A DNA stretch of 64,000 nt, taken from a virus. The translations under genes and the position numbers were made by a program. This document shows positions 1-64,000 of the stretch, in pieces. The notes under the pieces were generated by a model. That model saw only the letters and a program-made list of their open reading frames with translations. It had not been told where the DNA came from and did no database searches. The stretch covers positions 32,001 through 96,000 of the IMG/VR virus record IMGVR_UViG_3300032287_003622. The stretch is one strand, 5' to 3'. Positions within the stretch are counted from its first letter, which is position 1; each line of letters starts with the position of its first letter.

Positions 1-35
1 ATGGCATAGTATTTGTCAAGGGACCTGATGGCAAC

Positions 36-1127
36 ATGTACCTGGCCACTGCGGTCAGTTATGTCAGTGGCGGTGTGCAACAAAAAGCCATTTATCTCAG
101 CAAACTGGGTGCTACTGTTGCTTCAGCACCGGCTACGGCCACGCTAATCAAACAGACCTGGCCTTGGATGAGCGACGGACAGATCAACACTGTGTTGGCA
201 CAAAGTTCGACCACATGGTTTGGCATGAATGTGTTGGATCCAGAACGTGCATTCCAGCCCATTGGCAACTTAGGCTTGCCCTTGGCCACTGGCGGGCTGG
301 CGCCCATACGTGGTTATATCACCGGCTTGGACATCGGTGACGGAGCAGCCGTGGTCACCGACAGCCTTGGACGTGCATTCGCTATCAATATCAAGCCCAT
401 GAACATTAACACCATGAATGCGTTTGGATACAATACCGAACACAATGATCAATATGAACTGACCAGTCATGCCGAATACCTGGTCAACGGCGGTTTGACC
501 ACCGTGGGCAATCTGCGCATTGGCAGTGATTTTGCCGGACGTGACAACACAGGCATGGGTCTAAACCGGCCCCGACAATACACCGTAGGCGTGCCAAGAT
601 GGTATTCAAAAGGCAACTGGAGTTTAGGCACACAATACACCTATCTCAACAGCAATCCTTGGATGGCCTTTGGTGGAGCCTGGGGCGAGATAAATGGATC
701 GGGCATCATGGACAATGTTGTGACCTATCGCAATCGCGGATTCAGCACACAGGCCAGTCTCATGCACGTGACCACCAACATACAACCGGGGTTAATTACC
801 CGAGTCAACAACATGTGGGGAGCCTGGGCTGAAACCGGATACAGATTTGGTCACGCTCGACGAGAGGGCGATTTTGGTTTATACGCTGGTCTAAAACCGG
901 TGGTGTTGTCAGGGTCAGTTGAAGCCAAAATGCCCACAGCCGTTGACACCACTGGCAATATAGTTTACACTAGCAAGACATTGGCCATACAGAATCAGAC
1001 CACCGGATACATTCGCGCACTATACACCAATCAGCTGGATCGTAGGACACAGTTGAGATTGAGTGCTGTCAGCACTAGTTCTGGTCAGTATCGAGCCATG
1101 ACCGAACTCAAATTTTGGATAGACTAA
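36..1127 (+). CDS. 5'-truncated protein; degenerate subtilase-like C-terminal segment followed by a probable beta-strand-rich (beta-barrel-like) domain
   Basis: Frame is open to the window start. ATLIKQTWPWM...I...L...G..VLD...A.QP.G resembles the end of S8 peptidases, but the catalytic GTSMA motif is not evident. The rest is rich in G/aromatic beta-strands. Confidence 0.45.
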   Translation: MYLATAVSYVSGGVQQKAIYLSKLGATVASAPATATLIKQTWPWMSDGQINTVLAQSSTTWFGMNVLDPERAFQPIGNLGLPLATGGLAPIRGYITGLDIGDGAAVVTDSLGRAFAINIKPMNINTMNAFGYNTEHNDQYELTSHAEYLVNGGLTTVGNLRIGSDFAGRDNTGMGLNRPRQYTVGVPRWYSKGNWSLGTQYTYLNSNPWMAFGGAWGEINGSGIMDNVVTYRNRGFSTQASLMHVTTNIQPGLITRVNNMWGAWAETGYRFGHARREGDFGLYAGLKPVVLSGSVEAKMPTAVDTTGNIVYTSKTLAIQNQTTGYIRALYTNQLDRRTQLRLSAVSTSSGQYRAMTELKFWID

Positions 1128-1128
1128 T

Positions 1129-1500
1129 ATGACACTAACTGAAGCACAACAAGCAGGGATAGCACCCTGGGACAACGAAATAGACAATAGAAGCCGGGTC
1201 GTAGTCTATTTGGACAAATATCCATGCACTCCTGGACATAGGCTATATGTGCCCAAGGACAACGACAATGCCAACTGGACAGTGCGTGCCTTTGAAGAAG
1301 CCCTGGTAGATGGTATACACATGGTCAATCAAGGAGAATGTGATGGGTTCAATATTGGTTTCAACTATGGCCAGGATGCTGGTCAAACTGTGATGTATCC
1401 GCATGTGCATCTCATACCACGTAGAAAGGGAGATGTGGAGGATCCTGTGGGAGGTGTTCGCAATACTATTCCAGGCAAAGGCAATTATCGAAAGTGCTAA
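1129..1500 (+). CDS. HIT family nucleotide hydrolase
   Basis: Motifs DKYP.TPGH.L.VPK, GFNIG.N.G..AGQTV and histidine-triad-like PHVHLIPR. Confidence 0.9.
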   Translation: MTLTEAQQAGIAPWDNEIDNRSRVVVYLDKYPCTPGHRLYVPKDNDNANWTVRAFEEALVDGIHMVNQGECDGFNIGFNYGQDAGQTVMYPHVHLIPRRKGDVEDPVGGVRNTIPGKGNYRKC

Positions 1501-1701
1501 CACAAAACGCAGATGCAATGAAAATAAATGGAAGAAGCCTGGCAACAATATCGTTCATTGAGTGAAATGATTGTCAGATTGTCAGATTGCCCGATCAACA
1601 ATTGAGCGCACTGAAGCAACACCATAGAAATTGGTTAGCCATAAAAAATCCACTGTAAATATCATCAACTAAATATTTTTTTCAAGAGAGACCAAAAAAA
1701 A

Positions 1702-1923
1702 ATGAACCAGGAAAGAACCATTGAACTCACATTAAAAAATGATCAAGTAGTGACTTTGCAATTCACGTCCATTGGACCCACTGGTCATCAGTTGTGGCAA
1801 ATGTTTGCTACCTCTGAATCATTGGACACAGTGCAACAGCTCATGAACATGCCTTTAGAATCAAACGACAATTCTAAAAAAACTGGGTTGATTACCAAAA
1901 TGATCACCCGCAAGAAAAAATAA
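1702..1923 (+). CDS. hypothetical protein
   Basis: 73-aa ORF preceded by a TAAATA motif and GAGA. Confidence 0.5.
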   Translation: MNQERTIELTLKNDQVVTLQFTSIGPTGHQLWQMFATSESLDTVQQLMNMPLESNDNSKKTGLITKMITRKKK

Positions 1924-1927
1924 ATCC

Positions 1928-1994
1928 AGCGGTCTTCTTCGGCGTCATCCCGCTTTACAAACTCTGCCGCCTATGCTATAATCTAACATAGGAG
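1928..1994 (+). promoter_or_regulatory. candidate preQ1-I-like riboswitch/pseudoknot with RBS-sequestering hairpin upstream of queD
   Basis: AGCGG(1928-32)/CCGCT(1950-54) stem; loop ends CAUC; followed by UUACAAA. Loop CGGCG can pair with GCCGCC(1966-71). CCTATG(1970-75)/CATAGG(1987-92) covers the AGGAG SD. Confidence 0.55.
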
Positions 1995-2001
1995 ATTCAA
2001 C

Positions 2002-2526
2002 ATGGCAACTTACGTATCGACAAAAACATATGGCACGGACCGCGGCCTGAGCTGTTGCTTTCGGCAATGGCGCAGCACTCACAGTCATTGCAGTTTGCTA
2101 CACGGCTACTCAATCGGCATCAAATTAATCTTTGAAAGTGAGACCTTGGATGATCGCAATTGGGTCATGGACTTTGGTGGGCTCAAGGCCTTCAAAGAGT
2201 GGGCCGAATGGCAGTTTGATCACACCACTTGCGTGGCCGAAGATGATCCACATCTGGACCTGTTTTTGGAAATGGCCAGACTGGGCCCTTATGACAAAGG
2301 TGGCGTGATTGATCTACGCATCGTTGAAGCAGTGGGTTGTGAAAAGTTCGCCGAACTGGTTTACCGAACCATGGATCATATACTAAAGGCCTATCAGGCA
2401 GGTGGTGAATGGACACATCCAGATGGACGCACATTTTCGGCACGTTATCCAGTGGGTCAAGGTGTGCGCCTACGCAGTGCAGAAGTGTTTGAGCACGCAG
2501 GCAATTCGGCCATCTACGAAGGCTAG
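2002..2526 (+). CDS. queD: 6-carboxy-5,6,7,8-tetrahydropterin synthase (QueD/PTPS family)
   Basis: Motifs C..LHGYS, WVMDFGGLK, FDHT, EKFAE and C-terminal V.VFEH..NSA.Y. Confidence 0.9.
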   Translation: MATYVSTKTYGTDRGLSCCFRQWRSTHSHCSLLHGYSIGIKLIFESETLDDRNWVMDFGGLKAFKEWAEWQFDHTTCVAEDDPHLDLFLEMARLGPYDKGGVIDLRIVEAVGCEKFAELVYRTMDHILKAYQAGGEWTHPDGRTFSARYPVGQGVRLRSAEVFEHAGNSAIYEG

Positions 2527-2552
2527 TATTTGTTGACTGGATAAACGGCATA

Positions 2553-2560
2553 TATAAATA
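2553..2560 (+). promoter_or_regulatory. T4-type late promoter motif TATAAATA
   Basis: Exact TATAAATA 8 nt upstream of the ATG at 2569. Confidence 0.5.
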
Positions 2561-2568
2561 TTCGTTCA

Positions 2569-3438
2569 ATGACAAATGAATATTCCATAGCGGTATTGTT
2601 GCCTACACGTAGTAGGACCACCGCGCTCACTGACAGTGTGACCAGTATAATTAATTTGGCCGCGGATGTGGCACATTTACAACTGCTTTTTGGTTTTGAT
2701 AACGACGACTCCGTGGGCCTAGACCATTTTGAAAAAGTCATACAGCCGTTCCTGGACGAACATGATGTAAGTTACGAAGCCCAAGCCTTTGACAGTTTGG
2801 GATATGCCGGACTAAATCTTTATTACAATCATCTCGGAAAAAGTGCGTCGACGGATTGGTTATTTGTTTGGAATGACGATGCGATCATGCAAACGCAGGA
2901 TTGGGATAAGGTTATAGAATCTTACACCGGACAGTTTAAACTACTGAAAGTTCACACCCACAACGAACACCCATACAGTATTTTTCCCATAGTTCCGCGA
3001 GCTTGGTATGATCTGTTTGGTCACTTTAGTCGGCACCAGATGATCGATGCTGAAATGAGTCAAATGGCCTTTATGTTAGACCTCATGCAAATTGTAGACA
3101 TTGACGTGGTTCACAATCAGGTAGAATTGACCAAAGATGCATCTGATCCTCTCAAACCTAAGATGAGATTTGAAGGCAATCCCAACAATCCTTATGACTT
3201 TCATAATCCTTCTGTTACTCAAAGAAGGATCCAGGACTGTGACATTATCGCAAATTACATGAAATCTAATAACCTGGATACCACATGGTGGGACAATGTC
3301 AAGGCTGGAACTCAATATCCCTGGACACGCATGGAGGCACTTGATATAAACAATCAGATGAGACAGTTCGAACTCAAAGCCGATTCGGCTGGCCGTGTGG
3401 TAGAAATCAATCCTAGCAAACGTCACGATGCCAAATAA
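2569..3438 (+). CDS. GT-A fold glycosyltransferase (GT2-like)
   Basis: N-terminal IAVLLPTRSR, FDNDD, WLFVWNDD (DxD-like); first gene of a sugar operon. Confidence 0.75.
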   Translation: MTNEYSIAVLLPTRSRTTALTDSVTSIINLAADVAHLQLLFGFDNDDSVGLDHFEKVIQPFLDEHDVSYEAQAFDSLGYAGLNLYYNHLGKSASTDWLFVWNDDAIMQTQDWDKVIESYTGQFKLLKVHTHNEHPYSIFPIVPRAWYDLFGHFSRHQMIDAEMSQMAFMLDLMQIVDIDVVHNQVELTKDASDPLKPKMRFEGNPNNPYDFHNPSVTQRRIQDCDIIANYMKSNNLDTTWWDNVKAGTQYPWTRMEALDINNQMRQFELKADSAGRVVEINPSKRHDAK

Positions 3439-4666
3439 TCAAATAAACCACAGCCAACTGATTGATCATTGCAAGATCACCAAGCAACCAGTGACAAAAA
3501 TTCTTGACTTTGGTCAGCATGCTTATGCTGACACATTTATCAAATCTGATCAACTGAATCTCAGTGAACCTATTTTTCCATTACAGGTATATTTGAATCC
3601 CAAAAGTGGTAGTATTCAATTAGGTTATGTGAGTCAGGCAGAAGATCGTTATAATCTTTACAGTTATAGTTATACTTCAAGCAACAGCGCCACGGCACGA
3701 GCACACTGGGACGAATACAGCCGCACCGTTCAAACCCCTCCGTGGCAACGTCCTGCCATGGCCGTGGAAATTGGCAGCAACGATGGATACTTGATTGAAC
3801 AATTTGGCCGACTTGGTCGTAGAATCTTGGGCATTGACAGCTCCAAGTCCATGTGCGACCTGGCGCGATCTCGTGGCGTGCCAACTATTAATGCCTTGTT
3901 CGATAAGGAAGTGGCCCAGCGTGTGATCAACGAACATGGTCATGCAGACATAATCATGGCCAACAATGTATTCAACCACGCCAATGATCCAGTCACATTT
4001 GCTAGAGCTGTGGCCACCTTGCTGGCCGACGATGGTGTATTTGTGTTTGAAGTGCCTTATTGGCTCAGCATGATCGAAAGCGGTCGTTTCACTGACATGG
4101 TGTATCACGAACATCCTACTTACTTCACAGTCAAAATGGCATGGAACGTGCTAAAGGCAGCTGGATTAGAAATTGTTGACTTTGATGTGGTAGATTATCA
4201 TGGCGGAAGCCTGCGAGTATTTGCGAGGCGCGACACTGGAGGTGCAGTGCCTGTCAAAGTAGAAGATGCTGTTACACGTGAAACACAGATAGGTTTATTT
4301 GATCCACGTTTCTACGAAGTGGTGCAACGCAGATTTGAACAACAGCGAGACGCTTGGTTGCAAGAATTTTATCGGTTACGCCTGGCCGAGCCCGATGCTG
4401 TGTTTATAGGAGTGGGTGCTGCTGCCAAGGCCAATACTTGGCTGACCTGGCATGGACTCAACAAAACGCATCTCAAGTATATCACAGATGCCAGTGAGTT
4501 TAAACAAGGCAAATACACACCACTGAGTCGTATTCCCATAGCCAGCGACAACATATTTGCTCAGTATGATCGGCCCTATGCCTTGATACTGAGTTGGAAC
4601 ATTGGCGACGGCCTGCGCCGAGCCATTTTAGACATTAATCCCAACACAAGGTTCTTATCGCAATGA
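3428..4666 (+). CDS. NDP-hexose C-methyltransferase
   Basis: Motifs EIGSNDG, ANNVFNH, YHEH, HGGSLR, GAAAKANT and C-terminal KQGKYTP...ILSWN. Confidence 0.88.
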   Translation: MPNNQINHSQLIDHCKITKQPVTKILDFGQHAYADTFIKSDQLNLSEPIFPLQVYLNPKSGSIQLGYVSQAEDRYNLYSYSYTSSNSATARAHWDEYSRTVQTPPWQRPAMAVEIGSNDGYLIEQFGRLGRRILGIDSSKSMCDLARSRGVPTINALFDKEVAQRVINEHGHADIIMANNVFNHANDPVTFARAVATLLADDGVFVFEVPYWLSMIESGRFTDMVYHEHPTYFTVKMAWNVLKAAGLEIVDFDVVDYHGGSLRVFARRDTGGAVPVKVEDAVTRETQIGLFDPRFYEVVQRRFEQQRDAWLQEFYRLRLAEPDAVFIGVGAAAKANTWLTWHGLNKTHLKYITDASEFKQGKYTPLSRIPIASDNIFAQYDRPYALILSWNIGDGLRRAILDINPNTRFLSQ

Positions 4667-5067
4667 AATACTACAACATCAACAAAAACATCGAAAAAGG
4701 TCTAGGTCAGTTCACTGATGAGCGTGGCTCTATCACCGACATTTTTTATGGCAAAGTCATGAATCATGGATGTATCATCACCAATGCGCCTGGTGCTGTG
4801 CGTGGCAATCACTATCACAAGCTGACCACACAATACACCTTGGTATTGAATGGCACGCTGAACTATTATAGCAAACCTGTGGACAGCACTGAACCAGCAC
4901 ACTTGTTTGTGGCCGGACATGGCGACATGATCATCAGCGAACCCATGGAAATACATGCCATGAAAACTGGCGAACATGGTTGCACATTCCTGGCATTTGC
5001 CGAAGGTCCTCGTGGCGGCGAAGATTATGAGTCTGATACCTATCGAGTAGACAGCATAGTCAAGTAA
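4663..5067 (+). CDS. cupin, sugar 3,4-ketoisomerase/epimerase-like
   Basis: DERG, RGNHYH and EIHAM cupin motifs. Confidence 0.75.
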   Translation: MKYYNINKNIEKGLGQFTDERGSITDIFYGKVMNHGCIITNAPGAVRGNHYHKLTTQYTLVLNGTLNYYSKPVDSTEPAHLFVAGHGDMIISEPMEIHAMKTGEHGCTFLAFAEGPRGGEDYESDTYRVDSIVK

Positions 5068-5678
5068 TGAGAAAACCACGTGCCGTAATTTTTGGAGCCA
5101 AAGGCGGAATAGGTGCTGCTGCTAGGCAGATGTTTTTGGATCAGGGTTGGCAGACGATTCCCATTGACAGCGGCCAACTTGACTTTGATCGACCCGACAG
5201 CTATCAAAAACTACAAGAGCTTTTGGACAATGCCGAAGCAGATGTCATTGTCAATTCCGTCGGAGTGTTCCAAAATGGCTACAGCAATGATCATCAAACT
5301 ACGATGAACGTAAATTTTGGTAGCAATTGGCATATCATTAGATATTTGGAAACACATAGAGCTATGTCTGTGACAGTGATAATGTTAGGAAGCAGCAGCT
5401 ACACCAGGGGTAGAAAACTGTATCCACTCTACAGTGCCAGCAAAGCAGCCCTGTTTAACCTGTGGCAGAGCGCCCGAGATCAATTCGTAGATACCAATAT
5501 ACGCATTCACTTATTGAATCCGGTGCGCACACTGACCCCTATGGCTACCGCTGGTAAACCAGCTGATCCAGATTTGGACTATCTTGAACCTCGACAGGTC
5601 GCTGTAGAGATTTTTAGGCTATCGGATCCAAGTTGCGTAAGTAGTTGCGTAGATATGACTTTTGAGGACACTAAATGA
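5067..5678 (+). CDS. short-chain dehydrogenase/reductase
   Basis: GAKGGIG Rossmann motif, YSASK catalytic motif, NPVRT.T.M. Confidence 0.85.
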   Translation: MRKPRAVIFGAKGGIGAAARQMFLDQGWQTIPIDSGQLDFDRPDSYQKLQELLDNAEADVIVNSVGVFQNGYSNDHQTTMNVNFGSNWHIIRYLETHRAMSVTVIMLGSSSYTRGRKLYPLYSASKAALFNLWQSARDQFVDTNIRIHLLNPVRTLTPMATAGKPADPDLDYLEPRQVAVEIFRLSDPSCVSSCVDMTFEDTK

Positions 5679-6451
5679 AAATAGGAATAATTGGAAAAGG
5701 CACTGTTGGATCTGCTGTGTTTGAAGGTTTGGAATATCTTGGTCATACCATGAGTTTCTTTGATCCCAAGCATGAAGGATCTAAAATGGATCATGTGTTG
5801 GACACCGACGTGGTGTTTATCAGTGTGCCCACAGACCAAGCACCCAATGGTGACTGTGACACCAGCATTGTAGACAATGTAGTGGCCGAATTGGCAGTCA
5901 ACAATTATAAAGGACTGGTATCGATCAAAAGTACCGTGATTCCAGGAACCACTGATAGACTACAAAAACAGTATCCGACTCTACGTATGAGCATGGTGCC
6001 AGAATTCCTGCGTGCCAAGAGTGCCTTGGCCGACTTTGTTTACAATCATGACCTACTGGTGGTAGGTTGCTACAACAAGAAAGATGCCGACATCATAGTA
6101 GAACTACACGGCAGTTTCCCACAACATGTGAGTCGTGTGACTCCAGTCGAAGCTGAAGTAATAAAATATTTCAACAATGTGCATCATGCCATGAGCGTGA
6201 CCTTTGCCAACATTGCCTATGATGTGTGTGGCAAGCTGGGTGCTAACTATATGAATGTTTACAAGGCCATTGTCAAACGTGAATGTTTCAATCCTGCCTA
6301 TTTGATGGCCAACAAAAACATGCGTGGTTACGGCGGACACTGCCTGCCCAAGGACACCGCGGCCTGGAATAATTTGATTAAAAAATTGGATCTACCATAC
6401 AACATGATCCAAAGTGTAATAGACGACAACGAAAAGGTTCTCAAACAATGA
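5675..6451 (+). CDS. UDP-glucose/GDP-mannose dehydrogenase family protein (short form lacking the C-terminal domain)
   Basis: Motifs GKGTVG, IKSTVIPGT, PEFLR and GYGGHCLPKD. Confidence 0.85.
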   Translation: MKIGIIGKGTVGSAVFEGLEYLGHTMSFFDPKHEGSKMDHVLDTDVVFISVPTDQAPNGDCDTSIVDNVVAELAVNNYKGLVSIKSTVIPGTTDRLQKQYPTLRMSMVPEFLRAKSALADFVYNHDLLVVGCYNKKDADIIVELHGSFPQHVSRVTPVEAEVIKYFNNVHHAMSVTFANIAYDVCGKLGANYMNVYKAIVKRECFNPAYLMANKNMRGYGGHCLPKDTAAWNNLIKKLDLPYNMIQSVIDDNEKVLKQ

Positions 6452-7350
6452 AGATACTAGTGACCGGTGCCAGCGGCTTGTTGGGCACAGAAATTTGCCG
6501 ACAACTCAAGCAAGAGGAAGGCATAGAAGTATGGGCCGTGGACAATCACAGCCGTAGTTCCACAGTGCCCGACTGTGACAAGTTCTTGGAATTAGATTTG
6601 ACCAACGGTGCTAATTTTGCACAGTTGCCCACGGACTTTGATTATATCTATCATTATGCAGCCATCAACGGCACCAAGAATTTTTATGACCGTCCCAATC
6701 AAGTCATGTGGACCAATATGTGTGCTGATTTTAACATGTTTGAATTTGCTATGTTATGCGGAAAAAATTTACAAAAGTTTGTGTATGCATCTAGCAGTGA
6801 AGTGGTTTCAGATGACCCACAGACACCGGTCAAAGAAAACACAGACATTGTTATAAAAAATATACACAATGCTCGTTGGAGTTACCGATTGCCAAAAATT
6901 TGTAGTGAAAATTTCTTGGTCAACAGCAAGATACCTTATGTGATGTTTCGTTACTTCAACGTATATGGTGACAACTCAAAGGCCGGGCACTTTCTGGCCG
7001 ATCAAATCGCCAAGATTAAATCTGGAGTATTTGACGTTGTTGGACCCGAGGAAACACGCAGTTTTTGCCATGTGGAAGATGCTGTGCGAGCCAGCATACA
7101 TGTTAGTCGTGCGGTGAAAAATGAATTGGTGAACATCGGCAACGATAGAGAAATCACTGTCATGGAGGCTGCACAAACCATTGCCCGTGCCATGGGACAT
7201 ACCGATGCGGTCTGGATCACCACGCCCGGCAAGGCCGGAAGCACTGCTACACGCAGGCCCGATATCTCCAAACTAAAAAGTGTTTTAAAAGACTATCGTC
7301 CCAGGACTTTTGAGCAAGGTGTCCAAGAAATCATTGACAAAATGAAGTGA
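6448..7350 (+). CDS. NAD-dependent sugar epimerase/dehydratase
   Basis: Motifs TGASGLLG, YASSSEV, Y...K, RYFNVYG, TRSFCHV.D. Confidence 0.88.
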   Translation: MKILVTGASGLLGTEICRQLKQEEGIEVWAVDNHSRSSTVPDCDKFLELDLTNGANFAQLPTDFDYIYHYAAINGTKNFYDRPNQVMWTNMCADFNMFEFAMLCGKNLQKFVYASSSEVVSDDPQTPVKENTDIVIKNIHNARWSYRLPKICSENFLVNSKIPYVMFRYFNVYGDNSKAGHFLADQIAKIKSGVFDVVGPEETRSFCHVEDAVRASIHVSRAVKNELVNIGNDREITVMEAAQTIARAMGHTDAVWITTPGKAGSTATRRPDISKLKSVLKDYRPRTFEQGVQEIIDKMK

Positions 7351-7362
7351 TTGCCGTATAAT
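7334..7362 (+). promoter_or_regulatory. sigma70 promoter (likely leaderless transcript)
   Basis: TTGACA-17 nt-TATAAT; ATG only 5 nt downstream and no SD. Confidence 0.75.
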
Positions 7363-7367
7363 AAAGT

Positions 7368-7904
7368 ATGAAAAAAATCTATCATACTTGGCAAGACGTA
7401 GAAAGCCAGACACAAGAAATTCTACGACAGATGCATTTAGATGCCTGGCGCCCGGACTATGTGGTTGGACTCACCCGCGGTGGCCTGGTTCCGGCCAATT
7501 TGATCAGCCAATATCTTGGTTGTAGGATGGAAACACTCAAAGTCAGCCTGCGTGACGGTAGCCAACAAGAAACCAACTGTTGGATGGCCGAGGATGCGTT
7601 TGGTTATGGCGGTGACGACGGTTATCCAACCGACTCCCTGAAAAAAAATATCCTGATCGTGGATGACATCAACGATTCGGGTGCTACGTTAAACTGGATC
7701 AGGCAAGATTGGATGGGCAGTTGTTTCAGCACCAGTCCAGTGTGGGATCACATCTGGGGTCACAATGTGCGTGTGGCAGTGCTGGTTGATAACGAATCAA
7801 GCAAGAATGAAATTCCTGTCAGTTACAGTGCAGTTGATCTAAATAAAGCTGAAGAAGATTGTTGGATTGTTTTTCCTTGGGAATCATGGTGGCAATCTAA
7901 ATAA
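7368..7904 (+). CDS. purine phosphoribosyltransferase (Gpt-like)
   Basis: Motifs GLTRGGLVPA, PRPP-binding ILIVDDINDSGAT and WIVFPWE. Confidence 0.85.
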   Translation: MKKIYHTWQDVESQTQEILRQMHLDAWRPDYVVGLTRGGLVPANLISQYLGCRMETLKVSLRDGSQQETNCWMAEDAFGYGGDDGYPTDSLKKNILIVDDINDSGATLNWIRQDWMGSCFSTSPVWDHIWGHNVRVAVLVDNESSKNEIPVSYSAVDLNKAEEDCWIVFPWESWWQSK

Positions 7905-7908
7905 ACAT

Positions 7909-8106
7909 ATGAAAATAAAATATCGTAAACCCACATTAGTTGAACAGATGAACGAGGCCATAGACACGGCTAAACAACCCATAGATTATTTTGAACTCTC
8001 GCAAGCCGAATTTCAATCAGTGTTTAATAACTTAGATAAAACCAATTCAAAAAATACAGTTGCATATTCATACAAGGGTATTACCATAAAGGTCTCCAAT
8101 GAGTAA
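7909..8106 (+). CDS. hypothetical protein
   Basis: ORF coupled between the PRTase gene and queE. Confidence 0.55.
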   Translation: MKIKYRKPTLVEQMNEAIDTAKQPIDYFELSQAEFQSVFNNLDKTNSKNTVAYSYKGITIKVSNE

Positions 8107-8977
8107 AATAAAAGTTTCGGAAGTTTTTTATAGTTTACAAGGCGAAGGTCGGTTTGTAGGTGTGCCAAGTGTGTTCTTGAGAACATATGGTTGCAACTTT
8201 ACCTGTGCAGGGTTTGGCTGTAAACCCGGCGAAAAAAGCACAGGTGCCGACGAAGTAGCCAAGATTGTTGAGCAGTTTGACAGCTTTGAACGCTTGCCCT
8301 TGGTAGAAACCGGTTGCGATAGTTATGCATCGTGGCATCCGGCATTCAAACATCTCAGTCCCAATTACACCACTGAAGAATTAGTGGACAAGATGTTGGC
8401 ACTCACACCCAACAACGCTTGGGTGCAGAACAATGGCAACGACGTGCATCTCGTGATCACCGGCGGCGAACCTTTGTTGGGCTGGCAACGTGCCTATGGA
8501 GAATTGCTGGGCCACGAACGCATGCAAGATCTGCGTAACATCACTTTTGAAACCAATGGCACACAAGAACTACACAAGGACTTCCGTCACTTTTTACTAG
8601 ACTGGACCTTGAATCCAAAATTTGGAAAACGTGGTAAAGCAACACTTACATTCAGTGTCAGTGCCAAGTTGAGTGCGTCGGGCGAAAAGTGGGAAGATGC
8701 CATATGTCCCGACATCGTGATAAGCTATGCAGAGATTGGACATACATATTTGAAGTTTGTTGTAGAGACTGACGCTCACATCGAGGAGGCCATACGTGCA
8801 ACAGATGAATATCGGCGAGCAGGATTTAAAGGTGTAATTTATTTGATGCCACAAGGTGGTGTAGTCCAGCCTTACGATAGAAACAAACTGAGAATCGCAG
8901 ACATCTGTGTGGAGCAAGGTTGGAACTACAGTCCTAGATTGCATGTAGATTTATGGGGTAACGGATGGGGCAAATGA
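8099..8977 (+). CDS. queE: 7-carboxy-7-deazaguanine synthase (radical SAM)
   Basis: Motifs EVFYSLQGEG...GVPSVFLRT.GCNFTC, CDS, ITGGEPLL, ETNGT and SPRLHV.LWG. Confidence 0.9.
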   Translation: MSKIKVSEVFYSLQGEGRFVGVPSVFLRTYGCNFTCAGFGCKPGEKSTGADEVAKIVEQFDSFERLPLVETGCDSYASWHPAFKHLSPNYTTEELVDKMLALTPNNAWVQNNGNDVHLVITGGEPLLGWQRAYGELLGHERMQDLRNITFETNGTQELHKDFRHFLLDWTLNPKFGKRGKATLTFSVSAKLSASGEKWEDAICPDIVISYAEIGHTYLKFVVETDAHIEEAIRATDEYRRAGFKGVIYLMPQGGVVQPYDRNKLRIADICVEQGWNYSPRLHVDLWGNGWGK

Positions 8978-10212
8978 CAAACATTGGATTTATTGGGTTG
9001 GGCAAACTGGGCATGGACGCAGCAGAAGTGTTCGCCCAACATTACAAAGTTCGCGGCTACGATATCTTGCCAAGAACATCAGACACAGTTGAGGTGTGTG
9101 ATATTCGAGAAGTAGTGCAGGCCAGCGATTGGATTTTTGTTGCTGTGCCTACTCCGCATGCTGAGGGCTACGATGGTTCAGTTCCGTCAAGTCATATGAC
9201 TCCCCGAGACTTTGGACACGACGCTGTGCAAGACAGTTTGATCAAGATAAATCACTTTGCGACCACACCCAAAAAAGTAGTGTTAATCAGCACTGTGTTG
9301 CCAGGCACCACCAGACAACGTTTTGTAGGACTGTTAAACAAACAACATCAATTCTTGTATAATCCTTACTTGATTGCCATGGGATCAGTCAAATGGGACA
9401 TGGTCAATCCAGAAATGATCATGATTGGCACCGAACATGGAGATCGCACTGAACTGGCCGAAGAACTGGTAGAACTTTACCGCCCTATGGTTCAAAACAA
9501 TCCCAGATTTGAAATCGGGACCTGGGAAGAGTGCGAAGCCATCAAGATATTTTACAACACGTTTATCAGCGCCAAGGTTGGATTGGTCAACATGATACAA
9601 GATTTTGCCCAACGCATAGGAAACATCAATGTAGATGTGGTGACCTCGGCCTTAGCACGTAGCACCATGCGTATCATGGGACCCAAGTATATGACCGCAG
9701 GCATGGGCGATGCCGGTGCTTGCCATCCCCGAGACAACATAGCCCTGCGCTGGTTGGCCGAAGAATATGATATTGGTTATGACTTGTTTGATACCATCAT
9801 GTTGGCACGAGAACAACAGGCTCGCAATCTTGCCCGATTCTTGATCGAGCTAGCCAACAAGCACAATTTGCCCGTGGTCATCCACGGCAAAGCCTACAAA
9901 CCCGATGTGCCTTACTGCATCGGCAGTTATTCGACCTTGATCGGGCACTATGTTCAAGAGCTGGGTCAGCAAATATTTTACGTCGACCCTTTAGCCGATG
10001 ATCAGACATCAGTGGTCTCAGATGTAGACCGTGCCGTGGTGCTCATGGCACACAATCGATCTGTGACCTACAACTATGTAGACGGAGATCATACCGATCA
10101 TTTTTATTATGATATCAAGCCCGGTAGCGTGATAGTCGACCCTTGGCGCCAACTGCCTCTGGACCTGTTGGGTATGACCGTGATACATTACGGAAATACT
10201 CGTCGAAAATGA
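8974..10212 (+). CDS. UDP-glucose/GDP-mannose dehydrogenase
   Basis: Motifs GLGKLG, STVLPGT, K..YNTFIS, GACHPRD and GKAYKP. Confidence 0.88.
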   Translation: MTNIGFIGLGKLGMDAAEVFAQHYKVRGYDILPRTSDTVEVCDIREVVQASDWIFVAVPTPHAEGYDGSVPSSHMTPRDFGHDAVQDSLIKINHFATTPKKVVLISTVLPGTTRQRFVGLLNKQHQFLYNPYLIAMGSVKWDMVNPEMIMIGTEHGDRTELAEELVELYRPMVQNNPRFEIGTWEECEAIKIFYNTFISAKVGLVNMIQDFAQRIGNINVDVVTSALARSTMRIMGPKYMTAGMGDAGACHPRDNIALRWLAEEYDIGYDLFDTIMLAREQQARNLARFLIELANKHNLPVVIHGKAYKPDVPYCIGSYSTLIGHYVQELGQQIFYVDPLADDQTSVVSDVDRAVVLMAHNRSVTYNYVDGDHTDHFYYDIKPGSVIVDPWRQLPLDLLGMTVIHYGNTRRK

Positions 10213-10442
10213 GCCCTATACCAGAACACATTGGTCGTTTAGATGGAGGTTTTTACATTCGAGCTGAATGGCGATTGTGTAGAGTGCTATGGCCACATCG
10301 TTGTGAACTCACAGGACGTAGGTTGTGGCCAGGAACCTTGGCCTATCGTGGTCGTGCTGAGTGGCATGGTCCAGGAACTCCAGTGGTAGAAGAACATTGG
10401 CACAACAAAGTAGAACATTTAATATGGCAACTAAAGGAGTAA
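10209..10442 (+). CDS. hypothetical protein
   Basis: ATGA-coupled to the upstream gene. Confidence 0.55.
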   Translation: MSPIPEHIGRLDGGFYIRAEWRLCRVLWPHRCELTGRRLWPGTLAYRGRAEWHGPGTPVVEEHWHNKVEHLIWQLKE

Positions 10443-10444
10443 TC

Positions 10445-11407
10445 ATGAATAAAATGACAATTTGGCCCCTTTGGGCCTCGGCAGTATTGATCACTTGGTT
10501 ATACTTGATCTTGACTGGGCCAGGATTCGCTCTCTATGACACACACTGGCTTTATGCCTTGATGATGGTATTTGGAAGTGCTGTAGCTGGATTCACTCCC
10601 GAAGGTGGTGGGGCTGTGGCATTTCCTATTTTGAGTTTGTATTTTAATATTACTGCTCCAGCAGCCAGAGATTTTAGTTTAGCCATACAAAGTATTGGCA
10701 TGGTATCAGCAGCCATATGGATTCTCACACGCAAAGGACACAGTCTACACACCTTTAGACACATACCATTTTATGCGGCTGTGAACATGCTGGGATTTGT
10801 GATAATGACTGCGGTGGCTGGTGCCTTTGCTTTCAAGACCATACAGATGTTGTTTGTTAGTTTGGCCTTGGCCTTTATTGTGGCCTACTTGATCAGCCGT
10901 GGTCGCAGCACTGTGGATGATGTTGAGCTCAAAGGATCTCGATTTGTCAGTTTCATGATATTTTCATTCGTTGGCGGCTGTGCGTCCGCCATGTTTGGTA
11001 CCGGAAGTGATATGTTGATCTATATTGCTTTGACCTGTTACTATGGCATGAAAGAAAAGATCAGCACCGACATCAGCATTGTTCTCATGGCCGTAATCAC
11101 GGTATTTGGTATTGCTTATAGAGGTCTATTCCTGGATGCTGTGCATCCAGACGTTTATTTGATGTGGCTGGCAGCTGCACCGGTGGTTTTGTTTTTCGCA
11201 CCATTTGGCAATATCCTGTTGGGATGGGTAAAAAAAGAAACCATGCTGTATACTGTGCTTGCCATGAATGCTGTGAATTATTTTTACTTTATAAGCAAGA
11301 ATATAAATTTAATTGTGCCTACAACTATTGCACTTGTGTCATTTGTTGCACTATTTGTTGCCAGCTTTTATGTCAAAAGACTAAGGAAAAAAAATGAAAC
11401 TGTTTGA
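10445..11407 (+). CDS. TauE/SafE family membrane transporter
   Basis: About 9 hydrophobic helices; AG.TPEGGGAVAFP motif; GGAG SD upstream. Confidence 0.75.
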   Translation: MNKMTIWPLWASAVLITWLYLILTGPGFALYDTHWLYALMMVFGSAVAGFTPEGGGAVAFPILSLYFNITAPAARDFSLAIQSIGMVSAAIWILTRKGHSLHTFRHIPFYAAVNMLGFVIMTAVAGAFAFKTIQMLFVSLALAFIVAYLISRGRSTVDDVELKGSRFVSFMIFSFVGGCASAMFGTGSDMLIYIALTCYYGMKEKISTDISIVLMAVITVFGIAYRGLFLDAVHPDVYLMWLAAAPVVLFFAPFGNILLGWVKKETMLYTVLAMNAVNYFYFISKNINLIVPTTIALVSFVALFVASFYVKRLRKKNETV

Positions 11408-11780
11408 TCGTTTTTTGAAAAAGAAACCCGAAACAAAAAAAGAAACACCACCTCCCAAACCCAAAAAGTCCGAAAAAGAATTGGCCACCGAACGTGGCGA
11501 ACCTTATGTGTCTATACTCAGCATGGAAATTGATCCAGAAAACATGCAGAGTGGTGCATTTGAGCTAGACTGGAACGAAAAATTTGTAGCTAATCTGATA
11601 CGTGCTGGCTATCAAATGGATGCCAAAGATACCGACTCTGACATAGTGGATCGTTGGTTTACAGCAGTGTGTCGTAACATCGTTCTTGAAACCTACGAGC
11701 AATACGAAGCTATGAATCCCGAGCGAGACAGATTGATCAAGACCCGTGATTTAGGTGATGGCAGATCGGAAGTATCATGA
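11394..11780 (+). CDS. hypothetical phage protein
   Basis: Coupled ORF with GAFELDWN...VDRWF motif. Confidence 0.7.
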   Translation: MKLFDRFLKKKPETKKETPPPKPKKSEKELATERGEPYVSILSMEIDPENMQSGAFELDWNEKFVANLIRAGYQMDAKDTDSDIVDRWFTAVCRNIVLETYEQYEAMNPERDRLIKTRDLGDGRSEVS

Positions 11781-12310
11781 TATTCAATCACATCAAACAA
11801 CTACATGCCGAAGGTAAAAAGATCGGCATCACATTTTCAACATTTGACATGTTGCATGCTGGACACATAGCCATGCTATCAGAAGCCAAAAATCATTGCG
11901 ATTATCTAATTTGTGGTTTACAAACTGATCCAACTATAGATCGTCCTGATACCAAGAATCGTCCGGTGCAGAGCATAGTGGAACGTCAGATACAGTTGGC
12001 CGCTTGCCGTTATGTTGACGAAGTGGTGGTCTACCAAACCGAACAGGACTTGGTGGACTTGTTGCTGATCCTGCCCGTGGATGTGCGTATCCTGGGCGTG
12101 GAATACGAAGATAAAGCATTCACAGGCAAACAAGAATGCTGGCAACGCGGCATTGAAATTGTTTACAACGGGCGTGATCACTCGTTCAGCTCCAGCAGTC
12201 TGCGCAAACGGGTGGCACAGGCCGAAAGCGAAAGATTGCTCAAAAACGGCCCGGTTGAGAAGGATCTAGAGATTCCTATCAATCCACAAGACTATATCCA
12301 ACTGAGATGA
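11777..12310 (+). CDS. cytidylyltransferase (TagD-like)
   Basis: HxGH motif FDMLHAGH; R.H.FSSS.LR. Confidence 0.85.
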   Translation: MIFNHIKQLHAEGKKIGITFSTFDMLHAGHIAMLSEAKNHCDYLICGLQTDPTIDRPDTKNRPVQSIVERQIQLAACRYVDEVVVYQTEQDLVDLLLILPVDVRILGVEYEDKAFTGKQECWQRGIEIVYNGRDHSFSSSSLRKRVAQAESERLLKNGPVEKDLEIPINPQDYIQLR

Positions 12311-12933
12311 TTTTATACGTCAATGGTGACAGTCACAGTTTGGGCATCAACCTCGAAACCAAAGATACCTATGCGGCACGTGTGTCACACGCACTGGAAC
12401 TGGAGCTGATAAATCATGCCACTATTGGTGCCAGCAATCAACGCATATTGAGAACCACTCATGAATATCTAGAAAACAACACTTCGGATTTGATCATAAT
12501 AGGATGGAGCACCTGGGAGCGTGAAGAATGGCAAGACGCTGACAGATACTATGATGTCAACAGTTCTGGTTCAGATCATTTGCCTAAATATTTGCAAGAG
12601 AAATATAAAATCTGGGTTACTCAACAAGATGCTGATACCATGGACGCCAAATCAAGAATGTGGCATGAAAAAATTTATCAATTACACACCGATCTATGTT
12701 TGAGACAAATACCGCATGTGTTTTTCAATTGCATGTATAATTTTTTCTCTATCAAACAGCCGCTAGATTGGAAAAATTGCTACATAGGTCCTTATGAAAA
12801 TGAACGTAGTTTTTATTGGTATCTATGCAATCAGGGTTACAAAACAGATACCTGGTATCATCATGGAGCACAGGCACATGGTGCCTGGGCAGACTTGTTG
12901 TTAGATCACCTAGACCGTTACGAAATCCTATGA
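12307..12933 (+). CDS. SGNH/GDSL-like protein
   Basis: Motifs NGDSH, GASNQRI and C-terminal H...H. Confidence 0.6.
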   Translation: MILYVNGDSHSLGINLETKDTYAARVSHALELELINHATIGASNQRILRTTHEYLENNTSDLIIIGWSTWEREEWQDADRYYDVNSSGSDHLPKYLQEKYKIWVTQQDADTMDAKSRMWHEKIYQLHTDLCLRQIPHVFFNCMYNFFSIKQPLDWKNCYIGPYENERSFYWYLCNQGYKTDTWYHHGAQAHGAWADLLLDHLDRYEIL

Positions 12934-13634
12934 TACTTTACACCAACGGAGATAGTCATACCGCAGCTGCCGAAGCTGTAAATCCGCATGCCTTTGCCGA
13001 AGATGATTCACAGTATTTCTATATGGGACGAGCTCCACATCCTGACAACCTGGCCGCGAGTTGGAGCAAGCTATTGGCCAATACACTGAATGCCGGACTC
13101 AAATGTGAAGCAGAAAGTGGAAGTTCCAATGCCCGGATAATGAGATCCACACGCGATTGGTTGCAACAACATGGCAAAGATTTTGATCATCTGCTGGTGA
13201 TTATTCAATGGAGCACCTGGGAGCGTGAAGAATGGTTGAACCAAGGGCAATATCTGCAGGTAGGAGCCAGTGGCACCGATCATGTTCCTCAAGAACTGCA
13301 AGAACGATACAAAAATTATGTGATTGGCACAGACTGGAATCAAAAAACTCAGCAAGCACACGACGACGTTTGGGCCTTCCATCTCGAACTCAGTGAAAAA
13401 CGGATACCACATATATTTTTCAATGGCAACAATGATTTCAGCAAAATCAACTATAAAAAGGACTGGGGAGTCAGCTACATAGGACCTTACGATCCCAAAA
13501 TGACCTATGATGCCATAATCCGAGCACAAGGCATAGACACAGTTGCACCCAATTCCTGGCATTTTGGACGCGATGGCCATAGCTATTTTCACCGTTTTGT
13601 GTTACAATATATTATTTCTAACAAATTCATCTAA
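12930..13634 (+). CDS. SGNH/GDSL-like protein (paralog of the upstream gene)
   Basis: Motifs NGDSH, GSSNARI; WSTWEREEW shared with 12307. Confidence 0.6.
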   Translation: MILYTNGDSHTAAAEAVNPHAFAEDDSQYFYMGRAPHPDNLAASWSKLLANTLNAGLKCEAESGSSNARIMRSTRDWLQQHGKDFDHLLVIIQWSTWEREEWLNQGQYLQVGASGTDHVPQELQERYKNYVIGTDWNQKTQQAHDDVWAFHLELSEKRIPHIFFNGNNDFSKINYKKDWGVSYIGPYDPKMTYDAIIRAQGIDTVAPNSWHFGRDGHSYFHRFVLQYIISNKFI

Positions 13635-13643
13635 GGCGGTTGT

Positions 13644-14654
13644 ATGAAGTATGTGCTGATTGACACAGCAAACATGTTCTTTCGTGCAAGACACGGTGCT
13701 TTTCGCGCCAGTGACACCTGGGAAAAATTAGGCTTTGCTCTGCATGTCACGTTAATGGCCGCCAACAAGGTGGCCCGACGCTTTGAGGCGGATCACGTGG
13801 TTTTTGCATTAGAGGGTCGTAGCTGGCGCAAGGACTTGTATAAACCCTACAAAAACAACCGTGCCGTGGCCCGTGCTGCACTCACAGAAAACGAGCTAGA
13901 AGAAGATAAAATGTTTTGGGAAACCTATGACGCTTTGACTAAATACTTGAGCGACAGGACCAATTGCAGCGTTATACGGTGTCCGACCGCAGAAGGCGAC
14001 GATATCATAGCTCGCTGGATTGCACTACATCCCCAAGATGAACATGTTATAATTAGCAGTGACACTGATTTTGTTCAGCTAGTTGCCGCGAACGTCAAGC
14101 AGTATAACGGAATCACCGACGAATTGATCACTCTAGAAGGAATCTTTGATGCCAAAGGAAAATCGGTCATCGACAAGAAAACAAAAGAAGCCAAGCAAAT
14201 CCCAGATCCGCAGTGGTTACTTTTCGAAAAGTGCATGCGAGGCGATAGCAGCGACAATGTGTTCTCTGCTTTTCCAGGCGTCCGTACTCGGGGAACTAAA
14301 AACAAGGTCGGCCTCCAAGAAGCCTTTGAGGACAAAAACAAAAAAGGCTATGCCTGGAACAACTTGATGTTGCAACGCTGGACCGACCCCGACGGTGTAG
14401 AACATCGTGTGTTGGATGATTATGAAAGGAATCGCACTTTGATTGATCTCACTGAACAACCCGAAAAGGTCAAGGCTGTAGTAGACAGTGCCATACGTGA
14501 ACAGATCAGTCACAAGGACGTGGGCCAGGTGGGAGTCAGGTTCATGCAGTTTTGTGGAAAATATGAACTTAACAAATGCAGTGAATCCGCAGAAAGTTTT
14601 GGTCGTTGGATGAATCAAACATACAAAGGAGTTCTCAATGAAATTGATAGCTAA
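13644..14654 (+). CDS. 5'-3' exonuclease / T4 RNase H-like flap nuclease
   Basis: Motifs LID, WRK..Y..YK.NR, EGDDII, SSDTDF.QL and GDSSDNV. Confidence 0.88.
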   Translation: MKYVLIDTANMFFRARHGAFRASDTWEKLGFALHVTLMAANKVARRFEADHVVFALEGRSWRKDLYKPYKNNRAVARAALTENELEEDKMFWETYDALTKYLSDRTNCSVIRCPTAEGDDIIARWIALHPQDEHVIISSDTDFVQLVAANVKQYNGITDELITLEGIFDAKGKSVIDKKTKEAKQIPDPQWLLFEKCMRGDSSDNVFSAFPGVRTRGTKNKVGLQEAFEDKNKKGYAWNNLMLQRWTDPDGVEHRVLDDYERNRTLIDLTEQPEKVKAVVDSAIREQISHKDVGQVGVRFMQFCGKYELNKCSESAESFGRWMNQTYKGVLNEIDS

Positions 14655-15096
14655 ACCAGTAATAGACAAACAATTTTGGATCTTGCAAGACGGCAATCAA
14701 AAAATTGGTAACATAGAAGCCTGTGCCGGGGGCTACCAAGTTAAAATCCGCAATCAAGTGGCACAGTTCAAGACCATCAAGATGGCGGCCAGAACTGTGA
14801 ATATAGAATTTGAACCGGCTGTGAAAAAATCACAATCAAAACCTAGCACAGATTCGGTACATGGATATCCAGTTGCAGGACGTGTTCATAATCCCATGTG
14901 GGACGTTCCACAACAATTGCCCGTCTACACCAAGACAGCCAAAAGTAAATCGTGGTTCGCAGCCGGTTGGTACAACGTCAAGCGAGGAAGACAGTGGCGG
15001 ACCATACATGCTCCCAAACTGATCATGTTGCAACGCTATCCCTACCAAGGACCTTTCCAATCCGAGCAAGAGGCCAATGACCATACATCTCAATAA
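14638..15096 (+). CDS. hypothetical phage protein
   Basis: AGGAG SD; coupled ORF. Confidence 0.7.
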   Translation: MKLIAKPVIDKQFWILQDGNQKIGNIEACAGGYQVKIRNQVAQFKTIKMAARTVNIEFEPAVKKSQSKPSTDSVHGYPVAGRVHNPMWDVPQQLPVYTKTAKSKSWFAAGWYNVKRGRQWRTIHAPKLIMLQRYPYQGPFQSEQEANDHTSQ

Positions 15097-15286
15097 ATTT
15101 GTTGATCGTGTGCGGGGTCATGAGTCGCGTGGTGCACGAGACTTTGTGATGAGCATGGCCGATGCCAAGGATCTACATGCGGACATCACACGACTGTTGG
15201 CAGAACTGGTTTCCTTGCGATCACAGCTGGAACAACAACAAGATACGCAGGTCATTACCGTAAAAATGAACGGGGGCAGTTTCTAA
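15077..15286 (+). CDS. hypothetical protein
   Basis: Coupled ORF with GAGG SD. Confidence 0.6.
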   Translation: MTIHLNKFVDRVRGHESRGARDFVMSMADAKDLHADITRLLAELVSLRSQLEQQQDTQVITVKMNGGSF

Positions 15287-15331
15287 ATCTACATATATTT
15301 TGGCATAAATAACATGTAGGAGTTTAATGCC

Positions 15332-15619
15332 ATGAGCCGACCCAAACCCAGTGTCATAATCGAACACGCCAACAAAAGCACATACAAAACCGAGCAGGTC
15401 CTGGCCAGCGAAGGTGTATGGGCGGTTTTCTATGATTCACGTCCCATCAATCTAAAAACTTCAAATCTCTTGGTGCAATATCCTGGGCCCAAATACAAAA
15501 AAGTAAGTTTCAGCAATCCCGGGCATGCCCGTAACTTGGCCCGCAGACTCAACACACAATTCAAGACCGACAAGTTCACAGTGGTTCTGCTTAAATCGGG
15601 CGATCAGGTCTATCCTTGA
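15332..15619 (+). CDS. hypothetical phage protein
   Basis: AGGAG SD; CATAAATA upstream; PGPKYKKVSFSNPGHA motif. Confidence 0.7.
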   Translation: MSRPKPSVIIEHANKSTYKTEQVLASEGVWAVFYDSRPINLKTSNLLVQYPGPKYKKVSFSNPGHARNLARRLNTQFKTDKFTVVLLKSGDQVYP

Positions 15620-15620
15620 T

Positions 15621-15992
15621 GTGCGAGACAAAAGAAAACTGACCGAACAATTGGTGCGCCAACTGGACCCAGATCTGGGCATAACAGCCAAATTGGCCAT
15701 GCACACCTGGTGGTTCAATATAAGAAAAACTGGAGGCATGCGACTGACCGGCCCAGGTTATCGTGTGTTTACCGAAGAGTTGGATCTGTCCCGTTACGAA
15801 TTTGCCATACCTGACCCACATCAATTCAATCAACACGTGATCCTGGATTTAGATAGGAAAATGCAAATGCCTTACTATATTTCGGCCACCAAAGGCATAC
15901 CCAAAAAAATTGTGTTTTTTGGAAGCAAAGAAGCGGTCATGGTAAACTTATATGGTAATCTCAAACAATTTCTTGACAACTACCGGCCTTGA
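15621..15992 (+). CDS. hypothetical protein (GTG start inferred)
   Basis: In-frame GTG immediately after the upstream stop codon. Confidence 0.6.
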   Translation: MRDKRKLTEQLVRQLDPDLGITAKLAMHTWWFNIRKTGGMRLTGPGYRVFTEELDLSRYEFAIPDPHQFNQHVILDLDRKMQMPYYISATKGIPKKIVFFGSKEAVMVNLYGNLKQFLDNYRP

Positions 15993-16001
15993 TGCTATAC
16001 T
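15973..16001 (+). promoter_or_regulatory. sigma70 promoter for tRNA(CAU)
   Basis: TTGACA-17 nt-TATACT with extended -10 TG. Confidence 0.75.
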
Positions 16002-16009
16002 GTAAATCA

Positions 16010-16097
16010 GGGCCGAACGCCGTATGGTTTGCAGGCACCGGCCTCATAAGCCGGCTCAGAAATGACACTGTGGGTTCAAATCCCTCTCGGCCCACCA
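16010..16097 (+). tRNA. tRNA with CAU anticodon (Ile2 or Met) carrying an extra variable-arm hairpin
   Basis: Acceptor GGGCCGA/TCGGCCC plus ACCA; anticodon arm CCGGC-CTCATAA-GCCGG; T-loop TTCAAAT; variable hairpin TCA-GAAA-TGA. Confidence 0.85.
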
Positions 16098-16110
16098 AAA
16101 CAAGGTAAAT

Positions 16111-16293
16111 ATGATGACCGTGGAACAGCAAAAGAAGCAGCCAGTAGAAAGTTATTACTACTCCGAAGACGAGTGGAACAGGCTGGGTTGTGGCCCATTG
16201 CCACCCGAACGTGATCGTGCTCGCCAACTTGAAAATGTGGCCGCACGAGGCAATCCTGTCATTGACGGCAAAAACATCAAAGGGTATAATTAA
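16111..16293 (+). CDS. hypothetical protein
   Basis: 60-aa ORF with AAGG SD. Confidence 0.55.
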   Translation: MMTVEQQKKQPVESYYYSEDEWNRLGCGPLPPERDRARQLENVAARGNPVIDGKNIKGYN

Positions 16294-16294
16294 C

Positions 16295-16378
16295 ATGTGG
16301 TTGATATTTTTTGCATTCATGGCCATAGTGATTTGCTATGGTATTATGTGGTTGAATGAACATCAGGACGAACAATGA
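16295..16378 (+). CDS. 27-aa single-TM peptide
   Basis: MWLIFFAFMAIVICYGIMWLNEHQDEQ; starts 1 nt after the upstream stop. Confidence 0.5.
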   Translation: MWLIFFAFMAIVICYGIMWLNEHQDEQ

Positions 16379-16467
16379 ACATATCTAAAAACATTCCCTG
16401 GGCGGCCATTGCGGCCCTGGCAGTATTTGTGGCCATGGGGGTTGTGGCTCACTTGTTTGGTAAATGA
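16375..16467 (+). CDS. 30-aa single-TM peptide
   Basis: MNISKNIPWAAIAALAVFVAMGVVAHLFGK; ATGA overlap with the upstream ORF. Confidence 0.5.
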   Translation: MNISKNIPWAAIAALAVFVAMGVVAHLFGK

Positions 16468-16468
16468 A

Positions 16469-16537
16469 ATGAATCAAGATCTCAGTTTTGCCATTGGTGT
16501 AGTTGTGGTAGCTATTGTGTTTTTATTGATTTTATAG
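16469..16537 (+). CDS. 22-aa single-TM peptide
   Basis: MNQDLSFAIGVVVVAIVFLLIL; starts 1 nt after the upstream stop. Confidence 0.45.
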   Translation: MNQDLSFAIGVVVVAIVFLLIL

Positions 16538-16577
16538 TTTCCACGTTTGACCAAACGTGGTGGTAGGACGGGCCCGA

Positions 16578-16606
16578 TTGACAAATAAATAGGTGTGTCG
16601 TATAAT
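16578..16606 (+). promoter_or_regulatory. sigma70 promoter for tmRNA
   Basis: Perfect TTGACA-17 nt-TATAAT. Confidence 0.8.
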
Positions 16607-16611
16607 ATTAA

Positions 16612-16865
16612 AGAATTGTAGTTTAATGCCTTGACAGAAAGGTGTTGCGGACTCGGGGGCAGTGCCCGACGGGTCCACCATAAGAGCATACTGTGTTTTT
16701 ATGATGGGCCCGACACAGTTTCGACGTGGCAACAAGTATGAACAGGATCTACACAGTAGGCGATGACTGTAAATCAAGCAAACCTAAATAACCGCTAATG
16801 ATGAGTTATTTCTAGCAGCCGCTTGATCGGTATGCGTGAGCAACTATGCTTAGAAACAGAAAATA
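16612..16865 (+). ncRNA. ssrA: circularly permuted two-piece tmRNA, tag (A)ANDELFLAAA
   Basis: Acceptor piece ends GAC-TCGGG-GGCAGTG-CCCGA-CGGGTCC-ACCA (16680). An intervening hairpin follows, then the coding piece starts GGGCCCGAC...TTCGAC (16706). The acceptor stem has G3.U70. Tag ORF is 16794-16826. Outer ends approximate. Confidence 0.88.
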
Positions 16866-16867
16866 GC

Positions 16868-16891
16868 AATAGGGCCTTCGGGCCCTATTTT
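16868..16891 (+). terminator. intrinsic terminator
   Basis: AATAGGGCC-TTCG-GGCCCTATT followed by TT. Confidence 0.85.
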
Positions 16892-17023
16892 GTTGACCAT
16901 AATAGACTCAGTTTACTCTAAATACCCGCAAAACCCCTGTAATTTTTGTTGGCCGTCAGTGAAAACCACTAAATAACTTGTTGGGTGTTCACCCAGCATT
17001 CTTTTAAAAGGAAAATCTCAAGC

Positions 17024-17764
17024 ATGAAAAAATTATTATTAGCATTGGCCTTGTCCGCTGGCTTTGTTGCCTCGGCTCAAGCTCAACTCACCGGCAATTT
17101 AGGTTTGACCAGCGACTACCGTTTCCGCGGTGTTAGCCAAACCCAAAATGCTCCTGCAGTTCAGGGCGGCATCGACTATGCACACAAGAGTGGCTTCTAC
17201 GTTGGTAACTGGAACAGCTCGGTCTCTAGCCAAGTCTACACCGCAGGTGCAGGTTTAGAAAGTGACTTGTATGCTGGTTACAAGAAAGAAATCTTCAAGG
17301 GCATCAGCATTGACGTTGGTAGCTACAACTATTTCTATCCACGTGCAACCACTTCAGCACGGACTGGTTCAAACTTTGACACCTATGAAGCCTATGTTGG
17401 TTTATCACATGGCGACCATATCAGTGCCAAGTATAGCAGAGTCCTAGGCGATGGCTATTTTGGTACAGCCAATGCTCAAGGCACAACCTACATGCAAGCC
17501 GATGGCAAGTTGCCAGTTCCTGTAATCAAGAACCTAGCAGTTGTAGCTCATTATGGTCGTACCAATGTGGCCAACAGTTCAACCTTGGATTACAATGACA
17601 TCAATGCTGGTATTGTTTACAGTCTACCCAAAGATTTTGATTTAAGTGTCAAGTATTTTACCAATACTGGCACCACAAGAACTTTTGAAACTGCAAACAC
17701 TGTGAGCGGTCAAAAACTCTACAAGAATGCAGTGGTAGTGGGCTTGACAAAAACTTTTAATTAA
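17024..17764 (+). CDS. TorF/TIGR02001 (gcw_chp)-like outer-membrane beta-barrel porin
   Basis: Signal peptide MKKLLLALALSAG..AQA; SDYRFRGVSQT..PAVQGG.DY.H.SGFYVGNW.S; DLYAGY; C-terminal TKTF. Confidence 0.85.
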   Translation: MKKLLLALALSAGFVASAQAQLTGNLGLTSDYRFRGVSQTQNAPAVQGGIDYAHKSGFYVGNWNSSVSSQVYTAGAGLESDLYAGYKKEIFKGISIDVGSYNYFYPRATTSARTGSNFDTYEAYVGLSHGDHISAKYSRVLGDGYFGTANAQGTTYMQADGKLPVPVIKNLAVVAHYGRTNVANSSTLDYNDINAGIVYSLPKDFDLSVKYFTNTGTTRTFETANTVSGQKLYKNAVVVGLTKTFN

Positions 17765-17779
17765 TTTTAAAAGTAATCC

Positions 17780-17812
17780 AAAAAAAAAAGCTCCTCCGGG
17801 AGCTTTTTTTTT
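17780..17812 (+). terminator. bidirectional intrinsic terminator
   Basis: A10-GCTCC-TCCG-GGAGC-T9. Confidence 0.85.
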
Positions 17813-17824
17813 GGTAAGTAATCC

Positions 17825-19303
17825 ATGTGCGGCATATTACTGGTCAAAAGTCGATCGAACATTCCCTTAGAAAAACATCTGTCAACTTTTGTGAAATTAC
17901 AAAGCCGTGGCCCAGATTTCTGCAGATATCAATACCAAAACAACACGTTCATTGGACATGCTGTGTTACACATAACTGGCTCCGCTGATTATTATCACAC
18001 CCAACACCAAAACTTCTTGGCCTACAACGGTGAGATATACAATTACAAGGAATTTGGTCCCTGGGAGACCGACACCGCTTTTGTTCATCATGCAGTGGAA
18101 CACGACCTTGATCTGCTAAAAGAAGCCTGGGGTCCCTGGGCCTGGGCATGGACAGATGGTGACGTTGTGCGGTATGCCACAGACCCGCAGGGCGAGCGTG
18201 CCCTGTATCAATATCAAGACGATGACATCTTGATAGTGTGTAGCGAAATAGCACCCATACTTGAATATATCAATTCAGCCAAGGCAGATGTTCCATATGT
18301 CAACAAGACTTGGACCATGCTGGACCGCACACCCTGGCAAGGTATCACCAAAATCACTCCTGGCCTATTGTATCTGGACGGACAAGCCACCTACCAGATC
18401 GACAGCATATGGTCTTGGGTGGCCGAACCATTACATCATACACTGGACGAAGCCTATGAAGATTTCGAGTCACGTTGGCGGCAGGTCATCAAGCAGATGA
18501 CTCCAAACTGCCCAGCGGCTTTGACCTATTCTGGTGGCTTGGACAGCTCGGTTATCCTGAGTCACCTGCCCGGACTTGATCTCTATTCGATCAACTGCGT
18601 GGGCAAGGATCCCATAGTAGATCAAATAAATGAATTTTTACATCCCGAAGAACAGGCAAGGTTACACGTGACTGCGCTGTCAGAATCGCAATGGGCTGAT
18701 GAAATGTCGCAAATGATGGCACGGACCTGCATGCCACCCTTGAGCTGGAGTTGGGTAGGGCAGTGGACGGTCACACGTCACTGCCAACAGCGAGTATTGT
18801 TTACCGGAGCTGGAGCCGACGAACTGTTTGGAGGGTATGACGTGTACAGGAATATTGACTACAGCACAACCAGTTGTTCCAGTCCCTACAGCCGGTATAC
18901 AGATCCTGAAACCTGGCAACGGTGTCTGTCAGTGTATGACAATGACCCTGTGCAGGCCACCTTGCTCATGGACTACTGGCATCAGATCGTGGGCTGTGAT
19001 GCACGGGCTGTAGATCTAATCGCGGGTGCATGGGGTATTGAACCCAGGAATCCATTTTTGGCCAAGCCCATCATGCAGTTGGCTTTGAACTTGCCCAGCC
19101 GTTTCAAGGTGACTTCCGAATCCAAACCTTTGATACGCAGGTTATTTTTGCAACGCTGGACCCTTGATCACATATTACCAAAAAAAGGATTCACTGGGCA
19201 TGCCAATGATTCAGCAACTTGGCTGGCAACAGACATCAAGCCATCTGGCGATCGCATGGTTGATTGGCAAAAAATCGTGAGACAATGTTTTTATGCAAGC
19301 TAA
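17825..19303 (+). CDS. asparagine synthase (AsnB)-like glutamine amidotransferase
   Basis: Motifs MCGI (Ntn Cys), RGPD, YNGEIYN, SGGLDSS, GAGADELFGGY, R.PFL and KKGF. Confidence 0.85.
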   Translation: MCGILLVKSRSNIPLEKHLSTFVKLQSRGPDFCRYQYQNNTFIGHAVLHITGSADYYHTQHQNFLAYNGEIYNYKEFGPWETDTAFVHHAVEHDLDLLKEAWGPWAWAWTDGDVVRYATDPQGERALYQYQDDDILIVCSEIAPILEYINSAKADVPYVNKTWTMLDRTPWQGITKITPGLLYLDGQATYQIDSIWSWVAEPLHHTLDEAYEDFESRWRQVIKQMTPNCPAALTYSGGLDSSVILSHLPGLDLYSINCVGKDPIVDQINEFLHPEEQARLHVTALSESQWADEMSQMMARTCMPPLSWSWVGQWTVTRHCQQRVLFTGAGADELFGGYDVYRNIDYSTTSCSSPYSRYTDPETWQRCLSVYDNDPVQATLLMDYWHQIVGCDARAVDLIAGAWGIEPRNPFLAKPIMQLALNLPSRFKVTSESKPLIRRLFLQRWTLDHILPKKGFTGHANDSATWLATDIKPSGDRMVDWQKIVRQCFYAS

Positions 19304-19862
19304 CAAGATTGACCAACCTTGGACACACTGGATAGCCGATGACTTCCTGACTCCATCCTGTTTGGCTGAAGTCAAAGGCATACAGCATACAGTGACTCAG
19401 ACCATTCCCGGCAAGCGCCGTGACAGCCAACGATTGTTTGTGGACCATGATGTGGCTGATCAGTATCCAGAGTTGTATGCCCTGTATCTGAGTTTGCATT
19501 CGGGCACCTATAGAGATTTTTTTGAAAGACACACAGGGATCAGCTATCAAGGCCTGCATCCCAGAATAGAAGTCATCAGTGATTGGGGAGATTTTTATCT
19601 AGAACCACACTATGACCTACCAGAAAAACGACTCACGGCTTTGGTCTACACCGACCATGAGATTCTGTATCCAGGCACTGGTCTGGGCGACGGCACACGG
19701 ATTGAAAGCCGAGACAATCGCTGTTTCTTTTTTGTGCCAGGGCCACACAGTCTTCATGATTATCCACTGACTCATTTTGATCGTGTGCGCAGATGTCTAC
19801 AGATCAACTATTGGACTTATAATCTGCCCAAGGACGCAAAATATCAAACCACTCTGGTGTAA
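19293..19862 (+). CDS. 2OG-Fe(II) oxygenase
   Basis: HxD motif (PHYD), distal His (SLHDY) and RRCLQINY. Confidence 0.7.
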   Translation: MQANKIDQPWTHWIADDFLTPSCLAEVKGIQHTVTQTIPGKRRDSQRLFVDHDVADQYPELYALYLSLHSGTYRDFFERHTGISYQGLHPRIEVISDWGDFYLEPHYDLPEKRLTALVYTDHEILYPGTGLGDGTRIESRDNRCFFFVPGPHSLHDYPLTHFDRVRRCLQINYWTYNLPKDAKYQTTLV

Positions 19863-20508
19863 AAACACAAGCTGGATGTTGTTGTAGCCAACCCTGCATG
19901 GCGTCAACACACCAAGGCTCGCCGGGAGTCACTGCAGAAGTCTTGGCACTGTTGTATTCATACCAAAATATGCCATAGGGTGCAGAAGGATCTGTCAGAG
20001 TGAACAAGAACTGTTGGCCAACCACGGCACCACACAAGGTAGCAAACTGATCAAACGAAGTTACTGGCACTAGATGATCAAATCTATTCTTGTGCTGACA
20101 GCCAGTGCTGACAAAGGCTCGCACTGTTTGTATGGCAGGTATGCGTTCAAGAGCACGCAGGCGACTTTCACCATTGTTGATTCCATACTGATCCTGGCCA
20201 TCATAGAACAACATCATAGGTTTGACAATTCCTTGTGTTTGTATGTCAGCGATCCACATGTTGAGTTTGACTATGTTGGCAATGTCATAATGATTGGCGG
20301 TGTTTGCTATGAAACCTTGATGTCCATGAGTCTTTATTTGTCGATTGGCCCAGTCGCAGATGTCCTGCAAGGTCTGTTGATATCGTATCTGATCAACTGG
20401 CACCTCTGGATCGTAATATAGACAGTGGGCTCCATCGTGCAAGCTCTGCACTATGGGATCCTGATCCGTGGGCCAAAGGCATTCTATCCTGGGATTATTC
20501 CAATACAT
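19804..20508 (-). CDS. hypothetical protein, possible ParB/Srx-like fold
   Basis: GIVKP...GINNGESRLRAL resembles the ParB DG.HR motif. Confidence 0.55.
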   Translation of the reverse strand: MYWNNPRIECLWPTDQDPIVQSLHDGAHCLYYDPEVPVDQIRYQQTLQDICDWANRQIKTHGHQGFIANTANHYDIANIVKLNMWIADIQTQGIVKPMMLFYDGQDQYGINNGESRLRALERIPAIQTVRAFVSTGCQHKNRFDHLVPVTSFDQFATLCGAVVGQQFLFTLTDPSAPYGIFWYEYNSAKTSAVTPGEPWCVDAMQGWLQQHPACVFTPEWFDILRPWADYKSNS

Positions 20509-20524
20509 ATAAGTAGTTATTCAC

Positions 20525-21502
20525 ATGACAGCTTCCAAAGAAAAAACACACACCGATGGCATTTGGATTTCTGAGCAAAGAGAGATTGCTATAATCGATC
20601 AATTCTGTAAAGTTATTTTGGCCAAGGGTTTTGTTCCTATACGTCAAAATGCCAATAATTTTGGACGTCCTTATCTGTATTCACAAGGCAAGACCTTCCT
20701 GCATTGTAGATTTGTAGACAGTGTGTTCCTGGAAGATCCAGAGGCCTGGCACCGTCCCAGACCCAGTATTATTATCACCGACAATATTCCTACAAAACCT
20801 ATGTCATCTGACTTGATTTTGGCATTGCCAGAATTTTGGCACATTTGGCATTTTGATCCGGTGTTTGAAGATCGTCCAGCCACCTGGAGCTATAATTGTT
20901 TTATGAATCGTTGCCGTGGTGATCGTTCACGCACATTTTATGAACTGATCCGCAGAGATATCCTGCAACATGGACTGGTCAGTTACAATGTAGACAATGA
21001 ATTATATCAACAACAACACATTTCAGCGGATCTACACAACTACGAAAAAGAATATCAAATAGGTCAAACTCTGATACCTTACAACAACCTAAAGGGATCA
21101 CTGGAACAGTGTGTGATTGATTCGGCGGTGAGCTTGATTTTAGAAACTTATACCAGCGACGATCACATAGTGTTCAGTGAAAAATTGTTCAGATGTCTGC
21201 AATTGCCAAGACCCTGGTTGTTGTATTGCGGTCCCGGTGCCGTTGAACAACTCAGAGTTTATGGATTTGATGTGTTGGACAATTATGTAGATCACAGTTA
21301 TGATCGTGTTAAACCTCACGGACATAGACTAAATGCAATAATCAATCACTTAGAAACTTTTATAAACAAAAAATATACCGAGAGTGATTATGATAGGTTT
21401 CGTAGGGCCGCTCAGCATAATCGATCTCAATTAAAAAAATTTGCATCAGCATGGCCAGCGAAATTTCAAAACATTTTAGATAAATTAAATCAATATGCTT
21501 GA
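20525..21502 (+). CDS. TEK-family glycan-modifying protein (GT10-like C-terminus)
   Basis: LETY...FSEKLFRCL..P.P...LR.YGFD...VDHSYD. Confidence 0.6.
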   Translation: MTASKEKTHTDGIWISEQREIAIIDQFCKVILAKGFVPIRQNANNFGRPYLYSQGKTFLHCRFVDSVFLEDPEAWHRPRPSIIITDNIPTKPMSSDLILALPEFWHIWHFDPVFEDRPATWSYNCFMNRCRGDRSRTFYELIRRDILQHGLVSYNVDNELYQQQHISADLHNYEKEYQIGQTLIPYNNLKGSLEQCVIDSAVSLILETYTSDDHIVFSEKLFRCLQLPRPWLLYCGPGAVEQLRVYGFDVLDNYVDHSYDRVKPHGHRLNAIINHLETFINKKYTESDYDRFRRAAQHNRSQLKKFASAWPAKFQNILDKLNQYA

Positions 21503-22526
21503 AATATTTGGACCTACCTACAAATACCAGGGCGAAATCCTGTCTGAGCCAGAAATCATTTTCATCGAAGATCATCACTATGACGAACAAAATCATTGTT
21601 TCCAGGTGCAACAACTTTTGGAAAACAGTGCTTGTGATCCGCGCCTGCATTTGATAATCGTGGGAGGTCTTGGACACGATGATGTGCTTGATCAATATCG
21701 TTGTGTTAGTTTGCCTTATTTCACAGCCGGAACTTGCGAACAGTTCAATCGCGGAAACATCATACCTGATTGGACACAAAAAACACATTGTTTCAATTTC
21801 ATGATCAACAAACCGCGTCTGCACCGAAGGTTTTTGCTAATGTTGCTACAGCATTTTGAACTAGACAACTATACCTATTGTTTGCCCTGGAAAAATTTAG
21901 ATCTCAATCCCAGGGAACTGATGGGCCGAACATCAAATGCAGAATATCAGTCTATCATTACACAAAATCCAAAATTCAACCGATCTGGGACCAATTATGC
22001 TTTTGGCAATGAGGCCACCTTAGACCAAGGAATAAAAAATGGCAGCTGGAAGAACGCCCAAACCTACAATCAATTTTTGAAATCACAGGTGTTTGAGCCC
22101 AGTTGTGTGAGCCTGATCACTGGCAGTTTGTTTTATGAACGTGAAACCAGGATTTCCGAGACCACACTCATGGCCATGTATGCTGGCACCATACCAATCT
22201 GGGTGGGTGGATGGCGGGCGGCACAAAGGTTGAAAGATCTGGGATTTGATGTGTTTGATGACCTTGTTGATCACAGTTACCAAGACATGCCAGACCCAAT
22301 GGATAGATGTTACTTTGCCATAAAAAACAATTTGAAAATCTTGCAGGATTTCGAAGGCACCAAAAAATTTGTGGATCAAAATCATGCAAGACTACAAAAG
22401 AATTTGGATTTGTGCAAGAACAACGTTTTTTTAAAACACATAGGAGATCAAGTATCAAAATTGCCTGGCAATCTACAACCCATTGTAAAAACCTTTGTAA
22501 ATCAACAAGTAATGGGGTTGACCTAG
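21495..22526 (+). CDS. TEK-family protein (motif degenerate)
   Basis: INKPR.HR; ISETTLMAM..P...LK.LGFDVF...VDHSY. Confidence 0.6.
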   Translation: MLEIFGPTYKYQGEILSEPEIIFIEDHHYDEQNHCFQVQQLLENSACDPRLHLIIVGGLGHDDVLDQYRCVSLPYFTAGTCEQFNRGNIIPDWTQKTHCFNFMINKPRLHRRFLLMLLQHFELDNYTYCLPWKNLDLNPRELMGRTSNAEYQSIITQNPKFNRSGTNYAFGNEATLDQGIKNGSWKNAQTYNQFLKSQVFEPSCVSLITGSLFYERETRISETTLMAMYAGTIPIWVGGWRAAQRLKDLGFDVFDDLVDHSYQDMPDPMDRCYFAIKNNLKILQDFEGTKKFVDQNHARLQKNLDLCKNNVFLKHIGDQVSKLPGNLQPIVKTFVNQQVMGLT

Positions 22527-22546
22527 TATAAATAATTGTATATAAT
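22518..22546 (+). promoter_or_regulatory. sigma70 promoter with embedded TATAAATA late motif
   Basis: TTGACC-17 nt-TATAAT; TATAAATA at 22527-22534. Confidence 0.75.
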
Positions 22547-22555
22547 AACACTATT

Positions 22556-22657
22556 ATGTTGAATCACAAATTATCCTATCTTGTGCCACAACCCAATTTT
22601 GAAGGGAGTGCCGTGCTATGGGCGATTTGTGAAGATGGGATTCGAGGTAACGAATAG
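22556..22657 (+). CDS. 33-aa putative attenuator leader peptide MLNHKLSYLVPQPNFEGSAVLWAICEDGIRGNE
   Basis: ATG 9 nt after the -10 box; 19 amino acids and 27 distinct codons; 3' end lies within an antiterminator helix. Confidence 0.7.
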   Translation: MLNHKLSYLVPQPNFEGSAVLWAICEDGIRGNE

Positions 22658-22693
22658 TATAACACACTATACAAAAATATTCGAAACCTCGGA
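22641..22693 (+). promoter_or_regulatory. antiterminator hairpin
   Basis: Pairings 22641-48/22686-93, 22651-56/22678-83 and 22657-61/22668-72 (19 bp); sequesters the terminator 5' arm. Confidence 0.7.
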
Positions 22694-22715
22694 ACTATAA
22701 ACTCCGAGGTTTTTT
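22684..22715 (+). terminator. intrinsic terminator (attenuator) upstream of the tRNA cluster
   Basis: AAACCTCGGA-ACTATAAC-TCCGAGGTTT followed by TTTT. Confidence 0.85.
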
Positions 22716-22735
22716 ATTTTAGAGAAAGGAATGTG

Positions 22736-22909
22736 ATGTCGATTGATTATACAAAATTAAACGATCAAGTTGTTAAACAGGCCTATGATGCCAGCAGTGC
22801 TTTTTTGACTGAAGCACAACGGCAGAGACTGTTTCAGAACAAGATCGATCGTGCGGCCGCAATGATACGGGCGCAGGAACAGTTTCGTCAGTTAGAGCAA
22901 GAACAGTGA
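22736..22909 (+). CDS. 57-aa helical hypothetical protein
   Basis: AAAGGA SD; MSIDYTKLNDQVVKQAY...QFRQLEQEQ. Confidence 0.6.
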   Translation: MSIDYTKLNDQVVKQAYDASSAFLTEAQRQRLFQNKIDRAAAMIRAQEQFRQLEQEQ

Positions 22910-22915
22910 AACAAT

Positions 22916-22989
22916 CGCGGGTTGTGATAGTCATACTCTGGTCTCATAAGCCAAGATGGAATAGGGAGCGTTACCCTAGCCCGCAACCA
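22916..22989 (+). tRNA. atypical tRNA-Met(CAU), initiator-like
   Basis: CGCGGGT/GCCCGCA with C1:A72; CTCATAA loop; 3' ACCA; D-arm shrunken; T-loop AGCGTTA is non-canonical. Confidence 0.6.
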
Positions 22990-22995
22990 TGTCAC

Positions 22996-23073
22996 AGTGA
23001 GGTGGCCGAGTGGTCCAAGGCAAGTGCCTGCAAAGCATTCAAGTCGTGAGTTCGAATCTCACCCTCACTTCCA
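22996..23073 (+). tRNA. tRNA-Cys(GCA)
   Basis: AGTGAGG/CCTCACT; loop CTGCAAA; TTCGAAT; U73-CCA. Confidence 0.92.
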
Positions 23074-23075
23074 AG

Positions 23076-23152
23076 TCCGGAGTAGTTCCAATTGGCAGAA
23101 CAGCGGTCTCCAAATCCGCGTGTTGGCGGTTCGAATCCGTCCTCCGGTGCCA
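23076..23152 (+). tRNA. tRNA-Trp(CCA)
   Basis: Loop CTCCAAA; TTCGAAT; G73-CCA. Confidence 0.9.
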
Positions 23153-23180
23153 ATTTATTTAGAAAAGAAAGGAGGCACGT

Positions 23181-23771
23181 ATGCCAGCAGTATTTTTAGT
23201 CAGCGACACACACTTTGGCCACGCAGGTGTATGTCGCTTTAAGCGCAACGATGGTGTTACAAAATTGCGGCCTTGGGACACAGCCGAGGAAATGGATGAG
23301 TTCATGGTTGCAGCATGGAACGAGCGTGTAAGGCCAAACGACAAAGTTTATCACTTGGGTGATGTTGTTATGAGCCGTAAAAGTCTTGCTATCATGCGCA
23401 GGCTCAACGGTGACAAGGTTCTTATCCGTGGCAATCATGATATCTTCAAGGACACTGACTATCGTGAACACTTCCGTGAACTGCGTGCTTATCATGTGAT
23501 GAATGGCATGATACTCAGTCATATCCCTATCCACTCAGAAAGTCTGGGTCGGTTTGGCACGAATATTCATGGTCACTTGCACGCCAACCGGGTGATGTTG
23601 CCCGGATTCAATGGCAAGGTCACTGACATTGTTGATGTTCGTTACCACTGTGTTTGTGTGGAACAAACCGACTTTGCTCCTATCCTGTTTGAAGATGTGA
23701 TCAAGAGGATTGAAGCAGAAGGTGGCCAAATCGGTTTTCAAAACGGCAATGGCACTACGCAAGCCATGTAA
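23181..23771 (+). CDS. calcineurin-like metallophosphoesterase
   Basis: Motifs SDTHFGH, HLGD, GNHD, SHIP and HGHLH; AGGAGG SD. Confidence 0.9.
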   Translation: MPAVFLVSDTHFGHAGVCRFKRNDGVTKLRPWDTAEEMDEFMVAAWNERVRPNDKVYHLGDVVMSRKSLAIMRRLNGDKVLIRGNHDIFKDTDYREHFRELRAYHVMNGMILSHIPIHSESLGRFGTNIHGHLHANRVMLPGFNGKVTDIVDVRYHCVCVEQTDFAPILFEDVIKRIEAEGGQIGFQNGNGTTQAM

Positions 23772-23776
23772 GGACG

Positions 23777-23854
23777 ACCCCTGTAGACAAATTGGTAAAG
23801 TCACCTGTTTAAGGAACAGGAGCATTGTAGGTTCAAATCCTACCAGGGGCACCA
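23777..23854 (+). tRNA. tRNA-Leu(AAG) with short variable region
   Basis: Anticodon arm CCTGT-TTAAGGA-ACAGG; T-arm GTAGG-TTCAAAT-CCTAC; ACCA. Confidence 0.8.
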
Positions 23855-23883
23855 TTGACATCCAGTGAGTTTTATAGTATAAT
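23855..23883 (+). promoter_or_regulatory. sigma70 promoter
   Basis: TTGACA-17 nt-TATAAT directly after the tRNA CCA. Confidence 0.8.
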
Positions 23884-23905
23884 TAACATTTTACAAGGAG
23901 AGGTT

Positions 23906-24127
23906 ATGAGTGTTAGAATTGAAAGTCGTAGCACCGAAATTGACACCGAACGCTGTGTGCGCAATGCCGGCGGTCGCTATGATCTAGTTGTGGCAGCAGC
24001 TCAACGCCTGAGAGAAATGAAACGTCGTGCCCGTGAAACCAACACTCATGTGACCACCATTGATGCACTCAAAGAAGTTGAATCTGGCACTTTTAATATG
24101 ACAGACTATTTGATAAAGATAAAATAA
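23906..24127 (+). CDS. rpoZ: RNA polymerase omega subunit homolog
   Basis: E.CV...GGRYDLVVAAAQR.RE...T.DALKEV..G matches the RpoZ pattern; AAGGAG SD. Confidence 0.75.
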   Translation: MSVRIESRSTEIDTERCVRNAGGRYDLVVAAAQRLREMKRRARETNTHVTTIDALKEVESGTFNMTDYLIKIK

Positions 24128-24283
24128 ATGAAAAAGCAATCAGCAGGTGAACTCAGTAGAACCATTGCAGGACAATGGTCAAAAAGTGAAAAGCGGTCGG
24201 CTGCATCTCGCAGTATCACAGCTGCCAACAAGCGAATACATCAGATTCTCAAAACATTTGCTCAAAAACAAAGAATGCAGTAA
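24128..24283 (+). CDS. 51-aa basic hypothetical protein
   Basis: Starts immediately after the rpoZ stop: MKKQSAGELSRTIAGQW... Confidence 0.55.
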   Translation: MKKQSAGELSRTIAGQWSKSEKRSAASRSITAANKRIHQILKTFAQKQRMQ

Positions 24284-24292
24284 CAGTGGTAT

Positions 24293-24367
24293 GCACCGTT
24301 CGTCTATCGGTTAGGACACCCGCCTTTCACGCAGGTAAGAGCGGTTCGATTCCGCTACGGTGTACCA
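24293..24367 (+). tRNA. tRNA-Glu(UUC)
   Basis: GCACCGT/ACGGTGT; loop CTTTCAC; TTCGATT; ACCA. Confidence 0.9.
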
Positions 24368-24424
24368 AATATTTTGTAGAGCAGTCACGCAAAATAAGTA
24401 AACATATCAATTAGGATCACAAAC

Positions 24425-24640
24425 ATGGCAAAAAAACTACAGCGCAAAAAACCTGGCTACACCCGTGCCGGCGAAGTCAAGATCATCAGTCTCAGCGTGC
24501 GACAGCTCACTGAGTTAAAAGCAAAAACACAGGCCACAAAAAAACAGGTCAAGATACAGCGCAGGATTGACTTGCTGAAACGTCGTCCCGGATATCGCGA
24601 GCCAGTGGTTGAGGCAACACCCGACGCCCTCGTCGCATAG
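24425..24640 (+). CDS. small basic hypothetical protein
   Basis: K/R-rich 71-aa ORF with AGGA SD; its 3' end overlaps a tRNA. Confidence 0.6.
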   Translation: MAKKLQRKKPGYTRAGEVKIISLSVRQLTELKAKTQATKKQVKIQRRIDLLKRRPGYREPVVEATPDALVA

Positions 24641-24709
24641 TGGGATTGCAACGGATTTGTAATCCGTCGAGGAAACTCAAAGGGTGTTCGATTCACCCCG
24701 GGGGCACCA
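24626..24709 (+). tRNA. tRNA-Thr(UGU) with extra variable-arm hairpin
   Basis: GCCCTCG/CGGGGGC plus ACCA; ACGGA-TTTGTAA-TCCGT; variable hairpin GAG-GAAA-CTC; TTCGATT. Confidence 0.8.
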
Positions 24710-24725
24710 CACAAAGGAGAATTTA

Positions 24726-24890
24726 ATGAGTAAAATGAGCGATCTACTTAAGAAGGCCTTGGACAAGAAGCGAGGTATCCATCACATTGAAAATGAAGAT
24801 GCACCAGTGGTGGAAAAGAAAACCGCCAAACAGCGAGCACCCGTGATAGGCAAAAAACCACCTACCAGATCGGCCGGTCGAGGCCGATAA
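24726..24890 (+). CDS. small basic hypothetical protein
   Basis: AAGGAG SD; ends RSAGRGR. Confidence 0.6.
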   Translation: MSKMSDLLKKALDKKRGIHHIENEDAPVVEKKTAKQRAPVIGKKPPTRSAGRGR

Positions 24891-25594
24891 TGCGTTCAAT
24901 CAAGGAAATAAAAAAAGACAGTAAACCAATCGTATTTTTAGGTAGCTGTCACAATATCCAAAATTTGGTAGAACTGTGTAATTCAAGTGGTAGAGAAGTG
25001 ATTGGGTTGATAGATCCTGATTATGATTCTCAAAAAGAATTTTATGGACTGCCTGTCCTGCAAAAAAAACCCTACATCAACGAGCCCGAAAAATATGAAT
25101 TTTTCGTGGCCACATGGTGGACACCTTTTCAAAATAACGTTCATCGGCGCAATCTCAAAAAACGCAGATTGTTTTTGGCCTGGATGGAATCATACAAATT
25201 TACAGGTGCCACAGTAATTCACGATACTGCTGTGATCAGTCCCAAGGCCATGATTGACTCGCATGTCAGTGTGGGTGCGTTGTCAATACTCGTGCAAAAT
25301 TGCCAAATACACAAACATACCAATATAAGAGAACAATGTTATGTGAGTCATGATGTTGTTGTTGACTCTAACTGTGTGCTACAGATGAAGTCCACTGTGA
25401 CCGGAAGTATCACTGTTGGTTCCAACACCTACATAGGCCCTGGAGCAACTGTGGTCAATGGCAGTCCATTAAATCCCATGCACATAGGCAACAACGTTAT
25501 AATACATCCAAATCAGCTGGTTTTAGAATCAGTCGCAGATAACACCATTGTAAGCTACAAAAAAGCTCCGTTCGTGGTGACGGTTGACCAATAA
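24890..25594 (+). CDS. hexapeptide-repeat acetyltransferase (PglD/NeuD-like)
   Basis: IH.TAVIS..A.I...V.V; SHD..V; left-handed beta-helix repeats. Confidence 0.8.
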   Translation: MRSIKEIKKDSKPIVFLGSCHNIQNLVELCNSSGREVIGLIDPDYDSQKEFYGLPVLQKKPYINEPEKYEFFVATWWTPFQNNVHRRNLKKRRLFLAWMESYKFTGATVIHDTAVISPKAMIDSHVSVGALSILVQNCQIHKHTNIREQCYVSHDVVVDSNCVLQMKSTVTGSITVGSNTYIGPGATVVNGSPLNPMHIGNNVIIHPNQLVLESVADNTIVSYKKAPFVVTVDQ

Positions 25595-25612
25595 TCCAAT
25601 TTGTTGTATAAT
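25584..25612 (+). promoter_or_regulatory. sigma70-type promoter of the AAA+ gene
   Basis: TTGACC-17 nt-TATAAT. Confidence 0.75.
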
Positions 25613-25666
25613 AGTCCTATAGTAGTAAATTGTTATCAACCTAAATAACTTACAAAGGACACAGCC

Positions 25667-26752
25667 ATGTCAGACACAAGAACAGTAACCTCAGTGCAGG
25701 CCCGCAAGAGCTTGCTCAAAGCATTTTCGAAAAAACGCCCACTCTTTTTGTGGGGTCCTCCTGGTATCGGTAAAAGTGAATTGGTAGCCGATATTGCCCA
25801 AGAACTTGGTGGCCACATGATCGACCTCCGACTTGGTCAGATGGAGCCCACTGATATCCGTGGTATTCCGTTTTACAACAAAGATTCAGGCAAAATGGAC
25901 TGGGCTGAACCGGTAGACTTGCCAACTGCGGAATTTGCCAGCCAGTATCCTATCGTGGTGCTATTCTTGGACGAGATGAATTCAGCGGCTCCGTCGGTAC
26001 AGGCCGCGGCCTATCAGTTGATCCTTAATCGTCGCTGTGGCAAATACTTTTTGCCCGACAATGTGGTGTTAGTTGCTGCCGGTAATCGCGAAAGCGACAA
26101 AGGTGTTACATATAGAATGCCCACGCCCTTGGCCAATCGTTTCATACACCAAGAAATGCGTGTGGACTTTGCCAGTTACCAGGAATGGGCAGTCAACAAC
26201 AACATCCATAAAGACGTGGTGGGTTATTTGAGTTTTGCCAAGCAAGATCTCTATGACTTTGATCCCAAATCAGCTTCGCGTGCCTTTGCTACACCAAGGT
26301 CATGGACATTCGTCAGCCAGATTCTTGAAGACGAAGACGGCGATGATGACACTATCATGAACCTGATTGCTGGCACTGTGGGTGAAGGACTTGCTGTGAA
26401 GTTCATGGCACATCGCAAGATTGCTGGCAAGATGCCCAAACCTGAAGATATCTTGAGTGGCAAGGAAAAAGATCTCAATGTCAAAGAAGTATCGGCTATG
26501 TATTCTCTGGTCATTGGCATGTGCTACGAGCTCAAGGGTGCCATTGAAAAGAAGGTGCCAGACAAGCAGTTTCATGAAATGGCCGACCATTTCTTCAAGT
26601 ACATGATGCAGAACTTTGAGACTGAGCTTGTGGTCATGGGTGCCCGTATTGCACTAACCACCTACAACTTACCGTTCCAGCCTACCAAGCTCAAGAACTT
26701 TGATGAGTTCCACAACCGCTACGGCAAGTATATCCTGCAAGCTTCGGCCTAG
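25667..26752 (+). CDS. MoxR-like AAA+ ATPase
   Basis: Walker A GPPGIGKS, Walker B LFLDEMN, AAGNR, LANRF and TPRSW. Confidence 0.9.
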   Translation: MSDTRTVTSVQARKSLLKAFSKKRPLFLWGPPGIGKSELVADIAQELGGHMIDLRLGQMEPTDIRGIPFYNKDSGKMDWAEPVDLPTAEFASQYPIVVLFLDEMNSAAPSVQAAAYQLILNRRCGKYFLPDNVVLVAAGNRESDKGVTYRMPTPLANRFIHQEMRVDFASYQEWAVNNNIHKDVVGYLSFAKQDLYDFDPKSASRAFATPRSWTFVSQILEDEDGDDDTIMNLIAGTVGEGLAVKFMAHRKIAGKMPKPEDILSGKEKDLNVKEVSAMYSLVIGMCYELKGAIEKKVPDKQFHEMADHFFKYMMQNFETELVVMGARIALTTYNLPFQPTKLKNFDEFHNRYGKYILQASA

Positions 26753-26762
26753 AAATAGGCCC

Positions 26763-26805
26763 GGAAGGCTGTGGTCATCACAGGCTGTGTCCATCACAGC
26801 CTTCC
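26763..26805 (+). repeat. 11-bp inverted repeat enclosing a 16-nt imperfect tandem repeat
   Basis: GGAAGGCTGTG/CACAGCCTTCC; AGGCTGTGGTCATCAC followed by AGGCTGTGTCCATCAC. Confidence 0.65.
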
Positions 26806-26822
26806 ATCTTTATTGAGTGCAT

Positions 26823-27167
26823 ATGAAATATACTGTTACCCGATTAGATCGTAGATACGCATACTGGGAAGAATTCAACTACATGATTGAGTTCCATAAA
26901 AATCGTGAGTGGGGTATGGGCACAGGTGTCTTGGACTTTGACCGTGCTAGAAAGTGGTTCAACGAGACCTATGGGTGGAGCCAGGAAGTGGACACCCGCA
27001 GAGAAATGGTTGCCAGCAAGGTACGCATGAACATAGACATACACGACTTCAGTTACCTCAATACTGACTGGGCCTGGAGTTGCAGATATCAAGAATACAG
27101 GATCTATGTCAGCGATCCAGCCCTGACCATGTTTGAACTTCGGTGGAGACAGCATGCGCCTGCCTGA
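26823..27167 (+). CDS. small phage protein, 'D..A..F.L.W' family
   Basis: C-terminal YVSDPALTMFELRW. Confidence 0.65.
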   Translation: MKYTVTRLDRRYAYWEEFNYMIEFHKNREWGMGTGVLDFDRARKWFNETYGWSQEVDTRREMVASKVRMNIDIHDFSYLNTDWAWSCRYQEYRIYVSDPALTMFELRWRQHAPA

Positions 27168-27372
27168 TCCAGACTGGCCTTACATTTGCTATACCAGCCA
27201 CCCTTGGCCAGAAGTGTGTGATTGGTGCAAGGCAAACATTGGTGAGTTTGATCAGGAGTGGTACAAGCTGGGCGAAGACATTGCAGCCCAAAGCATATAT
27301 AGTGACTACAAGAGCACCTACATGTTCCGAGACGAGCAGCATGCTGTGCTGTTCCGGTTGAGGTGGGCGTGA
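27154..27372 (+). CDS. small phage protein, same family
   Basis: WC near the N-terminus; FRDEQHAVLFRLRW. Confidence 0.65.
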   Translation: MRLPDPDWPYICYTSHPWPEVCDWCKANIGEFDQEWYKLGEDIAAQSIYSDYKSTYMFRDEQHAVLFRLRWA

Positions 27373-27581
27373 TACGAGTTCTTGTGCAAAACGCACAGCA
27401 AGCCCTGGACCTCAAACAGCAAGTGCTAGATGCCGGCTTGGTCTTGCATGAAGATTTTTCTTGGGAATACATTCCCGATCACTACGATGGCTACGATGAC
27501 AGCAGTCACAGCCATCCAGAAGCTAGATTCATATTCCGTGATCCTGCACAGGAAACATTTTTCCGCATGCGGTTTGAATGA
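27369..27581 (+). CDS. small phage protein, same family
   Basis: FRDPAQETFFRMRF; GTGA overlap. Confidence 0.6.
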   Translation: MIRVLVQNAQQALDLKQQVLDAGLVLHEDFSWEYIPDHYDGYDDSSHSHPEARFIFRDPAQETFFRMRFE

Positions 27582-27805
27582 ATCAGTTAGAAACATGGCC
27601 GCCGCCCAACTGGACCGAGGTTGTGATTTCCTGGGATACCATGTTAAATAATGCTGACCGTAGCCCCAATGCCATAACCAATTGGTGCGCTTGTTATCCT
27701 GGTCACGGCCGTTGGCACTTGCATGGTTGGAAGAAAACTGAAGGATTTGCATTTAGATTTGAGGATGCCAGAGATGCAACAGCTTTTGGATTGAGGTGGG
27801 GATGA
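27578..27805 (+). CDS. small phage protein, same family
   Basis: WC; FEDARDATAFGLRW. Confidence 0.65.
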   Translation: MNQLETWPPPNWTEVVISWDTMLNNADRSPNAITNWCACYPGHGRWHLHGWKKTEGFAFRFEDARDATAFGLRWG

Positions 27806-28092
27806 ACTATTATTACGAACTAGATGAACGCACACAAAAGGCCAACTTGGAACAGTGGCACCTTTGGTGCATGCCCAACTGTTCGCCGGCTGACGGAGGA
27901 CGCATGTGTTTCAAAACACACGACGCCTTCATGGCCAACAGCCGCAGGGTCTGGTTGGAAAATCGCAACGGTGTTTACTTGGTCAAACCCACCTGGGGTA
28001 TATACAGAGGACAGGTAGATGATCGTGAGTTTACCATGATCAAACTCAGAGCAAAAACTATCAAATGGTGGGAAGATGAATATCAAAGTTAA
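27802..28092 (+). CDS. hypothetical protein
   Basis: ATGA-coupled ORF. Confidence 0.6.
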   Translation: MNYYYELDERTQKANLEQWHLWCMPNCSPADGGRMCFKTHDAFMANSRRVWLENRNGVYLVKPTWGIYRGQVDDREFTMIKLRAKTIKWWEDEYQS

Positions 28093-29659
28093 ACGAATAA
28101 TCGTGCTTGGCGGCGGAACTGCCGGCTGGTTGAGTGCTGGCTTTTTGAGCAGTCAGTTAGAGGATGTAGAAATCACGGTAATACACAGCCGGGAAGTGCC
28201 TATCATTGGTGTAGGCGAAACCACGGTGCCACAGTTCCGTAACCATTTGGAAAAGATGGGTCTCAGCGAAGATGTATGGATGCGTGAGTCAGGTAGCACA
28301 TTCAAATATGGAGTGACCTTTGATGGTTGGCGCACAGGGTCAGATACTCGTTGGCACGGCTTTGGCGATTTTGTCACAGAAAAAGGTCTTAATCGTAGCC
28401 CAGATGAGTTTGGCAAACGTCAAAGCGTGGCCAAGGATGACCAAGTGTTATTAGCGGACTACTGGATCGAACTTCTTAAACGCGGTTGGATTGCCGAACA
28501 GGATCTTTATCAGTATGCGTCAGATACCTATCATCTAGTGCAAAATCGTCGAGCACACAGAAATCTCGACGGACATCAATATATGAGTCGTGTGCCCGGA
28601 TATGCTTACAACATAAATGCTTTCAAGGTCGGACAAACCATAAAGAATCATGTGGCATTGCCGAAAGGCGTGCGAGCTTTGGAAAGACACATAGTTGAAG
28701 TGCGCCGTGGAGAAAATGAAGAAATCACAGGTCTTGTGGATGACACTGGAGAAACGCACACCGCTGATCTCTACATAGACTGCTCAGGATTCAAGCGCCT
28801 GCTGATAGGTACAGTGGCCAAATGGATTTCGTTTGAAAAGAGATTGCCTTGTAAGAATGCCATCGGTGGTCGTGTGTATTATCAAGACGACCAAGAAGAA
28901 TTTTGTGTGCCTAATCTACATGCAACTGCTCTTAAACACGGTTGGTCATGGCGTGTGCCGTTGCGTGATGACTTGGGTTCGGGCTATGTATATGATACTA
29001 GATTTACCACCACAGACCAGGCCATTGCTGAATTACAAGATTATTGGCATAGCCAAGGAAAACAATGGGATCACAAGGTCACGTTGAGTTTTGAAAATGG
29101 TATCTTAGAAAAATCTGCCCACCGTAACGTGATTGCATGTGGACTCAGCTCCAACTTCCTAGAGCCTTTGGAAGCCACGTCAATAAGTTTTACTACCTTG
29201 GTCAACGAACTGTTGGTAGCAGTGCTGAAAAAACACGACAACCATTGGTCATGGAAAGAAGCTGAAGTCATCAGCAGACTCATGCATAGAGAGATCAAGA
29301 TCACCGGCGACTTCTTGTGGTGCCATTATGCACTCACCGAAAGAACAGATACCGAGTTCTGGCGTGAAGTCGCAAAACAACGTGAGGAAGCCATAGAAAC
29401 TTGTCATAACTGGTTTGGACGTCATTTCAGCGATATCTATCGTAGAGAAAAAGACTTTGATCACACACGCTACAACAAATATGACTGGGCACAGATGATC
29501 ACTACCATGCGTATCTGGCAGGATTGTCCTACACGTGAAATCACAGAGGCCTTGTTGCCTAGAGCACGACTATGGTATCAGCATAGAGACGAAATGGCCC
29601 AAGGTGTGCTGGATCTTGTGCCCACACACTGGCAACTGATACAACATATCAATCAATGA
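28076..29659 (+). CDS. flavin-dependent tryptophan halogenase family protein
   Basis: Motifs GGGTAGW, IGVGE.T, TFKYG (catalytic Lys), DCSGF, WSWRVPL and FLEPLEATSI. Confidence 0.88.
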   Translation: MNIKVKRIIVLGGGTAGWLSAGFLSSQLEDVEITVIHSREVPIIGVGETTVPQFRNHLEKMGLSEDVWMRESGSTFKYGVTFDGWRTGSDTRWHGFGDFVTEKGLNRSPDEFGKRQSVAKDDQVLLADYWIELLKRGWIAEQDLYQYASDTYHLVQNRRAHRNLDGHQYMSRVPGYAYNINAFKVGQTIKNHVALPKGVRALERHIVEVRRGENEEITGLVDDTGETHTADLYIDCSGFKRLLIGTVAKWISFEKRLPCKNAIGGRVYYQDDQEEFCVPNLHATALKHGWSWRVPLRDDLGSGYVYDTRFTTTDQAIAELQDYWHSQGKQWDHKVTLSFENGILEKSAHRNVIACGLSSNFLEPLEATSISFTTLVNELLVAVLKKHDNHWSWKEAEVISRLMHREIKITGDFLWCHYALTERTDTEFWREVAKQREEAIETCHNWFGRHFSDIYRREKDFDHTRYNKYDWAQMITTMRIWQDCPTREITEALLPRARLWYQHRDEMAQGVLDLVPTHWQLIQHINQ

Positions 29660-29973
29660 AAAATAACTCTATACGAGCACGTCTCACTGCATTGTCTCAA
29701 AAAATTGACTCACCCAGCCGAGATGAATACTATGATACTCCTGAAGCCAGGATCGATACCATAGTGGGTCGAGACCGTGTATATTATCTTCGTCTGCGTG
29801 CAGTCAAACAGGAATGGGACAAAAGTGACAACCCTGTCAGGCAAGAGTTCCAGGAATATCTCAGGGAAACATATGGCATAGAAATGACCATACAACCCGA
29901 GGGAATAGATTTACAATATCGAATCTTGGACGAAAAAAAGCACACCTTGTTCTTGCTCAAGTTTGGCGGATAA
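29656..29973 (+). CDS. small phage protein
   Basis: ILDEKKHTLFLLKF. Confidence 0.6.
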   Translation: MKNNSIRARLTALSQKIDSPSRDEYYDTPEARIDTIVGRDRVYYLRLRAVKQEWDKSDNPVRQEFQEYLRETYGIEMTIQPEGIDLQYRILDEKKHTLFLLKFGG

Positions 29974-30221
29974 TGCACTTAAACAACTACACCATTCCTA
30001 GGCCTGCCGACAAGGTTCTTGATCAATGTCATGCAGTTTACATCCGTGATCCAGCATTTCGTATGCGGCAGATGAAACAGTATTGTCGAGAACAGAATTT
30101 AAGTTTGGTATGGTCAGAGCTGGTTGATACCACAGATGTCAGTGCATACTTTGATGAATCTGCAGCATTCTATTTTATTGACCCAGCAGATGCTACTTTA
30201 TTCAGTTTGAAATACAAATGA
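29973..30221 (+). CDS. small phage protein, same family
   Basis: FIDPADATLFSLKY. Confidence 0.65.
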   Translation: MHLNNYTIPRPADKVLDQCHAVYIRDPAFRMRQMKQYCREQNLSLVWSELVDTTDVSAYFDESAAFYFIDPADATLFSLKYK

Positions 30222-30532
30222 AAATAACTGTTAAAAAAAATCTAATCATATTCCACCGGGTGGATGAGTGGAGTGCGTTGTTCCAACGGTTGCTGAAGGA
30301 ACATGGTGCCAAGATCGCTATCAGCACAGTATGCCGTCGTGAGTTGGGATTTACTATACGCAGACACAAGGGACTTGAACCGCACGATGAAAACACCTGG
30401 GAAGTTATGAAAAGCGAAGGGTGGCATCATCGTTATTACTACCAAGATCAGATACATCTTGATTGGTATGATGAAGCAAAAATGACCTGGTTTGTGCTAA
30501 AATACCTAAATAACTGCACGGTTGACCAATAA
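30218..30532 (+). CDS. small phage protein, same family
   Basis: LDWYDEAKMTWFVLKY. Confidence 0.65.
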   Translation: MKITVKKNLIIFHRVDEWSALFQRLLKEHGAKIAISTVCRRELGFTIRRHKGLEPHDENTWEVMKSEGWHHRYYYQDQIHLDWYDEAKMTWFVLKYLNNCTVDQ

Positions 30533-30550
30533 ATCCGTTTTTGCTATAAT
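30522..30550 (+). promoter_or_regulatory. sigma70-type promoter of the VWA gene
   Basis: TTGACC-17 nt-TATAAT with extended -10 TG. Confidence 0.75.
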
Positions 30551-30579
30551 ATTATATACAGTCAGATAATAGGAGCAGT

Positions 30580-31875
30580 ATGAGCACAGCCGCTACAAGC
30601 CAGAACAAGAAAGAAGCCGACAAGTTCAAGGACTTGATTGGACCCATGGATCCCAAACTGGATCGTGAGGTTCGTGAAAAGCTGATCACAGCTCGTGTGG
30701 GTCTATTGCTTCGTGCCAGCTTCTTTGGTAACTTGGCCACCCGCCTAAAGTTAGTAAACGCTGACGAATGGTGTGGCACAGCCGCAACTGACGGACGTCA
30801 TTTCTATTACAATAGCAGATTCATTGACATGCTCCGTCCCAAAGAGATCGAGTTCTTGTTTGGGCATGAGGTCTTGCATTGTGTGTATGATCACTTTGGT
30901 CGCAGAGGCGATCGTGATCCCATGCTGTTCAATGTGGCCAATGACTATGCTGTCAACAGTGACTTGAAAAAACACAGGGTAGGCGAGTTTATCACATCAG
31001 TGCCCTGCTTGTATGACAGCAAGTTTGAAGGCAAGAGCAGTGAAGAGATCTATGATATCTTGTACGAGAATGCTGAAAAGATCAATCTTTCTGATCTTGT
31101 AGACAAGCTCTTGGACGATCACTTGGATGGCGAAGGTGATGGTGAAGGTGACGACGATGGCGATGACAAAGACGGCAAAGGCAAAGGTCGTCCCAAACTC
31201 AGTCAAGAAGAACGTCAAAAGATCAAGGACGAGATCAAAGAAGCGGTCCTATCAGCAGCCGCGGCATCGGATGGCGCCGGTAACTTGCCTGCAGGTGTCA
31301 AGCGTCTTATCCAAGACATGACTGCGCCCAAGATGAACTGGCGTGAACTGCTTCGGATGCAGTTGGAATCAACCATCAAGAGTGACTTTACCTGGATGCG
31401 GGCCAGCCGACGTGGTTGGCACATGGACGCTGTCATGCCCGGTATGAAGAATGACGAAATGATTGATATTGCCATAGGCATTGATGCATCAGGTAGTATT
31501 GACGAGCGCATGCTTCGGGACTTCTTGGCAGAAACCCAGGGTATCATGGACCAGTTCCAGAGCTACAAAATCCATATCTTTACCTTTGATACCAAGACAT
31601 ACAATCCTGAAACCTATAACTCAGACAACTTAGACAGCATCTGCGATTATGAAGTCAAGGGTGGTGGTGGCACAGACTTTGATGCCATCTACAACTACTT
31701 GAAAGAAGAACAGATCGAGCCCAAACGCTTGGTCGTGTTCACAGATGGTTACCCATTCGGATCCTGGGGTGATGAAAACTATGCCGACACGGTGTGGATT
31801 ATTCATGGTAATCAAACTGTAGTTCCACCATGGGGTCAATATGCTTACTATGAAAAGGAAACAGCACATGCTTGA
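30580..31875 (+). CDS. metallopeptidase-like + VWA domain protein (DUF2201-like), probable MoxR partner
   Basis: TAATDG, HEVLH zincin motif, acidic linker, MIDAS DASGS, GGGGTDF and FTDG. Confidence 0.88.
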   Translation: MSTAATSQNKKEADKFKDLIGPMDPKLDREVREKLITARVGLLLRASFFGNLATRLKLVNADEWCGTAATDGRHFYYNSRFIDMLRPKEIEFLFGHEVLHCVYDHFGRRGDRDPMLFNVANDYAVNSDLKKHRVGEFITSVPCLYDSKFEGKSSEEIYDILYENAEKINLSDLVDKLLDDHLDGEGDGEGDDDGDDKDGKGKGRPKLSQEERQKIKDEIKEAVLSAAAASDGAGNLPAGVKRLIQDMTAPKMNWRELLRMQLESTIKSDFTWMRASRRGWHMDAVMPGMKNDEMIDIAIGIDASGSIDERMLRDFLAETQGIMDQFQSYKIHIFTFDTKTYNPETYNSDNLDSICDYEVKGGGGTDFDAIYNYLKEEQIEPKRLVVFTDGYPFGSWGDENYADTVWIIHGNQTVVPPWGQYAYYEKETAHA

Positions 31876-32038
31876 ACGTTTTAGACATTGGTATTTGGCC
31901 AACGCAACCCAAATCACTTGGTTTATCATTGGTGCCATGATCATGAGTGGACTAATCTACTTTGGTCAAGGACAGTGGTTGAATGCTCTAGTTTGTTTTG
32001 TAATTGCCGCAGGCAATTGGTATTTTAACGGCAAATAA
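31868..32038 (+). CDS. small two-TM membrane protein
   Basis: Two hydrophobic segments; AAGGA SD. Confidence 0.55.
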   Translation: MLERFRHWYLANATQITWFIIGAMIMSGLIYFGQGQWLNALVCFVIAAGNWYFNGK

Positions 32039-32054
32039 CTTGATCAGTTTTACC

Positions 32055-32082
32055 AAAATACCCTGGTTTGGGGTGTTTTTTT
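32055..32082 (+). terminator. intrinsic terminator
   Basis: AAAATACCCT...GGGGTGTTTT followed by a T-run. Confidence 0.6.
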
Positions 32083-32127
32083 ACGGCAAAAATAAAGTCG
32101 TGTGTGTTCTCAATCGTAAATATCTGC

Positions 32128-32343
32128 ATGGACGACAAACAAATTACAATAGCAGATCTTGATACCATCAAGAACATCATTGACCTGGCCTGCACTCGTG
32201 GAGCATTCCGCGGAGCAGAGGTCAGTCAAGTAGGCGCTGTCTATGACAAGCTGTCTTTGTTTTTACAAGCAGTAATAGCACAAGCCCAGGCCCAGTCTCA
32301 AGAATCAAACACAGCTGACGCCAACACAACTCAAGGAGAATAA
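32128..32343 (+). CDS. hypothetical phage protein
   Basis: IIDLA..RGAFR..E...VG..Y.KL; TAAATA upstream. Confidence 0.65.
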   Translation: MDDKQITIADLDTIKNIIDLACTRGAFRGAEVSQVGAVYDKLSLFLQAVIAQAQAQSQESNTADANTTQGE

Positions 32344-32344
32344 C

Positions 32345-33058
32345 ATGGCATTCATCAAACACGTAGGCAAACACGGAGACCGTAAGGTCTGTATCCTGTT
32401 CCGTCAGGTTCCTGGCGAAGAGCACATGGCCTTGATCATATATCCAGAGGTATTGCCAGCACACTGGCAGGATTCAATTCAAAAAGCCTTGGAAAGTGAC
32501 ATCGCGCAACAGAGCGAAGAGCTTGCAGACGCTTTACACCGTAACTTCCTGCCCGATGGACGACCAATGTTGCAGACCTTGCATGAAGAGCGCATGATCA
32601 AGAAGGTCCGCGCTGGTGATATCATTGTTACTCCTACACCGCAAAGCAGTATACGTCTTGACGAACTCAACAAGATGTTGAACGAAATGAAGTTGGGTGA
32701 AGAGGCCATTAAAAAAATGGCCGAGAACGATGCCAGCCGTGGCTTGGTTGACCCACAAGTAAAACGCCGTGCCGAAGCGGAATTCAAAGCACAACAAGCC
32801 GCACAAACCAAACCAGCCAGCTCACTGCAGGCACCACAGTCTGGTGCACTATCTGATCGTGACATTGCTGCCAACATGCTGGCCCAAGCCAAAAAAATGG
32901 AAACAGAAGCCAAGCAGTTGATCGCCGAAGCAGGCCGTATGAAAAAAGAAGCACAACGCATGGATCCTCGCGTGGTTGCCAAAGAAGCTACTCCTGCCGC
33001 AGAAATCAAACGCGGCCGTCCTGCAAAGACCAAGGCGGTAGCGGATGCAACACAATGA
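32345..33058 (+). CDS. hypothetical phage protein with coiled-coil C-terminus
   Basis: AAGGAG SD; KHVG N-terminus; AT-hook-like KRGRP. Confidence 0.7.
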   Translation: MAFIKHVGKHGDRKVCILFRQVPGEEHMALIIYPEVLPAHWQDSIQKALESDIAQQSEELADALHRNFLPDGRPMLQTLHEERMIKKVRAGDIIVTPTPQSSIRLDELNKMLNEMKLGEEAIKKMAENDASRGLVDPQVKRRAEAEFKAQQAAQTKPASSLQAPQSGALSDRDIAANMLAQAKKMETEAKQLIAEAGRMKKEAQRMDPRVVAKEATPAAEIKRGRPAKTKAVADATQ

Positions 33059-33347
33059 TGAATTTTTGACTCATTGGGAACGCATAGTAGCCGAAGTAAA
33101 CAAGACCGACGTTCCTCTTGAGTGCATTAAAAAGGTTGTTGTTAAACTGGCAGGTGGCCGCCAAAAAACCATAAATGTTCATACTCTTCTAAAGCAGGGT
33201 TTAGAATTAGAAGAAGTAGAAAGCATGCTCACAAGGTTCTTCAACGAAAACAACGAGCAGATACGCGATATAGATTTTGTAGTAGATGTAACTGCCGTGG
33301 CCGATCTGGTTCAACCCGAAACCGACAAATTGCTGAGCAAACTGTGA
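33045..33347 (+). CDS. hypothetical protein
   Basis: Coupled ORF. Confidence 0.65.
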   Translation: MQHNDEFLTHWERIVAEVNKTDVPLECIKKVVVKLAGGRQKTINVHTLLKQGLELEEVESMLTRFFNENNEQIRDIDFVVDVTAVADLVQPETDKLLSKL

Positions 33348-34009
33348 AGGTAACACTAGTAAGTTACAGCCAACCCAGTTTAGAACTACAAGCTCAAGGC
33401 ATCACAAATGCGCAAGAGCTTGTGGCCTATTGTGCTCGAGTCTCCAATCCTTCAAATCAACACAACACAGAAACTTCCCAAAAGCTCATACGCTATCTCG
33501 TCAAACACGGACATTGGAGCCCACTTGAAATGGTTTCAGCTTGCTTGGAGATTGAAACCACTCGAGACATAGCACGTCAGATCTTGCGACATAGAAGTTT
33601 CAGTTTTCAAGAATTCAGCCAACGCTATGCCGTGGCCGATGTGGAATTCGAAAACAGAGAAGCCCGATTACAGGATACAGCCAATCGTCAAAACAGCACA
33701 TCTACACAGGACGAAAGTTTAAAACAACACTGGGTCAAACAGCAACAACAAGTGCAGGCCTATACCCGCAGTGCTTATCAGTGGGCTTTGGCACGTGGCA
33801 TAGCCAAGGAACAGGCCCGTGCTGTCCTGCCCGAAGGCATGACTGCCAGTCGACTCTACATGCAAGGCACACTGCGATCATGGGTGCATTATATTGAACT
33901 GAGATCTGGACACGGAACTCAGCTTGAACATCAAGTTATTGCACAAGCCTGTGCCGATACCTTACAACCAATCTTTCCGATGATCCGCGAGTTCGTTGCA
34001 ACAGAATAA
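33344..34009 (+). CDS. thyX: flavin-dependent thymidylate synthase
   Basis: Motifs HWSPLE, signature RHRSFSFQEFSQRY, EQARAVLP and TQLEH. Confidence 0.95.
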   Translation: MKVTLVSYSQPSLELQAQGITNAQELVAYCARVSNPSNQHNTETSQKLIRYLVKHGHWSPLEMVSACLEIETTRDIARQILRHRSFSFQEFSQRYAVADVEFENREARLQDTANRQNSTSTQDESLKQHWVKQQQQVQAYTRSAYQWALARGIAKEQARAVLPEGMTASRLYMQGTLRSWVHYIELRSGHGTQLEHQVIAQACADTLQPIFPMIREFVATE

Positions 34010-34024
34010 CGTTTCTGTTATAAT
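33996..34024 (+). promoter_or_regulatory. sigma70-type promoter (likely leaderless transcript)
   Basis: TTGCAA-17 nt-TATAAT with TG; ATG 5 nt downstream. Confidence 0.6.
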
Positions 34025-34029
34025 AAACT

Positions 34030-34287
34030 ATGCGTCGAGTCCTTTTTCATTCTTTCCGTATGGGTGATGTAGAAGATCCAGAAATCTATGCGGCCCAACC
34101 CATTCATGAATGGCAACAAACCGAACATGGTCAATGGGTCATGAGTCATTGTGCAGATCCTACCTATAACATAGGATCTGATCCTGCCTACATGGGCTAC
34201 CGAATTACATTGTGGGGCGAACTCAAGGACGAAGACGCAGTGTTTCACGAACTCAAATGGGGAAATATTGTTGGCACGTTGGCTTGA
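34030..34287 (+). CDS. small phage protein
   Basis: MGDVEDPEIYAA; C-terminal EDAVFHELKW. Confidence 0.65.
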   Translation: MRRVLFHSFRMGDVEDPEIYAAQPIHEWQQTEHGQWVMSHCADPTYNIGSDPAYMGYRITLWGELKDEDAVFHELKWGNIVGTLA

Positions 34288-34516
34288 TACTGTTCGCGAA
34301 AAACAGTTAGAGTTCTGGATCAAATGGACTGCCAGCCCAATGGCCTTGATCCATGTCTATGTGACTGCCCATGATATCGCGCCTTGGTATAAATTTTCAG
34401 GCATAATATGTGCGGCTTTATGGTTGTGGCTGGGCTATCTATGGCGTCAACCCAGTCTGATGATACTGAATGCAATCATGGTCTTAATTTATCTCAAAGG
34501 AATACTAGGCTTATGA
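34268..34516 (+). CDS. small membrane protein
   Basis: Three hydrophobic segments; start codon uncertain. Confidence 0.5.
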   Translation: MLARWLDTVREKQLEFWIKWTASPMALIHVYVTAHDIAPWYKFSGIICAALWLWLGYLWRQPSLMILNAIMVLIYLKGILGL

Positions 34517-35493
34517 ATATATTGATAACAGGCGGTTTAGGATTTATTGGTCATAATGTGGTAGCACAATTAGAAGCACAAGGACATCATTGCATTGTAA
34601 CAGACACTAAAACTACCTATGGCATCGTGCCGCAGGCGGAATTAGACTGGTTGATTGCCGAGCGCAAGAAAAAAATCAAAACAGACAGGATCTACACCAT
34701 TGACATTGCCGATCTTGAAGGTATTGCATGGTTGATACAACGGCATCAACCTGACACGATTATACACTTGGCTAGTTTTCCCAGACAAAAAGTTGTCAAT
34801 GCCCATCCGCAATGGGGAAGCCGTAGCATGAGTGAAGGCCTATTGAATCTACTGGAAGCCAGTAGTAAAAATTCAGTATGCAAATTTGTATACGTCAGCT
34901 CAAGCATGGTTTACGGCGACTTCAATGATAACACCGGTGCCGGTGTCACTGAAAGCCATGCTACCAACCCTATTGGACAATATGGTATCATGAAGTTGGC
35001 CGGCGAATGGCTCACCCGAGATTATACACGTAGTACCGGGATGGCACATGTCATTATCCGACCTAGTGCAGTGTATGGACCACTGGATGTAGAGGATCGG
35101 GTAGTATCAAAGTTCTTGACCATGGCACGCCGGGGAGGCATCATACAGGTCAATGGGGACAACGAAGCCTTGGATTTTACCTATGTAGAAGATGCGGCAA
35201 GGGGTATAGCACAAGCCGCAGTCAGCGACAACACCTGTAACACTACCTACAACATTACTCGTGGACATGCTAGAACTTTAAAGGAAGCTGCACAAATAGC
35301 CATCAATCTTGCCGGACAAGGGCAAATGCAGATCAATGAGGCCGACAATAACTTTCCCAGCCGTGGAGCATTAAATATATCAAGAGCTCAACTGGATTTT
35401 GGCTATGAGCCCACTTTAGACATAGAACAAGGTTTTAGAACATATTATGAATGGCTTGACAATTCCGTTTACTGGTCTCAAAAAACAGTATAA
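34513..35493 (+). CDS. NAD-dependent sugar epimerase/dehydratase
   Basis: Motifs TGGLGFIG, SSSMVYG, YGIMK and DFTYVED. Confidence 0.9.
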   Translation: MNILITGGLGFIGHNVVAQLEAQGHHCIVTDTKTTYGIVPQAELDWLIAERKKKIKTDRIYTIDIADLEGIAWLIQRHQPDTIIHLASFPRQKVVNAHPQWGSRSMSEGLLNLLEASSKNSVCKFVYVSSSMVYGDFNDNTGAGVTESHATNPIGQYGIMKLAGEWLTRDYTRSTGMAHVIIRPSAVYGPLDVEDRVVSKFLTMARRGGIIQVNGDNEALDFTYVEDAARGIAQAAVSDNTCNTTYNITRGHARTLKEAAQIAINLAGQGQMQINEADNNFPSRGALNISRAQLDFGYEPTLDIEQGFRTYYEWLDNSVYWSQKTV

Positions 35494-36526
35494 CAACTTA
35501 CGAACTGAAATCTTAGATGTCACTGATGTGGTCTTAAGATCGGGCCAGGTCATGGACGGCAACTACACCGCCGAGTTTGAAGCCTGGCTGGCCCGGAAGA
35601 ATGGTGTGAAATATGCAGCCACTTGTCACAGTGGTACACATGCTTTAGAAATCATTGCCGAATACTATGCGTCACAGAAGTTCTGGCCTAATCCTCCCCG
35701 AGTGCTGGTTCCGGCCATGACCTATCCGGCCACCATCAATGCTTTCATGCGTGTGGGTTGGGATGTCGTGATCGTTGATACCGACTACCATGGCATTATG
35801 GATCTGCGCAAGATAGATCGCAACATGAGTGTGCAGGCATTGGTGGCTGTGGGCCTGTATGGACATGCACTCAACAAGCATGAGTGGCTCAACAACAATG
35901 GATCCGTAGTCATAGAAGATGCTGCGCAACACTGGTTAGGGTACGGGTGTAGGCGTGTTGCAAATTCAGCGGCCATAAGTTTTGATCCCATGAAGAATCT
36001 CAACAACTACGGCAACGGTGGTGCCATAGTCACAGACGATGTGAACCTGTTGGAGTATGCCCGTAGCACACGCAACAACGGGAAACCCACACACATGGAC
36101 ACTGGATCAAATAGTCGAATGAGTGAAATTGATTGTGCGCAGATGTTGGTCAAAGCCGAACACATAGATACCTGGCAGGCTCGTAGAGCCAAGATCAGTG
36201 CTTACTGGATGCAACGTCTCAAAAGCACAGCGGCAAGAAGCCTCATTGACGAAGGCAATCATCAGCATCATGCCTATCACAAGTTTGTGATCGAAGTCAG
36301 TAATCGTGATATCCTGCAACGTAATTTAGCATTACATGGTATTGAAACACGGATCCATTACAAGGAACCCTTGCATGAACTACCGGCCTATCAGCACTTG
36401 TCTGGACCAGACGTGCTCAGTGCGGCATCGGCCATGGCCCGCAGAGTCTTGACCTTGCCCTTGTATCCTGAACTAACTGATTTAGAAGTTGAATATATCG
36501 TGGATCAGGTGCTGGATAACATCTAA
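35447..36526 (+). CDS. DegT/DnrJ/StrS PLP-dependent sugar aminotransferase
   Basis: Motifs SGTHAL, EDAAQ, SFDPMKNL..YG.GG, NSRMSE and LPLYP. Confidence 0.9.
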   Translation: MNGLTIPFTGLKKQYNNLRTEILDVTDVVLRSGQVMDGNYTAEFEAWLARKNGVKYAATCHSGTHALEIIAEYYASQKFWPNPPRVLVPAMTYPATINAFMRVGWDVVIVDTDYHGIMDLRKIDRNMSVQALVAVGLYGHALNKHEWLNNNGSVVIEDAAQHWLGYGCRRVANSAAISFDPMKNLNNYGNGGAIVTDDVNLLEYARSTRNNGKPTHMDTGSNSRMSEIDCAQMLVKAEHIDTWQARRAKISAYWMQRLKSTAARSLIDEGNHQHHAYHKFVIEVSNRDILQRNLALHGIETRIHYKEPLHELPAYQHLSGPDVLSAASAMARRVLTLPLYPELTDLEVEYIVDQVLDNI

Positions 36527-38319
36527 TCTGCCACGAGATTTCTTTTCAACAAAGCATATGAGGCCAACCAGGCCCAGTCGTAGCTCTTGCGTAGTTGTTC
36601 CATGTCTCCGTTGACTGCATCGTAGTATTCCACAGCATCTTCGGCACCATGGATACTCCACTCACCATGTTCCAATGCGCCGCGGTTCAGCCATTTGTCA
36701 AGTCTGTATTTGCTTTCCACATCAGTTTGGCTACACAATTTCACACACTCGCGGAATGCTGTACGCCAGGCCATCCAAGGTGTGTGAGCGTACTCGGCAG
36801 TGCCAGACAGTATGGGCACCACCTCGTGTGCTGAATCCAAGGTAAAGTCTAAACCCGTTCCTGTGTTGGTCAATACCAACCGCTTGTTGTATGCGATCAT
36901 GGCCTGATGTCCGTACTCCAGACCATTCACAGGATTCCTTGCATGGAAGATATAGTGTTTGGGTTCTTGCATACGATCTGGTTGCCAGGACCAATCAAAC
37001 TCTGGATCGATCTTTAACTTGGCAAAAACAGCAAAGAACCATGGTGTGGTGCTCATTTCAGCTGCGGCATGATATGCAACCACGCGACCCGTTACTCCTG
37101 AACTTCGCACTACTCGATTGTCCAGACTGGCCGTGGCCGCAGACAATGCCCGCAAGTTATCTAGCGCATTTGGCTCACCATTTTCTATAAACACTATGTC
37201 AAGTGGTTGCTCATCGTGTAGATGTTTTTGAGTTTTATCTATATAGGAATAATCATAGAGTTGTGTTTTGATATAAGGCACGGCTGATTTTGGCACAATG
37301 ACCTGGCTGGCTCCGGCACTAAGTGGCACTACAGTCTTGACTTTTTCTCTCCACAAGGACACCGGTGGAGTCTGTGTGACTGGTTCCTTGGCAAACACTG
37401 CCAGAGGTCCTGCCCACGAAATTGTTTTCACCGCTTCAACATGTGTATCAAAATCATGTTCAATCACTGGCAAAGGTCTGCGCGGCACCGAAACACCAAC
37501 AAAGTTCAAGTCATACCAATCTAACAGTTCAAACTGACCTATGCGTTGTCTAAAGCTGGGCACATGCATGTAAAATGTGTCACCAAACTTTTCGCCGTCA
37601 CTGGCAAAAACGTGTAACATGGTGCTCTGCCAAAATTCTGGATGCCACGAAAAATCAAATCCAGTGTAATCACACACACTGCTCACAATCCACACATATT
37701 CATGTTCAACTGTGTTGGCTATGCGTGTGAGAACATCTTTGTAGTTGTCAAAATAACGCACAGTTTTGATCGTTCCGGGTACTTGGCCAGCGTTACTGTC
37801 CAGGTGATCAATCTCAATGACAGGTGTGACTCCGGTTTTGGTATTGCCACGTATTTGATCTACAAATTTCAAATCAGTGGCACCTGGCACCGGATATTGT
37901 GGACCGCCAGTACGTTGATGTTGCGTGCCAAATTGATAAATGTAGGGTGGGTCAGTTGGGTCCGGGTGCCATGACCAGTCAAAACTAGTCACATCAAATC
38001 CTTGAGGTATGGTCCAACTTGGCAAATCATAAAATCTGCGCAACACTGTTTCATTACGATAATTGGTGTCGGTGTAACCAGCGCAAGGCACTAGATATGT
38101 TCCTGCATCTTTTTGCCATTGGCTGGGCCATGCATGGCGTTGATGTGCTTGCCAAGGCACTGGTTCCCATAAAAAATCAAACCCAGTGTAATCAGTTAAA
38201 TAGTTTACCCACCAAAAATATCTTGTCCGTGAAAGTTTCCTTGCATGCTCCAAAGAATCTGCTGCTTGCTCGTGTGCAAACAGATTAGGCCGGATTCCAG
38301 AATAAAATACGTCAAACAT
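36523..38319 (-). CDS. repeat-containing glycosyltransferase-like protein
   Basis: Four FD(W/F).W.P repeats; C-terminal NPVNGLEYG...WRTAFRECVK domain similar to 59791-60720. Confidence 0.6.
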   Translation of the reverse strand: MFDVFYSGIRPNLFAHEQAADSLEHARKLSRTRYFWWVNYLTDYTGFDFLWEPVPWQAHQRHAWPSQWQKDAGTYLVPCAGYTDTNYRNETVLRRFYDLPSWTIPQGFDVTSFDWSWHPDPTDPPYIYQFGTQHQRTGGPQYPVPGATDLKFVDQIRGNTKTGVTPVIEIDHLDSNAGQVPGTIKTVRYFDNYKDVLTRIANTVEHEYVWIVSSVCDYTGFDFSWHPEFWQSTMLHVFASDGEKFGDTFYMHVPSFRQRIGQFELLDWYDLNFVGVSVPRRPLPVIEHDFDTHVEAVKTISWAGPLAVFAKEPVTQTPPVSLWREKVKTVVPLSAGASQVIVPKSAVPYIKTQLYDYSYIDKTQKHLHDEQPLDIVFIENGEPNALDNLRALSAATASLDNRVVRSSGVTGRVVAYHAAAEMSTTPWFFAVFAKLKIDPEFDWSWQPDRMQEPKHYIFHARNPVNGLEYGHQAMIAYNKRLVLTNTGTGLDFTLDSAHEVVPILSGTAEYAHTPWMAWRTAFRECVKLCSQTDVESKYRLDKWLNRGALEHGEWSIHGAEDAVEYYDAVNGDMEQLRKSYDWAWLASYALLKRNLVAD

Positions 38320-39409
38320 GATTAGAATAGATGAAATTTACAACCATACGTTTTGGCCTTGGCTGGACAAACATTGCCCAGGAACTAGAATGTTTTTTTG
38401 TGATCCTCCAGGCCACACTGGTCCAGAGCATTTATTTAATCTAGGGCAAGATAATGTCATAGAAACTGACTATGTGTTTTTTCACGATCAAGAACCAGTG
38501 GATGCCGACTTGTACGACCCTTTGTTCCGTGATGTGATAAGACGGAATCTTGATATTCCAGACAATCCTCCAGGACACGTTGTAGTAAGTGAACGTGGAG
38601 AAATGGTTCAACAATTATGCGATCGCTACAACTGGACCAGTCATTATTATTTTTATCATGGCTGGGCCTGTTTGGATTGGTTCCGTGGCTATGATCGAAC
38701 ATTTTTAATTCCTCGTGCTCAAGACAGAAAGCCCACTCAAACGTTTATGAGTCCGAATCGCATTGTGGCTGGCAAGCGTGATCATCGTGTGTTGTTTCTT
38801 TATAATATATTCCGACATGGCTTGCAAAATAACCACATATCGGCACCCAGAACATGTCCAGTTGAAAACATAGATATTACTAGTATAGCACAAAAATATA
38901 CCGATGTATACCAGGACATCATCCAGGTGTTTGAACAGGCCCAATTGCCCAGACTGTTTGCTGGCGAGGACACCCAGAACATGACTTCGTGTTGGTTGAC
39001 CAATTTTGCCGAAGCTCGAGACAGTTTGATTTATGTGCCCACAGAAACTGTGTATTTTGGTCGCAGAACACACATAACCGAAAAAACATTCAAGGCCATT
39101 GCTTTGGAAATGCCATTTGTGCTGGTTGCACCAGCAGGCAGCCTTGAATACATGCGGAGTTACGGATTCCAAACCTTTGCTTCAGTGTTTGATGAAAGCT
39201 ATGATTGTGAAACCGACGACCATGTCAGACTAGCACGTGTGACGGCCTTGTTAAAAGACCTTGATTCGCTGTCTATCAAAGAAAAAAAACAAATACACAA
39301 TGCCTGCCTGCCCATGGTTGAGCACAACTACAATCATTTTTATCGAGGTGGGTTGACTGAAATACTGTGGTTGGAATTACAGAGAATGTTAGATGCCTTT
39401 AGAATTTAA
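38318..39409 (+). CDS. TEK-family protein
   Basis: TETVY...TEKTFKAI...PF...GFQTF...DESYD. Confidence 0.65.
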   Translation: MIRIDEIYNHTFWPWLDKHCPGTRMFFCDPPGHTGPEHLFNLGQDNVIETDYVFFHDQEPVDADLYDPLFRDVIRRNLDIPDNPPGHVVVSERGEMVQQLCDRYNWTSHYYFYHGWACLDWFRGYDRTFLIPRAQDRKPTQTFMSPNRIVAGKRDHRVLFLYNIFRHGLQNNHISAPRTCPVENIDITSIAQKYTDVYQDIIQVFEQAQLPRLFAGEDTQNMTSCWLTNFAEARDSLIYVPTETVYFGRRTHITEKTFKAIALEMPFVLVAPAGSLEYMRSYGFQTFASVFDESYDCETDDHVRLARVTALLKDLDSLSIKEKKQIHNACLPMVEHNYNHFYRGGLTEILWLELQRMLDAFRI

Positions 39410-40598
39410 TTTTTCAGCTGAAAAAATCTTAGGCGATAAAGCCTACCCGTCGTTGGCACAATGGACTGCACAACCTTATACTGATGATTGGCACGAATTC
39501 GGAGAACATTGGCCATACACAGTTCCAGTTGCACTCTATGACTACTGCCAACAACACGATTTTCCAATCAAAGTTCATGATATCAGATCAGCCCCTAAAC
39601 ATTCTTTTTATACTATAGCACCTCAAACATTCAATTTTGATATTGACTACATAGGTCTGTTGCCCAATCTAGTTATGAGCAATTGCAGGTCTCATAATAA
39701 CCATACACGGTTGTTGTTTTATTACAATGAAGGAGACGATCCTAACCCCATCAAAACACGCATAGAACAACTTTTGCGAGATTACAGCTTGCCACTAGAA
39801 TGTTATCGTTTTATCAGTGCCAACACAGCAGCTCGAGATTTGGAAAGATTTGAATATTTTGCAGCACATGAACTTTTGTTTTGGCAAGCCAACCAATCAC
39901 AGTCGCCGTTGCAAATACATGATAGACCTAGATCTAAATTATTTACTGTGTTGAATCGCACACACAAATGGTGGAGAGCCACAGCAATGACAGATTTGTT
40001 GCATCGTGGGCTATTAGACAATTGCTACTGGAGCTATAATACACAAATCGATATATCAGAAAACAAAAATTCTAATTCCATCATGACCGGCGACATTTTT
40101 GATCAGTATGTTGATGATTTTTTATCTCATGGACCTTATACCTGCGATTCATTATCACAATCTGAGCACAACAATCATGCCGCCGTGGTAACCGAGCATT
40201 TCCAAGATTCTTATTGTAGTATAGTTTTTGAAACGTTCTTTGATTTGGGTTACTCTAATGGCACATTTTTAACTGAAAAAGTATTCAAGTGTCTCAAACA
40301 CGGGCACCCATTTGTGGTGGTAGGTTGCCCAGGAGCCTTGGCCGAATTGAGAGCCATGGGATATCGCACATTTGATCATGCCATAGACAACAGTTATGAT
40401 CACGTGCAAGACAACACGCAACGTTGGTTAAGCATAGTAAAAACCATAGAAAAAATTCGTAGACAAGACATGCATGTATGGTTTGCGTCTTGTAGATCAG
40501 ACATAGAACACAATCAACGTTTATTTTGTCAGTCCAAATACGACCGATTAAATAGTTTGTTCACACGCATACTCAACAATGATCAATTCTTATACTAG
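39393..40598 (+). CDS. TEK-family protein
   Basis: FETF...TEKVFKCL...PF...GYRTF...DNSYD. Confidence 0.65.
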   Translation: MPLEFNFSAEKILGDKAYPSLAQWTAQPYTDDWHEFGEHWPYTVPVALYDYCQQHDFPIKVHDIRSAPKHSFYTIAPQTFNFDIDYIGLLPNLVMSNCRSHNNHTRLLFYYNEGDDPNPIKTRIEQLLRDYSLPLECYRFISANTAARDLERFEYFAAHELLFWQANQSQSPLQIHDRPRSKLFTVLNRTHKWWRATAMTDLLHRGLLDNCYWSYNTQIDISENKNSNSIMTGDIFDQYVDDFLSHGPYTCDSLSQSEHNNHAAVVTEHFQDSYCSIVFETFFDLGYSNGTFLTEKVFKCLKHGHPFVVVGCPGALAELRAMGYRTFDHAIDNSYDHVQDNTQRWLSIVKTIEKIRRQDMHVWFASCRSDIEHNQRLFCQSKYDRLNSLFTRILNNDQFLY

Positions 40599-41598
40599 CT
40601 GGCAACCCTTGGAAGAAGTCATCGTAGGTCGAGCCTACACTCCAGACTACTTTGATTTCATTGACAATGCCCAGGTTAGGAATCAATTGCAACAGATATT
40701 GGTTGAAACACAAGAAGATCTCGACAATTTGCAACGCACCATAGAACAATATGGAGCGCGAGTGCGGCGGCCAAATCTTCCCGACAAACACTGGTTTCAC
40801 GAACAACAGATTTCGGGGCAAGGAGTTCCGTTGCCGCCTTTGACTCCCCGAGACTGGCAAATAAGCCTGGGTCAAAAACTCCTGCGTGTGTTGCCCATCA
40901 CCGAACTAGATGAAATCTGCGACAATTACAAAGATCAAATTGTAAACCCCCATGGCATTGAATGGAATCCTGATTGCATATTGAATGGTGCGTCGGCAAG
41001 CTGTATCGTTCGTGTAGGTCGTGACGTGTTTTTTGACAATAGCGATTTTTTACGACCAGAACAGACCGCCTGGATCGTGGAAAACTGTCTGGGGCCAGAA
41101 TATAGAATACACGAAGCAGTCACTGACGGGCACGGCGATGCGGTTTTCGCTATTTTGAAACCCGGTGTCATACTTTCCAGCAAACATGACATGCATCTAC
41201 ATCTGGCACAAGACTTTCCTGGTTGGGAAGTGCTAAAGATCTGGGATAGTTCAATCTGGGCAGCCATGGAAGTGGGTAAATTCAAATATGAGGAAAGTCC
41301 CGGAGCTTGGTATGTGCAAGGACAGACTCCTACACCTGAATTCACAAACTTTGTAAACACCTATCTAAACAAGTGGACTGGTTTTGTGGCCGAAACAGTG
41401 TTTGATGTCAACTGCTTGGTGCTGGATGAATCTAATGTGATCTTCAGTGCCTACAACAAAGATGTTTTTGATTTTTGTTATCGGCATCGAATCAATCCCA
41501 TAATCTCAGAATTGCGTCATAGTTATTTCTGGGATGGTGGTATAAGTTGTTGCACGCAGGACCTTCGTCGTCGTGGTGGTCTCGAGACTTATCTTTAA
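40579..41598 (+). CDS. amidinotransferase (glycine/inosamine-phosphate amidinotransferase-like)
   Basis: Motifs W.PLEEVIVG, PRD, H.D, DVN.L and GG..CCT.DLRR with C-terminal catalytic Cys. Confidence 0.8.
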   Translation: MINSYTSWQPLEEVIVGRAYTPDYFDFIDNAQVRNQLQQILVETQEDLDNLQRTIEQYGARVRRPNLPDKHWFHEQQISGQGVPLPPLTPRDWQISLGQKLLRVLPITELDEICDNYKDQIVNPHGIEWNPDCILNGASASCIVRVGRDVFFDNSDFLRPEQTAWIVENCLGPEYRIHEAVTDGHGDAVFAILKPGVILSSKHDMHLHLAQDFPGWEVLKIWDSSIWAAMEVGKFKYEESPGAWYVQGQTPTPEFTNFVNTYLNKWTGFVAETVFDVNCLVLDESNVIFSAYNKDVFDFCYRHRINPIISELRHSYFWDGGISCCTQDLRRRGGLETYL

Positions 41599-43061
41599 CT
41601 GAACACGGGTATATTATAGGCGGTTTGAAATCTATCAGCGTCAGCACGATCATTGACCATGGGTTCACCACGGATGTTGAGACTAGTATTAAGCAGTAAA
41701 GGACATCCAGTGCGCTCATACCAGGCCTCTAATAATTTTCTAATGCCAGAGCCATCAGCTGACACAGTCTGTACTCGACTAGTGCCGTCCACATGACACA
41801 CAGCAGGGTATAGCTCAGGACGGAGACAAGTTCCGACTGACTGCATATAAGGGCTGCTACGCCAACCCCGGGGCATATGAAAAAATTCATCCACATGCTC
41901 TGCCAGGATAACCGGTGCAAACGGTCTAAACTTTTGCCTACGTTTGATCTCATTGACTTGATCCTTTATATCAGATCCTCGGGGGTCTGCGAGAAGACTT
42001 CGATTTCCAAGGGCTCGGGGTCCAAACTCGGCTCGACCACTAGCGACACCGACGATTCTATCACTGAGTAAATGATCAACGAGGGCGCAAACAGGATATT
42101 CTCCTGGGATTTCATGGCCAAGGTACGCATCTGTCCAGCGTAGACGTCTTCCATGGGCCAGTGCGGCAGCACCAAGGCTGTTACCAGCATCGCCAGGACA
42201 AGGCATGATCCAAATGTTTTCAAAATATTCACCGAGTTTTCTATTAGCAAGACAGTTCAAAGCCACGCCGCCCTGATAGACCAGATTAGAGCTCCAGTTG
42301 AACTCTTGGGCACGGCGCATAACACTATATATCAATTCTTCTGTTAAAACTTGTGCAGATGCCGCAATATCTTCATTGGCGGCCAGCCACAACCACGCAG
42401 GATCTATGCCTATGTGTAGATTGTCTTCCAGCAAGGCGCGGCATTCTTCCACATATCGTGGTTGGCCATATGCGGCCATGCCCATGGTGATGTATTCCTC
42501 GTCTAGCGGGTGTAGGCCAATGCGCTGAGTAATTGCACTATAAAACAGCCCAATCGATCTGGGATAACTTTGGCTCCAAAGTTTCTTATACTGCGCTTTA
42601 TCCGTTGTATCATATTCTGCTCCCCATATACTTATGGTATCAAATTCTCCAATGGCATCTATGACCACACAGGTGGCACGGTCATATGGGCTGGTTTGGA
42701 AACCAGCAGCCGCATGGCACAGGTGATGACTGTAAGTTTTTACTTGTCTAGGTAGACATTGCAACCATGATCCTAGTTGATTCCGCAATACTTGTTGAAT
42801 GGTCACATTAGACCAATCTATGCCTTGCCCTGATACAAGATTACGTGCTTGTTTAAGCCAGGGTCGCTCATAGTAGGTAATGGTGTCTATGGGATATTCA
42901 CAAAATTCTTCCAGCAGACTTGTACATATATCTGCATCATTTTTCTTTTTTGAATAGCGTTCGCTGTGTCCAGCGAACATTATCTCACCGTCGCCGCGGA
43001 TCAATGTGGCGGCTGCATCGTGAAATCCGGCACTTAATCCAAGAATATACTGTTGTTTCAT
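41595..43061 (-). CDS. carbamoyltransferase (NodU/CmcH family)
   Basis: Motifs FHDAAA, HH..HA, DAIGE, GGVALNC, EFGPRALGNRS, RPFAP and LNTSLN.RGEP. Confidence 0.93.
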   Translation of the reverse strand: MKQQYILGLSAGFHDAAATLIRGDGEIMFAGHSERYSKKKNDADICTSLLEEFCEYPIDTITYYERPWLKQARNLVSGQGIDWSNVTIQQVLRNQLGSWLQCLPRQVKTYSHHLCHAAAGFQTSPYDRATCVVIDAIGEFDTISIWGAEYDTTDKAQYKKLWSQSYPRSIGLFYSAITQRIGLHPLDEEYITMGMAAYGQPRYVEECRALLEDNLHIGIDPAWLWLAANEDIAASAQVLTEELIYSVMRRAQEFNWSSNLVYQGGVALNCLANRKLGEYFENIWIMPCPGDAGNSLGAAALAHGRRLRWTDAYLGHEIPGEYPVCALVDHLLSDRIVGVASGRAEFGPRALGNRSLLADPRGSDIKDQVNEIKRRQKFRPFAPVILAEHVDEFFHMPRGWRSSPYMQSVGTCLRPELYPAVCHVDGTSRVQTVSADGSGIRKLLEAWYERTGCPLLLNTSLNIRGEPMVNDRADADRFQTAYNIPVFS

Positions 43062-43159
43062 TTGTAGATAAAAGGATCTCTCTTGCGTAGTTCTTTGAGT
43101 TTTTTCCGATAGCGGATTTCCAATTTTATTCTATCTATTAGATTACGAATCCATTTCAT
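43058..43159 (-). CDS. 33-aa basic peptide MKWIRNLIDRIKLEIRYRKKLKELRKRDPFIYK
   Basis: Not in the ORF track; ATGA-coupled to the carbamoyltransferase; AAGGA SD. Confidence 0.6.
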   Translation of the reverse strand: MKWIRNLIDRIKLEIRYRKKLKELRKRDPFIYK

Positions 43160-43844
43160 TTGTTTTTTCCTTTAGTAAGGGGTCATACAGTGGTACAGCG
43201 CAAAATGTTACTTTTTCTTTATTAATCACTGTGGCTCGTTTGAGGGCGATTACAGTTTCTAAATTGTAATAATTGTAATTAGTGTCGATTCGTTGATGCC
43301 ATTTCATTGCTGTTCCTATGCTGGTTCCGTCACAGATATTGTAATTGGGGTCTACCATGCCCGCGAATTCATTCCAATCGTCTGACCAATCTAACAAATA
43401 CGGTAAAATTACAAGTCTCCACCCGGACTTCATTTTGGCACGCCATGGCCAATGCAACAATCTCACTGAGTATTCATACAAGCTGTTATCTTCTTGTGTC
43501 CAAGGTTTTCGACCTTTGTTGGCCCATTTTGTGCCATACAACATTTCGGGATGTAATCTTCCACGATTAAAGTAGGTGTCGTGACATGTCAATTTTTCCG
43601 GCAAAGGTATAGTGTAACCCAAATTGCATATTCCTCGAAAACCCAAACAATTTCGTATAGTTTGCCGATCCGCAACTGCATCACCGTGATGAGTTTGAAT
43701 CTCCTGTTTGAGGGCTTTTTGATTTTTGAACCAGTTGGGAATAAAACGATTCATTGGTTCCGGTGGAGGACATTGCAAATACTGTATCTCAGGATCTGAG
43801 CAATATTCCCAGGTCAAATAGTCGTTAACTGATATATCGTTCAT
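43143..43844 (-). CDS. hypothetical protein
   Basis: AT-rich coupled ORF; P.W.K...TIRNC.G motif. Confidence 0.65.
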   Translation of the reverse strand: MNDISVNDYLTWEYCSDPEIQYLQCPPPEPMNRFIPNWFKNQKALKQEIQTHHGDAVADRQTIRNCLGFRGICNLGYTIPLPEKLTCHDTYFNRGRLHPEMLYGTKWANKGRKPWTQEDNSLYEYSVRLLHWPWRAKMKSGWRLVILPYLLDWSDDWNEFAGMVDPNYNICDGTSIGTAMKWHQRIDTNYNYYNLETVIALKRATVINKEKVTFCAVPLYDPLLKEKTNEMDS

Positions 43845-44896
43845 TTTAATGCTTTTATCTGCCTTGTTATAAAGTCCGAATCCGACCAGCAATAGTCATA
43901 GAAAGCATGGGCTTCACTGGTGCCTACGGAATAAACGTTTAAATGAGTTTTTAACTGCGCCCAAATATCACGATAGTCTTCAGTGCCAAAACTGCGTAAT
44001 AGATCTACTTGACCTACCTGTGGATGTCCAATAGTTAATGTTTTGTCCTCGGGATCAAAGCCGTTGGCCACTAGCCAATCACGGAACTCTGCCAACTGCT
44101 GGATCTGCCAAGGAAACGTTCCAGGATTGTTGGCCCACTCTATGTCAAAGTCGCCGGCGGCTTCGGTCTGTGCTTTCAAGCTAGTGGTTGTGAGTTCGCC
44201 TATGCGACTGTCTTGTCCTTCGTCCTGGAAAACTTCCCAATGATGCTTGCCCACTGCTTTGTTGACACCCACATAAACTCCACCTAGGCTACGATTGATA
44301 GTTTCAATACCAAACAATTCGTAGTCTTCTGGTTCCAATATAAATCTTGGAGCCGATAACCAACACATAAGTTGGCTGGGTCTTTGCCATTCTGGTGCGG
44401 TGTGTTTTTTGCGCCAGCTCAATTGCCAGCTTTCAAACTCGTGACACAACAAATTTAACTGGCGAATGTGCCAGCGTGTTGCATTATCAGCTTGCCAGTA
44501 GTAGTCGCTGATGTGCCCACTGCCTCCTTGTAAGTCCTCAAAGTATCTGTGCAATTGATTGAAGTGATTGTGGTTGACTCCGCCCTTTTCATCCACACTG
44601 TTGCTTATGTCAAAATAGTCATCAATGTAATAATTAAGTCCACTGGCATTTATGGCCGCGATACTGCGATTTATTTGATCCAGGATATATGACCCATTTC
44701 TGGGGCCATCTGCAAATCCAAAAAAGCAGTAATTTTTTTCCAGGTGATAATCATTGACCAACAAGTCGTTCAAGGCAATCAGCCATTTGCGACTGAGACT
44801 GTTGTCATAGACGTCGACATACACCCGCAATAAATCTTTGGGGGTGCCTAGATCTATTTCTACTACATCAAGTAGCAATCGCTTGGTACCAGTCAT
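43841..44896 (-). CDS. hypothetical phage protein
   Basis: AGGAG SD before the ATG at 44896; N.LH.YFE..., LN..CHE.E, VGK. Confidence 0.7.
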   Translation of the reverse strand: MTGTKRLLLDVVEIDLGTPKDLLRVYVDVYDNSLSRKWLIALNDLLVNDYHLEKNYCFFGFADGPRNGSYILDQINRSIAAINASGLNYYIDDYFDISNSVDEKGGVNHNHFNQLHRYFEDLQGGSGHISDYYWQADNATRWHIRQLNLLCHEFESWQLSWRKKHTAPEWQRPSQLMCWLSAPRFILEPEDYELFGIETINRSLGGVYVGVNKAVGKHHWEVFQDEGQDSRIGELTTTSLKAQTEAAGDFDIEWANNPGTFPWQIQQLAEFRDWLVANGFDPEDKTLTIGHPQVGQVDLLRSFGTEDYRDIWAQLKTHLNVYSVGTSEAHAFYDYCWSDSDFITRQIKALK

Positions 44897-46175
44897 ATAT
44901 CTCCTGATTGGGTTGCAGTATATCTGCCATGGTGTAGGTATCACCGCGTATTTGTTCTAATTTTAATACACGACGCTTGCCTTTAGCAAGTCCGGCTTGC
45001 CATTCAGCAGGCCACTGTTCTTCAAATGTGGGTCGCTGTTTGAGTTGTAACAACACATCTTGCAGGGCACCCGGCGGCAAGCGGTCTACTAGATCATTCA
45101 CTGTGATGTCTAGCAACTGTCTAGGCAAGGCCAAGGGACTCATTATAATATCTGGAGTAAAACTGAATATGACCTTGGCCAAAACATCTACATCCAGCTC
45201 ATCGGCCAAACGTTGTATGCGTTCAACTTCAAACAGACCTGGCAAGGTCAATGTAAAATCTATACGCATCTGTCGGCGATGTCGTGCTATTTTATTACCT
45301 TGCCGGAAGTTGGCCAGCCAGGATTCATAATCTAGTCCAGTCCTTATGTATTCACCTGTGGCCTCTGTTCCGTCCAGGCTGGCACATATCTGCCAGTCAC
45401 GTATGTGTGCCAGGATATCCGTATAAAGATTTGTTCCTTTATATTCCACTCGGCTTAAATTGGTATTGTATCTGGCATATACCCTAGGTCCATCGCCTAG
45501 TTCAATGATACGTTTCATGTAACGCCAATGTTGTTCGTACATGAGCGGCTCACCACCTACCCAGTAAACTTCTTCCACTCTGTGCTGTTCCACAGCCAAG
45601 GCAAATTCGGCTTCAATTTGCGTGTCTTGATAGGCCGTGATCTGTTCACGCACTTCGGGACGCATCCAGGTGTTCTTGGGGTTTGACCAATCAATCATGT
45701 TGTGCTGACGTTGTTCCGTTTCCCAGGAACTGGACAACATGTCTCCACACATGCGACATTTGAAATTACATAGATTGCTGAATCTATAGTCCCAACTCAC
45801 AGGTCTTGTTCGGGTAAAACCATAGCGATCAGTGGCACGCATGCATTCTTCATACTTGTGCTCAAATAATCTATTGAAATAATCTCTGTATACGTCTGTG
45901 TTCAATAACTTGTTGTTGCACACTTCACACTCGGACAAAGTTTCTCCCAGCATCATGCGCAATCTTACACTGCGCATGTGTTCGCTGTTCCAATGTTCGT
46001 CCAGACTCACAGGATGATATTTGCCTGTTCCAGATTCAGTGTCTATGTATTGTTCAAAGTTCTGCGCAGGTTCTCTTGACGCACAACACATTCTGCGTTC
46101 GGTCTGCGGACTGAGGTATGTGTGTGTCCATGGTGCCATGCACAAGGTTTCAGGACGTTGTTTAGGGGCCGGCAT
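44868..46175 (-). CDS. radical SAM protein with N-terminal twitch/SPASM-like domain
   Basis: C.APW.H..CC..C..C; CNFKCRMC; GGEP. Confidence 0.88.
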   Translation of the reverse strand: MPAPKQRPETLCMAPWTHTYLSPQTERRMCCASREPAQNFEQYIDTESGTGKYHPVSLDEHWNSEHMRSVRLRMMLGETLSECEVCNNKLLNTDVYRDYFNRLFEHKYEECMRATDRYGFTRTRPVSWDYRFSNLCNFKCRMCGDMLSSSWETEQRQHNMIDWSNPKNTWMRPEVREQITAYQDTQIEAEFALAVEQHRVEEVYWVGGEPLMYEQHWRYMKRIIELGDGPRVYARYNTNLSRVEYKGTNLYTDILAHIRDWQICASLDGTEATGEYIRTGLDYESWLANFRQGNKIARHRRQMRIDFTLTLPGLFEVERIQRLADELDVDVLAKVIFSFTPDIIMSPLALPRQLLDITVNDLVDRLPPGALQDVLLQLKQRPTFEEQWPAEWQAGLAKGKRRVLKLEQIRGDTYTMADILQPNQEIYDWYQAIAT

Positions 46176-47376
46176 AGTCTATGAGTTCTGCAAATTCTGG
46201 TTCAACCCAAGCAAGGTTTTGTTGTCGCTTGCGATCTAAATCTGCTATGCGCATTTTTAGAATAAATCCATCAAGACTGACGCCATTGTTCATAAAATCA
46301 ATGATGCGGGCGAATTCATTGTGTGTGGCCTTATCAACATCAGCGACAGCCAATCGCTCAGCAATGATTTTTTTGGCCTTGTCTGGTAAAGTGCTGATAC
46401 TAAAATAGTAAGCTTCATGCATCATGTTCCAATAAACAAAATCAAATCCTTGCTGAGCAACCCAAGCAGCCACTTCGGCAATGTAATAAACATTAAACAC
46501 ATTGACGGTGGTGCACACCTGTAACTGTATGTGGCTGTGACGCTGTCTCAATTCTTTGAATTTGACAATGTTTTGTTCAACTTCGGTCCACACAGCATTG
46601 GTGCGCTGATATTCAAATCTGGATCCAATATCGTCGATGCTGAATGCTATCTCAACCAGTTTGAAATGTTTCCAAATAGTTTCGGCATTTTCTGGCCATT
46701 GTGTGCCATTAGTATTGTAGTGTATTTCTATGTTGCCAGCCAGTCCACGATCGACCAAACCTTGCAACACGTCAAAGTGCTCCTGGATCATGAACGGTTC
46801 GCCGCCGGTGAACTCGATATATTGTATTTGATCTACAATTTTTTCAATCTCGGTCCAAAACACAGGATTTTCTCTGGGCCAGGCACCTTGTCGCAACATG
46901 TGATAGTGATGATTGGATTTTTTGTCTTCATCTGGTCCAAGATTAGCCAGTTCTTCTGTGGCAAAGGTGCTTGAACTCCAGCTTCCACAAATCCTGCATT
47001 TTAAATTACAAATATTGCCTAATTTAAGATCTAAAAACATCAATGGTTTGGCATCCACTGTCCAATGTTGTTGTGGTAGAATATGCTTGAGGCGATCCAG
47101 GGTATGCATGCGTTTGCTGGTGCGACCAGCACGCTCTTCTCTCCAGCACTTTCTACAGGTTTGAGGCTGTTGCCTATCCAAGAACTGCTGGCGCAGATTT
47201 TTCATGTAAACACTGTTTTGTATACCACCAAAACTGGCTGTGTTAAGATCAAACTTGCACCCTTGGTCGTCCACGATCTCTTCTTCGGCCAAGCAACAAG
47301 GCCGCACTGTGCCAATGGGACTGCTCTCCAGGCTGATCCAGGGTAAAACACAAAATTTATCGTGAGGCAAATTCAT
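46162..47376 (-). CDS. radical SAM protein with N-terminal twitch/SPASM-like domain
   Basis: CVLPW..PCC..C.KC; CNLKCRIC; GGEP; TNGT. Confidence 0.88.
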   Translation of the reverse strand: MNLPHDKFCVLPWISLESSPIGTVRPCCLAEEEIVDDQGCKFDLNTASFGGIQNSVYMKNLRQQFLDRQQPQTCRKCWREERAGRTSKRMHTLDRLKHILPQQHWTVDAKPLMFLDLKLGNICNLKCRICGSWSSSTFATEELANLGPDEDKKSNHHYHMLRQGAWPRENPVFWTEIEKIVDQIQYIEFTGGEPFMIQEHFDVLQGLVDRGLAGNIEIHYNTNGTQWPENAETIWKHFKLVEIAFSIDDIGSRFEYQRTNAVWTEVEQNIVKFKELRQRHSHIQLQVCTTVNVFNVYYIAEVAAWVAQQGFDFVYWNMMHEAYYFSISTLPDKAKKIIAERLAVADVDKATHNEFARIIDFMNNGVSLDGFILKMRIADLDRKRQQNLAWVEPEFAELIDYAGP

Positions 47377-49270
47377 GGTCTATAATCTCTGTGAGTCGAT
47401 CGGCCCAGGCTTTGTGACATCTCGCACTATGATGCACACCGTCGTTGCCTTGATTATCAAATATCCAACTGCGCCCAGCTTGTGTTTGGTTGTCGTGCAT
47501 GACTATGTGCTTTTTTTCCAATATGTGTTTGCACACTGGATCTACACTTTCCAAAAATATATTGACAATGGGTATGTCCAGGGCCTTGCAAATCTCATTG
47601 GTAGTGACAATATCATCTAGCCAAGTGGCCAAGAAGTTCTGTTCACCGGCTTTGAGTTGGTTGGACAGTATAGCGTGTGTGTCTGACATGGTCATTGGAA
47701 CTGGGACATTTTGTTTCCATACAGTGCGTCTCATAGGATTTGGCCATTGTGCAATTATCAATCCAGGCCGGTTTCCGGCTCCAATCCACTGCATGAAATT
47801 ATGACGACATATGGTAGAATTTCCGCCATCCTTGGCCAAATTGTGTATGGTGCGTTGATAGTGCTCACTGAGTAGAATGACATAAATTTCACTGTGCAGG
47901 ACACCGATACCAGCAGTATGGCTGCACCCAACAGCGACCCAATCGTTGGGCTGGCTATGCTGTCTTGGTTGCCAAGTCCATGGCTGGTCAAAATATGTTT
48001 GCAGTGTAGTAACATTTAATGCGTGCAATTCTGGCAAAACCTCTAACACTTGTTCTCTACGTATTTGATCCAACTGTGAGGTCTTCTGCCAAAATTTTTC
48101 AATGAGATCATTGTTGTTGGTGGCACGCATGAAATTCATGGCACTTTCAAAACCCATGGTGGCACGTTGTAAAGGATCTTTGGGACGCAACCAGGCCAAA
48201 TGTTCTTCATACTTGGTCCTAATACATTTCTTATATGGATCTGGTGCTATGTCTATTCTTAAATAATCGGGATCTTGAAGGATGTTGACATTTAGATCTT
48301 GAGGTCGTATAAACCCAAGATCAGTCCAAGCGCGATGGAAATCTGGCAGGTGCCAAGCATTCAAGATACTGAGAGTGGAACTGATATAAAAATCAACTTC
48401 GGGGCATGTTTCCAACATCTGAACACGATTGCGTTCCACAGTGTCCCAGTTGGTCCCTTGGCGTATATATTCGGCTCTGGGACCCATGGCATCTAGACTG
48501 GCACCTACCGCTACACTTTTGAACTTTTTCCAGTAATCAAACACTGTGCGGTCTTTGAGTCGGACATGTGTGAAGTTGGTATTATAGATCAAACGCACAT
48601 CAAAACGTCCACGACGCTCTAGTTCGTCTAAAATATTATAGTGTTCTTTCATCATCAACGGCTCGCCACCGGCAAAGTAAATTTGCTCAACATAGTCCAG
48701 ATGCGGAATCAACTGTTCCCACATGTCTGTTTCGGTGCGTCCTGCGTAATTTAAAGCCAGATTCTGCTGGGCCCATGTTGCCCCGGCCAATTTTGCCTGA
48801 TCTTGATACCAAGAACTGCTGAAGATATGTCCGCAACTACGGCAACTGAGATTGCACAAGTTACTGAAACGTATGTCCCAGTAGGTCATACGGAATTCGC
48901 CATCGTCGATGCGTTTGATATGATGTCCATGATGTTTGTTGGCACTGCGACGACCGCTGAAGAATCCAGATTCTTCCTGTTCATAACAACGATTGCAGGC
49001 CGGATTGAATCGCTCGTTGAGCATGTCGTTTCTCAACTCACGCATTGGTGCGTCTCGATAAATTTCTTCAAGAGTTTTAAGACGAGTGTTGCCCACAGGA
49101 TAGGCCATTTCAGCATGACAGCAAGGATAGGCTTCGCCAGTGGGATAGGCATGCAGGTGTATCCAGGGATAGATGCAGAATCTTTTTGATTCCTTCAGCA
49201 AGAATTCCTCACGCTGGGTGAGTTCTATGGGTTGGACCAGATCGGCTGAATTATACTTGTATTGACTCAT
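47357..49270 (-). CDS. radical SAM protein fused to a C-terminal SGNH-like domain
   Basis: CNLSCRSC; GGEP; C-terminal VGCSHT, NLA..GG and DGVHH. Confidence 0.85.
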   Translation of the reverse strand: MSQYKYNSADLVQPIELTQREEFLLKESKRFCIYPWIHLHAYPTGEAYPCCHAEMAYPVGNTRLKTLEEIYRDAPMRELRNDMLNERFNPACNRCYEQEESGFFSGRRSANKHHGHHIKRIDDGEFRMTYWDIRFSNLCNLSCRSCGHIFSSSWYQDQAKLAGATWAQQNLALNYAGRTETDMWEQLIPHLDYVEQIYFAGGEPLMMKEHYNILDELERRGRFDVRLIYNTNFTHVRLKDRTVFDYWKKFKSVAVGASLDAMGPRAEYIRQGTNWDTVERNRVQMLETCPEVDFYISSTLSILNAWHLPDFHRAWTDLGFIRPQDLNVNILQDPDYLRIDIAPDPYKKCIRTKYEEHLAWLRPKDPLQRATMGFESAMNFMRATNNNDLIEKFWQKTSQLDQIRREQVLEVLPELHALNVTTLQTYFDQPWTWQPRQHSQPNDWVAVGCSHTAGIGVLHSEIYVILLSEHYQRTIHNLAKDGGNSTICRHNFMQWIGAGNRPGLIIAQWPNPMRRTVWKQNVPVPMTMSDTHAILSNQLKAGEQNFLATWLDDIVTTNEICKALDIPIVNIFLESVDPVCKHILEKKHIVMHDNQTQAGRSWIFDNQGNDGVHHSARCHKAWADRLTEIIDHEFASR

Positions 49271-50594
49271 ACCAGCTTTTCAGTGAAGGGAAAGTTTCTG
49301 CAAAGTTTTTGTTTCTGCGTTGATCGTATTGTGTGTAAAACTGTCGGAAGTCATTGAGCAGTTTTGGCTTATCAAAAGCTTCGCTGTGTGGAGTCTTGAC
49401 CTGATCCAAATAATTTATCAAACGTTCAGTGTGACGGATTTCGTGTTCGTGCATGTAGTCCTGACCACGATGTTGATCCAACCATGCTGTCAAGCGTTGT
49501 GCATAATCTTGCTTGATAGACTCAGGCAAGACCAAGGCACTTTGGAAACTGGGGAATCGCAGTATATTCAATGTAAAGTTCACACGATCTCGGCCATACA
49601 CTTTCTTTAGTCTGATCAGTTGATCCAAGAATGTATCCAAACTGTCCAAGCACAGGGCATTGATGGTGGCCATACAATGCACAGCTCGTATGTGTTCATG
49701 TTCTAATAGCTCTTGGACATTGTGCATCCATAAGTCGTAGTCCAGACCATCTCTGATGTATTCAGCTTGGGCACCATAGGCTTCATTGCTGGTATAGATC
49801 TCCACGTGTGGAATATCCTTCAATGCATCTCTAAACTCAAACAAGCGCAACCGATCCATGCCCAAGTTGCTGTTGATAGCCAATCTTGTTTGACTCCGTC
49901 CCTTGTTGGCTTTGAACCAGTCAATCAGTTTCCACAGTTCTCCACTCATGGTGGGCTCACCTCCGGTGATTCTCAGTTCTTGCAAGGTCCGATGTAGATC
50001 ACTTTCCCACCAGGCAAAGAAAGCTTCAACATAGGGATTGGTTTCTCCAAAACGATACAGTTGACTGGCTCCGTGCTCGTGCGTGAAATGATTACGACCA
50101 TCACTGACCAGATCCTGATAAGGGCCATTATTCTTGATGTCTCGGACCCAGGTGCTAGAAAAAGCCGGATTACAATAGCTACATGCAAACTGACAAGTGC
50201 GATCAAAGGCAATTTCAAGAGTGCGTAAATCCACGTCTTCTGCAGGCGGTGTCTTATAGGCTCGATCCAAGGCCTCAATGGGATATATTTTACTTTTGTA
50301 AACACGATCACTTACAGCATCTACACCCATGTCTTCGATTTTCCAGCAGTATTCACAGCCGGCAGGACGTTGGCCTTCCTGCATCATTTTGCGTTCTTTT
50401 TTCTTTAGATAGGTATTGTGCAAGGCTCGTGGATTTTTTTCTACATCTGCTACTTCAACTCTGTGTGCCGGAGGATGATGACAGCTTGTGGTTTGTCCGC
50501 TGCCCAACCATATGGTAGCATTGTACCATTTGGCTGCACAGAAACTGGCACTTTTAGTATCAAGGATCTGACGTCTAAACTCTAGGTCATTCAT
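49251..50594 (-). CDS. radical SAM protein
   Basis: CAAKW..SCHHP..C.YCW; CQFACSYC; GGEP. Confidence 0.88.
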   Translation of the reverse strand: MNDLEFRRQILDTKSASFCAAKWYNATIWLGSGQTTSCHHPPAHRVEVADVEKNPRALHNTYLKKKERKMMQEGQRPAGCEYCWKIEDMGVDAVSDRVYKSKIYPIEALDRAYKTPPAEDVDLRTLEIAFDRTCQFACSYCNPAFSSTWVRDIKNNGPYQDLVSDGRNHFTHEHGASQLYRFGETNPYVEAFFAWWESDLHRTLQELRITGGEPTMSGELWKLIDWFKANKGRSQTRLAINSNLGMDRLRLFEFRDALKDIPHVEIYTSNEAYGAQAEYIRDGLDYDLWMHNVQELLEHEHIRAVHCMATINALCLDSLDTFLDQLIRLKKVYGRDRVNFTLNILRFPSFQSALVLPESIKQDYAQRLTAWLDQHRGQDYMHEHEIRHTERLINYLDQVKTPHSEAFDKPKLLNDFRQFYTQYDQRRNKNFAETFPSLKSWYESIQV

Positions 50595-51654
50595 GGAAAT
50601 AGTGTTTTTTTATAAATTGTTTGAATCGTTTTGGGAATTCATGCCGGACCTTGACTCTCATGTCGGCAAGATGTTGCTGATTGTATTTACATACATTGTC
50701 ACAATCCTCAAGGAAAGCTGCCAGATCCTGATTACATAAGTCTTCTACTATGACAGCAGTTCGTTGTAATCTGTCTTGATTGTTGTCAATGAGATCAAAA
50801 CTTTCATCTATGACCTGACCAAATGTTCGAAATCCCATGTTGTGCATGTCTCTGTAAAAACCTCGATTGGCCACAGCTATCCAAGGATGACCCATGGCTA
50901 TGGGTTTCCAGATTTTTTCAGTTCTAAAACTGTAGGGGTAATCATACACGGTTTCTGTGACCAAGCTGAAATAGGTGTCAAGATAAGGTTGAGCTTTGAG
51001 ATAAATCTCGCCCCATAGGCCACCAAAACGTTGATATTTAACGAATCCATGGTTGTCTATTACGGTATCAGCAAAATGATCAAATTCATATTTTTTGTCT
51101 AGTATTTTCAAGGGACCGGCGGCACTGTCAAGGTTGGTCCAAATACATTGATCCAACAGACCGTGCAATCTCGACAACAGGTATTTTCTGTGAGGTCTAT
51201 TGCGTCCATTGAGAAACAAAAGTTTATAGGGTCTAACAAGTCCTTGTTGTTTTTTGTATTCATCGATGGCCTGTAGATTTTCCTCATAGTCCAATATCTT
51301 GGGCAGAAAGCTGTCATACTGTAAACAGGGCCATGCTGGATCCATATCGCCGCCGCCAATCAATAGAATTGTTCCGGACTTGACCCAAGGTTCTATGCCA
51401 TACATGGCACAATGACGTGCCAGAGTTTCTGAGCCTTCGGCAGGATTACTTAAAATAACCTGTATCACTTTTTGAGAAACCAGATTCTTGATCAAATCAA
51501 TGTGTTGGGTAAATTGCGCACGGCCAATCAAATATACTGCGCCTGGCACTATGTGGTGTTGATCCAGGTTCCAAAATTCTGCATCAGCCCATGGTCGCAA
51601 CAGGTCGTATACTTCACAGAATGTATCCAACACCAGTTTACGATTGCCTAGCAT
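50587..51654 (-). CDS. TEK-family protein
   Basis: LNGR.R.HR; VTET...TEKIWKPI..GFRTF...DESFD. Confidence 0.65.
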   Translation of the reverse strand: MLGNRKLVLDTFCEVYDLLRPWADAEFWNLDQHHIVPGAVYLIGRAQFTQHIDLIKNLVSQKVIQVILSNPAEGSETLARHCAMYGIEPWVKSGTILLIGGGDMDPAWPCLQYDSFLPKILDYEENLQAIDEYKKQQGLVRPYKLLFLNGRNRPHRKYLLSRLHGLLDQCIWTNLDSAAGPLKILDKKYEFDHFADTVIDNHGFVKYQRFGGLWGEIYLKAQPYLDTYFSLVTETVYDYPYSFRTEKIWKPIAMGHPWIAVANRGFYRDMHNMGFRTFGQVIDESFDLIDNNQDRLQRTAVIVEDLCNQDLAAFLEDCDNVCKYNQQHLADMRVKVRHEFPKRFKQFIKKHYFHE

Positions 51655-52987
51655 GATACTCGCATTCCTGCCACCAAGCACGCATTTCTGGAAAGGTCTT
51701 TAAAAAATCTGTGGCGCGGCGGCGGTCATGTTCGGCAAAGAATCTATAGAAGTCGGCTTTGTTCTTGTTTAGGTATTCTGCGGATAACTTTTGACCATCA
51801 CGCATCCAGGCAATGTCTCTATCAAGTCTAGCAAGCTCGTAATCTTTAAATCCGTGGAACGGATCGTCTTCACGTTCAATTTGTCTGATCATCCATGCCC
51901 ACAATTGTTCAAGCTGATCCACATAACTTTCTGGAAGCAGTTGCAAACTTTGCCAAGTGGGTTGTCGTAACACCGGTGTATCAAACCATACACGCTGATA
52001 AGTTTTACTATATAATTTTCTCAGTCCCAATATGCCAGCAAATAAGTGCGGAAGACCGGTTACACTTAAATTGTTCATGGTAACAATAAAAGTAACCGAG
52101 TTACGACCTGGAATGTCTGTCAAGAATTGGTTAACACGATCCCATAAGAGATCAAAGTCCAGGCCGTGTCTAATGTATTCGGCTTGGTCGCCAAAGCTAT
52201 CTAAACTAACAAACTGCATAAAGTGTTCAATCTTCTCGCCTTCACACAACTGTTTGACATAGCCTTTGTATTTTTGCCAAGACTTCTCATCAACACTGAA
52301 GTTGCTGGTCACATTCAAGTGCAAATCGGGCTTGGGATTGGCCAGCACCCAGTCAAACACACGATAAGTGTTCTTGTCCAACATGGGCTCACCCCCGGTC
52401 ATGCGGAAGTGCTTGAGTTCTGGATACAAGTCGGGCCACCATGACCAGAAAGCATCTACATAGGGATTGTGCTCACGAACAGGTATAGGACAGCGACGGC
52501 CTACAAAATGACTGGGATCATTGTGCGTAGTTGTGGTAGGATATCCACCGTGGGATTCAACTTCTTGTTGCCAGGTGCTCGAAAACTGCGGACTGCAATA
52601 GCTACAAGCAAGATTACAAGCATGATTAAAATTGACTTCAACATAACTAGGGATAACATCTTCTTCTCCATTTGAATTTACTATAACATCAAAGTCCTTG
52701 GCGGCCCAGGGCTCACCCGATCGATAGTGTCGATCGCTTAATTTATTGTTATCTTCCATGGCCCAACAGTAGCCGCACTCACTAGGGCGTTCTTGCTTGA
52801 GCATGATCTTACGTTGTTCTTTCTTGTAAGGAGTGTTGTGTAGTGCGCCTGGATTATCTTTTAACAAGTCTGCGTCTATAGCGTGTAATGGCGGATGGTA
52901 ACACGAGTTGTTGAGCCCAGTAGGCAAGTGCAGGCTTACTTGTTTCCACTTAGCAAGGCAGAGAGCATGACCTAACTGCTCTTTCAT
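51638..52987 (-). CDS. radical SAM protein (paralog of 49251)
   Basis: CLAKW..SCYHP..C.YCW; CNLACSYC; GGEP. Confidence 0.88.
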   Translation of the reverse strand: MKEQLGHALCLAKWKQVSLHLPTGLNNSCYHPPLHAIDADLLKDNPGALHNTPYKKEQRKIMLKQERPSECGYCWAMEDNNKLSDRHYRSGEPWAAKDFDVIVNSNGEEDVIPSYVEVNFNHACNLACSYCSPQFSSTWQQEVESHGGYPTTTTHNDPSHFVGRRCPIPVREHNPYVDAFWSWWPDLYPELKHFRMTGGEPMLDKNTYRVFDWVLANPKPDLHLNVTSNFSVDEKSWQKYKGYVKQLCEGEKIEHFMQFVSLDSFGDQAEYIRHGLDFDLLWDRVNQFLTDIPGRNSVTFIVTMNNLSVTGLPHLFAGILGLRKLYSKTYQRVWFDTPVLRQPTWQSLQLLPESYVDQLEQLWAWMIRQIEREDDPFHGFKDYELARLDRDIAWMRDGQKLSAEYLNKNKADFYRFFAEHDRRRATDFLKTFPEMRAWWQECEYHARQS

Positions 52988-53024
52988 TTCTTCTGCTGAA
53001 CTTAAAAATTTTGATTTTGTAATT

Positions 53025-53924
53025 TTAAAATCTCTTTTCTGGCCAAACAGTAGACCATTCTTTCATGTCGTAGGGTTGTTCTTTTGACATAACTTTTTTA
53101 TCATACTCTAGTGCCCACTGCACAGTATCTTCACTTAGTTGTATCTCTGTTAAAACTTTTTGCAGATATTCTAAATGTTCAGCTGGAGTAGGATGAGGAT
53201 CTGTGCGTATAAGACGTTTATCTAATTTAAAATGTCCGTTAATTTCGTTCCAAATATTAGATTTGATACCTTTAAAATTCTGAACTATAAAATCTTTCCA
53301 ACTTGGCCAGCTTGGACCTTCTAAATTTGCATAAGACTGTTTCCAGTGGCTCCAGTCTACGTGTCCGGGTCTGCTATACCAATCCTTATTAAAGATTACT
53401 TCATACACACTAGGACGTATCATTTCAAATTCAGACTGATACAGGTCTATAATTTGCTGATCAAAATTATATTCACGACAGTCTTCAATGTCTATGTTAT
53501 TGTCATGATATGTAAAAGGCACCATGGATAAAAAATACCAACGACATCCAATGGATTTTAATAAAGTAACTGTGGCAGATACTATAGACAAGTCTCTAAT
53601 AAGATAACCAGTGGGATCTACATACTGTTCAATATAGTCTGGAGTATAATCAGTTCTACCATACACGCTGCCTTCTAATTGCCAATTGCCGTTGATCCAT
53701 CTGTCGTCGCGAGTAATACCAGACCACATGATAATTACAGTATCATCTTTGTTAATTTGCCGACGCTTAACACATTCGGTCAATGAATTTAATATGAATA
53801 AATTACCGCCGCCATTCATGCCCCAATTTTCAAATTGATCGAATTCGCTTCCTACTATGTCAGCCCATGTGGGCCAACAATAATTGGTAAAACTACAACC
53901 AAAAGTAAACAGTCTATTATTCAT
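53025..53924 (-). CDS. SGNH-like protein
   Basis: FGCSFT, N.G..GGGN and DPHP. Confidence 0.65.
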   Translation of the reverse strand: MNNRLFTFGCSFTNYCWPTWADIVGSEFDQFENWGMNGGGNLFILNSLTECVKRRQINKDDTVIIMWSGITRDDRWINGNWQLEGSVYGRTDYTPDYIEQYVDPTGYLIRDLSIVSATVTLLKSIGCRWYFLSMVPFTYHDNNIDIEDCREYNFDQQIIDLYQSEFEMIRPSVYEVIFNKDWYSRPGHVDWSHWKQSYANLEGPSWPSWKDFIVQNFKGIKSNIWNEINGHFKLDKRLIRTDPHPTPAEHLEYLQKVLTEIQLSEDTVQWALEYDKKVMSKEQPYDMKEWSTVWPEKRF

Positions 53925-53939
53925 ATCATATTATTATAC

Positions 53940-53947
53940 TATAAATA
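53940..53947 (+). promoter_or_regulatory. T4-type late promoter motif TATAAATA
   Basis: Exact motif in a divergent intergenic region. Confidence 0.45.
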
Positions 53948-53974
53948 TTTCCACGATACAAGAATAATCCACAC

Positions 53975-55120
53975 GTGAATGCAAAAATCCTAGCCAGAGC
54001 ACCATTTGATCAATGGACTTTTGACTTTTTTTCTGAATGCGTTCCAATGATCCCGGAGCAGTCAGATGTATATTATGTTTGGTCAGACCCTGCAGAAAAC
54101 ATTGGACCTATTTTGAATGGTTTGGAATACAACAATGCCAACGTTTTTATATTTATACCCGAAGATCTTAACTTATACGACTTTAATCCCTGGACTGAAT
54201 CAATTACCATGGGTGTTCGTGCCATACTTGAAATTGTGAATCGGCACCTAGATAAAAAATTTGTAATAATTACTGATGTTATTGACCTACAGCAAGAAAT
54301 TAAAAATGTGTCAAATTTGCGTGTGGTCCAAACTGAATTTATAACAACCGAACACGAGCAGTATCAACACCTTCCAGCAGTGGCAGATAAAAATTTTAAT
54401 TCAGACAAGAGCTATATTTTTCTTAACAATAGGCCAGCTGCGCACAGAGTATCTGCTGTAGGTTATCTATTATATCACGGTTGGGACAAACACGGGCTGA
54501 TAACTATAAGCAAGTTTTTTCACGATCACGTAAACAAATATGAGTCATATTTAGATTTTGTAGGATGGCAATTTAGTCCAGAACAAGAATCAACGATCAA
54601 ACCAATTTTGTTAGATGGGTTTAAGCAATTACAAACATATCCCAATTACAATGACGAATATGTAAAAATTGCACATCAAAATGTTAACAATTATCAACAA
54701 CATCTTATACCAAGATATCAAAATAGTTTTGTTGAAATTGTCCCTGAAACTTATTTTGCGGAACCATCCAGTATGCTTACAGAAAAAACTCTCAACAGTG
54801 TGTATGGTTGTAATTTTCCTATTTTCCTGGCCACACCAAATCTAGTAGGGTATCTAAGAAATTTAGGACTAGACATGTTTGATGATGTAATAGACCATAG
54901 CTATGATCAATTGACTAATGTGTTTGACCGTATGACCCAAGCACTCAAACTTAACCAGCGCCTGTTAGTTGATGTTGATTATGCCAAATCTTGTTGGCAA
55001 GCAAATCAGCAAAGATTTTTAAAAAATGTAGACTTTGTGAGGCACAGTATGTATAAAACAATTCATCAACGGGCCAGAGATCAATTCAAGTCAGCGGTGG
55101 AGTGGGTAAATGCCAATTGA
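53975..55120 (+). CDS. TEK-family protein (opposite strand to its neighbours)
   Basis: LNNRP..HR; VPET...TEKTLNS..P...GLDMF...DHSYD. Confidence 0.65.
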   Translation: MNAKILARAPFDQWTFDFFSECVPMIPEQSDVYYVWSDPAENIGPILNGLEYNNANVFIFIPEDLNLYDFNPWTESITMGVRAILEIVNRHLDKKFVIITDVIDLQQEIKNVSNLRVVQTEFITTEHEQYQHLPAVADKNFNSDKSYIFLNNRPAAHRVSAVGYLLYHGWDKHGLITISKFFHDHVNKYESYLDFVGWQFSPEQESTIKPILLDGFKQLQTYPNYNDEYVKIAHQNVNNYQQHLIPRYQNSFVEIVPETYFAEPSSMLTEKTLNSVYGCNFPIFLATPNLVGYLRNLGLDMFDDVIDHSYDQLTNVFDRMTQALKLNQRLLVDVDYAKSCWQANQQRFLKNVDFVRHSMYKTIHQRARDQFKSAVEWVNAN

Positions 55121-56130
55121 ATTTGTTGATTGGTAAGATTTCTAAATGTATAATAGTTGTGATCTAGTATTGACTGCATGTCTATTAAACTGTTATGAAG
55201 TTCTTGAACCGTCCACAAACTTATAGTTTTTAGCACCTGTTCAATCATGCGAATTCTATCTCCTTCGCAATAATCGTCATAGTTTTCGTCCCAATAATCA
55301 TTGAATGTTTTAAATCCTAAACGGCGTAGATTTTGTAAGTATTCAAAATTAGACATGACTATAAAAGGCCTACGGGCTAGTATGGGTCTCCAAATTTTTT
55401 CTGTAGGCAAAAAACAACGCCCTGATGCATTTGGTTCACATACTATATCAACAAAAATTTTGTTGTAATACTGTAACAAATTTAAATTAGCAGGATGTTG
55501 TATAGGATAATAACTGTTGACATGCTGAAACAAAGAATCAGAATAATCACGATTTTTTAAAAATTCAAGATCTAAAGTTCTTGGGCAAGTGGTTAAAAAC
55601 TTTGCCGATTCTGACACTATGTTGCAACCAAATTGAAAAAGATCATCCAATCCCAAATAACCATTGGCATTATAGTTTTCTCGTGTCGGATCATAATGAT
55701 AAGTTTGTAAAGTTTTATTTTTATGTTGGGTATCTAGGATGGTAGCAATCCATAATCTAAACCAATTGCTCCGACTCACAAAGTTTGCAAAGTGCCAACC
55801 GGGATGCGTATGGTTGCTGATTACTTTATCTTTTGCCCAGTGGTTAATCTCATCAATTTCATACCAATAATTAGAATCAAACACCACTCGGTAATGATCA
55901 TGTTGCTCTAGAGCATTGGCAGTTCGCACAGTGATATGTTGTTTGTTATATCCTGTTGATCCGCAAAATTCATCCAGTAGTCTATACAAGCCCAGGGCTT
56001 CTGCACAACTTCCTTCGGGCCCAAAATCAATGACCGCAGGCAGATTTTTTGCCTGGTGATGATGCAAATAGGAAATCACAAGATCCTTACGCCAAATTTT
56101 CCTGTCAAGCGTTTGTACACTCAAGGTCAT
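55081..56130 (-). CDS. TEK-family protein
   Basis: TEKIWRPILARRPFIVM...GFKTF..WDENYD. Confidence 0.65.
   Translation of the reverse strand: MTLSVQTLDRKIWRKDLVISYLHHHQAKNLPAVIDFGPEGSCAEALGLYRLLDEFCGSTGYNKQHITVRTANALEQHDHYRVVFDSNYWYEIDEINHWAKDKVISNHTHPGWHFANFVSRSNWFRLWIATILDTQHKNKTLQTYHYDPTRENYNANGYLGLDDLFQFGCNIVSESAKFLTTCPRTLDLEFLKNRDYSDSLFQHVNSYYPIQHPANLNLLQYYNKIFVDIVCEPNASGRCFLPTEKIWRPILARRPFIVMSNFEYLQNLRRLGFKTFNDYWDENYDDYCEGDRIRMIEQVLKTISLWTVQELHNSLIDMQSILDHNYYTFRNLTNQQIQLAFTHSTADLN
55354..55404. repeat. 51-nt exact direct repeat, copy 1
   Basis: Identical to 58233-58283. Confidence 0.9.
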
Positions 56131-56966
56131 TTTAGTTTGACGTTTTCTAAATGTATCAATTTGGATTGAGTATCTTGCACTGTAGGGCACATGGCACAGA
56201 CCGATGCAGGACGGCCAAAATTGTGTAAAAAATTTTCTAATTCTTGATCAGAACAATCCGGTCCTATGCCATTTTGCAAATACGGTTGCCATAGTTCCCA
56301 ATTTGGACGACCAAATCTTTCCAATGTTTCTCTAAGTAGTCCGCTGGTGCTGCATTTATAAATGCGACCGTTGTATAACAAAGGACAAGTTTGTTGGCAA
56401 CAAATAGAAAATGCCTGTGCAGGGTCGCTAGTATGCGGCCGCATATCCTGATAGGTGCCTTGGAAGGTCTTCCAGAAAATGTCAGGTCTGCGCACATGAA
56501 ATCTAAAATTATTATCAGTGCGTAAGCGATTGACTCCGTGTTCTGTCACCGGTTGCCAATTGTACATGTTTAATATTCTTTGTATAACTTGTTCTAACTG
56601 TTCATCGTGTTGATGCACAGCCACTTTAAAAACACAATTGCCAATTTCATGTAATAGTTCTACAATATCAAAGTTTTTTTCCAACAACAATCCATTGGTT
56701 GTAAATCTAATTTGCGTTGTGGGCATAAGTTCACGTAACCCAACAATCCAATCACGTATGCGAGGATTCATCAATGGCTCACCACCTAATATGCCAAAGT
56801 CAGGAAGGTCAACACGGGCCAACCACGACTCTAGTTGCGCTCTTCCTTCTGCCCAGGTTAAGTATCCAGCATGTTTTAAATCGCTATAGTTTGTACAGCC
56901 TGTGCAACTGAGATTACACGCCTGTGTGACCATAATCTCAATAAAAGGAAGAACTGGTTTTGTCAT
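56127..56966 (-). CDS. radical SAM protein
   Basis: CNLSCTGC; GGEPL; TNG; C-terminal Cys cluster. Confidence 0.85.
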   Translation of the reverse strand: MTKPVLPFIEIMVTQACNLSCTGCTNYSDLKHAGYLTWAEGRAQLESWLARVDLPDFGILGGEPLMNPRIRDWIVGLRELMPTTQIRFTTNGLLLEKNFDIVELLHEIGNCVFKVAVHQHDEQLEQVIQRILNMYNWQPVTEHGVNRLRTDNNFRFHVRRPDIFWKTFQGTYQDMRPHTSDPAQAFSICCQQTCPLLYNGRIYKCSTSGLLRETLERFGRPNWELWQPYLQNGIGPDCSDQELENFLHNFGRPASVCAMCPTVQDTQSKLIHLENVKLK

Positions 56967-58009
56967 ATTTTTATCCAGCGGTTGTTAGCCAAAGTCCAAT
57001 TTACTACTTGTGCTATTCTATCTTGTAGTCTAAATTGTGGGTGCCAACCCAGATCGAGCATGTATTCCCCACTGAGTGCATAACGCAAGTCATGTCCAGG
57101 GCGACTACTGTGAAAGTCTACCAATTGATAATTCAATGGTTTGCCTATAACTTGTGCTATGGTCTGTGCCAAAGTCAAATTATCAATTTCCTCGGGCCCC
57201 ACCAGATTAAACTTAGGGCATTTGGCGCCGCCAAAATCTTGCGGTAACATTAATAGATCCAAAGCAAGAATAAACATGACACCGGCAGCCACATCCTCGG
57301 CATGGATATAATGTCTTGACCCGGCCACCGTGCGTTCTTTGTTGGAATGTATCAGCACTTCTTCACCGGCCTGTATTCTACGAATGCACAACGGGACAAA
57401 TTTTTCTGGATGCTGACGTTCGCCGAACACATTCATGGTGTGCGTTATCACGATAGGCAAGTTATAAGTGTTTTCAAAAGCCACACACATTTCTTCACCG
57501 GCTGCTTTGCTGGCCGAGTAGGGATTTGTTGAGTTGTAGCGATCCCTTTCGGAATAGGCCACTCCAATGGGCGCTGGGCCGAATATTTCGTCCGTGCTAA
57601 AATAAACAAATTTTTCCAGGGCAGGTTGAGTTCTGGCAAACTGTAATAAGTTTACTGTTCCTACAACATTGTCCATAACAAATTCCATGGGACGGGCTAT
57701 GCTGCGATCAACATGGCTACTGGCTGCCAGATGCAGGATATAATCAACCGGACCGATGTCGGCCGACAACATAGAATTGATTTCGGCTCGCAGGTCATGA
57801 TATATCACACGCACTCGGGCTCGATCCTGTGGAGAGAATTCCATCATGATATCCTGCAAGCGGTTGAGGTTTCCGCTGAAATCCAGTCGATCCAAACTGA
57901 TCACCGACCAATCAGTGTGTCGTATGATATGTGCTATCATGTGATGGGCTATAAAACCGGCACCGCCAGTGACAAGAACTGTTTTAGATTTTTTTAATAT
58001 TGGTTGCAT
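56963..58009 (-). CDS. rmlB: dTDP-glucose 4,6-dehydratase (RmlB-like)
   Basis: Motifs TGGAGFI, AASSHVDRSI, STDE, PYSASKA, QHPEK and RPGHDLRY. Confidence 0.88.
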   Translation of the reverse strand: MQPILKKSKTVLVTGGAGFIAHHMIAHIIRHTDWSVISLDRLDFSGNLNRLQDIMMEFSPQDRARVRVIYHDLRAEINSMLSADIGPVDYILHLAASSHVDRSIARPMEFVMDNVVGTVNLLQFARTQPALEKFVYFSTDEIFGPAPIGVAYSERDRYNSTNPYSASKAAGEEMCVAFENTYNLPIVITHTMNVFGERQHPEKFVPLCIRRIQAGEEVLIHSNKERTVAGSRHYIHAEDVAAGVMFILALDLLMLPQDFGGAKCPKFNLVGPEEIDNLTLAQTIAQVIGKPLNYQLVDFHSSRPGHDLRYALSGEYMLDLGWHPQFRLQDRIAQVVNWTLANNRWIKI

Positions 58010-59810
58010 ATGATTGATTGATCAACATGTCGTAGTTATGCTGTAATTTTTTGGTCATTGATTTATAGATTTCTGTAAAATTTCTTAATGGTTGGCTGGC
58101 CAATTTATTGATCAGATCTAAAATTTTATAGTAGCGATACGCACCATCATACCCATCATAATCTTCGTCCCAAAAATCATTGAAGGTTTCAAAACCCATT
58201 TGACGTAAATATTCCAGATAGTCTCGACTGCCCATGACTATAAAAGGCCTACGGGCTAGTATGGGTCTCCAAATTTTTTCTGTGGGATAAAAACTCAAAC
58301 CCTGGCTGACTGGTTCAGCTACCAAATCAATGAGAATATTATCGTAGAGATCAACCAGTGTATTTGTCCAATCATAATAGCCCTTTTTGTAATCAATGTC
58401 ACTGTGATATTTTGGATCTCGCAAAAGATTGAGATACTGCACACTTTCAGGGTCCCAGCTGAACAATCGTTGAATATCAAATAAATTTCTGGAATCGAAG
58501 TTATCAAAATTAAATTTGTGCTGTATGTAAGAAATAGCGGAATGGTTCCTGGCAAGATGCGTTGCGATGCCCAGCCTTGGTGCGCTGGGCCGACCGTAAA
58601 AACATCCAAATATCTTATTTTGATTCCAGTCTCGACGGCGGGCCTGATCAAATCCAGATAAGTTCTGCATCCAGTCCAACCATGACACTGATTCTACTTG
58701 ATATTTGTCATGAGTTTCTAATCTATTACTGGTTTTGATAATGACTGATTTGTGAGTGAATTGATCCAGTATGTCATACACACCGCAGTAAGTCAAACAA
58801 TGAGCTTCATTGTTAATCTGCAAAACAATGTTTTGATTTTCACTGTGATGACAAAAAGAAACAAATTTATCCACTTCCAGCAATCTATCATTCTCAAGTT
58901 TTACTTCATAGAAGTTGTTGATTTTTCTTAAAACATACTCGGCAAAAAATCCATGACATTTTATGCTTGGGTGCATGAGTTCTAAGAAATTTTCTTGATC
59001 ATTTTTACACATTTCAGCACGGTCGTTGGCAGTGTCTGCTAACTCATTGGCCCAATGCAACCAAACATTTTTTCCTAGTTCAGGAGCTAAATCTTGTGCG
59101 ATTTGCAATTTTTCAATGATCCAAGGGGATACCAGATAACACATATTGGTATCTTTGGGCACACCTCTGCGGTCACAGATCACCTCTAACCAGGATTTAT
59201 CAAAAAAATAAGGTTTTAACTTGTCCATGCCAATGGCATCAACAAAATTTGTTCCAAAATAAAAACTATACCTTTGATCAAATTTTGCCAATTGCGAATG
59301 GATGGCATCGGCTATATGTTCATTTATGAATTTCAAGAAGCTATAGTAGTCTCGGTAAGTGTTGATATTGTCAATAAGCCAGGATCTATAATCGATATGA
59401 CGGTCATCGTCGCTGTCAAAATCTCTGCCAACTTCGGTAAAAATTGAAATCACAATGATTTGTTTGTAATCTAAATCACTTGATATTTTGGCCAATTCTT
59501 TTATCTTTCTTGCTATGTGCCAGTTGCCAGCACCGGGCTCGCCAAGATTTAAAAAATCTGCTTTCATTACCCCGGACACGGTTCCACCATAAACGTAATT
59601 TAAACGCACTGTGTGATCGTCATGCAAGTCATCACCCCAAGTCCAACTATCACCAATGGTGACCAATAAGGTCTCACTGTTGGTATTGTATTTGATAAAA
59701 TTATAAGGATTAGTTCCTGCTACCACTGCCGAAGTGCGATCCGTGGGAAGCGAAAAAAAATCATCTATATTGTCGTTTGTCAACAAAATTTTACCAACCC
59801 TCCTGGCCAC
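57984..59810 (-). CDS. SGNH-like domain fused to a TEK-family domain
   Basis: IGDSWTWG, NLG.PGAGN, HP; C-terminal TEKIWRPILARRPF; start codon uncertain. Confidence 0.65.
   Translation of the reverse strand: MARRVGKILLTNDNIDDFFSLPTDRTSAVVAGTNPYNFIKYNTNSETLLVTIGDSWTWGDDLHDDHTVRLNYVYGGTVSGVMKADFLNLGEPGAGNWHIARKIKELAKISSDLDYKQIIVISIFTEVGRDFDSDDDRHIDYRSWLIDNINTYRDYYSFLKFINEHIADAIHSQLAKFDQRYSFYFGTNFVDAIGMDKLKPYFFDKSWLEVICDRRGVPKDTNMCYLVSPWIIEKLQIAQDLAPELGKNVWLHWANELADTANDRAEMCKNDQENFLELMHPSIKCHGFFAEYVLRKINNFYEVKLENDRLLEVDKFVSFCHHSENQNIVLQINNEAHCLTYCGVYDILDQFTHKSVIIKTSNRLETHDKYQVESVSWLDWMQNLSGFDQARRRDWNQNKIFGCFYGRPSAPRLGIATHLARNHSAISYIQHKFNFDNFDSRNLFDIQRLFSWDPESVQYLNLLRDPKYHSDIDYKKGYYDWTNTLVDLYDNILIDLVAEPVSQGLSFYPTEKIWRPILARRPFIVMGSRDYLEYLRQMGFETFNDFWDEDYDGYDGAYRYYKILDLINKLASQPLRNFTEIYKSMTKKLQHNYDMLINQSYATNIKKI
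58233..58283. repeat. 51-nt exact direct repeat, copy 2
   Basis: Identical to 55354-55404. Confidence 0.9.
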
Positions 59811-60720
59811 GAATGATGTCTATTTCTCTGATCATTAGACCTTGATTGTGCCAATTTGACCGGAAGTGCTGTTTGAAAAACCTACTTTCTGGGCCAAGCA
59901 CTGTGAGCATGGGCAAGTCTAATTGTGTGGCTAGATCCTCAGCTACTCTTCCGGCCAAGATTTCTGGATTAGAATCACACACAGTTGACCATAATTTTTC
60001 TAACTGATCAAAATCTTGAACCACTCGATGATTCCACTGTGGAGTGATCATGGTCATATATGTTCCCATCCTGGCGCCAGCCATGCTCCAAATTCCATGT
60101 TCTACATCTCGCCCTATGTTGTGCCAGATAGTTAAATGATCTAGATTGCGTTGATGGACCTGATCCTTAAATTCAGCCGCGGTGAGTCTGGCACCTCGGC
60201 TCAAGCACATCTTGACACCTTCTCGGAATCCAGCTCTCCATGCATGGAAAGCCGATCCATTGGGATACGTGGTGCTATAACAATCATGCATGGCCCAATA
60301 TAAAGGGTCAAAACAGAATTCTACCTCTGTCTCTACAGTTCCATCTGTGGCTTCATGAGTGCGCATGTTGTTGACAAAGGCTCGGGTCCATGAACTCAGA
60401 CCTCCGTTGCCATACATGAGTCCATTGATGTGATTCCTGGCACGCCAACGGAACACAGCAGATTCCCATGCCTCGTCTGGCGTTTGCAGTGTGAGATTGA
60501 AAAAACCAGGATCTGGCAAATTATCACCATCGATCAAAATAAAACGTTCGGTGTCAGACGCCTGGGCTGCGGCTTTATGAGCGGCATCCGATCCTTTAAC
60601 TCCGTCCACACGTTTGGCCCATGGAACCATGTTGCGTATTTTGACCCAAAACTCTTCGCGTTGAGGTTCGTCATAGGTCAAGTAGATACAATCAAGATCT
60701 GCTATGTCAACTGATTTCAT
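59791..60720 (-). CDS. glycosyltransferase-like protein
   Basis: YDEP, AHKAAA, IDGD (DxD), NGL.YGNGG and WRAGFREGVK. Confidence 0.65.
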   Translation of the reverse strand: MKSVDIADLDCIYLTYDEPQREEFWVKIRNMVPWAKRVDGVKGSDAAHKAAAQASDTERFILIDGDNLPDPGFFNLTLQTPDEAWESAVFRWRARNHINGLMYGNGGLSSWTRAFVNNMRTHEATDGTVETEVEFCFDPLYWAMHDCYSTTYPNGSAFHAWRAGFREGVKMCLSRGARLTAAEFKDQVHQRNLDHLTIWHNIGRDVEHGIWSMAGARMGTYMTMITPQWNHRVVQDFDQLEKLWSTVCDSNPEILAGRVAEDLATQLDLPMLTVLGPESRFFKQHFRSNWHNQGLMIREIDIIRGQEGW

Positions 60721-61060
60721 ATGTTTTTTTACTCCATTTTGTATGATCCCGATCGTCGGCTACCACCACACAAACATCTCGAGGATCGCAGGCTGTGCCC
60801 GATTCCGAAGGGGTTAATTTTTTGGAAATTCTTGTTTGTTTGAGTTTTATTAATTTTCCTTCTACCACTCGCACATCCATACGATGATTAATATAGGTCT
60901 GCTGATCAACTTCTATGAAATCTCCTGGCAGATCCTCCATGGTATAACAACAAGGACTTCCGTCGGTGTTGTAGTAGAGTCGATATGTGATGGGTTTGGG
61001 TTCTGGCCAGACAAATTCGGCCATGACTTTTAAAAAGTTTTCTGTGGTTTCATTGGTCAT
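60707..61060 (-). CDS. hypothetical protein
   Basis: YRLYY...G; coupled ORF. Confidence 0.6.
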   Translation of the reverse strand: MTNETTENFLKVMAEFVWPEPKPITYRLYYNTDGSPCCYTMEDLPGDFIEVDQQTYINHRMDVRVVEGKLIKLKQTRISKKLTPSESGTACDPRDVCVVVADDRDHTKWSKKTYEIS

Positions 61061-61316
61061 TTTTGTTGCGTTGATCGGCGATAATTTGTTTTTCAAAACG
61101 CTGTTCTTGTATGGTTTTTTCTTTCCAGATGCGTCGTGGATTACTACACAACATACAGTGTGGCCGGCCACAGTTCATGCTGTGATGTTTGGCATATCTG
61201 TGATATTCTCTTACAGTGATACCATGTGCTTGTGCAATTTTGACCTGCTTGATTGTGGCTGATCTTTTTTTGCTTATACGTTTGCTGTGTTTGATTTTAT
61301 CAATGTCGTTGCTCAT
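61050..61316 (-). CDS. small basic Cys-cluster (probable Zn-binding) protein
   Basis: CGRPHCMLCSNPR; GGAGG SD. Confidence 0.65.
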   Translation of the reverse strand: MSNDIDKIKHSKRISKKRSATIKQVKIAQAHGITVREYHRYAKHHSMNCGRPHCMLCSNPRRIWKEKTIQEQRFEKQIIADQRNKNDQ

Positions 61317-62038
61317 TGCATCCTCCAATCTTTGATGTGATAGTGCACCAGGCCCCACTGTGTCACTGTGTTGATCCTTAGTGGATCAGTTTCCCAAATC
61401 AACTCCTTGGTCCAATCTGGAGTTTTTATAGGATTGACATGTTGCTTCATATGCACAATCGTTGGTCCAAATCCGGTTGGCAAAGTCACAGAATCTGGAC
61501 CCATGATCTGTGCAACCATGGCATAAACAACATCAGTGGTGGGTTGATCATCTGGAAATTTCAGCAATTTTTTATAATCATTCCACTGCTCAAATATGTT
61601 CCTTACTAGTTGGAAAAATTCTTGTGCTGTTTTACTTAGTCTCCAATAGGTTATGGCGTTATAAACATCAGGCAGTTTGTTTTGATCAAAGATTTTTCTA
61701 TAATGTCTTGACGTCACTGGTTCATCATAAAAGTTTCTGGCTCCTTGGCTGACCACAACATCTCGCAATTCGAACAAGGTCCACCAATGATCTATGGCGC
61801 TGGCAACAATCATGTCAGCTTCGAGCTTTATGGTTTGTCTGTAAGGACTAATCCAAAACATTTGCCAATCATTGGCAAAGCCGCCTTGATCTCCATGCGG
61901 TAACATATTTTTGGTTACAATAGTGATGTGAGCATCTGGATGAAAATGCCTTATGCTGTCTGCCAACTGTTCCGCACATTCTTGGTATATCTGCCCAATG
62001 GCCGGAATCAAATATCCTCTTTCATGTGTTACTGGCAA
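61313..62038 (-). CDS. GT-A (GT8-like) glycosyltransferase-like protein
   Basis: SPY..TIKLEAD, TDV.YA, VHMK and HY. Confidence 0.65.
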   Translation of the reverse strand: MPVTHERGYLIPAIGQIYQECAEQLADSIRHFHPDAHITIVTKNMLPHGDQGGFANDWQMFWISPYRQTIKLEADMIVASAIDHWWTLFELRDVVVSQGARNFYDEPVTSRHYRKIFDQNKLPDVYNAITYWRLSKTAQEFFQLVRNIFEQWNDYKKLLKFPDDQPTTDVVYAMVAQIMGPDSVTLPTGFGPTIVHMKQHVNPIKTPDWTKELIWETDPLRINTVTQWGLVHYHIKDWRMQ

Positions 62039-62777
62039 CTATGTCTCCTAGATGTTTTTTGTTCATACAGTGAAAATCTTGTCTTAGTTCCACCCAACGA
62101 GTCTGCCCTTGGGTATTGACATAATCTATGCGATATCTATCTGTGTCGAGTTGACTCAATTGATGGTCCGGCATGACTGTTGCCAATTGCCAAGGTATTC
62201 CTGGTGAATTCGTGACATGGCCGTTGACCATGCCAAGGGCTATGCTCATGGCATGGTCATTTCGATACAAAGATCCAGAAATCTTATAAAGATCTCGATA
62301 GTGCGACCAATGGTCTCGTATCATGGCCATGCTTTGAAATATAAATTCTGCATGCCGACTGCGTCTAAACACTACAACGGTGGCCCACCATTGAGGCATA
62401 CAATTGGCTCCAAAATAATTCAATCCAGAAAAATCGTTGTTCTGGGTCACATCATAGGACCATCTATGTGCTAAAAAATCTTGATCAACATCCAACAATA
62501 CCTTGAGCTGATCTGTGGCAACCACATAGTCCGCATCAAGTAACAAGGTGCAATCCCAAGGGCTCGCTTGATATGCATCCATGCGATTGGTGTTATGCCA
62601 TGATACTGTGCCTAGATTGGCAAAACTTCTTATTCCAGAATCTGTGCGAGAATCATCTGTGACTATGTGAGTTGGTATACTCAGATGTCTTTCAATGTTT
62701 TTGGCACTCCAGTGAGCCATGGCTACATAATCTGTGTGCTCGTTGTTGCGAGCAAATATCAAAGCCCCTGTGGTCAT
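62022..62777 (-). CDS. GT-A (GT8-like) glycosyltransferase-like protein
   Basis: SPW..TLLLDADY, RND.A and HCMNK. Confidence 0.65.
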   Translation of the reverse strand: MTTGALIFARNNEHTDYVAMAHWSAKNIERHLSIPTHIVTDDSRTDSGIRSFANLGTVSWHNTNRMDAYQASPWDCTLLLDADYVVATDQLKVLLDVDQDFLAHRWSYDVTQNNDFSGLNYFGANCMPQWWATVVVFRRSRHAEFIFQSMAMIRDHWSHYRDLYKISGSLYRNDHAMSIALGMVNGHVTNSPGIPWQLATVMPDHQLSQLDTDRYRIDYVNTQGQTRWVELRQDFHCMNKKHLGDIVASNT

Positions 62778-63082
62778 CTATTCTTGTTGATCTGTTCGTA
62801 TTCCAGTAGCCATGCGTTCATTTGCTCATTGTGCCGCGCTTGACTCATCTGCATGAGTTCATTGGTGTCAATACGCACCGGGTTTCCGTAGAGATCTTCC
62901 AAGACCACTTCTCCCATGCGTCCACAGGTAAAGATTGTGGCATTGAGTTCTGGGCCGGCACGCCACATGCCACCGCGGTAGGCAAACGTAAGTTTGGCTT
63001 GATATTTTTCACGCAAGGTCCTGCGTGCAGCTTCGTGCTCGAATCTGGCACGGCTGTGGGCGATCAATTGGTCAGTGTCCAT
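62774..63082 (-). CDS. hypothetical protein
   Basis: GG.W.A..EL and D...NPV.I; TATAAT 6 nt before the ATG. Confidence 0.65.
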   Translation of the reverse strand: MDTDQLIAHSRARFEHEAARRTLREKYQAKLTFAYRGGMWRAGPELNATIFTCGRMGEVVLEDLYGNPVRIDTNELMQMSQARHNEQMNAWLLEYEQINKNR

Positions 63083-63109
63083 AAGTTAATTATACAAGGA
63101 AAAGTGAGA

Positions 63110-63135
63110 AAAACAAAGCCCCTTGCGGGGCTTTT
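63110..63135 (-). terminator. intrinsic terminator
   Basis: Minus strand reads AAAAGCCCC-GCAA-GGGGCTTTGTTTT. Confidence 0.8.
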
Positions 63136-63154
63136 GGTAAAGCAAAACTGCCTA

Positions 63155-63979
63155 TTAGGCCACTGAAGCTGCGATTGTGGGTGTGCCCCAGCTGTTGGTA
63201 AGATATGTGGTGCTGGGTGGTATCACATTGACCAAGGTAGTAGGAGCCGTGCCAGTGATGGCAGTAGCCGGGCTGGTAGTGTCTGTTCCGCCAGAAATGT
63301 CGGAGCTGACCCCAGCGCCGCTGGATCCATCATCGTACCAGGTAGTGACCAAGGTCAAAACCGTAGCGCCTGCATCGACAGCTGCTGTGGTTTGGATATA
63401 TTCTGGCGTGTATGGACTAGTGGGATTGTTAAGTTGGAACAAGGTAGTGGCTGCTCCACCTGGAGTAAGGTTATACCATCCTGTGGTGGTTGCTAGAGCG
63501 GTTTGGGTGCCACCTGTGTCATTAAGCCGTGTAGTTCCTGTATAGACCTGGCTGGCTATGGTCTGGCTAGTGCCGTTGACGCGGCCGGAAATGAATATGT
63601 TTCCGCAGTAGCCGGCCAGAGTGTTCCAGTCTGGGTCATGGTCAGTGCCGGTACTGGTTTTGCCATACATGATTTTGACCAAGCCACCTGCGTTCCAGAA
63701 ATATCTGGCCGAGTTTGCATCTGCGAATGTGACTGTGTGGGTGAATGTTATGGTCCATGAGCTCTGGCCACTTCCAGTGGCCGTGGTCTTGCTTGTAGAA
63801 CCCGAAAATGTGCCAATGGTTGTTCCGCTGGCTGCTGCGTTTCCACGATTATTGGTGATAGTGTTGATATCTGTGGCCACGTTGGCCAAGATTGCAATGG
63901 TGTTTCCAGCCACGGGTTGTGTGCGGCTGGTCAAGGTCGAATTGGTCTGATTTCCAGCAGTTGCCAAGTTGGCTACCAA
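63155..63979 (-). CDS. T/G/S-rich virion structural (tail-associated) protein, 5' part outside the window
   Basis: Frame is open to the window edge; AR.F.NAGG motif; low-charge beta-rich composition. Confidence 0.6.
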   Translation of the reverse strand: MVANLATAGNQTNSTLTSRTQPVAGNTIAILANVATDINTITNNRGNAAASGTTIGTFSGSTSKTTATGSGQSSWTITFTHTVTFADANSARYFWNAGGLVKIMYGKTSTGTDHDPDWNTLAGYCGNIFISGRVNGTSQTIASQVYTGTTRLNDTGGTQTALATTTGWYNLTPGGAATTLFQLNNPTSPYTPEYIQTTAAVDAGATVLTLVTTWYDDGSSGAGVSSDISGGTDTTSPATAITGTAPTTLVNVIPPSTTYLTNSWGTPTIAASVA

Positions 63980-64000
63980 AGTGTCCCATTGCGTGGCTGT

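Follow-up and report, generated by a model that had tools for sequence, protein, structure and literature searches.

The purpose of phage tRNA genes has long been debated, the opposing views being codon supplementation and escape from tRNA-cleaving defences; to our knowledge, their control is hardly known. Here we analyzed a 64,000-nt stretch of viral DNA (the window), in which a small tRNA cluster is preceded by a promoter, a short ORF and two overlapping hairpins. The source phage is large, uncultured and from a lake. The locus raises the question of whether these elements form a switch for the tRNA genes and, if so, which signal the switch would read. A sequence-only reading of the locus had answered with a ribosome-stalling attenuator whose leader senses the loss of any tRNA, and its components were examined individually in the window and in related phages.

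Architecture of the locus

The locus begins with a sigma-70-type promoter that matches 11 of 12 consensus positions and is followed, 9 nt past the -10 box, by the leader ATG at 22556, as the sequence-only reading had described (Table 1). Since the ATG lies at this distance and has no Shine-Dalgarno sequence, the leader mRNA would be leaderless or nearly so. The promoter spacer contains the motif ATAAATA. When leaders were collected with orf57 as bait, which is independent of the promoter, 41 of 42 had this motif in their promoter. Counts of the surrounding sequence TATAAATA did not support its wide use as a T4-type late promoter (4 matches in the window compared with 2.05 expected, and at least 4 in 15 of 100 shuffles). 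No promoter-like site was found on the + strand between 22547 and 23409. The 33-codon ORF itself was borne out, as were the counts reported for it: 19 of 20 amino acids (Thr is absent), 27 distinct codons, 23 distinct codons among the first 25, the Leu codons TTG, TTA, CTT and CTA, and the Ser codons TCC and AGT.

Table 1. Features of the candidate attenuator and of the genes behind it, in window coordinates.
Feature	Position	Strand	Description
Promoter	22518-22546	+	-35 TTGACC 22518-22523, 17-nt spacer, -10 TATAAT 22541-22546
Spacer motif TATAAATA	22527-22534	+	contains ATAAATA, conserved in relatives
Leader ORF	22556-22657	+	33 codons and TAG; predicted peptide MLNHKLSYLVPQPNFEGSAVLWAICEDGIRGNE
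Antiterminator hairpin (predicted)	22641-22693	+	5' strand formed by codons 29-33 and the stop codon
Intrinsic terminator (predicted)	22684-22719	+	10-bp stem 22684-22693/22703-22712, 9-nt loop, TTTTTT run
orf57	22736-22909	+	small helical protein (predicted), first gene past the terminator; RBS-like AAAGGA upstream
tRNA-Met(CAT) relic	22916-22989	+	initiator-like, degenerate; from alignment to relatives' genes
tRNA-Cys(GCA)	22996-23073	+	ARAGORN, Rfam
tRNA-Trp(CCA)	23076-23152	+	ARAGORN, Rfam
Calcineurin-like phosphoesterase	23181-23771	+	Metallophos / phrog_547
tRNA-Leu(AAG)	23777-23854	+	ARAGORN, Rfam; last gene before the next promoter
Next consensus promoter	23855-23883		3' of tRNA-Leu(AAG)

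Each base of the proposed antiterminator pairings (22641-22648/22686-22693, 22651-22656/22678-22683 and 22657-22661/22668-22672) was checked, and the hairpin was seen in the nascent-RNA fold. The last 8 nt of its 3' strand, ACCTCGGA, belong to the 5' arm of the terminator; the terminator was likewise present as proposed. Folding of 22550-22725 gave -44.8 kcal/mol (z = -2.99), with none of 200 shuffles as stable. The ORF interior is structured. With the ribosome represented by a footprint of -15/+12 nt about its A site, the antiterminator remained free for ribosomes at codons 1-25 and was occluded from codon 26 through the stop, in agreement with the earlier estimate of about the first 24 codons. 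Masking at codons 1-25 produced no consistent shift in the balance of terminator and antiterminator, and footprint modelling found no anti-antiterminator (1:2) pairing that a ribosome would mask at some positions but not at others. Early stalls should therefore act alike, and untranslated RNA is predicted to read through. At equilibrium most sequences slightly preferred the terminator state, mostly by 0 to +5 kcal/mol and by as much as +9, and one preferred the antiterminator; the switch would therefore have to be kinetic.

Downstream of the terminator, the 57-aa ORF, tRNA-Cys, tRNA-Trp, the phosphoesterase and tRNA-Leu were all found as described. The orf57 product (57/58 aa) is modelled as two helices (pLDDT 84) and had no Pfam match at gathering score and no PHROG match; the phosphoesterase is common within the tRNA regions of related contigs. 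The claim of a tRNA-Met was not upheld, as neither ARAGORN nor Rfam called one at this position, even at E <= 1. Seven relatives (L163, L166, L208, L210, L228, L112 and L138) have a called tRNA-Met(CAT) gene in the corresponding position, to which the segment aligns; these genes carry C1xA72, and the window copy has a decayed D arm and T loop. Judged by this alignment, it is a degenerate relic.

We consider it likely that the element is a ribosome-mediated (leader-peptide) transcription attenuator heading a phage tRNA operon; its transcription start, leader translation, termination and direction of control we infer from sequence. RNA would start at the ATG or within a few bases of it, from the near-consensus promoter, and a ribosome would translate the leader as RNA polymerase advances. 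The last codons and the stop would pair as the 5' strand of the hairpin that captures the terminator arm. A ribosome keeping pace, in the last ~8 codons or at the stop, would melt this hairpin, so that the terminator forms and transcription ends near 22715. With a lagging ribosome, whether through slow decoding anywhere in codons 1-25 or through a lack of initiation, the hairpin would persist, no terminator would form, and read-through would transcribe orf57, tRNA-Cys, tRNA-Trp, the phosphoesterase and tRNA-Leu(AAG). The phage, on this account, probably makes the downstream tRNAs only when ribosomes read slowly.

Conservation in related phages

Relatives were collected with four baits (the phosphoesterase, the promoter pattern, orf57 and the terminator pattern), which revealed, on related phage contigs of IMG/VR, 94 distinct variants of the element that fall into 21 peptide clusters. 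A leader ORF was present in 42 of 43 orf57-baited loci and in 55 of 56 terminator-baited contexts. It was open in all 94 variants (20-53 codons), with the ATG of relatives 5-11 nt past the -10 box and without a Shine-Dalgarno sequence. Third codon positions were the most variable, with differences in cluster B distributed 485/501/803 over positions 1/2/3; the +1 and +2 frames were open up to the hairpin in only 0/52 and 5/52 sequences, respectively. These patterns show coding-type selection on the leader ORF. Furthermore, pN/pS of the leaders was 0.36-0.87; values of 0.4-0.6 mean that the peptide itself is somewhat constrained, although a sensor of codons alone would not require this.

The distance from the stop codon to the T run was 47-59 nt (50/52 within 44-56) in sequences whose ORF length ranged from 31 to 53 codons. 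In the alignment, 72.9% of cells in the antiterminator columns were paired, compared with at most 48.4% when the partners were slid, and 92.6% of cells were paired in the terminator columns (28 sequences), where 3 of 10 pairs had changed on both sides. Nascent-RNA folds contained the alternative pairing in 31/32, 47/52 and 83/94 sequences of successive sets, the last count requiring at least 5 nt of the terminator arm to be paired to the stop-proximal segment; the other 11 of the 94 variants had no predicted arm capture in the MFE fold. On average 7.15 nt of the terminator arm were captured, compared with 0.87 nt in dinucleotide shuffles, and the mean dG was -15.9 kcal/mol for the antiterminator and -15.7 kcal/mol for the terminator. 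Compensatory arm pairs included TCGAGGT/ACCTCGG in the window and TTCAGGGC/GCCCTGGA, AGAGGC/GCCTCT and TCCGGGGGTCTT/AAGGCCCCGGA in relatives. Conservation of the ORF/antiterminator/terminator layout had been named as a check by the sequence-only reading, and its recurrence with covariation in relatives places the layout far beyond chance.

We also examined what lies behind the element. At least one tRNA gene was found within 4 kb downstream in all 57 variants having at least 2 kb of flank, and within 300 nt in 31/87 variants; some clusters have their first tRNA only 5-23 nt past the terminator segment. The first gene that the element would regulate is usually orf57. In most orf57-type loci its homologue starts 6-22 nt (63 nt at one locus) past the terminator segment, the end of which is set at the eighth nucleotide of the T run.

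Leader composition and the proposed signal

The signal sensed is most likely the supply of usable tRNA, with negative feedback on the phage's own tRNA output, because the leaders consist largely of amino acids served by the tRNAs downstream of them. Leaders matched their own arrays better than permuted arrays at the level of amino acids (P = 5e-5 for 14 clusters and 1000 nt, 5e-5 for 16 clusters and 1500 nt, 1.5e-4 for 14 clusters and 2500 nt, 1.6e-3 for 13 clusters and 4000 nt) and of codons (P = 4e-4, 0/20000 permutations and P = 5.5e-4; leave-one-out P <= 8e-4), with P values that are optimistic because some clusters share ancestry and a signal concentrated in about five clusters. Synonymous-codon choice did not match the array anticodons beyond genome codon usage (P = 0.17-0.26), and the leaders had no tandem runs of regulatory codons. 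As examples, the L294 leader MLNLNLNLLGTTGNAAEDTLRG precedes Gly, Glu, Ala, Leu, Ile, Asp, Asn, Leu, Gly and Thr tRNAs, and the L285 leader MMNRNANTFIVIPSTPRWCGCFCGST precedes Trp, Pro, Cys, Met, Thr, Ser and Gly tRNAs. The match of the window leader was weak, with 3 codons read by its Cys, Trp and Leu(AAG) tRNAs compared with 1.53 expected (P ~0.06 for holding at least one codon for each). This leader is broad, with 19 amino acids, though its own array is small.

The alternative originally proposed, a general pan-codon sensor in which loss of any tRNA (for example to an anticodon nuclease) induces backup tRNAs that are not matched to the leader, is possible but doubtful. Against random 33-codon windows of the phage's own genes, the window leader was modestly more diverse: it stood out for at least 19 amino acids (P = 0.0077) and at least 23 codons in the first 25 (P = 0.026), but its 27 distinct codons were unremarkable (P = 0.087), and its cluster was only mildly diverse (median P 0.10-0.12). 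Across the family, leaders were about 1 SD more amino-acid-diverse than protein windows (17/21 clusters with z > 0, mean z +0.98, Fisher P = 1.1e-4), and the excess was also seen with a null of stop-free nucleotide shuffles (Fisher P = 0.007, 14 clusters). All 20 amino acids occur, within 38-53 codons, in each leader of five clusters, and the rarest residues C, W and H were over-represented: their presence in the first 14 clusters was 1.00, 0.93 and 0.98, compared with 0.40, 0.53 and 0.66 expected. The predicted equivalence of early stalls also fits a general sensor. In contrast, four clusters did not exceed the null, one of them using 10 amino acids over 21 codons (z = -1.8), Phe was rarer than expected (0.58 versus 0.80), and a correlation between leader diversity and how many tRNA species lie downstream (rho = 0.60, P = 0.051, n = 11) weakened to rho = 0.17 (P = 0.56, n = 14) when the set was enlarged. 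Because low-diversity clusters exist and composition follows the leader's own array, 'array-matched' appears to fit the leader family better than 'pan'. The attenuator of the sequence-only reading thus stands in its predicted leader, its stop-codon-holding antiterminator and its tRNA-operon read-through layout, all conserved with covariation, and in its pan-codon part is only partly supported, by the elevated diversity of the family.

Tentatively, the leaderless leader may act as a 'checklist', a gauge of the whole tRNA pool in which any shortfall opens the array and a replenished pool closes it. With RNA starting at the AUG, initiation would reflect the supply of initiator tRNA and of free 70S ribosomes; with up to all 20 amino acids in the leader, elongation would reflect that of every elongator tRNA. 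The shortfall could be caused, for example, by cleavage by a host anticodon nuclease.

In TnaC, ribosome arrest by the nascent peptide depends on a small molecule and sets terminator choice. By analogy, a conserved Trp-containing phage peptide might arrest the ribosome on a small molecule or factor, so that the peptide rather than tRNA supply would be the sensor, which we consider improbable. Trp is present in 89/94 variants, usually at codon 19-25, and the Leu codon preceding it varies synonymously (CTA, TTA, CTG, TTG), which suggests that the amino acid matters rather than the codon; the moderate purifying selection on the leaders is also consistent with such a sensor. However, peptide conservation between clusters is limited to a few residues, one cluster and one singleton lack Trp and have arrays without tRNA-Trp, and composition tracks the downstream tRNAs.

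It is likewise improbable that the ORF is an independent small gene (a micro-protein or small RNA) with an ordinary terminator and a hairpin overlap that has no switching role, the downstream genes being expressed by leak-through or from other promoters. A consensus promoter and strong terminator would give an abundant RNA of ~165 nt, the peptide is somewhat constrained, the terminator state is usually slightly favoured at equilibrium, some relatives have a consensus promoter between the leader unit and the tRNAs, and in the relative L216 orf57 lies directly behind the promoter at a locus with no leader. Against this, compensatory changes preserve the terminator-arm overlap across highly divergent sequences, the stop codon is fixed within the hairpin though ORF length varies, and the two hairpins are energetically balanced; moreover, the window has no promoter-like site between the terminator and orf57 or the tRNAs, some clusters have a first tRNA that begins within 5-23 nt, and leader composition matches the array.

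Relation to known attenuators and implications

Enterobacterial amino-acid operons are controlled by leader-peptide attenuators such as trpL, hisL, leuL and pheL and the multivalent thrL and ilvL. Like these, the phage attenuator we favour has a short, presumably translated leader ORF between promoter and structural genes, a mutually exclusive antiterminator and intrinsic terminator, and a leader composition related to the operon product; a ribosome at the leader end would likewise give termination and a stalled one read-through. Unlike these, it would control tRNAs, a small protein and a phosphoesterase rather than biosynthetic enzymes, and its leaders are multivalent (up to 20 amino acids) without tandem single-codon runs. 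Its ATG 5-11 nt past the -10 box without a Shine-Dalgarno sequence, its stop codon inside the antiterminator stem and the failure to find a 1:2 anti-antiterminator also set it apart. A cmscan of 15000-26000 at E <= 1 gave no match at 22518-22720 to the Rfam Trp, His, Leu, Thr or Phe leader families or to T-box; the sole leader-family match in this range was Phe_leader at 17743-17812 (28.1 bits versus a gathering score of 55).

Work by van den Berg et al. in 2023 and Azam et al. in 2024 is said to show that phage tRNAs counter tRNA-targeting host defences. Offsetting such defences would be a reason for a phage to sense and replace depleted tRNAs. The main text of the eLife 2023 article by van den Berg et al. 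(PMC10264068) contains no mention of attenuation, terminator, promoter or leader, and that text therefore gives no regulatory element for phage tRNA genes. A related logic is reported for toiL in E. coli, the multipurpose sensory uORF that precedes topAI-yjhQ (Baniulyte and Wade, eLife 2025, PMC12121999): toiL is also a short ORF in which stalling at varied positions and from varied causes changes RNA structure and induces downstream genes, but it uses RBS occlusion and Rho-dependent termination and responds to antibiotics, whereas the phage switch would consist of an intrinsic terminator and antiterminator with tRNA genes as output. No description of leader-peptide attenuation of tRNA genes was found in the literature searched (main texts of papers open without subscription).

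The element spans ~200 nt with a sigma-70-type promoter and an intrinsic terminator, and could perhaps be used as a small reporter of whether tRNA supply is sufficient. If the attenuator is real, leader-peptide attenuation, the textbook mechanism of amino-acid operons, would extend to tRNA genes and to viruses, and the phage would gauge decoding speed and make tRNAs on demand. If the leader does gauge the whole tRNA pool, phage tRNA arrays would be inducible, self-limiting repair kits rather than constitutive codon supplements.

Promoter, leader ORF and alternative hairpins in the window

The sequence-only reading had described a TTGACC-17-TATAAT promoter followed by a 33-codon ORF and two mutually exclusive hairpins ahead of a tRNA cluster. 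Re-examination of the window confirmed the promoter and gave the same reading of the ORF. No promoter-like site was found on the + strand from the leader promoter to 23409, and the next consensus promoter lies at 23855. The source, an IMG/VR virus contig of 134,932 bases (39% complete by CheckV, 44.8% GC; related contigs reach 320-367 kb) of which the window covers 32001-96000, carries no second copy of the element.

Features of the element and the genes behind it (window positions)
Feature	Position	Strand	Remarks
Promoter TTGACC-17-TATAAT	22518-22546	+	11/12 consensus positions
TATAAATA	22527-22534		within promoter spacer
Leader ORF, ATG	22556	+	9 nt past the -10 box; no Shine-Dalgarno sequence
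Leader ORF, stop codon	22655-22657	+	inside antiterminator stem
Antiterminator	22641-22693		
Terminator	22684-22693 with 22703-22712	+	10-bp stem, then TTTTTT
orf57 (small protein gene)	22736-22909		with its homologues, 51-61-aa two-helix protein; model pLDDT 84
tRNA-Cys(GCA)	22996-23073		called by ARAGORN and Rfam
tRNA-Trp(CCA)	23076-23152		called by ARAGORN and Rfam
Phosphoesterase (calcineurin-like, phrog_547)	23181-23771		
tRNA-Leu(AAG)	23777-23854		called by ARAGORN and Rfam

A base-by-base check revealed that the three helices listed for the antiterminator pair as claimed, and they were also present in the nascent-RNA fold. The whole stretch folded at -44.8 kcal/mol (z = -2.99), and none of 200 shuffles was as stable. 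When the RNA covered by a ribosome, taken as -15/+12 nt from the A site, was masked, the antiterminator of the window leader stayed free with the ribosome at codons 1-25 and was occluded with it anywhere between codon 26 and the stop, in line with the predicted switch; these masked folds contained no anti-antiterminator dependent on ribosome position. At equilibrium the terminator state was usually favoured, by 0-5 kcal/mol, and therefore the choice between the two states must be kinetic.

The motif ATAAATA in the promoter spacer may be an operator or a second promoter. It was kept in 41 of 42 leaders retrieved with a promoter-independent bait, and occurs in only two of the seven strict consensus promoters of the window, those of the leader and of the tmRNA (at 16578). 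A T4-like late promoter was rejected as an explanation for TATAAATA, since the motif is not enriched in the window. The phage-encoded tmRNA (16564-16917) has its own consensus promoter and the tag ANDELFLAAA, and fits the betaproteobacterial tmRNA model as well as the permuted one.

Recurrence of the element in related phages

Relatives were collected with four baits, namely the phosphoesterase (597 of 599 matched stretches confirmed, the best 80 of the 597 used), the promoter pattern (at least 120 stretches), orf57 (43 loci) and the terminator pattern (79 stretches). The phosphoesterase sits in tRNA regions; the other three baits are independent of tRNAs. Pooled, the matches listed contained 94 distinct variants of the leader, which fell into 21 clusters at ~45% peptide identity. 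The element was present at 42 of the 43 orf57-baited loci and in 55 of the 56 terminator-baited contexts with enough upstream DNA. The sole exception among the orf57 loci, the contig locus L216, is a natural variant (L216:3240-3500) in which the ATAAATA promoter immediately precedes orf57, with neither leader ORF nor terminator.

Every one of the 94 variants had an ATG 5-11 nt past the -10 hexamer and an ORF open over 20-53 codons. In the 52-variant set the ORF measured 31-53 codons, and despite this varying length the stop codon lay 47-59 nt ahead of the T run (50/52 within 44-56); the +1 and +2 frames were open up to the hairpin in 0/52 and 5/52 variants, respectively. Within three clusters pN/pS was 0.36-0.87 and third codon positions were the most variable (485/501/803 differences in the window's cluster). 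With these substitution patterns the ORF behaves like a moderately constrained coding sequence.

To follow the alternative pairing, each variant's RNA was folded from its AUG up to the last base of the terminator 5' arm. This analysis revealed at least five bases of the terminator 5' arm paired with the stop-codon segment in 31/32, 47/52 and 83/94 variants of successive sets, with a mean of 7.15 captured arm bases compared with 0.87 when the upstream part was dinucleotide-shuffled. The mean energies of antiterminator and terminator were balanced (-15.9 and -15.7 kcal/mol). The arms covaried: TCGAGGT pairs with ACCTCGG in the window, and elsewhere TTCAGGGC with GCCCTGGA, TTGGGGT with ACCTCGA, AGAGGC with GCCTCT and TCCGGGGGTCTT with AAGGCCCCGGA. 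In a 28-sequence alignment the terminator was 92.6% paired, with 3/10 pairs altered on both sides, and the antiterminator was 72.9% paired in the window's register compared with at most 48.4% with slid partners. The three outermost antiterminator pairs are confined to the subfamily of the window; in the other subfamilies the register is shifted. The element matched none of the Rfam leader or T-box models. The layout of ORF, antiterminator and terminator thus recurs in relatives with covarying arms, and because it recurs the structure in the window is more than chance.

Leader composition and the downstream tRNA array

The sequence-only reading proposed the leader as a candidate pan-codon sensor on account of its codon diversity. 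Compared with 20,000 random 33-codon windows from the phage's own long ORFs, the use of at least 19 amino acids (P = 0.0077) and of at least 23 different triplets within the first 25 codons (P = 0.026) stood out, but the total of at least 27 distinct codons did not (P = 0.087); the window's codon diversity alone is suggestive at best. Across the family, 17 of 21 clusters exceeded the protein-window null (mean z +0.98, Fisher P = 1.1e-4), but four lay at or below it and the window's own cluster was only mildly diverse (median P 0.10-0.12). The trend held when the null was i.i.d. (P = 7e-4, 14 clusters) and when it was built from stop-free nucleotide shuffles (P = 0.007), and in five clusters each member, of 38-53 codons, contained all 20 amino acids. 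Most of the excess was due to Cys, Trp and His, the rarest residues; Phe was under-represented. Two rules were discarded: Trp plus Cys as universal sensor codons was true of the first 14 clusters and failed in the larger set (Cys is missing in at least some members of 5/21 clusters, Trp in two), and a correlation between leader diversity and how many tRNA species are encoded, at first rho 0.60 (P = 0.051), fell to rho 0.17 in the larger set. A strict pan-codon sensor, a reading that overlaps with the kinetic attenuator set out below, is possible but rather improbable.

We also compared leaders with their own arrays, taking one representative per cluster and scoring the share of leader residues with a tRNA downstream against permuted pairings. 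The match was significant at the amino-acid level within 1000 nt (P = 5e-5, n = 14), 1500 nt (P = 5e-5, n = 16), 2500 nt (P = 1.5e-4, n = 14) and 4000 nt (P = 1.6e-3, n = 13), and at the codon level under wobble rules (P = 4e-4, 0/20,000 permutations and P = 5.5e-4; leave-one-out P <= 8e-4), a signal that comes mainly from about five clusters, with ancestry partly shared among clusters. It is clearest in three relatives. The L294 leader, MLNLNLNLLGTTGNAAEDTLRG, has no Trp and no Cys, and its array (Gly, Glu, Ala, Leu, Ile, Asp, Asn, Leu, Gly, Thr) has no tRNA-Trp or tRNA-Cys; the L285 leader, MMNRNANTFIVIPSTPRWCGCFCGST, precedes Trp, Pro, Cys, Met, Thr, Ser and Gly; the L180 leader, with the tail LYEFAFEYHDFRDF, lacks Trp and precedes Tyr, Glu and Phe. 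Anticodon-specific choice among synonymous codons was not above genome usage (P = 0.17-0.26) and was dropped. In the window the match was weak, with three codons read by the Cys, Trp and Leu(AAG) tRNAs compared with 1.53 expected (at least one codon for each, P about 0.06).

The genes behind the element and the proposed mode of regulation

In most clusters a protein of the orf57 family (core L..E.K..L...K..RA) is the first gene, shortly past the terminator, followed by tRNA genes and often the phosphoesterase; in other clusters no protein gene intervenes and the first tRNA begins 5-23 nt past the terminator segment. At least one tRNA lay within 4 kb in all 57 variants with at least 2 kb of downstream DNA, and within 300 nt in 31/87 variants. 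For orf57, Pfam (at gathering score) and PHROG searches gave no hit, Atlas gave only hits under 0.9, and tblastn gave no match in the cultured-phage collection, where the phosphoesterase is widespread at <60% identity; DNA matches in that collection were limited to tRNAs. Of the sequencing runs listed as containing the element, none is recorded as RNA. One relative's 1059-nt contig, from a run of uncertain kind, runs from the terminator through orf57 and tRNAs into the phosphoesterase; it was set aside as RNA evidence, being possibly DNA with no single transcript shown.

The tRNA-Met proposed at 22916-22989 did not stand, being called by neither ARAGORN nor Rfam. The segment aligns with a genuine C1xA72 tRNA-Met(CAT) at the same position in seven relatives, but neither its D arm nor its T loop survives, and it is therefore a relic of an initiator-like tRNA-Met(CAT). 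Where callable in relatives, this tRNA-Met with its C1xA72 mismatch is the first tRNA behind a leader that apparently starts at its own AUG. Unusual A34 tRNAs, Leu(AAG), Ser(ACT) and Phe(AAA), recur in the family (window 23777-23854; for example the arrays of loci L016, L129, L153 and L105), and the window's tRNA-Met(CAT) at 16010-16097 (88 nt) and tRNA-Thr(TGT) at 24626-24709 (84 nt) exceed the usual length of class I tRNAs. The promoter at 23855 (12/12 consensus) precedes a 73-aa ORF (23906-24127) that matches RNA polymerase Rpb6/omega at 25.6 bits, below the cut-off of 26.

The element would work in a similar way to the multivalent leader-peptide attenuators of amino-acid operons. In contrast to these, it is free of codon runs, apparently starts without a 5' UTR, places its stop codon in the antiterminator and would control phage tRNA genes. 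The nearest published uORF sensing stalls at many positions is toiL, which acts through Rho and RBS occlusion (PMC12121999). A literature search, excluding supplementary files and subscription journals, found no description of attenuation of tRNA genes, and in the main text of a paper on phage tRNAs and anticodon nucleases (PMC10264068) the words attenuat, terminator, promoter and leader are all absent.

Taken together, the sequence comparisons indicate that the element is probably a kinetic, ribosome-mediated transcription attenuator ahead of a tRNA operon. Two other accounts, in which arrest by the nascent peptide is the sensor or in which the element is a small gene in its own right that ends in an ordinary terminator, are each considered very improbable. 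In the kinetic attenuator, a ribosome that kept up with the polymerase as far as the final codons would melt the antiterminator and transcription would stop; with a lagging or absent ribosome the antiterminator would stay and the tRNA operon would be transcribed. The signal is likely to be the supply of usable tRNAs, and the leader would thus exert feedback on the phage's tRNA output.
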